From a virus, in the IMG/VR virus record IMGVR_UViG_3300045988_030449, positions 1-37,347 of that record: 37,347 nt of DNA. One strand, given 5' to 3'. Shown here in pieces: positions 1 to 37,347 of the stretch. Numbering within the stretch: the stretch's first letter is position 1; every line of letters starts with the position of its first letter. A program made the position numbers and the translations under genes. Under the pieces are notes generated by a model. The model was not told where the DNA came from. It did not search any database and saw only the letters and a list, made by a program, of their open reading frames with translations.

Positions 1-174
1 GAAAGCCTTTTTGTGGCTATATTTTTCACCAGCCTTTAAACCTGCAATAAGTCCCGCTATAAAATTTAATGTGCCAAATAAGATTATCAGGACGAAGAAA
101 GTCATCACATCATTAGTAACGGTTAGCAGGAAAGCTAGAGACGCGACACGCGCCGTATCAAAAACCCCATCCAT
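1..174 (-). CDS. Holin-like multi-TM protein, N-terminal 58 codons. The gene runs off the window start and continues in frame at 37292..36936 once the 55-nt terminal overlap is collapsed (176 aa in total).
   Basis: ATG at 174 overlaps the stop of the upstream gene (TAATG). The translation MDGVFDTARVASLAFLLTVTNDVMTFFVLIILFGTLNFIAGLIAGLKAGEKYSHKKAF joins in frame to HAFFEYAIAAIVILFTAAAARLIEPEG. It has 3-4 hydrophobic helices. The FIAGLIAGLK..K.S.KK segment resembles Phage_holin_4-type holins. It lies directly upstream of an M15 endolysin. Confidence 0.55.
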   Translation of the reverse strand, partial: MDGVFDTARVASLAFLLTVTNDVMTFFVLIILFGTLNFIAGLIAGLKAGEKYSHKKAF

Positions 175-611
175 TATTTTATTAAACATATCCGTGATTG
201 TACCCTGTGTGAACATTCCTCCTCAATCAGTTTAGCGTCTTTAAACGCCTTGATTAACGGGACTATAAATAAATCAGCCTTGCCGCGTTCGGCTTCAGAC
301 CGTCTCGCTTTGTTATCATCGGCTAGAACGTAGCTGCCATTATAGTTTTGTATTTTTAGGCCGCTCGCCGTGCTTTGCTGCTCGCTTGTCTGCAAGTAGC
401 GCGCAAAGGCATAGTAGCACAATACTTTATTAGCACCTGTACGCGCCGGGGTGTCAACTAAGTACTCCGGCGGTATCTCTTCATACGATCGGTGAAGTTG
501 CGGCGACATGTCAAGCATATCGGCTTCATAAAAAGCTTTTTCGATGTCGCTATCTTTAACGTCCTTTGCGATCGTAAACAAATCTCGTAGTAATTGGATC
601 GGGTATGCCAT
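174..611 (-). CDS. Hypothetical virion-module protein (145 aa)
   Basis: ATG-initiated ORF packed tightly (1-2 nt gaps) between the portal-like gene and the holin-like gene. No motif recognised. Confidence 0.6.
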   Translation of the reverse strand: MAYPIQLLRDLFTIAKDVKDSDIEKAFYEADMLDMSPQLHRSYEEIPPEYLVDTPARTGANKVLCYYAFARYLQTSEQQSTASGLKIQNYNGSYVLADDNKARRSEAERGKADLFIVPLIKAFKDAKLIEEECSHRVQSRICLIK

Positions 612-612
612 A

Positions 613-1761
613 TCAATCTGTTATTACTTGGTCGGCGGGTGTAGCCGCATCGCCTTCCAAATCGTTTTTAATTTTAGTTAGTTCCGGGTCTAAATCGAAT
701 ATATATGCCAGGTCTCTAGAAATCTTATCACGGACACGTGACAATGAACGGCGGTATACACGCTGCATCTCCTTAACCACTTCGCCCGACGCGTTCGAAA
801 AGCTGATCAATGATGAATCAATAAGCGGGATCGGAATAGTGAAGCAAGAAATTGCAATGTCTTTCCGCAATGGTTCGCAATACGATTTATACAGGTCAGA
901 ATCAATAGGCGTACCAATTTGATCCACCCGGATAAAGGGCTTCTCTGTAATACCTACGTTCTCGTCTCTTACTGTGAGTACCGCGCCAGTTCCTTCAACG
1001 CCCATCATTTCGGTAATGGCATCCCGGAACTCGTTCTGCTCCTGATCGCTCTGGAACATTCCGTGAGAAACTACGCTACAGGCGTGGAATCCGCGCGCTA
1101 AAACGTTCTCAACATACAAGGCGTTCCCGTGTTCCGCTCCCATTTCGGGCTGTACCGCGTGAAACGGGCTGATAGGATAGGGGCGACGGTTTGAGAAGTT
1201 AGCGTAATAGAGTTGTCCCGGATGGTTTTCAATACCCCCGTACTCTTCGCATTCCTTCCAAAAGTTTTTCGGGTTGAAGTTCGGATAAACCACGCCGGTT
1301 TTAACGTTCGTATCCTTAAGCATCTCGCGCTCCCAGTTATCGAATACACGCCATTTCCGTACGATCGAATCCCGTTTGTAGTCCTCGTTAAGAACGGCAC
1401 GAACGTAACCGAACGGCACAGGATAACAGTACAAAGGGCGACCATCGCCGCCGTATTGTACTATTAACGCGTAACCTCTATATCTTGGTACCTCGTCTGC
1501 TACGAACTCTAAAACGTCGTTCATATCTTGGCCGTGCTCGTTGGTTCTCGCTGCAAATTCTTCGTTAACAAAGCCTTCGCAAATGATGTTTTCCTTCGCT
1601 TTGTCACAACACGCCGTAGCGGTTTTGCTAGCGTCGATAAGGTTTGCGATACGTTGCGGGTACAAGTTGTCTACATCATAGCTAACCACCCCTTCAGAAG
1701 TACGGGGCACTAAATTCAGTGCCCTACGTACTATTAACTCTATTTTCTTTGCTGCGATCAT
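613..1761 (-). CDS. Putative portal protein (382 aa)
   Basis: The size, acidic C-terminus and position in the head module fit a portal. It is the only ORF in the late arm with portal-like composition. The resemblance to portal families is by eye only. Confidence 0.5.
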   Translation of the reverse strand: MIAAKKIELIVRRALNLVPRTSEGVVSYDVDNLYPQRIANLIDASKTATACCDKAKENIICEGFVNEEFAARTNEHGQDMNDVLEFVADEVPRYRGYALIVQYGGDGRPLYCYPVPFGYVRAVLNEDYKRDSIVRKWRVFDNWEREMLKDTNVKTGVVYPNFNPKNFWKECEEYGGIENHPGQLYYANFSNRRPYPISPFHAVQPEMGAEHGNALYVENVLARGFHACSVVSHGMFQSDQEQNEFRDAITEMMGVEGTGAVLTVRDENVGITEKPFIRVDQIGTPIDSDLYKSYCEPLRKDIAISCFTIPIPLIDSSLISFSNASGEVVKEMQRVYRRSLSRVRDKISRDLAYIFDLDPELTKIKNDLEGDAATPADQVITD

Positions 1762-1780
1762 TGATTTACCTTTTTATATA

Positions 1781-2269
1781 TTATTCTTCGAACTCCTTAA
1801 GACCCTCGGCGGCTTCTGCTTCCGCTTCTGCTTTTTTAGCTGCTCTAGTAGCCGCTGCCTTTTTAGCCGCTTCGCTGCGTTTAGCCGCGGCGATCTCTTC
1901 CTCCGATAGTTCCGGTTCTTCTGCCGGGGCTTCCGGTTCTTCTGCCGGGGCTTCCGGTTCACCTTCTACGGGCGCTTCCGGTTCTGCTTGCAGGTCTATA
2001 AAATAGTCCTTGTATTCCTCGGCGGCTTCCATGAACTCCACGGCCTTCTCGTCACTTGTGTTGAAAGCGCGGTACACTCTTCCGTCTTCGATCGAGTTGA
2101 TGAACAGTCCCGGCTTCATTACGTAGCGGGTGTGTACACCAGTTAAATAACGTTCTTCATACCACCGTTGCGCAAACAGGCGATCCGCCCCGCATGTAAT
2201 ATCCAATTTTAGGTTAGTCATTGTTTGACACAATGAAACGATCTGCCCTATATCTGTAATTTTTTCCAT
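1781..2269 (-). CDS. Hypothetical acidic protein with a PEAPAEE tandem repeat and an A/E/K-rich tail (162 aa)
   Basis: ATG ORF. The C-terminal half reads EPEAPVEGEPEAPAEEPEAPAEEPE and is encoded by 21-nt tandem repeats at 1910-1987. Confidence 0.6.
   Translation of the reverse strand: MEKITDIGQIVSLCQTMTNLKLDITCGADRLFAQRWYEERYLTGVHTRYVMKPGLFINSIEDGRVYRAFNTSDEKAVEFMEAAEEYKDYFIDLQAEPEAPVEGEPEAPAEEPEAPAEEPELSEEEIAAAKRSEAAKKAAATRAAKKAEAEAEAAEGLKEFEE
1910..1987. repeat. 21-nt in-frame tandem repeat (TTCCGGTTCTTCTGCCGGGGC x2 perfect, plus degenerate copies)
   Basis: Read directly from the sequence. It encodes PEAPAEE units in the 162-aa ORF. Confidence 0.85.
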
Positions 2270-2291
2270 CTTTTAAACTGTTTTTAATTTA

Positions 2292-2843
2292 TTAAACTTT
2301 CGGTATCTTCAGACCGTCGTACGCCTCTTTGGTGAGTGTTACAAGTTTATCACCCGTTGACGCTTCCGGCGTTTTAAGTGTCACCGTTGTAATACCCCCC
2401 GTGCTAGAATCGGTTGCGAGGTCCGAAGCTTCCAAACCGCAAAACGCACCTGCCAAATAGTAACCGCCTGTTTTAGATCTAAGGGCTACCCGGAAATTTC
2501 CGCCCAATAGTTCCGCAACTCGATTACGATACCCAGTTGGAGACGCCGATGCCCCCGGCCCTGCCAGTACTTTTATGATAACGCTCTGATCTTCGCCCGG
2601 CGGCGTTGTATCATTCACTTTGATAGCATCTTGGTACATAACGGAATTATTAACAGAATTTACAATGTAACCCTTTGCTCCCGTTAACATAGTTATTGTC
2701 CCAGCTCCGTTCGCTTCCGCTATACTGGATATATCCGATGAATTGATAATAATCGCTTCATCTATCTCCCCAATGCCACCTAACGCCCCAAGATTTGCGC
2801 AATCATACGTAATATCAGATGTTAATTTTTTTATACATGCCAT
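2292..2843 (-). CDS. Structural protein paralog 3 of 3 (183 aa); possible tail-tube or capsid-accessory protein
   Basis: The N-terminus MACIKKLTSDITYDC and the C-terminal GGITTVTLKTPE align with the two upstream paralogs. An AGGAGG sits 8 nt upstream of the ATG. Confidence 0.65.
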   Translation of the reverse strand: MACIKKLTSDITYDCANLGALGGIGEIDEAIIINSSDISSIAEANGAGTITMLTGAKGYIVNSVNNSVMYQDAIKVNDTTPPGEDQSVIIKVLAGPGASASPTGYRNRVAELLGGNFRVALRSKTGGYYLAGAFCGLEASDLATDSSTGGITTVTLKTPEASTGDKLVTLTKEAYDGLKIPKV

Positions 2844-2856
2844 ATAATATCCTCCT

Positions 2857-3390
2857 TTATGATTCTGTTACGATCGCCGCGGCTCTCAATGTGTTATAAC
2901 TAGCATCCGCAAAGCTTAAACGCGCCTCGCCGATAACGTTTTCTGATGTCGATAACGTGATAGTAGTAAAACCGCCGTTTGCGTTCAAGTCCTCCGAAAT
3001 AGCAGTAGCGCTCAAACCGTAATTATACCCGTATACGCGGTGTCTCCCGGATTTAGACTTAACCAGCGCTAAAAATGTACCGTTTAAAATCTGATTCACA
3101 ATCAGAGTTCCGTTTGCGTTACCCTGATACAGTGTGAACGTAACTGCCTGCGTTAACGCTGTTGGCGCATTGTCGTTCTGCTTGATCTCTTCCGTAGCGT
3201 TTACGCCCTTCTTGTTACTCTCAACCAACACGGCCTTAGCGCCAGCGGCTAGCGTTATAGTGGCAAGGCCATTCGCTACGCTCTTCGACGCAATATCGGC
3301 AAAGTTGATAAGAAGCATCTCGGCTACGCCTGTTGCCCCTCCGTCGCAATCAACTAAGATCGCTTTATTTAATTTATTTAAGCATCCCAT
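2857..3390 (-). CDS. Structural protein paralog 2 of 3 (177 aa)
   Basis: I chose the internal ATG (MGCLNKLNKAILVDC) because it aligns with the MACIK start of the paralogs and leaves a 1-nt gap to the upstream stop. The track ORF extends to 3465. Confidence 0.65.
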   Translation of the reverse strand: MGCLNKLNKAILVDCDGGATGVAEMLLINFADIASKSVANGLATITLAAGAKAVLVESNKKGVNATEEIKQNDNAPTALTQAVTFTLYQGNANGTLIVNQILNGTFLALVKSKSGRHRVYGYNYGLSATAISEDLNANGGFTTITLSTSENVIGEARLSFADASYNTLRAAAIVTES

Positions 3391-3391
3391 A

Positions 3392-3928
3392 TTATACAAG
3401 TTTTGCGGCTGCAATTGCCGTCCACGCTGCGCCCGCGATTGATATCCTATTTTCTCCTCTAGCATCGTCCGGCGTTTTAATCGTTATTGTAGTAAAACCG
3501 CCCGCCGCGTTAGAATCCGTATCAGCTTGTGAAATTTCAAGCCCACATTTGTAACCAACCAATAAAGGCGCGGCATTAATATCGTTTAGCTTCACGGCTG
3601 CCATGAAACGCCCGGATAAAAGAGCTGCTATAATTAGGTTAGCGTTCGCTGTAGTCTTATCATATAAGGTAAACATGATAGACTGATCCAAACCTGCTGA
3701 AACGTCTGATAACTTCAAGGCTTCCGTCAACTTCGCACCATTTTTGTACGCCTCAACCGGAATAGTTTTTGCCCCCGATTTAAGCGACAACGCGGTAATT
3801 TGATTACTGGCGTCTACGGTTGACGTTGTTACATCATCAAAGTTAATAAGATACATTTCAGCGATACCTACGCTACCGGGTCGGCATGCGTAGGTAATTG
3901 CTTTATTTAATGTCTTTATACAAGCCAT
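3392..3928 (-). CDS. Structural protein paralog 1 of 3 (178 aa)
   Basis: It shares MACIKTLNKAITYAC...GIAEMYLINFDDV...FTLY...GGFTTITIKTP with paralog 2 along the whole length. It lies immediately downstream of the major capsid gene. Confidence 0.65.
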   Translation of the reverse strand: MACIKTLNKAITYACRPGSVGIAEMYLINFDDVTTSTVDASNQITALSLKSGAKTIPVEAYKNGAKLTEALKLSDVSAGLDQSIMFTLYDKTTANANLIIAALLSGRFMAAVKLNDINAAPLLVGYKCGLEISQADTDSNAAGGFTTITIKTPDDARGENRISIAGAAWTAIAAAKLV

Positions 3929-3946
3929 TTATTACTGTTTTAGTTG

Positions 3947-4903
3947 TTAAACACTTTCTGCGGTGCACAATTTCAAGTATTCAGGAACTGCAAGCATAGC
4001 ATCAGCCGCAAACACGGTTGTACTGTAATACTTACGGTCTTTAGCGTCACGGATGAACGGATCAATAGTCAAACTTGCATCTTCAAGAGCCAACTGAATG
4101 TTAGTTTTCGGAGAGAAAGCAATGAAAGACTGAACTGTCAAAGCGTCGCCCTTAGCGCTGTTAGATACGTGTCTCAACTCGTTCACCTTGTAGCCTTCGA
4201 AGTAGTACGCCGGTTTGCCGTTCTCCATGTTAGCTTGTGCCAAATGGTTGTCCTTAGCTTCAACTAAGTCCTTGTAAGCACGCATAATGTTGCTAGTTAC
4301 ATAGAATTCTGAATCGTCCAGTTGATCGGCGCGCTGGTTGTCGATACACCATTTCAGACACTCCAAAACATTAGCACCAGCTCCGGAAGGAACAAGAGCC
4401 TTAATAGTTTCGGTTGAATCCTGCATCTGCTTGATGATACCACCGTTTTTAAACACCGTGTATACACCTGCCGTATCATTTGTTTTCAAACCGTCCAACC
4501 ATACGAGACGTAACATGTCGGCTTCCAATACTTTCAGAATTTCGTTCTGCATGAACGCTGCCAACTGTGTTTGGTCGAAATCAGCCGAAAGGTGAACGCC
4601 TTTTGCAACCATTTTGCCCCACAAGTCTTGCAGACAAACCACGATAGGCAACTCAATCTGTGCATGATCGTAATATTTAACCTTATCGTTAAGAGAACTA
4701 TACTTGTATTCGCTGTCGCAACCCGCGGAACGTCTTACCGCTTTGTCTGTTGCGGTGAAAGTCAAGATAGGTTTACCCTTTTCAATACCCGCCAATACGG
4801 TTACGCCGTTGGACAATTCGCCCTCCAGCCCAAGTGTCAAAGAAATAACATCGGCCAGGCTGTCGATATTCAATTTGTTTAAATCGCTAAATGTAAATGC
4901 CAT
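3947..4903 (-). CDS. Major capsid protein (318 aa, HK97-fold type inferred)
   Basis: The size, position directly after the scaffold/protease candidate and composition fit a major capsid protein. No catalytic motifs are expected. The call rests on context and by-eye resemblance. Confidence 0.7.
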   Translation of the reverse strand: MAFTFSDLNKLNIDSLADVISLTLGLEGELSNGVTVLAGIEKGKPILTFTATDKAVRRSAGCDSEYKYSSLNDKVKYYDHAQIELPIVVCLQDLWGKMVAKGVHLSADFDQTQLAAFMQNEILKVLEADMLRLVWLDGLKTNDTAGVYTVFKNGGIIKQMQDSTETIKALVPSGAGANVLECLKWCIDNQRADQLDDSEFYVTSNIMRAYKDLVEAKDNHLAQANMENGKPAYYFEGYKVNELRHVSNSAKGDALTVQSFIAFSPKTNIQLALEDASLTIDPFIRDAKDRKYYSTTVFAADAMLAVPEYLKLCTAESV

Positions 4904-4923
4904 AATTTTAATGTTTTAGTAGA

Positions 4924-5949
4924 TTAATATTTAAATTTTTTACGCTGTTCATCCGCTGCCTTCTGAACGGCTTCACGGCTCAACTTAGTTTCGGTCTTAG
5001 TTTCTGTTTTGACCTCTGTTTTAGCCGCTGCCGGTGCGCCTGTACGTTTGCTTAACTGCGTTTTGAGTTCAGTTACGGTTTTCTTCAACTCGGTAACTTC
5101 TCTGCGGATCGCTGAGAGCTCTTCCGGTGTAGCTGTTTTCTTTTTGTCCTCGTCTTCCTTGTCATCTTCGATGTCTTCTGCAAGTTCTTCTTGTCCCTCT
5201 TCTTCGCGTTTAGCTTCGCTTTCAACCTCTTTAACATCGGAAATCTTCCCGGCTACGACTGATATAATCATGTCCTCGCCTTCGCCGATAGAAATGTAAT
5301 AATCACCATCTTCTACGGGTTTGCCTTCGGCGTCCTGTACTTCGTCACCCAATGCAGCTTGTTCGCCTTGAGCGATAATAACAAGCTCCTTTCCTTCTTT
5401 GGTTGTGACGGTTTCCCTAGCTAGCTTAGTAGACTTAACCAGCTTAGCTAAATTTGTCCAAAATTTACTCATTGATAATTTGTTTAAATTGTTATTAAAT
5501 AAAGAACTAGTAGCCGCGGGAAGTCCCACCAAATCGGCACTAAATAACTCTCTTACTTCTGTTACGGTTGCGGTTTGCGCTTCTTCGTCCAACTGTTTAA
5601 CGTCAGACTGATTCACCGATACGCCTAGTAGTTCCGGCTCTTTCTCGATCATGGCAACCATAAAATTATATTCGCTAGGATACGCGCTTTCTAAGGCTTC
5701 CGACATAACCAGATCAGCATAAACGGCGTTTTCGTCGTGTGTGAAGTTGGCAAAATGCCCTATATACCCGTCCAGCAAGTCCGCGCCGTTATGAGTGCGG
5801 CGTGCATGAATAGGCCGGGAATTACCTAAAGCCACTAGAGACGGGAAAGCACTAGCAGAGATGACTAATTTATAAGCCTTTCCCCCTTCTTCATAGTAGT
5901 TTGCGGTTTCCCCGGCTTCTATAATGCGTAACTTTTTAAATATTTTCAT
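4924..5949 (-). CDS. Putative scaffolding protein or prohead protease-scaffold fusion (341 aa)
   Basis: The N-terminal globular part is followed by a very acidic coiled-coil tail (EEGQEELAEDIEDDKEDEDKKK, TELKKTVTELKTQL). It lies immediately upstream of the capsid gene. Confidence 0.45.
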   Translation of the reverse strand: MKIFKKLRIIEAGETANYYEEGGKAYKLVISASAFPSLVALGNSRPIHARRTHNGADLLDGYIGHFANFTHDENAVYADLVMSEALESAYPSEYNFMVAMIEKEPELLGVSVNQSDVKQLDEEAQTATVTEVRELFSADLVGLPAATSSLFNNNLNKLSMSKFWTNLAKLVKSTKLARETVTTKEGKELVIIAQGEQAALGDEVQDAEGKPVEDGDYYISIGEGEDMIISVVAGKISDVKEVESEAKREEEGQEELAEDIEDDKEDEDKKKTATPEELSAIRREVTELKKTVTELKTQLSKRTGAPAAAKTEVKTETKTETKLSREAVQKAADEQRKKFKY

Positions 5950-5969
5950 ATATTACTGTATTATTGGTA

Positions 5970-5977
5970 CAAAGATA
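5970..5977 (-). promoter_or_regulatory. Candidate internal -7 box (TAtcTTTG) upstream of the scaffold/capsid genes
   Basis: On the minus strand TATCTTTG lies 21 nt upstream of the ATG at 5949, in the 67-nt gap after the tape-measure-like gene. No -33 TTTG is present. Confidence 0.35.
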
Positions 5978-6016
5978 TATTATTTAATGGCACGAAGCCG
6001 CGGCTTTACCTACGAT

Positions 6017-8530
6017 TTATAGGCTAGCCGCCACTTGTACACTGTTATATTGTTGTTGACCCTCATCTATATCGGTAACTGCCACCTGCGGAGCGGGAAC
6101 GCTAGCCACCGAATCGTACATGATCGCCGCTAATTTTCGCAAGCTGTCATTTGATAGGCTAAAATTACTAGGTAACTGCATGCTCGCACCGCTGCCTACG
6201 TCGATCTTCCCACCGTTGGCGTACCGATACACACCGGACGAACCGAACGAACGCCCGCCGTACTCCATGTTAAGAGCTGATAAAGCATTGATCGCGCCGG
6301 ACGCTTTACGATTGAGAATGTACATATTCTCGCCGCCCTCGGCTTCGAACTGTTGACCGTTTGATCCGGTGAACGTTACGCCCCCAGCCGCATGGCTAGC
6401 TCCGTATATTTGCCCGCCCTTAGCAAACTTCTTAACGTTCGTTTTGATCTTGGTGTCCGGCTCTTTGGTTTTGTTGATGCTCATAACCTGTTTCATACCA
6501 AAAGCAATAATCATAGCCGCCTGTGGTATTCCCCAAGCTCCCAGCTGCGACAGTGCTTTAGACGCACCTAAATACGTGTTGATAAGAGCCTGCGCCGTGG
6601 CAAATGCTTTCCCCGCTGCGCTCTCTTGGCCTAACAATTCAGATAACTGCCCTGCCGTACTCGCTGCCATCGCTAATTTTGCGTTTTGGAGTTCCCTCTC
6701 CCGCTCTTCCTTCATGATCGCGTACTTCTCCTCTATGGCGGTTGTTTCCGCTCCGATGGCTTCCGCGTTAGCAATCTCTAGGGCCTTCTGCGCGTCTAAC
6801 CGGGCTAACTGACTTTCAAGATCGTTGTTCATTTTCATATCAGCTAGCGCGCGGTCGTTCTCCAGGTTGAGGGCTTGACGGTCTCTTTCCTTTTGGTCTT
6901 CCTCGTCCTTCCGGGCCTTGACTTCTGCGGCGTATTCTAGTTCGAGTTGGCGGACGTTGTTAATATATTCTTGTTCTCCGATCAGACCCTGCGCCCGTCT
7001 GTACGTCTCAATCTCGATCTTCTGATCGTTCACCGCTTGCAGTTCTTGCAATGATATTTTAGCCCCTTCTATTTCGCGCTGTGCTATATCTAGCTGCATG
7101 GCTGTGACCGCTTCCGAATATTTTTTGAGCTGTGCATCCTGCGCCGCCTTGATAGCGTCCTGCGCCTTCTTCTGCGCTTCTGCTTCCCTTTTCGCCGCGT
7201 CTTCCGCTGCCTTCGCTGACCTCGCCGCTGCCGCTTGTGCCGCTTGTGCCTGCTTGTCACGCTCCTGTTTGATGAAGCCGGACACCTGCCCCGCCATTTC
7301 TTTCTCCTGCGTAGCGTATTGGGCGCGCGCTGCTTCCAGCGCTGCAAGGGCTTCCTGTTCTTTCCGTGCGTCCTCGTCGCTTGTATATCCTAATTGGTTC
7401 TCGGCTTTGATCTGCTTGTACTTAGCATCCAGTACGGACAACTCCATATCACGGATGGCATGCAACTTTTCCCTGGCTTGTTCCAATAACTTGGTACGTT
7501 CCGCCGCTGATTTGTTTTGGTCGGCCGCAAGGGTCTTAAGCTCTTCCATCTCGCGCCGCATCTGTGCCATCGGAACAAGTGCCGCCGTTTCGGCCTGATA
7601 AATCTTCTGCGTTTGCGCCGCTAGCTTCGCGCCTTCCGCCGCGGCTCTCTTCGTCTCTTCACTGATAAGCCCTAACTTATCCAAGAGCCATGTAACGCTT
7701 TTAGCAATGTTCTCAAGCACGAACGCCACGCCTTCAAACAATCCGGTTATCCAGTCCAGCAAACGCCCGAAAATCACCTTAAACGGAGCGAACGCCGCTT
7801 GCAGGCTAGTCGCTAACTCGCTGTTGCGTTTCATCAGTTTCTCGATGATGCCGATAAGCGTTAAGACAAGCGACACAACAAAAATGATCGGGTTGGCCTT
7901 TAACGCTGCGTTGAACGCCTGCACCCCGGCAATACCGCTTTTCATCTGCCCTACCAGCGCACCCGTGCCACCTGTCAGCCCCTGTGTTTGAAGTATGCCG
8001 TCCTTAACGCTCTCCGCGTAATTACCGACATTACGGCGGTTGTCGCCTACCGACTTTTCCAGCTCCTTAAGCTTGTCCGATAACGCTTTAGTCTGCTCGG
8101 TTAGGTCTTGCCCTTCTTTGCTGGTAGTCCGTTGCGCCTCGCTCATCTTGTTCAGCTCCGTGGTGTTCTGTGCCAACTGTGCACGCAAGGCGTTGACGCT
8201 CGTGGCTTCATTGTCTAGGAGCGTTTTTGTAGACTTGATCTCGGCGTTATTCTGTTTGTTCGCCTCGGTATTGTCCAGTATCGCCTTTTGCGTCTCAATA
8301 AGAGACTTATTCAGCTTCTTAACCGTCGCGTCGTACTTGTCCTGTTGCACAAGGCCGTCCGCGTAGTTCTGATTTAGCGCGTCCAGCTCCTTCTTTTCAG
8401 AAGCGTATGCCGCTTGCAAATCCTTTTTAGTCTTTGCAAGGGCCATACTCTTAGCTATTAACGCGTCTAGCCCCTTTTCGGCTTCAGACGTGCCGAAATT
8501 AAGGTCTAATAGTGTTACTTGATCCGCCAT
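6017..8530 (-). CDS. Tape-measure-like protein (837 aa)
   Basis: It is the largest ORF in the window. It has long A/E/K/Q coiled-coil stretches and central hydrophobic segments (PIIFVVSLVLTLIGIIEKL). The Gly-rich C-terminus reads KGGQIYGASHAAGGVTFTGSNGQQFEAEGGENMYIL. Confidence 0.6.
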   Translation of the reverse strand: MADQVTLLDLNFGTSEAEKGLDALIAKSMALAKTKKDLQAAYASEKKELDALNQNYADGLVQQDKYDATVKKLNKSLIETQKAILDNTEANKQNNAEIKSTKTLLDNEATSVNALRAQLAQNTTELNKMSEAQRTTSKEGQDLTEQTKALSDKLKELEKSVGDNRRNVGNYAESVKDGILQTQGLTGGTGALVGQMKSGIAGVQAFNAALKANPIIFVVSLVLTLIGIIEKLMKRNSELATSLQAAFAPFKVIFGRLLDWITGLFEGVAFVLENIAKSVTWLLDKLGLISEETKRAAAEGAKLAAQTQKIYQAETAALVPMAQMRREMEELKTLAADQNKSAAERTKLLEQAREKLHAIRDMELSVLDAKYKQIKAENQLGYTSDEDARKEQEALAALEAARAQYATQEKEMAGQVSGFIKQERDKQAQAAQAAAARSAKAAEDAAKREAEAQKKAQDAIKAAQDAQLKKYSEAVTAMQLDIAQREIEGAKISLQELQAVNDQKIEIETYRRAQGLIGEQEYINNVRQLELEYAAEVKARKDEEDQKERDRQALNLENDRALADMKMNNDLESQLARLDAQKALEIANAEAIGAETTAIEEKYAIMKEERERELQNAKLAMAASTAGQLSELLGQESAAGKAFATAQALINTYLGASKALSQLGAWGIPQAAMIIAFGMKQVMSINKTKEPDTKIKTNVKKFAKGGQIYGASHAAGGVTFTGSNGQQFEAEGGENMYILNRKASGAINALSALNMEYGGRSFGSSGVYRYANGGKIDVGSGASMQLPSNFSLSNDSLRKLAAIMYDSVASVPAPQVAVTDIDEGQQQYNSVQVAASL

Positions 8531-8536
8531 ATTAAT

Positions 8537-10291
8537 TTACTTTAAATCCATTTTGTACAAAGATAGCTTACAATTCCCGGTTGCTACGTCATACTCGCCT
8601 AAAGATTTAATGTAGAAACAACTATTCAGCTGCGAAAAATAGTAAGCATCCCCCAATCGTAGGTTTTCAACGTCCGCATATTCTAGTTGCGCTTTGATTT
8701 TAACCTGCACACGGGACCGGAACATCTTAAAATGTCGGTTTATATACGGGTAATAAATATCGTTCACATGGATATACTGTTGATTGTATCCCGTCTTGCT
8801 GAAAGCTGCCGTAAGCCCTACTTTTGGAAACAGATATTTGCTGTATGGGAATTTAATAGCCGACTTGTACGCCTCCTTAACAGGTGTTACCGTTCCCGCA
8901 CCGTTGGCGTAACTGAATTGCGTAGCGTCCAGGGTGCAAATATACTGATCCGCGAACTCGTCGGGAACGTCTACGGTTTCAACGCTTAGTAGTTTGTTGC
9001 TCCAATCGTGTATATGTGCCCATGCCGTCGATGTACCGTCCCGGAGATCGGCGTCTACTATTGGCTCTACGCGTAACGTACCGTTGCGGTAGATTTTACG
9101 CCAGTGCCATGCCGTGCACATGTCATCCACTATGTTTTTTACGTCCGTGTACGAGAATCCTATTGGTACGTCGTTAACGGTCTTGACCGCAGGGCTTAAA
9201 GCGCTTTCCGGTTTGGCTTCCCCTTTGAATCGTATGCACTCACCCGGTGAGTACCCGTTAGGTATTTTGAAAAAGTCCGTCCGTGTCGCGCCGTTTATCG
9301 TGGCGGATATTAATAAATGACTGTCGGCTTTAGGGAATAAATTCCCGCCCGCTGCTGAATCAAACTTCATAGAATAAACCCACACCCTTTCAGATACTTG
9401 TCCTTTGTAAACCCCCGCGAAAAAATTAAAGCGTTCCCCCGAAGAGTTACCTACTAAATTTATATCCGGTTTTGTTGCGGGGATAGAATCCCCTGTGTAT
9501 TCGATCAAGAATGTAGCGAACCTTTCCTCTTGTGAAGGTTTTACTTTAAGGCCCGCCGGGAGCCCCCCGGACCGTGTGCCAAAATAAGAGGCGTTCAGGT
9601 ACATACTAGTATTGTCAAATACATATTGCGCCGTCCCCGGATACATGTACCCGCCCCGTCCTTTAGTCGAGTTTCGGGGTATAAGGCTTGTAGAACCTGC
9701 CGCTACATCAGAATCCCACGATAAAGCACCACGTGAACAAATCAGGTGCGCCTGTAACGAATCGTAATCTACGGGTCTAGTCCCGTCAGCATAATACGGT
9801 TGAATGTTAGGGAATACCATTTGTGGGAATTTAAAATCTGTTCTCACAATTCGCGACAAATCCACCGCCGCCAAATACTGTGAGTTTTCAGTGTCCCGGA
9901 CAACGGCATGCACATAGGGCGAAGAAATTTGTTTGCTCACGTCAGACCATTTGTCCGTACTCTCGATCAAGTTGACAGTGTACTCCGTTTGAGACGCTGA
10001 TACCTTGGCATAGAACTGCGTAGGCTCGTCGGACACATAAGCGTAATACTTGAACGGGATAGACGCTATTAATACCTCGGCTACGTAATACTCACAGTTA
10101 AGCAAACCTTTGTTTAGCCCTATGAACGTCCGGTCATTGTTGGGCGTTCTAGGAACTTTTACCGTAGCACTGAACGCTACACTATCCCCGGTCATAGTAA
10201 CCGGGGAAATATTGTTTAATGTGATTTTGACCGTTGCGTTATCCAGTCCGTCTATGTCGTAACCGTTAATTCTTAATGATACTATTTTCAT
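8537..10291 (-). CDS. Tail tip / baseplate-type structural protein (584 aa)
   Basis: Large beta-rich ORF adjacent to the tape-measure-like gene. AGGAGGG lies upstream of the ATG. The function is inferred from position only. Confidence 0.4.
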   Translation of the reverse strand: MKIVSLRINGYDIDGLDNATVKITLNNISPVTMTGDSVAFSATVKVPRTPNNDRTFIGLNKGLLNCEYYVAEVLIASIPFKYYAYVSDEPTQFYAKVSASQTEYTVNLIESTDKWSDVSKQISSPYVHAVVRDTENSQYLAAVDLSRIVRTDFKFPQMVFPNIQPYYADGTRPVDYDSLQAHLICSRGALSWDSDVAAGSTSLIPRNSTKGRGGYMYPGTAQYVFDNTSMYLNASYFGTRSGGLPAGLKVKPSQEERFATFLIEYTGDSIPATKPDINLVGNSSGERFNFFAGVYKGQVSERVWVYSMKFDSAAGGNLFPKADSHLLISATINGATRTDFFKIPNGYSPGECIRFKGEAKPESALSPAVKTVNDVPIGFSYTDVKNIVDDMCTAWHWRKIYRNGTLRVEPIVDADLRDGTSTAWAHIHDWSNKLLSVETVDVPDEFADQYICTLDATQFSYANGAGTVTPVKEAYKSAIKFPYSKYLFPKVGLTAAFSKTGYNQQYIHVNDIYYPYINRHFKMFRSRVQVKIKAQLEYADVENLRLGDAYYFSQLNSCFYIKSLGEYDVATGNCKLSLYKMDLK

Positions 10292-10293
10292 TC

Positions 10294-12156
10294 TTATCCC
10301 TCCTGTTCAATTAAACAAATTGCGATCTCGTGCGTAGTCGTATTCTCAAGTCTCAAATACCCGCCGCGTTTTACGCCCGTATTGTTCGGCGTGTCGTACG
10401 TTACGTTTACCGTTCCCTGTCCGGCTGTGCCTGCTGCGGGGCTAGTTGCTACCCAGCTAGGCGCACTACCCATCACCCAAATATGCTGGCTTATTACTAT
10501 GACCTCTTTGGTTACATTTCCCCCGGCTTTAGGTCCGGTGATCCTGAGAGGACCAAGAAGGATAGTTTGCGGTAGGCCACCTTGGTTAACTGTAACTACT
10601 GCTATATCATTGGTTTGGCCGTCGCGGAACGTTATTGTTCCGGTACGCGCGTCGTTACTCGTGTTGTCTGCGATCGTTAACGTTACGGCGGTTGTTCCGT
10701 TCGGGCCCGTTGTAACGCTCGGAGTGATCCACGCATCCCGCTGCGACACAGACCACGCGCCAAGCGAAGTTACATTAACGGAAACAGGTAAATTAACGTA
10801 CCCCGCTGCGATCGTCGGGGTATCAACCGATACGTTACCCGAAACCCCGGCTTGTGCAACGGCTATATTATACGTAGTAGACCCCGCTTTACTTTTCAGG
10901 ACTATGCCACCCGTTCTAGCCTCGCCAGTGTTGGCGGCTACCGTCGCGGTGAGATTAGAAGTACCCGCGTTCCCCGTGGGACTATCCACTGACATCCACG
11001 TCGGTGTGCTCTGCACCTCCCATGCCGCGTTACTATATATGCTGTTAGTAAGCCCCTCCGCATACGCCGGGCCGATCGTCCACGGGTTAAACTGTGCTGT
11101 AAACACGATCGACGGTGTAGGCGGTTGGTCCGGTGAAAGTGGAAACATGTAATTGTCTTGTAACTCCGTTGTCTTGAACCTTACTTGCTGTCTGTACGTC
11201 TTAGTACTGTTGGACCAGCGCGCACCTGTGTCGCCTACGACCTCGGCCCTAAAGCGTTTCGATTGATATTGATTTATACCCGGTATGTTCAACTCGAACA
11301 CGACATTTGAAGAAACTAACAACTCTTGGTACACGTTATAATACTCTTCGCCGTACTCTAGGTTTATAGTGATCTCGGCCTGCTCTGTTACGCCTCCACG
11401 GCCTCGGATAGGGGTGAACTTATTAGACCAAAAGTAATCCTTAAATGCAGCCCAAAACCATTGACCATTGCGCATGTTCCATCTAGCGCGCAAAGCGCAT
11501 TGAAGCCCGGTATCATAAACAGCGTCAGACATTAGGCGGTCTTCATAGTTAATCACTTGGTCCAGCCCGTTACCCCAAATGTTTTTAATTGTCAACTTCT
11601 TTATGTACGTTATATCGATAGTGTTTCCCAGTACATAGGTAGTAGGGAGTATCGCCGAACTAGGCGCGCCTGCCACGGGTTCAACCTCAAGGTAAAACGC
11701 GTCAGACGGGTGTATAACGTAGGGGAAGAATATGTCTAACGTCTGCCCCGGTATGCGCGGCTTGGCCGGTTGGGGAAGAGCGGCATCTACTCCTAGCGTG
11801 TCCCAGTACGTAAGATCGCAGTGGAATACGGGAATAATTATAGGGCTTCCCGAGTTGGATGTCCAGAACGCTAACTCCTGTTGCATAAACCAAGGTGTAC
11901 CCTGCGACTTGTTACGGTCGGCGCGCTTAAGTAATGGAGCGGCAAAAGATAGGTCAACGTCCATCCCGTTTTGTTGGTACGGCAAAGTTTCTGTTTTAAC
12001 CGACGATCCGCCGTTCCTCACAGCAATATTAACAGGCTCGTTTGTGCCCGTTGTCACCTTCACCATTAGCGGGCGTGTAGCCCACACGGGTAGCTGCCCG
12101 TCATAGGTTTGCCCGTCGGTTAGTGTTACATCTGCTATCGGTATGTATATATTCAT
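10294..12156 (-). CDS. Tail-associated protein with three C-terminal BACON-like ~90-aa repeats (620 aa)
   Basis: The C-terminal 273 aa split into three ~90-aa modules. Each module has W..S...W......G.......T....N.G..R.G.I.....G.....I.V.Q.G signatures, for example NTGEARTGGIVLKS, NTSNDARTGTITFRDG and NNTGVKRGGYLRLEN. Confidence 0.6.
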   Translation of the reverse strand: MNIYIPIADVTLTDGQTYDGQLPVWATRPLMVKVTTGTNEPVNIAVRNGGSSVKTETLPYQQNGMDVDLSFAAPLLKRADRNKSQGTPWFMQQELAFWTSNSGSPIIIPVFHCDLTYWDTLGVDAALPQPAKPRIPGQTLDIFFPYVIHPSDAFYLEVEPVAGAPSSAILPTTYVLGNTIDITYIKKLTIKNIWGNGLDQVINYEDRLMSDAVYDTGLQCALRARWNMRNGQWFWAAFKDYFWSNKFTPIRGRGGVTEQAEITINLEYGEEYYNVYQELLVSSNVVFELNIPGINQYQSKRFRAEVVGDTGARWSNSTKTYRQQVRFKTTELQDNYMFPLSPDQPPTPSIVFTAQFNPWTIGPAYAEGLTNSIYSNAAWEVQSTPTWMSVDSPTGNAGTSNLTATVAANTGEARTGGIVLKSKAGSTTYNIAVAQAGVSGNVSVDTPTIAAGYVNLPVSVNVTSLGAWSVSQRDAWITPSVTTGPNGTTAVTLTIADNTSNDARTGTITFRDGQTNDIAVVTVNQGGLPQTILLGPLRITGPKAGGNVTKEVIVISQHIWVMGSAPSWVATSPAAGTAGQGTVNVTYDTPNNTGVKRGGYLRLENTTTHEIAICLIEQEG

Positions 12157-12603
12157 CTATTTAATGTTTAAAGTGTCAATAATAGCATATTTAATTATAG
12201 TTACTATCTCGTTTTGTAACTTCAAGACCCTTGCCGGGTTGAGTACGTCCGATACTACGCCGCCGGGGTTGTGGCTGTTCGGTACTTTGATCCCGAACTC
12301 GCCAATAGCTTTTGCGATCGGGTATGCGGCGGTTAGCGGTATGTTCGCGCCTTGCTTGTTCTTGTCCTCGATCCATTTACGTATGATCCACAACGGCGGA
12401 CGTTTTCCCGCAATGCGTCCGCCTTCCATCGCGCCTACATAACGAGGCGCCGTGATTTTGGCGTTATTGCCGTTTACTACTAATTTTAGCTCCTTGGCAA
12501 AGTTACCAGATGCCATCAGCCCTTTAGCCTTGTACGAGGCTTCTATGTCGTCCCGTAGCTTGGTTAGTAGTACCTCTATTTCCAACATCGCGTTTCTTGC
12601 CAT
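12157..12603 (-). CDS. Hypothetical virion protein (148 aa), possible head-tail joining or tail-completion protein
   Basis: ATG ORF abutting its neighbours with no gap. Only weak by-eye resemblance to gp10-like neck proteins. Confidence 0.35.
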   Translation of the reverse strand: MARNAMLEIEVLLTKLRDDIEASYKAKGLMASGNFAKELKLVVNGNNAKITAPRYVGAMEGGRIAGKRPPLWIIRKWIEDKNKQGANIPLTAAYPIAKAIGEFGIKVPNSHNPGGVVSDVLNPARVLKLQNEIVTIIKYAIIDTLNIK

Positions 12604-13013
12604 TATTCAGATAGATTAAGAGTTATCTCCCAGCCTGATTTGGGACTGTCGTAAATGTTTTGACGTTTAACCACCGCTGCGCCTTCGGACTCGTAGAGGC
12701 AAACCGCCTTCTTCGCTATGTCGGTTATGACTGTAAACGTCCTATCCAGTACGTCGATCTCGGACATATCGTCGCGTTCGTAGTGCGAAGTCCCCAGCAC
12801 CTGTATAAGCACGGTGATTGAGAACGCCTCGGCGGCGTAGTCGTTATAGTCCTGCCTTCCTCCGGGCACATCAACAAAGATAAAATCACCCGTTATATCG
12901 TTTGCCAGTCGATTACGTGTAGATTCATCTCCGAAGAATACGGGAAGCGCGTGTTGCGCCCCCCATGTTCCAACCTGATCTAGTATCCCTTTAAAAGTCA
13001 TGTTCATGTTCAT
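12603..13013 (-). CDS. Hypothetical virion protein (132-136 aa)
   Basis: There are three in-frame ATGs (MNMNM) at 13013, 13007 and 13001. The ORF overlaps the end of the 799-aa gene by 11-23 nt. Confidence 0.5.
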   Translation of the reverse strand: MNMNMTFKGILDQVGTWGAQHALPVFFGDESTRNRLANDITGDFIFVDVPGGRQDYNDYAAEAFSITVLIQVLGTSHYERDDMSEIDVLDRTFTVITDIAKKAVCLYESEGAAVVKRQNIYDSPKSGWEITLNLSE

Positions 13014-15390
13014 ATTGAGTTTTTACGTTGTTGTCGTACTCCGGCGCGTTTACGTCTGTAATAGTCCGTTTACCCGTCCACGTTTTTACTACGTTACCCT
13101 TGTAATTACCCGCTAGTGTAATAGCCCCGATAACGGTTGTGGCCGCCTCGATACTAGCGTTGTCCTTCATTGTGAGCACGCCGCGACTATTGGCTGAGAT
13201 AGCCCCCGTAGACGTTACTTTAGCATTACCGGACATAACCACAGCCGACCGTGTATTAGAGACCCCCTCGATAATAGCGTTGTCCCTCATGATGAACGAA
13301 AGTTCTGTACTAACTCTAGCACCCGATCCGATAAACTTTGCGTTGTCCTGCATGTGAACAAGCGCACACGCGCCGGCCAATGATGTTGGCGCGAATACCG
13401 CGTTGTCCTTCATGAACGCCGACCCGGTACATTCAAGGGCCGCCCAAACTGCCGGGGTGTAACTTACCACGGAATTACCGCCGAAGTAGCCCGTTCCAAC
13501 TACAGCAGCGTTGACGAGCGTAGCGTTATCCTCTACGCGGATAGCGCCTTTCATGTTAACCGCTGTTGCGCCTGTGTTCACGATCTTACAACCGTTGTAC
13601 ACCGTTACGGTTACGCCTGCAAGGTCTGCGGGTGTGATCGGGTCATTATTTGATTTTTTGAAACGGATATACGCTTTTGTGTCAGCCAAACCTGCCGCCT
13701 CCAAATTGGTATCGGCTGCCGCGGAGGCTTGAACCCTTGTTATAACATCATTAGCATCCGTTAGGAATATAGCGGCTCCAATCCCCGTTGGCAAATTACT
13801 AATAGTCAACCCTTTAGCACCGTTAACACGGAAAGGTGTAGGAATACAAACCAATGTGGCGCTATTAACTACGCCTGTGATCTTCCCCCCTACGCTCGTA
13901 GCGTTAAATATCCCGTTAACCGCTCTAGGTGCAACGTTCAGAACCCGTGCCAATGGATGGCTACGTACTTTGTTACCAAACACATTAGTACCTGCTATGG
14001 CAAACAGACCGTTGAGATAAGCGTCCTTATAGATTATCGTGTTGTACGCGGTTGCGAAATTATCGAAGGCTAGCTTCTCCACGCTTGCAAAACTCTCAAC
14101 CAAACAACCGATCAAGCCCGAAGCGGGTGTAACTAGGCGATACAAGCCCTCAACTTCTGAACTAGCAAACTCACGGGCACCCACAAGCGTTTTACCCAAA
14201 TCTACACTAGCCTTCGCGAAATCAATGTTCTTGTAAGTGTTGGCTATTTGTGCGTGATGGTAGAACTTACCGTTCGGAACGTTACAACCTTGGAAGATAA
14301 ATGGCATGTTAGCGGTTTGCGCTGCTGCCAGTCCTGGGAAGATTGTAGGCGATACGGCGAAGTTATCGCAGTCGTAAGCCCGTATAATGCCATACGCGCT
14401 TACGGCTACGAGAGAGATCAATACGCCTGAAGCAGTTAGGTTCTTGATATTGTTGTATGACCCGGCTATCACAAGCTCGCTCGCCGTGGCGTCTAGCGTT
14501 GCAGTCGATCCGATAATCTGACCGAGAAACCTTAACATCCTACTCGCCGGAGCAATTATAGACACTTTAGAGTTTCTAATGATCGCTTCCGGGTACTTCG
14601 CGCCGGGTGCCATTGTATAAAATCCTCCGGGCCGCAATGTAAGTGTCCCTGTACTAGTCGCCGGGTTGATCTCCACACGTGAATCGATGATTGAAAGCTT
14701 AGTTTCATAGGTACCCGTAAATGTGATTTTAGCGGCTGTCGCGTCTGCCGGGACTGTCGGACCTACTGGTTTTTTCGTCATTATTAGCACAAAATACTGT
14801 CCCGCCGGAATGGCTAGCGTCACGCCTACCCCCGTATCGGTTGATGCCGTAGCCGTTATGCCGTTGCCGTCACGATCTAGAACATAAGCCTGAACCGAGT
14901 ACCCCGGTACGGATAACTTAAGTGTTACCGATGCGCCGCCCATGAAAATAGGGGCTTTAGATCTTATGTGATTAACGCTGATGGACTTCCAGGTTTCCCA
15001 GTTGATGCCCGCCGCGAAAGTAAGAAGCCCCTGCTCGAAGTCAGCCGCCGTCAGTACTACGGCGTCCGCTGTTGTCTGTCTCGACTCAATTACTAGTTTA
15101 CTACCCACCACGACACTAGACCCTAGAATGTCTACGGCGGGCGTGCCTGTGGTGCTTAGTGCCGCTTCGCCTACATCAACGATCGAGTCCCCTCCGATGC
15201 GTGCACCGGGAAAACCAAAGTTGCCCCTAAACAGCCAGCAAAGCCCGTCCTGTGATAATGTCTTCTCGTCGTACACGATGCCGCCTATGTCGCCAATATT
15301 GACGTAACGGTCTCCCACCTGCCACGAACGAAGGGCGCGTACTCTCCTGTCGCTCCCTACTGTAATAATCTCATACTTTTTTAAACCCAT
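12991..15390 (-). CDS. Tail fibre / tail spike with a beta-helical repeat domain (799 aa)
   Basis: It is G/A/T/V/N-rich throughout. The C-terminal part carries the recurring motif M[KQR]DNA.[FI] (MKDNAVF, MQDNAKF, MRDNAII, MKDNASI, plus VEDNATL) at spacings of ~20 or ~40 aa, typical of solenoid coils. Confidence 0.55.
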   Translation of the reverse strand: MGLKKYEIITVGSDRRVRALRSWQVGDRYVNIGDIGGIVYDEKTLSQDGLCWLFRGNFGFPGARIGGDSIVDVGEAALSTTGTPAVDILGSSVVVGSKLVIESRQTTADAVVLTAADFEQGLLTFAAGINWETWKSISVNHIRSKAPIFMGGASVTLKLSVPGYSVQAYVLDRDGNGITATASTDTGVGVTLAIPAGQYFVLIMTKKPVGPTVPADATAAKITFTGTYETKLSIIDSRVEINPATSTGTLTLRPGGFYTMAPGAKYPEAIIRNSKVSIIAPASRMLRFLGQIIGSTATLDATASELVIAGSYNNIKNLTASGVLISLVAVSAYGIIRAYDCDNFAVSPTIFPGLAAAQTANMPFIFQGCNVPNGKFYHHAQIANTYKNIDFAKASVDLGKTLVGAREFASSEVEGLYRLVTPASGLIGCLVESFASVEKLAFDNFATAYNTIIYKDAYLNGLFAIAGTNVFGNKVRSHPLARVLNVAPRAVNGIFNATSVGGKITGVVNSATLVCIPTPFRVNGAKGLTISNLPTGIGAAIFLTDANDVITRVQASAAADTNLEAAGLADTKAYIRFKKSNNDPITPADLAGVTVTVYNGCKIVNTGATAVNMKGAIRVEDNATLVNAAVVGTGYFGGNSVVSYTPAVWAALECTGSAFMKDNAVFAPTSLAGACALVHMQDNAKFIGSGARVSTELSFIMRDNAIIEGVSNTRSAVVMSGNAKVTSTGAISANSRGVLTMKDNASIEAATTVIGAITLAGNYKGNVVKTWTGKRTITDVNAPEYDNNVKTQYEHEHDF

Positions 15391-15394
15391 AACG

Positions 15395-16075
15395 TTATGA
15401 TTTATAATGTTTCTTCATCTCTGCCTTTTGTTTCTCGTTCTCCTCGTGACGCTTTGACAATGCCAGCATCGCGTCCAGATAGTTTATCCGCTTTGCCTCT
15501 TCGAACGTACATGCGAACAACTCTGCCGTAGCCTGTACGAGCGTCAGCACGTTCTTCGCCTCCTTGATCGGATCGTCTTCTGGCGCGCTCCCTGCGTCGA
15601 AAGGGAACAAGCGTTTCTCTAGTCCGTCCGCCGTCTCTATCTGCTCCTTGATATATTTTGTAGCGCATAGCAAATGGTAGACGTTATCCGGCGCGTATTC
15701 AGCCGGCTTGTGCTCGATAGGCGTGCACCACTTCGTAACTTTCTCCGTTGCCGTCTCGCTCCGTCTCGCCTCGATAACCTGCCATAGCGTCACGTCCTCG
15801 ATGCGGGGGATACGGTACACGAGCTTCCCGTTTTTTACAATAAAAGGGTCGGCCTTCGCGTACCCTGCCACCGCATTTAATGTCGCTGCTTGGTCAGAAG
15901 TTAGGCCGCCCTTGTAATTCGGATGCAAGTTACAAATATATTCCAATTGTTTGCGGTTGTAATACCCACAAATTTTCCACCACAAGCGACGAAAAACGTT
16001 TTTAATCTTTCCCCGCCAGTTGGTTTGCTCTTGGAGTATCAGGTCTTCAACACCCATAAACTTTATTTTACTCAT
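15395..16075 (-). CDS. Hypothetical protein (226 aa)
   Basis: ORF downstream of TerL. I preferred the start at MSKIKF (16075). The track start at 16081 is also possible. Confidence 0.55.
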   Translation of the reverse strand: MSKIKFMGVEDLILQEQTNWRGKIKNVFRRLWWKICGYYNRKQLEYICNLHPNYKGGLTSDQAATLNAVAGYAKADPFIVKNGKLVYRIPRIEDVTLWQVIEARRSETATEKVTKWCTPIEHKPAEYAPDNVYHLLCATKYIKEQIETADGLEKRLFPFDAGSAPEDDPIKEAKNVLTLVQATAELFACTFEEAKRINYLDAMLALSKRHEENEKQKAEMKKHYKS

Positions 16076-16226
16076 ATTCAATCAGTTCTAGTTCTTCGTA
16101 ATAATACCACTCCTCAACGTTCGATCCGTCCCATTGCACGACCACGCCTAACACGTCGGTCTCTGTAACCGTTCCCGTGTCCCCGGCGTAATCGTATTTA
16201 ATGCGTACCCTGTCGTCCTCTCTCAT
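16068..16226 (-). CDS. Small hypothetical protein (52 aa), SH3-like / DUF4314-like pattern
   Basis: It is not in the ORF track because it is under 60 aa. The sequence is MREDDRVRIKYDYAGDTGTVTETDVLGVVVQWDGSNVEEWYYYEELELIEYE. It fills the gap between TerL and the next gene, and its stop overlaps the next start (ATGAGTAA). Confidence 0.35.
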   Translation of the reverse strand: MREDDRVRIKYDYAGDTGTVTETDVLGVVVQWDGSNVEEWYYYEELELIEYE

Positions 16227-16235
16227 GCTGCAAAT

Positions 16236-17408
16236 CTAATCATTATTTGCGTATCTCGGGCGGTATTTACGTATAAGATAATCAACACCGTAGCGCACAG
16301 CGTCCAATGCATGGTTGTAAGCGTCTATCGGCTCGTTGGTGTACGTGTCGGTCAGGTTGTCCTTGACGTAGGTGTAATTGTCCGCCTCGTCCAGTACGTT
16401 AGTGCTCCGCTTCGTCACAAACAAATTGAACTGCTTCACCTGCTGGATGCCCGCCCTTATCGATCCTTTTCCCTTGATGCATGGAATCGTGTTGCATCCT
16501 AGCCCGCGTAGCTCTATGATGCTCTTCTGCTCCGCGTTATCGCATACCGTAATGGTACGGTGTAGTCCTTCGTCCTTAAGCCGTTCGGCGATCGTGCGGT
16601 TCAGCATCTTAGTTTCGTAGCACACTTCGTCGATATACAAGTTCATGCCCCGCATGTAGATCTTGACAATAGCGGTCGGGTCGTTCTGAAAGCCGAAATC
16701 AAGCCCTGTAACGAACTTAACGTCCTCGCCCGATAAATCCTCCGGCAAAGCGTCGATCGTCTCAATTTGGGGATATACGAGGCCTTCCAGCCCGCCTGTC
16801 AGCCCCTCGCCGTATACGCGCCACCAATTAGCGTCCTTGGCGTTCCGTTCGATAGCTTCTACCTGCTGCTTCGACAAATACGGGTTATCCTTGTATGTGG
16901 AGTGGATCGTTACGTACTTGTCGCCTGTGAAGTCCGTCTCCCCCCAGAAGCGACGCACCGGGTTAAAGTCGATAATCACTTTGATCGTGGTACGAACGTC
17001 CAACTGCCGGAATATCTCGCGGGGCACACGTTGCGCCTCGTTGATGAACAGGATGTCACGCGCCGGACCATGAACCTTTGACGCGTTGTCACACCCGAAG
17101 AACTCGATGCACACTCCCGGCTTCACCGTATAGATCAAGTCGGACTTGTTGAGGGCGTTGTCGTCCCACACCCCCTCGTCTAACAGCATGTTCTGAAAGT
17201 CACGGAACATACCACGCTTCACGGCTGGGAGCGTGTCGGTAACACATGAGATCATAAGAGGCTCGGTGCTTTCGCTAGCGACCAAATAGAGGAGCTGTAA
17301 CACACTCCATGTCTTAGATGAACGCGTACCACCTTTGCTCGCTATACCTCTTATATAGGGGTCGCAAAACGGCCCTATCATCTTGTTAAATACGTAGGTG
17401 CAATTCAT
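16236..17408 (-). CDS. terL: Terminase large subunit (390 aa)
   Basis: A Walker A-like motif ASKGGTRSSKTWS is present. The ATPase-plus-nuclease length and layout resemble PBSX/Terminase_3-6 type large subunits. It follows the small subunit with a 1-nt overlap. Confidence 0.88.
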   Translation of the reverse strand: MNCTYVFNKMIGPFCDPYIRGIASKGGTRSSKTWSVLQLLYLVASESTEPLMISCVTDTLPAVKRGMFRDFQNMLLDEGVWDDNALNKSDLIYTVKPGVCIEFFGCDNASKVHGPARDILFINEAQRVPREIFRQLDVRTTIKVIIDFNPVRRFWGETDFTGDKYVTIHSTYKDNPYLSKQQVEAIERNAKDANWWRVYGEGLTGGLEGLVYPQIETIDALPEDLSGEDVKFVTGLDFGFQNDPTAIVKIYMRGMNLYIDEVCYETKMLNRTIAERLKDEGLHRTITVCDNAEQKSIIELRGLGCNTIPCIKGKGSIRAGIQQVKQFNLFVTKRSTNVLDEADNYTYVKDNLTDTYTNEPIDAYNHALDAVRYGVDYLIRKYRPRYANND

Positions 17409-18097
17409 TACTTCTCGTCCTCCTTGTGATCCTTTTTAAAGTTCTTAATCGAGCTAACCTTTGCGCGCACTTTCGGGTCGGTTACATTGACCGTCAAACC
17501 GCCTTTGATCGCTTCGCCGTTAGACGTGTAGTCCATTTGCGTTTTAATGCCCCGTAGCGCACGAACGTAGTTGGCGTCGAACTGTCCCACCGTCGCACCT
17601 TGATCGAGGTCCTGCGCGATCGCTTCGCGTATCCTATCGATCACCTCTATAAAGTCCGCGCATACCGTTAGGTCGAACTCCTTAAGGTTCTCGGCGTAGG
17701 TGGTGCGGCGGTTACGCAAATAGTTGACGCTCGCCCCTAGGAACATGCAGAACTCGCCTTCCGATTGAAGGTGCTTCTTCGGCACTTCGTAGAGCGTCCC
17801 GGCCATGTTACCGGACTTTACCGCCTCCTGTGTTATAACGGGTGTAGCCTCGCACCACGCCGAGTAAATCGCGTAGGCTTCCCACAGTTCCTCCGGCTCC
17901 TGCCAAACAGGCGTTTGACCGAAGTGCGCCGTAGCCAGCTGGTAGCACTTGGTGTAGTTGAACGAATCAGCCAAATACTTGGTGGTCGCGTATGTGGGAG
18001 ACACTTTCAAGTGGGCGTAATCCGGCCTAACCTTCTCGACTTTCGGCAGCTGTACCGCTTCCTTCGTTTCTATAATTTCCTTCTTCTTTGTAGCCAT
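17408..18097 (-). CDS. terS: Terminase small subunit (229 aa from MATKKKE)
   Basis: The central segment GEFCMFLGASVNYLRNRRTTYAENLKEF...VIDRIREAIAQDL matches the Terminase_2-type HTH pattern. It lies directly upstream of TerL. In-frame ATGs also occur at 18151 and 18172, but a TAttTTTG -7 box lies inside that extension. Confidence 0.7.
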   Translation of the reverse strand: MATKKKEIIETKEAVQLPKVEKVRPDYAHLKVSPTYATTKYLADSFNYTKCYQLATAHFGQTPVWQEPEELWEAYAIYSAWCEATPVITQEAVKSGNMAGTLYEVPKKHLQSEGEFCMFLGASVNYLRNRRTTYAENLKEFDLTVCADFIEVIDRIREAIAQDLDQGATVGQFDANYVRALRGIKTQMDYTSNGEAIKGGLTVNVTDPKVRAKVSSIKNFKKDHKEDEK

Positions 18098-18119
18098 ATA
18101 ATTTTTATTTACAACTCTA

Positions 18120-18127
18120 CAAAAATA
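18120..18127 (-). promoter_or_regulatory. Candidate late-promoter -7 box (TAttTTTG) upstream of terS
   Basis: On the minus strand TATTTTTG lies 23 nt upstream of the ATG at 18097. There is no well-spaced -33 TTTG, so factor dependence is possible. Confidence 0.35.
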
Positions 18128-18350
18128 CGTTTTTTCTGCCCAAATTGCCATCTTTACGCCTACCAAAACCATCGTTTACACCTGAAACCCCGATGAACAG
18201 GGCGTTTCAGCCCGATGTAAATGATGTAAATGATAAAAAGGTAGTTTCCCTATAGAATATATTTAAATATTTCCATAATTTCAATAACATTCAATAACAA
18301 TAGTATAATATAGTTAACTGTATTATTACTTATTAATAGTTACTAACTAG

Positions 18351-18440
18351 TATATATCATTACATCTTTTACATATAGTATATATTATATGATAAAGTAC
18401 TATAAATAAGCGATTTAGGTGTAAAAGATACAAATTTTAA
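18351..18440. repeat. Junction element copy A (conserved core), containing the inverted boxes ATCTTTTACA (18364-18373) and TGTAAAAGAT (18420-18429)
   Basis: By-eye alignment to 35874-35967 gives roughly 85-90 percent identity. Weaker homology extends from ~18216 to 18441, matching 35750-35969. Confidence 0.85.
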
Positions 18441-18640
18441 CCTTTTACATCAAAAACTTGAAAAGTGCGTTCTGCGTCTTGTGGGGCTGGTCAGCCGTAA
18501 AACATGAAATGGCAATGTAAAAGACGTTTTCGCTACTTTTTTGTCGAAAACAGGCTTTTTAGTTAAAATACTGTTAAATTCAAACATTCTCTCTAAAAAG
18601 TTTTCTCTCACAAAGTTTTTTGCGAAGCGCGTTAAATTTT

Positions 18641-18692
18641 TTAACTAAAAAGCGTGTTAACGTTTTTATACGAAAACACGCTTTTTAGTTAA
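18641..18692. repeat. Perfect 18-bp inverted repeat (TTAACTAAAAAGCGTGTT / AACACGCTTTTTAGTTAA, 16-nt spacer) just after the last early gene; terminator or protein-binding site
   Basis: The arms at 18641-18658 and 18675-18692 are exact reverse complements. A third copy, CGAAAACAGGCTTTTTAGTTAAAA, lies at 18545-18568. Confidence 0.7.
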
Positions 18693-18698
18693 ATCCAT

Positions 18699-19238
18699 TT
18701 AACAATCCAAGTTATACATAACCTTCCAATCGTCTAAAATATCTTTACATTTCCAACTCGCGGCCCTTTCAATCGTTTTCCATGTCAGCGTCCTACGCTC
18801 TAAAACGCCTAGCGACCTACTGCCATCGCGGTACATATTAACCCGGTACAACATTGAAACCTCTATCCCGTTACGGTTTAGCTCCGTATCTTTACTCGGG
18901 TAGACCGGGCGTTCTATGTCGTCATTCTCATACGGTCCTACGCGCTTCTTGTCCTTGTCACGGTACAGCATATTCTCTACTGTCGGTATACGTTCGGGGT
19001 CGGCCCTCGTGTTCCTGTCGTCCCGTACCTTACTAGCCGCATATAATATATCCCGAAGGGCCTCACAGAACAACGACGCGTTAACCATGTGAAACGGTTT
19101 GCCCTTCACCTTGAGATACTTCACACCGTTCGCTTCAAGCCAGTTGAATATGAAAAACGCGTGTAAATTATATAACTGTGCCATCTCTTCGATAACTAAA
19201 ACTCGTCTCTGTTGCTTTTTAATATATGGTGTCGGCAT
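18699..19238 (-). CDS. Hypothetical protein with an N-terminal excisionase/MerR-like HTH (179 aa); last gene of the early arm
   Basis: VLVIEEMAQLYNLHAFFIFNWLEANGVKYLKVKGKPF fits the HTH_17 pattern. It is followed by a perfect 18-bp inverted repeat and by the late-promoter gap. Confidence 0.55.
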   Translation of the reverse strand: MPTPYIKKQQRRVLVIEEMAQLYNLHAFFIFNWLEANGVKYLKVKGKPFHMVNASLFCEALRDILYAASKVRDDRNTRADPERIPTVENMLYRDKDKKRVGPYENDDIERPVYPSKDTELNRNGIEVSMLYRVNMYRDGSRSLGVLERRTLTWKTIERAASWKCKDILDDWKVMYNLDC

Positions 19239-19239
19239 A

Positions 19240-19338
19240 CTATAAATTATTTAAGATACATACTAATATACAACCAAGCGCGATCCCCGCCGCTATTGCC
19301 AGGACCATTTGTCCCAGCATTTTCAAACCATTCTTCAT
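19240..19338 (-). CDS. Small hydrophobic peptide (32 aa)
   Basis: It is not in the track. The sequence is MKNGLKMLGQMVLAIAAGIALGCILVCILNNL. The ATG overlaps the upstream stop (ATGA), and its stop lies 1 nt before the next ATG, so it fills an otherwise unexplained 99-nt gap. Confidence 0.4.
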   Translation of the reverse strand: MKNGLKMLGQMVLAIAAGIALGCILVCILNNL

Positions 19339-19643
19339 CATAGCTTCAATGCTTCTTTAAGTTCACCGATCAGGCGCAACGCCTCAATTCTCGACAAGTC
19401 CACCCGGCGTTCCGGCTCGCTCTTCCTGTAAATCGTGATAGTCGTAATCTCTTTGGCCGTACGTGGTACGCGCTCGGCGTAAACCATCACCCGCTCGGCT
19501 TCCGCCCTGTCTATCTTGACGCGCATATTATATTGCGCTTTCTCCGCACGGTACAGTGCGGTCTTAAAACGTCCGGTTCTGATGCCCGCTACTTCTTGTT
19601 CCTTCATCTCTTGTTCTCTGAATAAATGTTCCATACTTTCCAT
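19338..19643 (-). CDS. Hypothetical protein (101 aa), charged/helical
   Basis: ATG ORF with tight packing. Confidence 0.55.
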   Translation of the reverse strand: MESMEHLFREQEMKEQEVAGIRTGRFKTALYRAEKAQYNMRVKIDRAEAERVMVYAERVPRTAKEITTITIYRKSEPERRVDLSRIEALRLIGELKEALKL

Positions 19644-19646
19644 AAC

Positions 19647-19916
19647 TTAAAATATTAAATTGATTAAATACCCTATCACATAGTCCAGCCCCACCACCAG
19701 CATAACGCCGTGCCCGATCACACCGCCAGCCGCGGTTAGATGGAAATCTACGAAGTCAGCCCGACCTCCGTACAAGTGATCCTTTATCTCCATGCCCAAA
19801 CCTACGCCCGTAGTGAACGGAGCGCCGCACACCGCGCCAATCGGGATCGCGAAAAAGAAATGCTTCCAGCGGTTAGACGCTTTCCACCAACCAATAATAC
19901 TTTTTAAAATTTTCAT
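19647..19916 (-). CDS. Small integral membrane protein (89 aa, 2-3 TM)
   Basis: Hydrophobic stretches HFFFAIPIGAVCGAPFTTGVGLG and AAGGVIGHGVMLVVGLDYVIGYLINLIF. Confidence 0.55.
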   Translation of the reverse strand: MKILKSIIGWWKASNRWKHFFFAIPIGAVCGAPFTTGVGLGMEIKDHLYGGRADFVDFHLTAAGGVIGHGVMLVVGLDYVIGYLINLIF

Positions 19917-20116
19917 ACCTTCTTAAATATTATATTACTACTGTCTATTACATCTACACATACCCAGCCCCTAGGACATTCGCACGGCTCGCCGCGCTTG
20001 TTGAATGCGCACCCGGCACATAGCCCGCCTTTCGCTTGCAGCTCTGCTATGTATGTTACGCCTTCGTACTCGGCCTGCTGCCCCGGCTCGAAAAATATAA
20101 GCTTCACTTTTCTCAT
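19913..20116 (-). CDS. Cys4 mini-protein, paralog A (67 aa)
   Basis: The pattern GVTYIAE..(7)..CAGCAF..(7)..CEC..(6)..C..(8)..NIIFK aligns with the 72-aa ORF at 22676-22894. Confidence 0.55.
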   Translation of the reverse strand: MRKVKLIFFEPGQQAEYEGVTYIAELQAKGGLCAGCAFNKRGEPCECPRGWVCVDVIDSSNIIFKKV

Positions 20117-20325
20117 TTTACCAATTTTACGTTTACTTCCATTTTCCAGGCAAACGGAACCGCACCTATATTATAACCATACTTTGCACACGCTTCTTCC
20201 GTCAAGGGGAAGAATATCGATAACTTGTTTGGCAATACCGGATCATACACATAACTTCTTAGTTTCCTATTCTGTCCGCGATACACGTATTGTACACCGT
20301 CTGCCAGTTCTACAATATCACCCAC
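20113..20325 (-). CDS. Hypothetical protein (70 aa, GTG start)
   Basis: Only a GTG start is available. The ORF is packed between the C5 MTase gene and the Cys4 gene. Confidence 0.4.
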   Translation of the reverse strand: MGDIVELADGVQYVYRGQNRKLRSYVYDPVLPNKLSIFFPLTEEACAKYGYNIGAVPFAWKMEVNVKLVK

Positions 20326-20341
20326 TTTGTAACTTACTTTT

Positions 20342-21322
20342 TCATACGAATAAATTTTTTAATATATGTTCAATAACTCTAACCGTCCAACCGTTTCCGC
20401 ACATCCGGTATATCTGTGTGTCCGACACTACCCACCCGTACCAACTCGGTACGGTCTGCAAGCGCGCGCACTCCAAGGGCGTTAACCGTCTCAATGATAT
20501 GCCACTCTGCAAGGCCTCCGTGATACCGATGGATTTTCCGTCCCTTCCCCTGTCAGCTGCTATAAGATTATACTCCAAACCTGCCGGACTGACACACAAC
20601 GTGTTTGATTTTCCATCGGGGGAAACCACCGTAGCTCTGAAACCTCTTCTTTTCTCGGAGTTAATCTTAGCGCGGTTAACCATGCCTTCAAGGGCCTTAT
20701 CTGATACATAATATTTTCCATCTACGCTGTCCTCGAGAATATCGCGGATGAATATACCTTCGTCTTCCGGCTGCGCGATTTGCGCGATGTTCGTCCAGTA
20801 CAACCGCTTCCGGTTCTGTGCTGATACAAGGTTGCTGTTAATCTTAACGGGTTCAACTCCGATCGCTTTGGTTAGGACCGCTTCCCATTTCTTCGACATA
20901 ACAACATTCTCTAGAAGGAACTTCACGTCCGGGTTGTACTTCCGTACTTCCGTCAGTATCCGCATATATTCCCAAAACAGGTACGACTGCCCGGTAAACT
21001 CGAATCCCGTTATTTTAAGATCGAGATACTGATCCAGGTCGGTTACCTCTATGTTTTCCGTCGTAGCCATCCCCGCCTGTTTCCCGGCAAAGGAAAACGA
21101 TTGGCACGGGCTTCCGCCTATGATCAAATCGATCTTATCCAGCTTCGACACGTCTACCTGTGTAACATCCCCTATATGTATCGTGTCGGGGAACACATGG
21201 TGGGTCTGCTGTATGGCGAACTTGTCCACCTCGGACGCGTAGTATTTATCCGGGAAGCATCCCAGATTGGTAAGGGCTATCTGTCCGCATGATAAGCCAT
21301 CGAATAAACTCAATACATTCAT
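20342..21322 (-). CDS. DNA (cytosine-5) methyltransferase (326 aa)
   Basis: The C5-MTase motifs occur in canonical order: LFDGLSCG (I), GGSPCQSFS (IV), ENV (VI), QNRKR (VIII) and GNGW (X). Confidence 0.93.
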   Translation of the reverse strand: MNVLSLFDGLSCGQIALTNLGCFPDKYYASEVDKFAIQQTHHVFPDTIHIGDVTQVDVSKLDKIDLIIGGSPCQSFSFAGKQAGMATTENIEVTDLDQYLDLKITGFEFTGQSYLFWEYMRILTEVRKYNPDVKFLLENVVMSKKWEAVLTKAIGVEPVKINSNLVSAQNRKRLYWTNIAQIAQPEDEGIFIRDILEDSVDGKYYVSDKALEGMVNRAKINSEKRRGFRATVVSPDGKSNTLCVSPAGLEYNLIAADRGRDGKSIGITEALQSGISLRRLTPLECARLQTVPSWYGWVVSDTQIYRMCGNGWTVRVIEHILKNLFV

Positions 21323-22692
21323 ACTCTATATTTTTTAATTAGTTCCTTAACCATATCCATCAAGCCGTTTTGCATGTCCGCCTTTCCGCTTAGAGCCGCT
21401 ATAACCCGCTCGTCAATTGTACCCCGCGTAATAATGTGATGGACAAACACGCTGTTCTTTTGTCCCTGTCTCCATAACCGCGCATTGAACTGCTGATAAA
21501 GTTCCAGGCTCCAGGTAGTACCGTACCATATTATCCGGTTGCCACCCTTCTGCATGTTGAGGCCATGTCCCGCGCTTGCCGGGTGTGTCACCAGGACGGG
21601 TATCTTTCCCTCGTTCCACCGGCGCACGCTATCCACGCCTTCAAGGGCTTCCGCGCCAAAACTCTTCAGGGCTTCCAGTATGCGCGCCTTCTCGTGTTGG
21701 AAGTTGTAAGCAACCAGTACGGGCGATCCGTTCGCGGCCTCTACCATCTCTACCAACGTCTCTAACTTCTCATCATGCACGGTATGTACCTTCCGGTCTT
21801 CATCGTAGATCGCACCGCCTGCGAACTGTAAGAGCTTGTTTGATAGGGCCGCCGCGCTTAACGCTGTGATTTCTTCTTCCTGTATAATCTGGAGTACTTG
21901 ATCCTCCTCAAACTTATCGTACTGCTTCTTCACCTTCGGCGATAACTCTACGTAGTTGTTGAGGTATGTAAGTTCCGGCATGTCCAGGAAGTCAAGCGCT
22001 TTCATTGATAGAGTTATGTCGGCTATCTTCTCGCCTAATACCGCCTCGGTTGTTGCAAGCGGCTTGTACTCGTACACTATACCGCCGTTCTGCGCTCCGG
22101 GTCTGAAGTAGTTGGCCCGGTAATCGGTGATCGTCTTTCCTAACCGCTGCCCACCATCGACTAAATACATTTGCGCCCATAGGTCAATAAGTCCGTTCGG
22201 CGCGGGCGTTCCTGTCAGACCCACCACCCGGCTAACACTGCGCCGGATAATTTTTGCAGCCTTGAAGCGTTTAGATTGGTGATTCTTGAAGCTGCTTAAC
22301 TCGTCCAGTACCAGCATGTCGTACGGTACTTTAGAACCGCCCCACATTTGCAGAAGCCATACGAGATTGTCCCGGCTCACCGTGTAAACGTCTGCTTCTG
22401 CCCGTGCGGCGATCTCGCGTTGCTTCGCCGTGCCTTTAATGACTGACAAACGTAGATGTGAGATGTGTGTCCAGTTCTCGATCTCGTCGCCCCATGTCAT
22501 TTCCGCGACGCGTTTAGGCGCTACTATCAACACCTTAGTTACCTCGAACTCGTTTATTAGATCGGCTATGGCTGTTAGCGTGCTCACTGTCTTTCCCAGT
22601 CCCATATCAAGGAATAGAGCCGCGTCGGGGTGATCCTTGATGTGCTGGACGGCGGTACGCTGGTAACCGTGTAAGTTAGTCCTCTGTAACAT
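21319..22692 (-). CDS. SNF2-family (SF2) helicase (457 aa)
   Basis: Motifs seen are DMGLGKT (motif I), LVLDELSSFKN (II), LTGTPAPNG (III) and QQFNARLWRQGQ (VI). Confidence 0.88.
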   Translation of the reverse strand: MLQRTNLHGYQRTAVQHIKDHPDAALFLDMGLGKTVSTLTAIADLINEFEVTKVLIVAPKRVAEMTWGDEIENWTHISHLRLSVIKGTAKQREIAARAEADVYTVSRDNLVWLLQMWGGSKVPYDMLVLDELSSFKNHQSKRFKAAKIIRRSVSRVVGLTGTPAPNGLIDLWAQMYLVDGGQRLGKTITDYRANYFRPGAQNGGIVYEYKPLATTEAVLGEKIADITLSMKALDFLDMPELTYLNNYVELSPKVKKQYDKFEEDQVLQIIQEEEITALSAAALSNKLLQFAGGAIYDEDRKVHTVHDEKLETLVEMVEAANGSPVLVAYNFQHEKARILEALKSFGAEALEGVDSVRRWNEGKIPVLVTHPASAGHGLNMQKGGNRIIWYGTTWSLELYQQFNARLWRQGQKNSVFVHHIITRGTIDERVIAALSGKADMQNGLMDMVKELIKKYRV

Positions 22693-22894
22693 TGTTAGCC
22701 ATTAATTTAAATATCACGTTCTTTCCGTCCTCCCTATTATCCGCGTCGCACTGAAGCTCGGGGATATTAACCGCGGTGCACCTCGGGGTATTCATGTCCC
22801 ACCCGACCGTATAAAATATGCAGCCTTTGCACATTACATCCTCCTCTACTTCCACCGCGGCGTATGTACGCCCGTCTACTCTTATTGTTTTCAT
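22676..22894 (-). CDS. Cys4 mini-protein, paralog B (72 aa)
   Basis: GRTYAAVE..CKGCIF..C..C..NVIFK aligns with the ORF at 19913-20116. It overlaps the SNF2 start by 17 nt. Confidence 0.55.
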   Translation of the reverse strand: MKTIRVDGRTYAAVEVEEDVMCKGCIFYTVGWDMNTPRCTAVNIPELQCDADNREDGKNVIFKLMANNVTED

Positions 22895-23370
22895 AACCTT
22901 ATAAATTTTCCTTCCAGTTCATTACATTCTAATATATTCGCGTCATCTTCACCGTACGCGATTAACACGCTACCGCATCCGGGCGTCCCGGCTTCTGTAC
23001 CGTCAGGCCTTAGAAACTTGATTCTGCCTTTCAAGAACTTAACCGCGGTTGCCTTGCCGAACACTTCCGTGTGGAACAGTTCCGTGTCAGTCCTTGAGAA
23101 GATTAGAGCCGTCCCCCGGTTGTGCTCTGCTATCCGGCGCATAAACTTGTTTATCAGCGGACGGGAATAAGGCGGGTTAAGCCACACGCGCCCCTCCCAT
23201 TTTTGCGATAGTCCGTCGTCGAATTCATTATACATCACTTCAGCGGTTTTGAATAGAGGTACGCTCGGTGCGCACGGGTCTAAATCGAATTTGCCTAAAC
23301 TGTCTATAATGAATTTTGGTGTGTACCACTCATCAGAGTACGAAGCCGATTTTTTGAATCCTTCACTCAT
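22891..23370 (-). CDS. Phage Dam-type DNA N6-adenine methyltransferase (159 aa)
   Basis: It has the SDEWYTP N-terminal motif, DLDPCA and the catalytic NPPYS, which is the layout of the small phage N-6-adenine MTase family. Confidence 0.82.
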   Translation of the reverse strand: MSEGFKKSASYSDEWYTPKFIIDSLGKFDLDPCAPSVPLFKTAEVMYNEFDDGLSQKWEGRVWLNPPYSRPLINKFMRRIAEHNRGTALIFSRTDTELFHTEVFGKATAVKFLKGRIKFLRPDGTEAGTPGCGSVLIAYGEDDANILECNELEGKFIRL

Positions 23371-23795
23371 AGCCCTAAATCCTTTTTGTACAACATATCG
23401 TAAATATCATCCAGCGTGTACCGCTCCGGGAAACACTTAAGGACCTCGCCGATTATGTCCAGTATATCGGGGAACTTTGATTTGATCCCTAACAAGTCCT
23501 TCAGGGCTTCCGCCCGGTTAGCGTTAAACACTTCTTCCTTGTAAACCTCGGCCACCGTGTCGGCTCCCTCGAATACTGCGCCCTCGCCTTTATGAAGTTC
23601 CCGGCGTGAGTACTCCCTGCGTAGTATGCTGTCCGGTACTTCTGATATTAAATACTGTTGCAGGTTCTCGGGTAATTGCTTGATAGCGTCCCCAATCGCG
23701 TAGCCCTCTGCGGGCGTGCCGTTTGCCATCTTCGTAACCACATCGCAAAACAGGTTGATGCGGTCTACCTTTAGTTTCTTGTTGAAGTCTACCAT
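23367..23795 (-). CDS. Hypothetical protein (142 aa)
   Basis: ATG ORF with an overlapping stop/start with the Dam-like gene. Confidence 0.55.
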   Translation of the reverse strand: MVDFNKKLKVDRINLFCDVVTKMANGTPAEGYAIGDAIKQLPENLQQYLISEVPDSILRREYSRRELHKGEGAVFEGADTVAEVYKEEVFNANRAEALKDLLGIKSKFPDILDIIGEVLKCFPERYTLDDIYDMLYKKDLGL

Positions 23796-23797
23796 AA

Positions 23798-24223
23798 TTA
23801 AATATCTCCCTCTATTATAATCAGTTCGTCAATCCTAACAGTTACGGCCTTATACCCTTGCCAGTTAACCGCGGCAAATGGTGCGTTGCATGATACCTCT
23901 ACCGTTCCGTCGGCATTGTCAGCCAAGAACCAACAAGAAAAAATGTCCCCGTTATGCTCTACTGCCAGCTCTGAGTTAGGTAGGATCATCAGCAGTTCGT
24001 CGCTTAAATTGTTCTCCGTGAAGTGACGGCCAAAACGTTTGCTACGTTCTGTCATTGCAAGGTGATAGCCATTGTTGTATAAGAACGCGTTTAGTTCCTT
24101 GACAGTGCCTACACTCTTTGACTCCCGGCGGTCCGCGTTCCGCACCTGTGATAATTTTATTCGTCCGTTAGGTAGTTTAGATACTTCCAGGATCTCGCCG
24201 CTATTGTTTTTATATACTTCCAT
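23798..24223 (-). CDS. Hypothetical protein (141 aa)
   Basis: ATG ORF with tight packing. Confidence 0.55.
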   Translation of the reverse strand: MEVYKNNSGEILEVSKLPNGRIKLSQVRNADRRESKSVGTVKELNAFLYNNGYHLAMTERSKRFGRHFTENNLSDELLMILPNSELAVEHNGDIFSCWFLADNADGTVEVSCNAPFAAVNWQGYKAVTVRIDELIIIEGDI

Positions 24224-24227
24224 TATC

Positions 24228-24659
24228 TTATTTATTATTGGTTATTACTTCCGCCATCTTCTTAAGTTCGTTACGTGAGATGTTAACGGTGAACTGATTG
24301 CCCGGGCTGAATATCTGCCACACACCCGCCATCTTTGGGAAGCGTGCGGTATGTCCCGCCGGGTTGTTAAGGTGTACTATCTCGTTGCTGCTGGATGGCT
24401 TGTACTCGGCCAGACTTAATAATGTCTTAACCGCCGCGTCCGCGTCGCCTAGATCAATATCCATTTCTAAGGAACTAGTACCGGCTAGCTGTCCGGTGAT
24501 CTGATACGTTACCGCGTCGCCCTTCGTGACTTCTACAATCTTACAAGTCCCTAGACGGAAAGACTTAAGCGTCTTTAGGCTCCCGCTTGCGGTTGATACT
24601 TGCGCCATTGCGCTAACTGATAATAAAACTACTGCTAAAATACTGATTAACTTTTTCAT
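24228..24659 (-). CDS. Secreted protein with a cleavable signal peptide (143 aa)
   Basis: I chose the internal ATG giving MKKLISILAVVLLSVSAMA-QVS, a classic signal peptide with an AxA site and no lipobox Cys. The track ORF extends to 24779 through a different gene. Confidence 0.6.
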   Translation of the reverse strand: MKKLISILAVVLLSVSAMAQVSTASGSLKTLKSFRLGTCKIVEVTKGDAVTYQITGQLAGTSSLEMDIDLGDADAAVKTLLSLAEYKPSSSNEIVHLNNPAGHTARFPKMAGVWQIFSPGNQFTVNISRNELKKMAEVITNNK

Positions 24660-24679
24660 GATTCTAATTTTTAAATGAT

Positions 24680-24850
24680 TTATATAACTTCGTAATATCC
24701 TGTAACTTCTGATCTTCTGATCTTTTTCTCCCTTACCAAGGATAACATCGCCTCGCAAAACTCGTTTAGGTCCGTGCAACCTGTGTACTCTAATAATAGG
24801 CGAGCTTTAAATATCCCGGCGTTCATCGCTTCTAAAATTTTCTCTTTCAT
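24680..24850 (-). CDS. Mini winged-helix-like protein, paralog 1 (56 aa)
   Basis: It is not in the track. The sequence is MKEKILEAMNAGIFKARLLLEYTGCTDLNEFCEAMLSLVREKKIRRSEVTGYYEVI. It aligns with the 59-aa ORF at 24892-25071 and is preceded by the same hairpin leader. Confidence 0.5.
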   Translation of the reverse strand: MKEKILEAMNAGIFKARLLLEYTGCTDLNEFCEAMLSLVREKKIRRSEVTGYYEVI

Positions 24851-24900
24851 ATCTTTTGGGTGTTGTGGGCGGTGTTACCCGCCCGGGTTAATTATTTATT
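24845..24900. repeat. Hairpin-leader repeat, copy 1 (GGGCGG-TGTTAC-CCGCCC at 24867-24884)
   Basis: It is near-identical (~55 nt, one 1-nt indel) to 25066-25122. It spans the intergenic spacer and the start codon of a mini-ORF. Confidence 0.85.
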
Positions 24901-25071
24901 TAATGTATATCCGTCTTCGTCTAAAACTATTTTCCCTTCTGTCAATAGTTTCGCAATAGCATCACAGTATTTTCTGTACTCGCATTCGCAACCTACGTAA
25001 GGTATTATGTCTCTTGTCTTCTTTAGTCCGCTACCAATCGCTCTCAAAATTGATTTTTCTAACTTTTTCAT
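24892..25071 (-). CDS. Mini winged-helix-like protein, paralog 2 (59 aa)
   Basis: It is not in the track. The sequence is MKKLEKSILRAIGSGLKKTRDIIPYVGCECEYRKYCDAIAKLLTEGKIVLDEDGYTLNK. It shares the pattern IL.A...G..K.R....Y.GC.......C.A...L..E.KI...E..GY with paralog 1. Confidence 0.5.
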   Translation of the reverse strand: MKKLEKSILRAIGSGLKKTRDIIPYVGCECEYRKYCDAIAKLLTEGKIVLDEDGYTLNK

Positions 25072-25122
25072 ATCTTTTGGGTGTTGTGGGCGGTGTTACC
25101 CGCCCGGGTTAATTGATTTATT
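25066..25122. repeat. Hairpin-leader repeat, copy 2 (hairpin at 25088-25105)
   Basis: It is the same sequence as 24845-24900, offset by 221 nt. Confidence 0.85.
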
Positions 25123-25123
25123 C

Positions 25124-25279
25124 TTATATTTTAGATAAAATAATATACGCGTCCTTTAGGCTAGTCTCGGTTGTTATGCCTAATTTCTTTAGCGGTCTTA
25201 AATCTTTCTGCGTGAAGTAAATGCCTATACAACCTCTCCAGTTATTAAATTCTCCAAATCCTTTTATTAGTTCTAACAT
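25124..25279 (-). CDS. Hypothetical small protein (51 aa from the first ATG)
   Basis: The track ORF starts at a TTG (25321) that lies inside a TAtcTTTG -7 box. The first ATG at 25279 is 40 nt downstream of that box. Confidence 0.4.
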   Translation of the reverse strand: MLELIKGFGEFNNWRGCIGIYFTQKDLRPLKKLGITTETSLKDAYIILSKI

Positions 25280-25318
25280 ATCTTTAATTTTTAATTGGTT
25301 TATTTCCTTTTGACATTT

Positions 25319-25349
25319 CAAAGATACGACAAGTTATCGGACTACCAAA
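25319..25349 (-). promoter_or_regulatory. Internal promoter (TTTG-N19-TAtcTTTG)
   Basis: On the minus strand TTTG lies at 25349-25346 and TATCTTTG at 25326-25319, in the 73-nt gap after VRR-NUC. Confidence 0.45.
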
Positions 25350-25394
25350 ATATAGGGTAAACTCTTAACTTCGATTTGCATTAAACGTTCTTAG

Positions 25395-25715
25395 TTAACG
25401 TCCGTTAACGTAAAAGTCTATTAATTCCTTCAAATCGTTGTACTCGTCGGGGTTCGACACTACACGTACATTGAAGTCGAGCGCGGCGATCCGGTCCAGT
25501 ATAACGCGCTGTATCAGTCTAGGCTTGCAGCCCGTAGACTTGAACTCAACAAATATAACCGTACCGCCCGGTAACAAGTACATTCGATCTGGCAAACCAT
25601 TAATAAATTGGGACAGCAGTTTAACTGCCATCCCTCCTTTACTCTCGACGTACTTAGACATAGTACGCTCGAATACCTTTTCGCTAGTTTCCGTTGCCTT
25701 CATCCGTTGGTACAT
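25395..25715 (-). CDS. VRR-NUC domain nuclease (106 aa or slightly shorter)
   Basis: GLPDRMYLLPGGTVIFVEFKSTG fits the VRR-NUC PD-(D/E)XK core (D...E.K). Alternative in-frame ATGs occur at 25703 and 25661. Confidence 0.72.
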   Translation of the reverse strand: MYQRMKATETSEKVFERTMSKYVESKGGMAVKLLSQFINGLPDRMYLLPGGTVIFVEFKSTGCKPRLIQRVILDRIAALDFNVRVVSNPDEYNDLKELIDFYVNGR

Positions 25716-25944
25716 TAATATGTAGGCTCGCGCCGTTTGTCACTTTGCACGCTTGGCGTAGTGCTACATAGTTTTTCCTAGCTGTTGTTGCTTCCGTCCA
25801 TGTCAATTCCGTGCACCCTTCTAAATCGCTCCACGATAGCGTATCCTTAGTATACATTTGCAGCTTGTACAGCCCGCAAAATTCGTCGTCCGGTGTGATC
25901 CGGGTTGCGCCATCGCGCGACTTTAGTTTTTTCTTGTTACTCAT
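25684..25944 (-). CDS. Hypothetical protein (86 aa)
   Basis: ATG ORF that overlaps both neighbours by a few codons. Confidence 0.5.
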   Translation of the reverse strand: MSNKKKLKSRDGATRITPDDEFCGLYKLQMYTKDTLSWSDLEGCTELTWTEATTARKNYVALRQACKVTNGASLHINVPTDEGNGN

Positions 25945-26881
25945 TGCTGTATTCTTTTAATATAATTTCTGCTGCTTCTTCAGCTGTTATTAATTTAAAT
26001 CCATTTTCTAAGGGAAGTATGCACTTTTCACCCGCGGGTTGTTTAATGAAAGAATATAATAGTCTAATTGCCGTAGCCTTTTCTTCGGCCATGTCTACCG
26101 ATTCGACTATATAGAGGGAGATCCCGCTTTTCAAATATGATCCGCGTACAATGTCGCCATACTTCTCTCGAAACGTTTCTCTCCGTTCTGCTATGCCTTC
26201 CTCGCGCTTCCACTCCTCCTTTTGCCGGGCTAGTTCCTTAACCGCTTTATCCGGTTCTATTTTAGCTATTCTGTTCCCTTTTCCAAGTGTTGCACGTCGT
26301 CCGCGCAATTCCCCAGATAATATTTTCACAGAATAAATTCCGTCTCTTACGCCATTACCTGTTACCATTCCTAGGGTAGGCACCCCGTTGTAGTCAAACG
26401 TAACATAGTCATACAATTTTATAGGGTTGTCAATGGCGGCTAGTTCTTTCTTTAACAGGCTCATCTCTCTCATCGTGGTACGAGATGTGAAAAAATCCTC
26501 TGCTCCGTACTCTCCGAACATTTGGCGCATAACGTGTTTGTAGTCCTCATAATTGTCCCACTCTTCCGGGTGGAATGGGGAATGCAAAAACATTACAACC
26601 GTTTTTCCATCCGTGTACGTGTGCACTCTCCACGCGTTCGTATTCTGAACCATCCACTCGAAAATAACGTCCAGCTGGTTACGCGTTAGACGCAAGCCAC
26701 CTTCTCCCAGCACCAACAAAATAAGGTTGCGGGAAACTTTCCCTTCTCTTAGGTCCTGTGTAATTTTGGCTTTCAGGCTTTGTTCTTTACTTTCCATACT
26801 GTAAAATTTTATAAGTTTAATCGGATAATACGCGGCGATCACGATAAGTACCGCCGCTAAAATAATTATTAAATACATCAT
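25937..26881 (-). CDS. Membrane-anchored protein (314 aa, single N-terminal TM)
   Basis: MMYLIIILAAVLIVIAAYYPI is followed by a ~285-aa soluble region with no recognisable motif. Confidence 0.6.
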   Translation of the reverse strand: MMYLIIILAAVLIVIAAYYPIKLIKFYSMESKEQSLKAKITQDLREGKVSRNLILLVLGEGGLRLTRNQLDVIFEWMVQNTNAWRVHTYTDGKTVVMFLHSPFHPEEWDNYEDYKHVMRQMFGEYGAEDFFTSRTTMREMSLLKKELAAIDNPIKLYDYVTFDYNGVPTLGMVTGNGVRDGIYSVKILSGELRGRRATLGKGNRIAKIEPDKAVKELARQKEEWKREEGIAERRETFREKYGDIVRGSYLKSGISLYIVESVDMAEEKATAIRLLYSFIKQPAGEKCILPLENGFKLITAEEAAEIILKEYSNE

Positions 26882-27072
26882 TCCTCCGTTACATAAGCTA
26901 GATTAACCCGCTTAACCGTGTATCCCTTTGAGGTGTAATAGTCGGTGATATACCTCCGTTCCGCTTCTAGGTCTGTTACGACATACACAACTAGCCTATT
27001 TTGGTCTTCCCTGTAATCCTGTACTATAACGCCGTCCGTCGTTATAATCACTGCTCTTAGTATCTGTATCAT
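26878..27072 (-). CDS. Hypothetical protein (64 aa from ATG)
   Basis: The track start at 27123 is a TTG. The ATG at 27072 (MIQILRAV) lies 4 nt after the stop of the small peptide ORF upstream. Confidence 0.45.
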   Translation of the reverse strand: MIQILRAVIITTDGVIVQDYREDQNRLVVYVVTDLEAERRYITDYYTSKGYTVKRVNLAYVTEE

Positions 27073-27076
27073 AGCT

Positions 27077-27163
27077 TTAAATATTAGTTGTCGGCTCGCA
27101 GCACAACAAAATGAATAATACAAATAGAATTGCCCAAAACGTGTAAACTATAAACTGTTTCAT
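27077..27163 (-). CDS. Small hydrophobic peptide (28 aa)
   Basis: It is not in the track. The sequence is MKQFIVYTFWAILFVLFILLCCEPTTNI. GGAGG lies 8 nt upstream of the ATG, which starts 1 nt after the upstream stop. Confidence 0.4.
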   Translation of the reverse strand: MKQFIVYTFWAILFVLFILLCCEPTTNI

Positions 27164-27164
27164 A

Positions 27165-27449
27165 TCAATACCTCCAAATATTAATTTTAACTCCCGAAAA
27201 TTTCTCCGTTAGCTTCGCGATTTCTACAGCTAGCCGATACATAAACTCTACGTATTCATTATAGGTAGTTTCCGCGTAACCGTTAACAATGTAATCTAAG
27301 CTCCAATAGTATTCGCCGTCCTTATAAATTTCGTCAGCGGTGCACTTAACTCTAATTGCTTTCAGCTCCAAATCACATATAATGTGCTTTGCTACCCAGT
27401 ATTCGCTGTTAGCGAATTCCTCGTCAATTTTTTTCCTTACTAAATCCAT
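27165..27449 (-). CDS. Hypothetical protein (94 aa)
   Basis: ATG ORF with tight packing. Confidence 0.55.
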   Translation of the reverse strand: MDLVRKKIDEEFANSEYWVAKHIICDLELKAIRVKCTADEIYKDGEYYWSLDYIVNGYAETTYNEYVEFMYRLAVEIAKLTEKFSGVKINIWRY

Positions 27450-27451
27450 AA

Positions 27452-27736
27452 CTAAAATATTTTAAAGGCTGATATTGCATGATTAAAATCTGATTCGCTA
27501 GCATTCCACACTGTGTACATATCGTCGGTGAAAAATTCACCCGGATCTTTTGTAGCGCGTATTTTCTTAACTTCCTCAAGGGAAAAGGTTCTCAACGCGA
27601 TAACTAGTTTCTGCATTTTAAGAGACCGGCTTTCGATCTGTTTCCTCGTGGGTTCCCCGAAAAATCCCTTCTTGTTCCAAAAGCGGCGGCGGGCTTTTAA
27701 ATCCGCCTCACTTAGTTCTCCTGTATTCTGTTTCAT
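27452..27736 (-). CDS. Hypothetical protein (94 aa)
   Basis: ATG ORF with tight packing. Confidence 0.55.
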   Translation of the reverse strand: MKQNTGELSEADLKARRRFWNKKGFFGEPTRKQIESRSLKMQKLVIALRTFSLEEVKKIRATKDPGEFFTDDMYTVWNASESDFNHAISAFKIF

Positions 27737-27876
27737 ATCTCATTGATTTCAATAATTGATAACCCGTTTTTCAAGTTCTTTTCTACTTGGCGTCTAGCGT
27801 CTTTAACATCCTTTGCCCGTACACCGACCCATGATCGATAAATTTCATTTCCGTAAACTACTTCATAATGTTTCAT
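27733..27876 (-). CDS. Small hypothetical protein (47 aa)
   Basis: It is not in the track. The sequence is MKHYEVVYGNEIYRSWVGVRAKDVKDARRQVEKNLKNGLSIIEINEI. The ATG lies ~33 nt downstream of a TAccTTTG box, and the stop overlaps the next ATG (ATGA). Confidence 0.45.
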   Translation of the reverse strand: MKHYEVVYGNEIYRSWVGVRAKDVKDARRQVEKNLKNGLSIIEINEI

Positions 27877-27908
27877 AATTATAATACTTTAATTGGTTAT
27901 TGTGAAGG

Positions 27909-27939
27909 CAAAGGTATGGTTTATTTTGATACCACCAAA
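27909..27939 (-). promoter_or_regulatory. Promoter of the small-gene block (TTTG-N19-TAccTTTG)
   Basis: On the minus strand TTTG lies at 27939-27936 and TACCTTTG at 27916-27909. The ~60 nt at 27909-27970 are homologous to 35572-35632. Confidence 0.55.
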
Positions 27940-27965
27940 ACTTTTCTCAAAAAACTTTAGTATAT

Positions 27966-28005
27966 TAACAAAAATAAAGTCTCGCGTATCACTACGAAAG
28001 ACTTT
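27966..28005 (-). terminator. Weak terminator-like hairpin after the primase/helicase gene
   Basis: On the minus strand AAAGUCU-(16 nt)-AGACUUU is followed by AUUUUUGUU. The stem is short and AT-rich. Confidence 0.3.
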
Positions 28006-28075
28006 TTAACTGAAAAACCACCCTAAAAGTATTAACCTTAAAAATTAGAAAAGAAAGTATTGTTTTAATTCGGTA

Positions 28076-30466
28076 TCACAAAGATAGTAATTTTTTGCTT
28101 TCCTCGCTACCTTTACGGATATAAATTACTTGTGCGCCGTATAATTTGGTTCTTTTTAACTTTCCTTTATACCATCCGCCTAACTGTCTCATAGCTGTTG
28201 CCAGTTCGCGCCCCTTTGCGCTTGTATAATCTTCCTTGCGCCGGCCTAGCGCATCTACCCAAAGCTCCATTAAACAGAACTCGTTTTTAACCGTGTCTCC
28301 GATCTCATCCAATGATCCCGCTAGGAAATCGGCTCGTTGTTGTTCGGTGCGCTCCTCATAGTCGGCTGGGAAAAGCCTATCTACGTAGTTTTCTATAATA
28401 CCTACTAACGGGCTTTCTTCTGTAAATTCTTCGCGTCCCTCGTTTGCGATCGCTTCGGCTTCGTCAGACAAAACAAGGCTTTCACCCAGCATGTACAACT
28501 CCATTGCTTCCGCCCAAAGTTGGTCTACCACTGCCTCAAAAGACTTTTCAAAAAGTTTGTGCGTGTTCGGGTTGACGCAAACTTCGATCGGGAAGAAACG
28601 GCGGTTTCCGGTCTTGTCCTTCAAAAACTCATCGTCATTAGTAGACCCGAAAAATACGCATTGTCTACGGTGTGTCTTGACGCGTCGCGCGTATGCACTA
28701 CGGTATGTATCTTCACGCTTGCTAATAAAGTTCTTCGTGGCTTCCACGTCCGAACGGCGAAGGGCTGACAACTCGGCTAGCTCCACGATCCAAGCATGCT
28801 GTATCGCTTCGTATGCTTTTTGCCCGGACACGTCCGTTAATGAGTCGTTGAACCAACCCTTTGAAAGGGCCTGTATAAGCGTGGACTTTCCCGCGCCCTG
28901 TCCTGAATACATAACCAGCGCCGTATCAAATTTGCGGCCCGGCTCGTAAACTCTAGTAACGGCCGCAACCAACATTTTACGGAACGCTTCGGACACGTAT
29001 ATACTAGGCTTCGCACCCATGTAGTCAACCAAGAAATTATCAATACGTTTCACGCCGTCCCACCTTTGCGCCTCTAGATATTTTTTGATAGGGTGAAAAG
29101 CGTTTTCGCTGCAAACCTTTTCAAGTGCATCGGTTAATTTGCTGTCATTATAAATACCGTGCAAATCCTCTATACGTCCACGGATAATCGCTACCGCTGT
29201 ATCGTCCAACATATCACCCTTCTTGATGTCCTTCGAGAAGAACGGCGTACGGGTGTACACAATCGTATCAAGAAACAAGTCGTATGCTAACAGATCGTTT
29301 AATAGCGGATCACACTTGAAAGCGTTAACGAAGTTGCGAACGGTACACAATTTATCACCTTTGCGATCTAAATCCCAAACAAGTTCGGCGGCGGTCTGCG
29401 CGTCGCTCTTAACATCGTCCGTGTATTCTTCGAAGTCAGCTAGATCATCGTCCACGGCTACCATATCTTTAACGCACTCTTTATCGGCGCAAATTAGCTT
29501 GTTCATCTCGCGGGTACTGTCTTCCTTACCCAGGTGCCCGAACTTGTGCACACGTACCAAATCATAAGCGTTGTATGCATGTCCGTCGCCTATTGGGTCG
29601 GTTGAATGGTGAGAAAAACAAAGCACGTCGTCGTACACTACCAGCCCGGCAGCGCCCGATCCAAGAACGTACGTATATCGCCCATTTTCCGCTTCTGTGT
29701 AAACGTCCGAAAGGTACTTGTCTATTGCTGCCTGTATCGTGTACGAGCGGCAAAACGCGCCTACCAAACCCTCTTTATCGCGGGGGTCTTTCGCCATCTC
29801 TTTACTAATAATGGCGCGGGTATCGCGTTCTACTTCTGAATGGAATGCCCATTTGCGCACGTCGCGCCATTCTTCATTGTCTCCGTACAAACCTATAAGA
29901 TACTCGGCGCTGATCGGCTCACCTTCGAACACTTCGAAAAGCCCGGTTTGATCTTTGGAAAGAGATTGCCAGTACATCATACGTTCCGGCTGGAATGTTG
30001 TTTTATCAAATAGATCTATACCTAACAACTCGGCTACTTTGCGCGCCGCGGCTTCGTACATCGTAACGTCTGTAACCTCCTCTTTAAACGGCATGATAAG
30101 ACGGTAACGGCGCGATCCGGGACGGTCCGATCTAGTGGTATAAATAGCTGCCGCCACGCCCGGAAAGCGATCTGCAAAATCAAAAGGGAAAAGATCGTCT
30201 CCAAAGTCTACGTCTAGCGTGATCATTGAACGGGACATAACGGCCTTCTTAAGGCGTTGCGCGCCTGAAAGCTCGCCAGCCATGAATCCGCCAACGTCCT
30301 TCAATGACGATTTGGCGGGCTTGTCTAGCCTGTCGAACTCGCGTACCGTTTCGTTAGTGATAACGGGCGTTCCTAGTCTTTCCAAAAACGCTTCCCAAGT
30401 CATGCGTACGGCCTTCCATTTCAGAGACGCCGAAGAACCTGCAAGTGATAAGGTGTATTTTTCCAT
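28076..30466 (-). CDS. Primase / VirE-type (SF3-like) replicative helicase fusion (796 aa)
   Basis: The C-terminal half has Walker A MYSGQGAGKSTL, Walker B WIVELAEL and the VirE-family signatures FGSTNDDEFLKDKTGNRRFFPIEV. The N-terminal ~350 aa are primase-polymerase sized. It starts 1 nt after the polymerase stop. Confidence 0.82.
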   Translation of the reverse strand: MEKYTLSLAGSSASLKWKAVRMTWEAFLERLGTPVITNETVREFDRLDKPAKSSLKDVGGFMAGELSGAQRLKKAVMSRSMITLDVDFGDDLFPFDFADRFPGVAAAIYTTRSDRPGSRRYRLIMPFKEEVTDVTMYEAAARKVAELLGIDLFDKTTFQPERMMYWQSLSKDQTGLFEVFEGEPISAEYLIGLYGDNEEWRDVRKWAFHSEVERDTRAIISKEMAKDPRDKEGLVGAFCRSYTIQAAIDKYLSDVYTEAENGRYTYVLGSGAAGLVVYDDVLCFSHHSTDPIGDGHAYNAYDLVRVHKFGHLGKEDSTREMNKLICADKECVKDMVAVDDDLADFEEYTDDVKSDAQTAAELVWDLDRKGDKLCTVRNFVNAFKCDPLLNDLLAYDLFLDTIVYTRTPFFSKDIKKGDMLDDTAVAIIRGRIEDLHGIYNDSKLTDALEKVCSENAFHPIKKYLEAQRWDGVKRIDNFLVDYMGAKPSIYVSEAFRKMLVAAVTRVYEPGRKFDTALVMYSGQGAGKSTLIQALSKGWFNDSLTDVSGQKAYEAIQHAWIVELAELSALRRSDVEATKNFISKREDTYRSAYARRVKTHRRQCVFFGSTNDDEFLKDKTGNRRFFPIEVCVNPNTHKLFEKSFEAVVDQLWAEAMELYMLGESLVLSDEAEAIANEGREEFTEESPLVGIIENYVDRLFPADYEERTEQQRADFLAGSLDEIGDTVKNEFCLMELWVDALGRRKEDYTSAKGRELATAMRQLGGWYKGKLKRTKLYGAQVIYIRKGSEESKKLLSL

Positions 30467-30467
30467 G

Positions 30468-32468
30468 TTAATCTTTCTTATAATAATTACTAGTGAATCC
30501 TTCTGCCTTCAACGGAATACCGAAAGCGTCTGCCCATTTCGGTGTTACTGCCATAGCTTCGCAAATCTCATTTAGTGATACGGTTGGCTCGCCAAAATCA
30601 TCTAAAGGCACTTCGTTTACCGTCTCGTCGTGGATATGTCCCACGATCTTAACAGCCGGGTAACGCTTTACAATTTCCTGCATGCCGTATGCCAATAGGT
30701 CGCGGCTTACTGCCTGCGTAATATTTTCGGTTAGCTTCCCGCCGTATGTGTCTAGGTCCGCCCATTTTCCCGTAAGGTCTTGACCCTTGTATGTTATAAC
30801 TTCCCTGTCTCGTCCATTCACGCTTTTCGTAGCGATCCGGCAAAACGGGTAAAACAAACGACGGCCCGAAGGTAATAAAATTGCTAGAGAATTGTTTTCT
30901 TTAAACCATTGAAATGTACAAACGTGTACGCCGTACCGGATAACCTCTACGTCTTTCTTGTTACGAATACAGAGTTTAGCACGGCTGTCTAGTGCCTCCC
31001 AAAACTCAACTATGCGTGGAGAAGCCGCGCGCCATCTCAATATAATATCCTTGTACAACGCCGGGTTTATAGCATTCTCGTAGTCCATCGCAGCCATAGC
31101 ACCCACCCAACCGGCATAGCCTAGCGCTAGCTCTGTTACTTTACCCTGTTGGCGGTAATGAGTACCTTTGCCGCATTGATCCTCGGGCAAACTGAACGTC
31201 ATACTAGCGGACACTACGTATATATCTTTTCCGTTGCGGAACGCTTCAATACGCCAATCTTCACGGCACAGGCACGCCAGTACACGGGCTTCAATAGCCG
31301 AATAGTCGGCGACATGGAATGTAGTGCCCTTGGGGGCTACAAACGTTGTTCTGATAAGCTGCGATAACGTGTCAGGTACATTTCCCCAGAACAATTCGAA
31401 GTCCTGCAAACTCATGTGTTTAACGTTATCACGCGCGCCGTCAAGGTCGTGTATATAGTTACGCGGTAGGTTCTGCATCTGGACTAGTCTACCCGCCCAT
31501 CGTCCAGTACGACCCGCGCCATAGAAACGGTACAAACCGTGTACGCGTCCGTCAAAGCACACGCAATTGCGCATCGCGGTATATTTGGCGTTGCTAGTCT
31601 TGTTTATGATCTTTCGGGCGTTTAGTACTTCGTCTACCCGCTCGTTGTCGCATTCCTGCATAATGGCGTCTATGTCCTCTTTCCGGAACGAATCAAAAGA
31701 CTTTCCGGTTTGGATCATTACAAAGTCCTTTAGTTGCATGGTGGACTTTAAAGAAGATATGCCGTACTTCGTCTTAATACGATTCTTAAGAGTTTCGCAA
31801 AACTCTTCGTTGAGAGCGTCCGCCCGTTCTGCTAGTTCCATGTCTACGGCGATACCGTTGTCGTTAATGTCTTGATCTAGCCTGTACAGGTCTATTTCCG
31901 ATTGCGGGAACTTGCAATAGTCTAGGCGTGCCAGGGCTTCGCGCTCCGAAAGAATATCATAACGAAGGTAGTCTATAAATTCTTCCCATTTGTCCGGGTA
32001 ATCTCTCGGATCATTCTGGTACCCTTCCGGGTCCGCTTTGGTCGGCTTCTGTGGTTGGCAGAAGAATTTTATAAGGGCTAGCCCTGTACCCTTCTTGCCT
32101 TCTTTCAAATCGAGCGCTTTAGATAGGTTTCCCAGGCTCTCCGGGAATCCGGCGTATAACGCCATAGTTGCGGTACATAGGAAACGTTCCGCGGGAATAT
32201 TGATGCCGTATGCCATCAAACACAACCGTTCAAACTGTGCATTGTGCGCCACGATCATATATTGCTCGTCTAGTATCAGGTTGGTGAAATCTGTAAATTG
32301 ATCGTAAGCGTCCGGTTTAGTCATATCAACTATATTAACCGCGCCGTCTCCGACCGCGTAGCCGATAAGGAGTATCTCGAAGTCCGGCGATTGCGTATAC
32401 CGGTACGCTCCGCCGCTCTTAATGTCCTCGCTTGAATAAGTTTCAAAATCTATATAAATTGGTTTCAT
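30468..32468 (-). CDS. polA: Family A DNA polymerase with an N-terminal 3'-5' exonuclease (666 aa)
   Basis: Motifs seen are Exo I YIDFETYS, Exo II HNAQFE, Pol motif A DYSAIEARVLA, motif B RQQGKVTELALGYAG and motif C HIHDE. I chose the ATG at 32468 (MKPIYIDFE). The track extension to 32501 begins with GTG inside a terminator-like hairpin. Confidence 0.93.
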   Translation of the reverse strand: MKPIYIDFETYSSEDIKSGGAYRYTQSPDFEILLIGYAVGDGAVNIVDMTKPDAYDQFTDFTNLILDEQYMIVAHNAQFERLCLMAYGINIPAERFLCTATMALYAGFPESLGNLSKALDLKEGKKGTGLALIKFFCQPQKPTKADPEGYQNDPRDYPDKWEEFIDYLRYDILSEREALARLDYCKFPQSEIDLYRLDQDINDNGIAVDMELAERADALNEEFCETLKNRIKTKYGISSLKSTMQLKDFVMIQTGKSFDSFRKEDIDAIMQECDNERVDEVLNARKIINKTSNAKYTAMRNCVCFDGRVHGLYRFYGAGRTGRWAGRLVQMQNLPRNYIHDLDGARDNVKHMSLQDFELFWGNVPDTLSQLIRTTFVAPKGTTFHVADYSAIEARVLACLCREDWRIEAFRNGKDIYVVSASMTFSLPEDQCGKGTHYRQQGKVTELALGYAGWVGAMAAMDYENAINPALYKDIILRWRAASPRIVEFWEALDSRAKLCIRNKKDVEVIRYGVHVCTFQWFKENNSLAILLPSGRRLFYPFCRIATKSVNGRDREVITYKGQDLTGKWADLDTYGGKLTENITQAVSRDLLAYGMQEIVKRYPAVKIVGHIHDETVNEVPLDDFGEPTVSLNEICEAMAVTPKWADAFGIPLKAEGFTSNYYKKD

Positions 32469-32490
32469 GTTTTTAGGGGTTTTTAAAGTT

Positions 32491-32524
32491 AAAAGCCGCA
32501 CCGCTTCTACTCGGCACGGCTTTT
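32491..32524 (-). terminator. Intrinsic-terminator-like hairpin between the SSB gene and polA
   Basis: The minus-strand RNA reads AAAGCCGUGCCG-AGUAGAA-CGGUGCGGCUUU. That is a ~12-bp stem including 2 G-U pairs, followed by UUUUAACUUU. It lies 23 nt upstream of the polA ATG. Confidence 0.55.
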
Positions 32525-32597
32525 GAGAATCATTTTACACTTGTTTTAACGAGATTGATTAATAATTAATTTAATTGTTTATACTTGAAATAATTGT

Positions 32598-33173
32598 TTA
32601 AAATGGAACGTTCATTCCGAACGGGTCGTCGTTTTCATCACTCAAATCGTCGAAGTCGTTGACGCTTGATCCGCCATCTAGTCTATCATCATCGGTTACT
32701 TTCTGTATTCCGTTCAATCCGGAGGTTATACCGCGGTTGTCGGCGCTCATGTTGTAACCGTAAATTGAGATGGAAGCCACGCCCCAAGAGCCGGAATACA
32801 TATCCTCTTTCACTGTGATCGGGCGTTTACCCTTGTCGATTACGATCGGTTTACCGTGTTCCTCCTTGCGCTTCGCCACGATGTAGTAACATCCTTCATA
32901 CCCGGCTTGTCCTTCTTTCTCCGGCGCATCTCCATCCCGTAATGGGCTTTTAAAATTTGCAGGTACTTGTCCCTTGAATTTTGGGTCCCTTGAAAAATAA
33001 TCCTGTGCTTCTGCCTTAACCGCGTCATTGATTTGCTTAATCAAAGCTGTATCCGTTTTAGGAATCAACAAGGTTACACTGTAATGAAATTCACCCACAC
33101 CTTGATACTGTTCTGCCTCGAAAACTCTTACATAAGAGAAACGTACGTTTTTTAAGATCAATTTTCTACTCAT
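32598..33173 (-). CDS. DUF2815-type single-stranded DNA-binding protein (191 aa)
   Basis: The sequence starts MSRKLILKNVRFSYVRVFEAE and has an acidic tail DDFDDLSDENDDPF ending in F. It lies between a DUF2800-type nuclease and PolA, as in the known DUF2800/DUF2815/PolA module. The ATG lies 32 nt downstream of a TAtcTTTG box. Confidence 0.72.
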   Translation of the reverse strand: MSRKLILKNVRFSYVRVFEAEQYQGVGEFHYSVTLLIPKTDTALIKQINDAVKAEAQDYFSRDPKFKGQVPANFKSPLRDGDAPEKEGQAGYEGCYYIVAKRKEEHGKPIVIDKGKRPITVKEDMYSGSWGVASISIYGYNMSADNRGITSGLNGIQKVTDDDRLDGGSSVNDFDDLSDENDDPFGMNVPF

Positions 33174-33204
33174 AATTTTTAAGATTTTAATTTGTTTCAC
33201 GGTT

Positions 33205-33234
33205 CAAAGATATTGCTTTATTTTAAACTTCAAA
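33205..33234 (-). promoter_or_regulatory. Promoter upstream of the SSB gene (TTTG-N18-TAtcTTTG)
   Basis: On the minus strand TTTG lies at 33234-33231 and TATCTTTG at 33212-33205. The spacer contains the same AAAATAAAG core as the other early promoters. Confidence 0.55.
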
Positions 33235-33272
33235 CCGTTTATGCATTCTTTAATTGTTTTTTTTAACTTCTG

Positions 33273-34436
33273 TTAGCCTTCGATGTCGAAGTCGCAAAGC
33301 GGGCTGTATTCTATTCCCTTAGCACTTTCTGGTACTAATTTAGGTGCGCCGGGCCGCGATTCGATTGCGTCTCCGAACCTCGCGCTAAATACTTTTTTAC
33401 CTAACAGTTTTTCGAGATCGCCGATACCTTTTAGCTTGATGTTTAAAACCTCGTCCTCTAGGTACTCGTTTAATAACTCCTGCCGTACCTTTGCTTCGTC
33501 CGTGATAACTCGGCTTGACCGTCCGGCTACTAGCTTGTAACCCTCCCATTTATGCCCCTGTATCGCTCTATCGTAAACGTACTTATTAACTGATTCGATC
33601 CAGCTTTTGTAAGTGTCGATCTTACCGATAAGGTCGGTTACTTCTTCGTCAGACAATAGAAGAGGATCGGGCTTTTCGTCGAAGTCTGCGAGAATTGCAT
33701 CACGTTGCGCCCTGCATTGGGCTTTAACCGGACAGAATCCGCACCAACTCCCAATAACTTGTTTCCCTTTGCCTTGTATTGCTGCTTTTGCGGCTGGTTT
33801 CAGGACTTTCTCCGCCCAGTCAAGTAACTCACCCTTTGACATCTCAAATGTGTCGAAATGGTCTAATCTGACTTGTGCGATCGTCATTTTGATTTTCGTT
33901 ATGTCCTTCGACGCTGCTGCCTTCAAAGCTCCCAAAGCGTATAACATCATTTGTTCGTTGTGATCGGCGGTCACCTTAACGCCTGCGCCGTACTTCAGAT
34001 CTATAATGTGTATTGTCTTGTCTGACTCAAGCGTAACGTCTACCGATCCGAACGAATCCGGTGCGTAGTCTGTAATGTCTACTTTACGCTCTAGGAACAT
34101 TTTACTCGACCCGTCTGCCTTCTGCATTTCGTAATTTTCACCGATAACGTAATCGCAATAGTCGCGAATGTAATTCGCCATGTCAATACTAAACAGCGGG
34201 TTTTGGAAATGATCCTCTTGGATCGGCAAACCCTCGTCTATGATCGGATCGTATATGCCTTCTAGGTATTGGGTCAAAGCGTGTTCGGCTATTTCGTGGG
34301 CTAATGTGCCCTCTTTGGCGTAAACGCTTGTCTTGCTGCCTGCGGCTTCCGCTAGTAGCGCCGACGGAGTACAATGTATCCATCGTTTCGCGCTACTTGG
34401 CGATAGAATCGCGTGGTCTCTGTCTGCATGTCCCAT
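33273..34436 (-). CDS. DUF2800-type PD-(D/E)XK (Cas4-like) exonuclease (387 aa)
   Basis: It has the N-terminal SPSSAKRWIHCTPS, the core DL.Y (IIDLKYG) and the C-terminal Cys cluster WCGFCPVKAQC. Confidence 0.78.
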   Translation of the reverse strand: MGHADRDHAILSPSSAKRWIHCTPSALLAEAAGSKTSVYAKEGTLAHEIAEHALTQYLEGIYDPIIDEGLPIQEDHFQNPLFSIDMANYIRDYCDYVIGENYEMQKADGSSKMFLERKVDITDYAPDSFGSVDVTLESDKTIHIIDLKYGAGVKVTADHNEQMMLYALGALKAAASKDITKIKMTIAQVRLDHFDTFEMSKGELLDWAEKVLKPAAKAAIQGKGKQVIGSWCGFCPVKAQCRAQRDAILADFDEKPDPLLLSDEEVTDLIGKIDTYKSWIESVNKYVYDRAIQGHKWEGYKLVAGRSSRVITDEAKVRQELLNEYLEDEVLNIKLKGIGDLEKLLGKKVFSARFGDAIESRPGAPKLVPESAKGIEYSPLCDFDIEG

Positions 34437-35002
34437 TATAGACGGCTTGAAATGTATGCAACAAAATCGTTAAACATATCTTCCTTCAACGTCGGGAAAC
34501 TGGACGCGCCTACGCTTTCGAAAGCTTCCTGTACAATCGGACGTTTCTTCGCGTTTAGCGCCTTCATAGCCCACGATTTACAATCGTCGATAGTGTAGGA
34601 TGCTGCGTCACATTTAGGCGCTTTAGGCTCTTCCACGGGTGCCGGTGCGGGTTCTTCAACCTTTGCGGGTTCTTCAACCTTTGCAGGCTCTTCAACGGGT
34701 GCTTGCTCTTCAACGGGTGCTGGCTCTTCTGCCGGTGTGGGTTCTTCTACTGGTGCGGGCTTCGTGGCACGTCTAGCGCGGGTCTTGGCGCGCTCCGACT
34801 CTACCATCTCGGCCACTGTCTTGGGCTTCTCTTCGTCCTTCGCTTTTGTTGCTTCTACAACCGCGTCCGCCAACTTGTCGAGATCGGTTTTATGTTCCGT
34901 TACTTCTGGTACGGCTTCTCCCGCCAGCTCGCGCAAATAGTTAGATGTTGCTAACAAAGATTCTTTACTCTCATTTCCGATTAATTCGATTACTACTTTC
35001 AT
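34436..35002 (-). CDS. Highly acidic early protein with seven P-x-x-V/A-E-E hexapeptide repeats (188 aa)
   Basis: The repeat reads PAPVEEPTPAEEPAPVEEQAPVEEPAKVEEPAKVEEPAPAPVEE and is encoded by 18-nt tandem repeats at ~34626-34760. By rough count E+D far exceeds K+R. Confidence 0.6.
   Translation of the reverse strand: MKVVIELIGNESKESLLATSNYLRELAGEAVPEVTEHKTDLDKLADAVVEATKAKDEEKPKTVAEMVESERAKTRARRATKPAPVEEPTPAEEPAPVEEQAPVEEPAKVEEPAKVEEPAPAPVEEPKAPKCDAASYTIDDCKSWAMKALNAKKRPIVQEAFESVGASSFPTLKEDMFNDFVAYISSRL
34626..34760. repeat. 18-nt in-frame tandem repeat (~7 units, e.g. GGTTCTTCAACCTTTGCG x2)
   Basis: Read directly from the sequence. It encodes the P-x-x-V-E-E hexapeptides of the 188-aa ORF. 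Confidence 0.85.
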
Positions 35003-35178
35003 TTTTTCTTAAAATTAAAAATTGTTTCTAATAGTTCATTTTTGTTCACTCTGATCTTGCCCGTTCCATTCTCATACCGGGTGAGCCTTCCGGCGTTGAG
35101 TTGGTAGCGTATGGCATTTTCGGTGCACTCCGCTAACCGGGCGGCTTCCGCCACTGTGATAAGTTCTACTTTTTCCAT
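34999..35178 (-). CDS. Excisionase/MerR-like HTH DNA-binding protein (59 aa)
   Basis: It is not in the track. The sequence is MEKVELITVAEAARLAECTENAIRYQLNAGRLTRYENGTGKIRVNKNELLETIFNFKKK, which fits the classic HTH_17 pattern. It shares an ATGA overlap with the next gene. Confidence 0.6.
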   Translation of the reverse strand: MEKVELITVAEAARLAECTENAIRYQLNAGRLTRYENGTGKIRVNKNELLETIFNFKKK

Positions 35179-35495
35179 TTCATTTTTTCGTTAAATTTAA
35201 AACTCAATTTGTCAGACGTTCGATAAGTTTGTACGTGATCAGAATAAGCGGCGCGCCGGGCCTGTTCGAAAATAGTTTCGTAACGTTTGGCGTGTGGAAT
35301 TATAAAGCCCCGGATTTTATACTTAAACTTTTTTCCGGCTTCTTCTTCTCGTTGCAAATCTTCGAACACCATTTTCGAATTGCCCGGATAGCCATATAGC
35401 ATTGTAGCCTCGCCTATCGTTTTGCACGCTGTAATCCTCTCCCGTATAATCTTGTAAAAGAACGCTTCTAACTTATAAATGTCTATTGCTGCCAT
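35166..35495 (-). CDS. First early gene, hypothetical (109 aa)
   Basis: ATG ORF downstream of the 35572-35601 promoter. Confidence 0.55.
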   Translation of the reverse strand: MAAIDIYKLEAFFYKIIRERITACKTIGEATMLYGYPGNSKMVFEDLQREEEAGKKFKYKIRGFIIPHAKRYETIFEQARRAAYSDHVQTYRTSDKLSFKFNEKMKWKK

Positions 35496-35571
35496 ATCTA
35501 GTAATGTTTAAAACGATTCTCCGGTATCGGAATAGTTCAACAAATTTAGTTGGTTTCTCATTTCGATATGA

Positions 35572-35601
35572 CAAAGGTACAGCTTTATTTTGAACTACAA
35601 A
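35572..35601 (-). promoter_or_regulatory. Early promoter, Bacteroidota type (TTTG-N18-TAccTTTG)
   Basis: On the minus strand TTTG lies at 35601-35598 and TACCTTTG at 35579-35572. A second -7-like box, TAaaTTTG, lies at 35548-35541. The first ATG is at 35495. Confidence 0.55.
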
Positions 35602-35873
35602 ACTATTTCCCAAAAAACTTTAGTAATTTAACTCTGATTAACGGTTTTGAAGGTTTGATAACGGTGTAAATGAAGAACAGCCCTTTTTAAGCGGATCTTT
35701 ACGCCTTTAACTGCGTGCGTATCAGTTAGTTAAGTGGCAAAAACGGGTGGAATGTAAAAGGTAAGAGATAGTTTTCTATAAAGTTTAAAATCAAATATTT
35801 CTATAAATTCATTCACATATTAATTCATATATTTACATATTTTATATATTATATTACTATTTCATTCTTATCT

Positions 35874-35967
35874 CTATATATCATCTTTACATCTTTTACA
35901 AATGATATATATTATATGGTAAAGTACTATAAATAAGCAGGTTAAGTGTAAAAGATACAAATTTTAA
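35874..35967. repeat. Junction element copy B (conserved core), containing the inverted boxes ATCTTTTACA (35891-35900) and TGTAAAAGAT (35947-35956)
   Basis: It is a direct-orientation homolog of 18351-18440, lying 17,523 bp away. Confidence 0.85.
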
Positions 35968-36062
35968 TCATTCACAAGCAAAAACGCCAACTCATTAAGA
36001 ATCAGCGTTTTAAGTTTTCAAGTGCAAAAGATGAAAAGGCGTTTGTGAAAGATGAAAGGGCG

Positions 36063-36650
36063 TTATTTGTCGAATTCTGCCGAAAATTCTACGTGTATTT
36101 TAGATTTTGGGTTTTTATTCGATACGGTTATAGTTTGTTTCGGTTTCCCGATCCGGAAGAATAAAAAACGCTTTTGTTTGACCGATCCGATCACGTCGAT
36201 CGTGTCGATACTGCTAGATTTTATAATAGTAGTGTCCGGTTTGGATTCAACTTGTATATCATTCCACCCGTCGAAATAGTGCGCAAATCGGTTTTCCGTG
36301 TTTCCGTCCCGGTATTCCGTCTTAACCACGGTGTCCACCTTGGTAACTGTCTCGGCCCTCGTCGCGTTCTTAAGCTCCCTGATCTTTATTCCCGCCTCGC
36401 GTACCTTATTATATAGATCGGCGTTATATAGTTCCAGCTCGTCCTTCTCTAGCTTTAGCTGCCGGGCCTTCTCCGCATAATCGCCCGCCGTAGTCTTGAA
36501 CGCTACGGCCTCGGTGTTAAGCGCGGTGAGGTTGTTTTCCTGCCGTTCTAGCTCTTTATGCTGCCTTTTTATAGTCTTATACGACGCGTACAACAAAATG
36601 GCTAGGAGGACCGCTAAACACACCAATATCTTATTAAGCGTTATTTTCAT
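36063..36650 (-). CDS. Spanin-like / lysis-accessory membrane protein (195 aa)
   Basis: It has an N-terminal TM (ILVCLAVLLAILLYASY) followed by a coiled coil (QHKELERQENNLTALN...KLEKDELELYNADLYNKV). It shares an ATGA overlap with the endolysin stop and is the last gene of the late arm. Confidence 0.5.
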   Translation of the reverse strand: MKITLNKILVCLAVLLAILLYASYKTIKRQHKELERQENNLTALNTEAVAFKTTAGDYAEKARQLKLEKDELELYNADLYNKVREAGIKIRELKNATRAETVTKVDTVVKTEYRDGNTENRFAHYFDGWNDIQVESKPDTTIIKSSSIDTIDVIGSVKQKRFLFFRIGKPKQTITVSNKNPKSKIHVEFSAEFDK

Positions 36651-37048
36651 AGGTGAAGTATTTGGCGTTTCACATTGTTCTTATCGTATGAGATATGCAC
36701 CCATGAAAAATTCTTCTCGTCGATAAGCTGGCAATATGGCAGATTGAGTTCCTGTGCCAGTTCAAAGAGTTTCTTATTCTCCTGTTTGCTTCCCGCTGTA
36801 ATGTCCGCCGCTTGTCCCTTCATGTGCTGCGACGTTTTAGAGCCTTTCACCGCCGCGTTTAGGGCGGGCGATCTATATCCGCTATTAACCCGGATCGGCT
36901 TGCCGTACGCGTCCCGTAGAGGGTCTAGCACGTTATCAACTAACAGTTTCAGATTCTCCGCTGCTTCCGGTGTCGGATCGTTGTTGATCTTCTTCTTCGC
37001 CGCCGCTGTTGCTGACGCGGTTAGCTCCTGGATTGTAAAGTTTCGCAT
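36647..37048 (-). CDS. Endolysin, peptidase M15 (D-Ala-D-Ala carboxypeptidase / VanY-like) family (133 aa)
   Basis: It shows the Zn-peptidase pattern FT..EL...........N.P......NL..L...VLDPLR...G.PI.VNSGYRS..LN..V.GS..SQH..G.AADI......WVHIS. Confidence 0.85.
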   Translation of the reverse strand: MRNFTIQELTASATAAAKKKINNDPTPEAAENLKLLVDNVLDPLRDAYGKPIRVNSGYRSPALNAAVKGSKTSQHMKGQAADITAGSKQENKKLFELAQELNLPYCQLIDEKNFSWVHISYDKNNVKRQILHL

Positions 37049-37347
37049 TTTTCAAATGTTTTATAAAGTCCAAATATTTAGTATTAATCAGCATATCCAG
37101 TACCGCGATAAATTCGTTATCCGGCTGGATCTTCTTGAAGTTACGGATAATATTTTTAGAATACACCAACGCAAATAACGTTGTAAGTAATCGTAATAAG
37201 TCCGTATAGTTCCCTTCCGGCTCTATAAGCCGTGCGGCTGCCGCCGTGAACAGAATCACGATCGCCGCGATCGCATACTCGAAAAAGGCATGGAAAGCCT
37301 TTTTGTGGCTATATTTTTCACCAGCCTTTAAACCTGCAATAAGTCCC
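36936..37347 (-). CDS. Holin-like protein, C-terminal part. This is the same gene as 1..174; bases 37293-37347 duplicate 1-55.
   Basis: The open frame runs ...EKYSHKKAFHAFFEYAIAAIVILFTAAAARLIEPEGNYTDLLRLLTTLFALVYSKN... to a stop at 36936. It overlaps the endolysin start by 113 nt in another frame. Confidence 0.55.
   Translation of the reverse strand, partial: GLIAGLKAGEKYSHKKAFHAFFEYAIAAIVILFTAAAARLIEPEGNYTDLLRLLTTLFALVYSKNIIRNFKKIQPDNEFIAVLDMLINTKYLDFIKHLKNAKLYNPGANRVSNSGGEEEDQQRSDTGSSGESETVS
37293..37347. repeat. 55-nt terminal overlap identical to bases 1-55
   Basis: Exact match read from both ends of the window. Confidence 0.95.

Follow-up and report, generated by a model that had tools for sequence, protein, structure and literature searches.

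The window, by which we mean the whole 37,347-nucleotide stretch of DNA analyzed, is a circular assembly of ~37.3 kb in which bases 1-55 recur at 37293-37347. It represents a phage of the Bacteroides ovatus type: the records nearest to it come from cultured Bacteroides phages, BK687P3, BO1, and BKR1 among them, whose hosts are B. ovatus, B. kribbi, and B. koreensis. Cultured isolates from these three species and many contigs from gut metagenomes belong to the family. All credible genes are carried on the minus strand, and the overall GC content of the genome is 46.6%. Along the minus strand, a non-coding gap (gap B, 36062 to 35496) precedes the early/replication block (35495 to 18699), which is followed by a second gap (gap A, 18698 to 18098) and then by terS, terL, and the tail, capsid, portal, and lysis genes, leading back to gap B. 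GC skew declines almost monotonically along the genome and, since all genes are on one strand, is uninformative as an indicator of an origin.

The early block encodes an HTH_17-like protein of 59 aa, a DUF2800 nuclease, an Enc34-type ssDNA-binding protein, a family-A polymerase, a VapE-like helicase of 796 aa, a VRR-NUC-type endonuclease, an SNF2 helicase, and methylases; scans of the larger early proteins returned the VapE-like helicase, PolA, the Enc34-type SSB, the SNF2 helicase, and the DUF2800 nuclease. The genes that bear on the two gaps, and on the element that they share (copy A in gap A, copy B in gap B), are as follows.

17408-18097, minus strand: terS, with copy A directly upstream
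28076-30466, minus strand: VapE-like (SF3) helicase, 796 aa (Pfam VapE-like domain, E 9e-76; PHROG helicase and primase families)
28079-28438, minus strand: C-terminal domain of the helicase (residues 677-796), which includes a winged helix; the codon at 28133-28135 specifies residue 778 of the wing
30468-32501, minus strand: PolA-type polymerase, early block
32598-33200, minus strand: Enc34-type ssDNA-binding protein, early block
34999-35178, minus strand: HTH_17-like 59-aa protein (sub-threshold HTH_17 match)

An earlier note on this sequence had described gaps A and B as the only two large gaps in the genome. At 601 and 567 bp, respectively, they do exceed all other non-coding gaps, but a third, of 339 bp, is present at 27737-28075. 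If terS starts at an upstream ATG (18172), the start of gap A shifts to 18173. The placement of the gaps at the early/late boundaries was borne out, as on the coding strand each element follows the end of one operon and precedes the start of the next. Gap A has 82-88% identity to the closest cultured phages (BK687P3, BO1, and BKR1 among them), in which it is mostly unannotated, and in the GenBank records of the family both gaps are unannotated or carry short hypothetical ORFs only.

The two gaps share a homologous direct repeat, as had been judged previously by eye. Its ungapped core (18356-18456 versus 35883-35983) is 85% identical, as determined with a repeat finder, and wider homology in direct orientation at ~75% identity extends over ~235 bp (~18224-18457 versus 35752-35985), as determined by BLAST. 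The repeat features listed for copy A were likewise all found in place: a 10-nt inverted pair, ATCTTTTACA (18364-18373) and TGTAAAAGAT (18420-18429), separated by 46 nt; additional octamers at 18442-18449 (minus strand) and 18516-18523 (plus strand); and a 9-nt tandem at 18214-18240. Both copies are built from a single unit, a box of ~10 bp with the sequence TGTAAAAGAT, and its variants, arranged in copy A as follows.

18148-18182, minus strand: two outlying boxes on the left, GGCGTAAAGATGG and GGTGTAAACGATGG, located upstream of the putative late start site by ~38 and ~60 bp
18216-18234, plus strand: left iterons, two overlapping tandem boxes TGTAAATGAT with a 9-nt period; a degenerate third unit extends to ~18242
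18241-18353: AT-rich spacer between the opposed iteron sets, 113 bp, 18.6% GC, a proposed DNA unwinding element
18356-18373, minus strand: two opposed tandem iterons, ATCATTACATCTTTTACA, which is TGTAAAAGAT plus TGTAATGAT when read on the minus strand
18374-18419: AT-rich center, 46 bp, partly palindromic
18420-18449: inverted box pair, TGTAAAAGAT (plus strand, 18420-18429), a 10-nt A/T spacer, and TGTAAAAGGT (minus strand, 18440-18449)
18494-18527, plus strand: outlying boxes on the right, CCGTAAAACATG (weak) and ATGTAAAAGACG

The features of copy B are:

35663-35704, both strands: outlying boxes on the left, GGTGTAAATGAAG on the plus strand and GGCGTAAAGATCC on the minus strand, upstream of the early promoter at 35572-35601 (minus strand)
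35753-35762, plus strand: left iteron, one clean box, TGTAAAAGGT, followed by degenerate units
35777-35882: AT-rich spacer, 13.2% GC
35883-35900, minus strand: two opposed tandem iterons, ATCTTTACATCTTTTACA
35901-35946: AT-rich center, 46 bp
35947-35976: inverted box pair, TGTAAAAGAT (plus strand, 35947-35956), a spacer of ~10 nt, and TGTGAATGAT (minus strand, 35967-35976)
36021-36055, plus strand: outlying boxes on the right, GTGCAAAAGATGA and TTGTGAAAGATGA

The distance from the opposed tandem to the plus box in copy A is 56 bp. The two most AT-rich 110-bp stretches of the entire genome (12.7 and 15.5% GC) are located in the two spacers, with that of copy B being the most AT-rich.

The boxes are strongly concentrated in the gaps. 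All eight copies of the octamer TGTAAAAG in the genome are in or beside the two gaps, with 1.8 copies expected over the 37 kb, and within the gaps seven were observed versus 0.13 expected (four versus 0.07 in gap A alone, based on dinucleotide shuffles). The earlier note had considered that the octamer count might reflect nothing other than local AT composition; this does not account for it, since none of 5000 dinucleotide shuffles of the gaps reached seven copies. When the gap boxes were used to train a position weight matrix, it found eight sites with scores of at least 12 in gap A and six in gap B, with none comparable elsewhere in the genome, and three 9-mer GTAAAGAT boxes are present in addition to these matrix sites.

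To follow the element in other phages we collected the loci of relatives via the helicase protein rather than via the element, so there was no selection for boxes; loci L001-L025, which had been picked by an exact 22-mer containing a box, were left out of all statements about conservation. Every relative whose contig includes the gaps has the element, with the same layout, in both of them, and this holds for four to five clades. The box word varies by clade around a shared core, TGTnAnnGAT, as listed here with the identity of each helicase to that of the window.

Window clade, helicase identity 90-97%: TGTAAAAGAT
L076, 86%: TGTAAAAGAT
L078, 74%: TGTAATAGAT
L062, 69-70%: TGTCACAGAT, TGTAATAGAT, and TGTCACTGAT
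L077 and L059, 68-69%: TGTAATAGAT
L079, 68%: TGT[AC]ATAGAT

The common layout consists of plus tandem boxes, an AT-rich stretch, minus tandem boxes, further AT-rich DNA, a plus box, and a minus box. Across copies and clades the left boxes are 112-139 bp from the opposed tandem, the AT-rich spacer between the opposed sets measures 106-139 bp and has 13-19% GC, and the next plus box follows the opposed tandem at one of two distances, 44-45 or 54-58 bp, which differ by approximately one helical turn. The elements of the near clade are too similar to separate boxes from spacer, and we therefore relied on cross-clade maps, in which the spacers produced no alignment above the noise floor of ~65% for DNA of such composition. 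Conservation of oriented words and of their spacing, around a spacer conserved in composition only, is the signature of a protein-binding array around a putative unwinding region and not that of an RNA gene or a promoter.

We searched for promoters using the Bacteroides consensus (-33 TTTG and -7 TAnnTTTG at canonical spacing, TTTG-N-TAnnTTTG). Five canonical matches were found in the genome, all outside the element, including the early promoter at 35572-35601 (minus strand) and further promoters at 33205-33234, 27909-27939, and 25319-25349. No TAnnTTTG was present at 18128-18698 or at 35606-36062. The sole -7-like motif in gap A is TATTTTTG at 18120-18127, from which the late start is inferred; it has no canonical -33 motif. 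The claim that the element holds neither promoter nor ORF can thus be retained in its first part, as there is no canonical promoter inside, but short ORFs, of at most 53 aa, are present. A candidate promoter between the inverted boxes, with the -7-like TTAAAATTTGT on the coding strand, was rejected because the 69% clade lacks its TTTG and because the spacing to the upstream TTTG is only 11-12 nt. The distant clade does not conserve AAAATTTG, which also lies between these boxes.

The most plausible protein partner of the boxes is the VapE-like helicase, relative to whose gene the elements are ~5 kb upstream and ~9.6 kb downstream on the coding strand. The first ~345 residues of this protein match PHROG families that have a DNA primase annotation. 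When the helicase was compared with solved structures using phmmer, the sole significant match (E 9e-73) was PDB 7PDS, the complex of SaPI1 Rep1 with DNA (PMC9371898). A model of a helicase fragment was of low quality (pLDDT 59.8, with a poor ATPase core); nonetheless 7pds was its top Foldseek match. The C-terminal domain (residues 677-796), modeled alone with AF2, reached a pLDDT of 85.6 and consists of three successive helices followed by a beta-hairpin. Its best Foldseek match is the C-terminal domain of SaPI1 Rep1 (E 5e-5, TM 0.64-0.68, rmsd 2.9 Å, chain A), after which the list continues with non-significant winged-helix proteins. The helicase and its C-terminal domain are homologous to SaPI Rep. 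This domain is also less conserved than its surroundings, having 57% identity to the distant clade versus 69% for the rest of the compared fragment (residues 341-796).

The boxes of near-clade genomes occur in two flavors, either TGTA-type throughout or TGTC-type (for example TGTCAAAGAT, with the core tandem ending GACA). The flavor mostly agrees between copies A and B of a genome. Our discovery set of 32 related genomes was classed by box position 4 (A or C) into 21 A-type and 11 C-type genomes, and 32 window proteins with 1,404 variable positions were scanned in 2,932 tests. The top position is residue 778 of the helicase, which falls in the wing of its winged helix, a beta-hairpin (...KLYG[A/R]QV...), with R778 in 10/11 C-type versus 1/20 A-type genomes (Fisher p 2.6e-6, for box classes defined after inspection of the data and for genomes that share ancestry). 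None of 5000 label permutations reached this p value, the median best p being 0.004. The next best position anywhere is residue 54 of terS (p ~3e-4, ~70-fold weaker), and some association of terS is expected because this gene physically adjoins copy A. Physical linkage does not explain residue 778, however, since 7.4 and 9.6 kb separate its codon from the two elements, while genes closer to them associate at least 70-fold more weakly.

The association was replicated in 13 cultured isolates from outside the discovery set, for which residue 778 was the one pre-specified residue tested. R778 occurred with TGTC-type core boxes in 9/9 cases, and S or A778 occurred with TGTA-type boxes in 4/4 cases (p 0.0014 over the 13 isolates, of which the four without R represent just two lineages of the C-terminal domain). 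Residue 771, the second best in the discovery scan, failed to replicate in the same isolates. R778 is found on several recognition-helix backgrounds, and the recognition helix itself was rejected as the determinant of box type, as AMRQL and AIRQM each occur with both types in the near clade; the change from AMRQL to a K-containing helix is a single phylogenetic event between clades and thus carries little weight. More distant clades follow no simple residue 778 code: T778 accompanies A-type boxes in L076 and mixed ones in L079. As to the R778 rule in other distant clades, P0015 has no relatives in the viral collection, and the contig of P0046 stops one box into the gap. The earlier note had put forward several HTH proteins as candidate binders, a proposal that is mostly unsupported: only the 34999-35178 product matches HTH_17, below threshold, its best association with box type has a p of 0.12, and the small proteins flanking the gaps likewise do not co-vary with box type. 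Based on these statistics, the co-variation of wing residue 778 with box position 4 suggests that the specificity of the putative initiator is matched to its cognate boxes.

The system most similar to this one is the replication module of the Staphylococcus aureus pathogenicity islands. SaPI Reps are self-loading SF3 helicase-initiators whose C-terminal winged helix binds iterons, and the SaPI origin has iterons on both sides of AT-rich DNA, two or more on each, those of one side pointing against those of the other (PMC9371898). The same arrangement of short iterons is seen here, with two plus boxes, a 113-bp spacer, and two minus boxes in copy A, although the left set of copy B has only one clean box, and the number of boxes is within the range of about six to twelve iterons per SaPI origin. 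The likeness extends to the protein, as the window helicase is a homologue of Rep1 in sequence and structure, C-terminal domain included. Like SaPI Rep, the candidate initiator belongs to the VapE-like SF3 helicases and carries a winged helix in its C-terminal domain, and it would likewise be self-loading. In SaPI5 primase and Rep are fused in one polypeptide, which is reminiscent of the match of the N-terminus of the window helicase to primase-annotated families. There are also clear differences. SaPIs are satellite islands of S. aureus, whereas the window is a phage of a cultured sewage-phage family of Bacteroidota; the boxes are ~10 bp as opposed to 5-6 bp; two copies are present roughly opposite each other on the circle, each with an extra inverted-box module; and, while the SaPI origin is immediately downstream of rep, the elements here are far from the helicase gene, which by analogy counts against their being origins.

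The Bacillus phage SPP1 likewise has two origins of similar organization in one genome (oriL and oriR), each with repeats and an AT-rich unwinding element. One phage initiator binds both, oriR is intergenic between transcription signals, and it has been proposed that forks are stopped at the second origin and that replication thereby changes from the theta to the concatemer mode (PMC6316719). SPP1 differs in that its initiator, gp38, acts with gp39 as a separate loader and with gp40 as a DnaB-type helicase, and recruits host polymerases, and in that oriL is inside gene 38. Phage P4 provides a further comparison, as its ori and crr are separate cis elements with the same short iteron, both recognized by the C-terminal DNA-binding domain of alpha, a multifunctional primase-helicase. 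P4 crr is a pair of ~120-bp direct repeats and not an ori-like module, and the origin-binding domain of alpha was absent from the significant Foldseek matches of both the helicase fragment and the C-terminal domain.

Based on the anatomy of the element, the presence of a helicase-initiator resembling SaPI Rep, and the co-variation of the boxes with the wing of its winged helix, we believe that the element at 18216-18524 and its paralogue at ~35750-35985 probably represent a replication origin, or helicase loading site, of the iteron type that is present twice in the genome, in agreement with one of the roles offered in the earlier note. The C-terminal winged-helix domains of the helicase would recognize the ~10-bp boxes (TGTAAAAGAT, or more generally TGTnAnnGAT), and helicase assemblies would load on the opposed tandem sets at either side of the 106-113-bp spacer (13-19% GC), which the loaded helicase would then melt. 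The primase-annotated N-terminal domain, the PolA-type polymerase, and the Enc34-type ssDNA-binding protein could then start synthesis. The second module, with its opposed boxes and 46-bp center, and the outlying boxes may add cooperative binding, and they may also couple occupancy by the initiator to the adjacent early and late promoters. We infer that the helicase binds the boxes and melts the spacer and that replication starts at the element; both copies may fire, or one may serve as an enhancer or a fork barrier.

In both gaps the boxes extend as far as the stretches next to the promoters, as would suit a role in transcription no less than an origin; to that extent they count against the latter. 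The strictest version of this alternative is that the arrays are only operator or enhancer sites at which a phage DNA-binding protein, either the helicase or a regulator such as the 34999-35178 product, sets the early-to-late switch. Each element does separate two successive operons on the coding strand, the outlying boxes at ~38 and ~60 bp are upstream of an inferred late start in a gap that lacks a canonical -33 motif, and the late operon may need an activator because canonical promoters are found elsewhere in the genome. We nevertheless consider this, the main rival reading, rather unlikely, as the main array has its center 150-400 bp away from the early promoter, a drifting ~110-bp spacer of 13-19% GC flanked by opposed tandem sites typifies an unwinding element rather than an operator, and box type tracks the helicase wing and neither the HTH_17-like protein nor the small proteins at the gaps. 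What survives of the operator proposal is the possible added role of the boxes beside promoters, and, since such a role is compatible with an origin, the two readings compete only when the operator function is taken as exclusive. A pac region bound by the small terminase, as suggested from the position of copy A directly upstream of terS, has little in its favor beyond that position, the circular assembly, which is compatible with headful packaging, and the rank of terS residue 54 as second-best position in the scan. An equally conserved copy B is ~17.5 kb away beside lysis and early genes, the terS signal is ~70-fold below that of the helicase wing and expected from adjacency alone, and we know of no described pac site in which opposed iterons surround an AT-rich spacer. 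The pac reading is accordingly very unlikely in our view.

Even less credence can be given to a structured non-coding RNA gene or other cis-acting RNA, which we regard as extremely improbable. The folding that is predicted is modest (z -1.7 on the minus strand and -2.3 on the plus strand) and is due to the inverted boxes, while apparent covariation of the arms reflects the same 10-mer box in two orientations. No match to Rfam (Rfam 15) was obtained at gathering score, permissive E-values yielded generic hairpin matches only, at 18630-18705 and thus outside the element, and no Bacteroides-type promoter is present in or directly before the element. In addition, it is the short boxes that are conserved between clades and not the long spacer. 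Copies A and B are 77-79% alike in the window and in L076, versus ~70% to the positional orthologues of the other clade (noise floor ~65%), and because the paralogues are closer than the orthologues, sequence exchange between the two copies has probably occurred; three metagenome contigs of relatives also terminate within the gaps. It is very doubtful, however, that the main function of the direct repeats is that of module-exchange or recombination boundaries, since a recombination substrate needs no oriented 10-mer arrays with conserved spacing, would not yield box words that co-vary with a protein domain, and would split the genome in two upon exchange between direct repeats. As exchange between the copies leaves the oriented arrays unexplained, the recombination role envisaged in the earlier note can be maintained only as a side effect.

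Returning to the proposed duplicated origin, the position of boxes near promoters means that the initiator may also affect transcription. A dual system can be imagined, although we think it unlikely, in which the initiator, bound at the boxes ~38 and ~60 bp upstream of the late promoter without a -33 motif, would activate the late genes, while the early-side copy would be an autoregulatory site or a fork barrier that switches the mode of replication, so that the timing of DNA synthesis and of the early-to-late switch would depend on a single protein and a single 10-bp word.

Origins with iterons at which an SF3 helicase-initiator acts are already known. What is new here is their likely occurrence in another phylum, with longer boxes, and in two copies that are situated at both operon junctions and away from the initiator gene. 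Our literature search, by isolate names and for origins of Bacteroides phages, found no replication origin described for this phage family. If the reading is correct, the origin and its cognate initiator would supply components for engineering phages and for building Bacteroides replicons that depend on a phage. The reading also predicts the positions of read-depth peaks in infected cells and accounts for the fact that assemblies of these phages break at two fixed places. VapE and Rep-like helicases are a very widespread and poorly characterized class of initiators, and the pairing of residue 778 with box position 4 may offer a specificity rule for their winged helix.

The termini of the window overlap exactly over 55 bp (1-55 = 37293-37347), which indicates that the contig was assembled as a circle of about 37,292 bp, with the whole genome inside the window. 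In relatives, metagenome contigs end within the equivalents of gap A or gap B, the two largest non-coding gaps at the early/late operon junctions, often in or beside one of the iteron-like boxes. The assembly graphs of this phage family are probably broken by the two homologous elements.

Contig ends inside gap equivalents of relatives
L078, 14369-14623
L079, 1-331
L079, 15391-15656
L081, 11476-11817

In each element a short hairpin separates the left tandem boxes from the outlying ones. Its position is the same in the two copies, and also in other clades, whereas its stem sequence varies. A second protein site and a signal for single-strand initiation are possible functions of this hairpin.

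Short hairpins beside the left tandem boxes
18182-18210, copy A, CTGAAAC...GTTTCAG
35708-35730, copy B, TAACTG...CAGTTA
Gap B of the relative L062, GACGCCTAAC...GTTAGGCGTC

A second repeat family, roughly AAAGTTTTTTGnnGAAA (TTCTCAAAAA on the opposite strand), has several occurrences in the stretch that separates the early operon's end from the element, and is also found immediately upstream of the -33 box of the canonical early and middle promoters.

Occurrences of the second repeat family
18533-18554, window
18595-18633, window
27940-27969, window
35602-35632, window
Early-proximal part of gap A in the relatives L062, L076 and L078

The stop codon of the final early gene is closely followed by near-perfect long hairpins (18640-18693 and 18537-18568), with arms of 24 nt and 92% complementarity. 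These look like terminators but have no clean T-run on the coding strand, and a permissive Rfam scan returned only generic miRNA-like hairpin matches for them.

On the opposite side of gap A, the late operon has a -7-like TATTTTTG alone (18120-18127, minus strand), the canonical -33 TTTG being absent. Upstream of the late start site inferred from it, two iteron-like boxes are situated at distances of approximately 38 and 60 bp, positions typical of activator sites, and in L076 the spacing is different by about one helical turn.

Iteron-like boxes near the putative late promoter
18148-18160, window
18169-18182, window

The start of terS is ambiguous, as the gene may extend over 17408-18172 (long form, annotated in phage BO1) or 17408-18097 (short form, found in phages BK687P3 and BKR1 and in the gene call of L076). 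If used, the long form would span the -7-like motif and the two boxes.

Other repeats were noted elsewhere in the window. A 67-nt direct repeat (24842-24908 and 25063-25129, 88% identity) carries a G+C-rich hairpin, GGGCGGTGTTACCCGCCC, and both copies overlap a small ORF at its start (24680-24850 and 24892-25071); this arrangement resembles a duplicated cassette of one small gene and its own terminator-like hairpin. A 21-nt tandem repeat, CTTCTGCCGGGGCTTCCGGTT, is present in about 4-5 units (1897-1997) within ORF 1781-2269 on the minus strand, whose product would contain a short peptide repeat. A related repeat of 15 to 18 nt is present in L062 (1-75 and 4654-4755).

Within one genome, copies A and B are 77-79% alike (window and L076), higher than the approximately 70% of positional orthologues in the other clade, with the noise floor at about 65%. 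The flavour of the boxes (TGTA or TGTC) is also usually the same in the two copies. Based on this closer likeness within a genome and the shared flavour, the data suggest concerted evolution of copies A and B, through exchange between the copies, a shared binding protein, or both.
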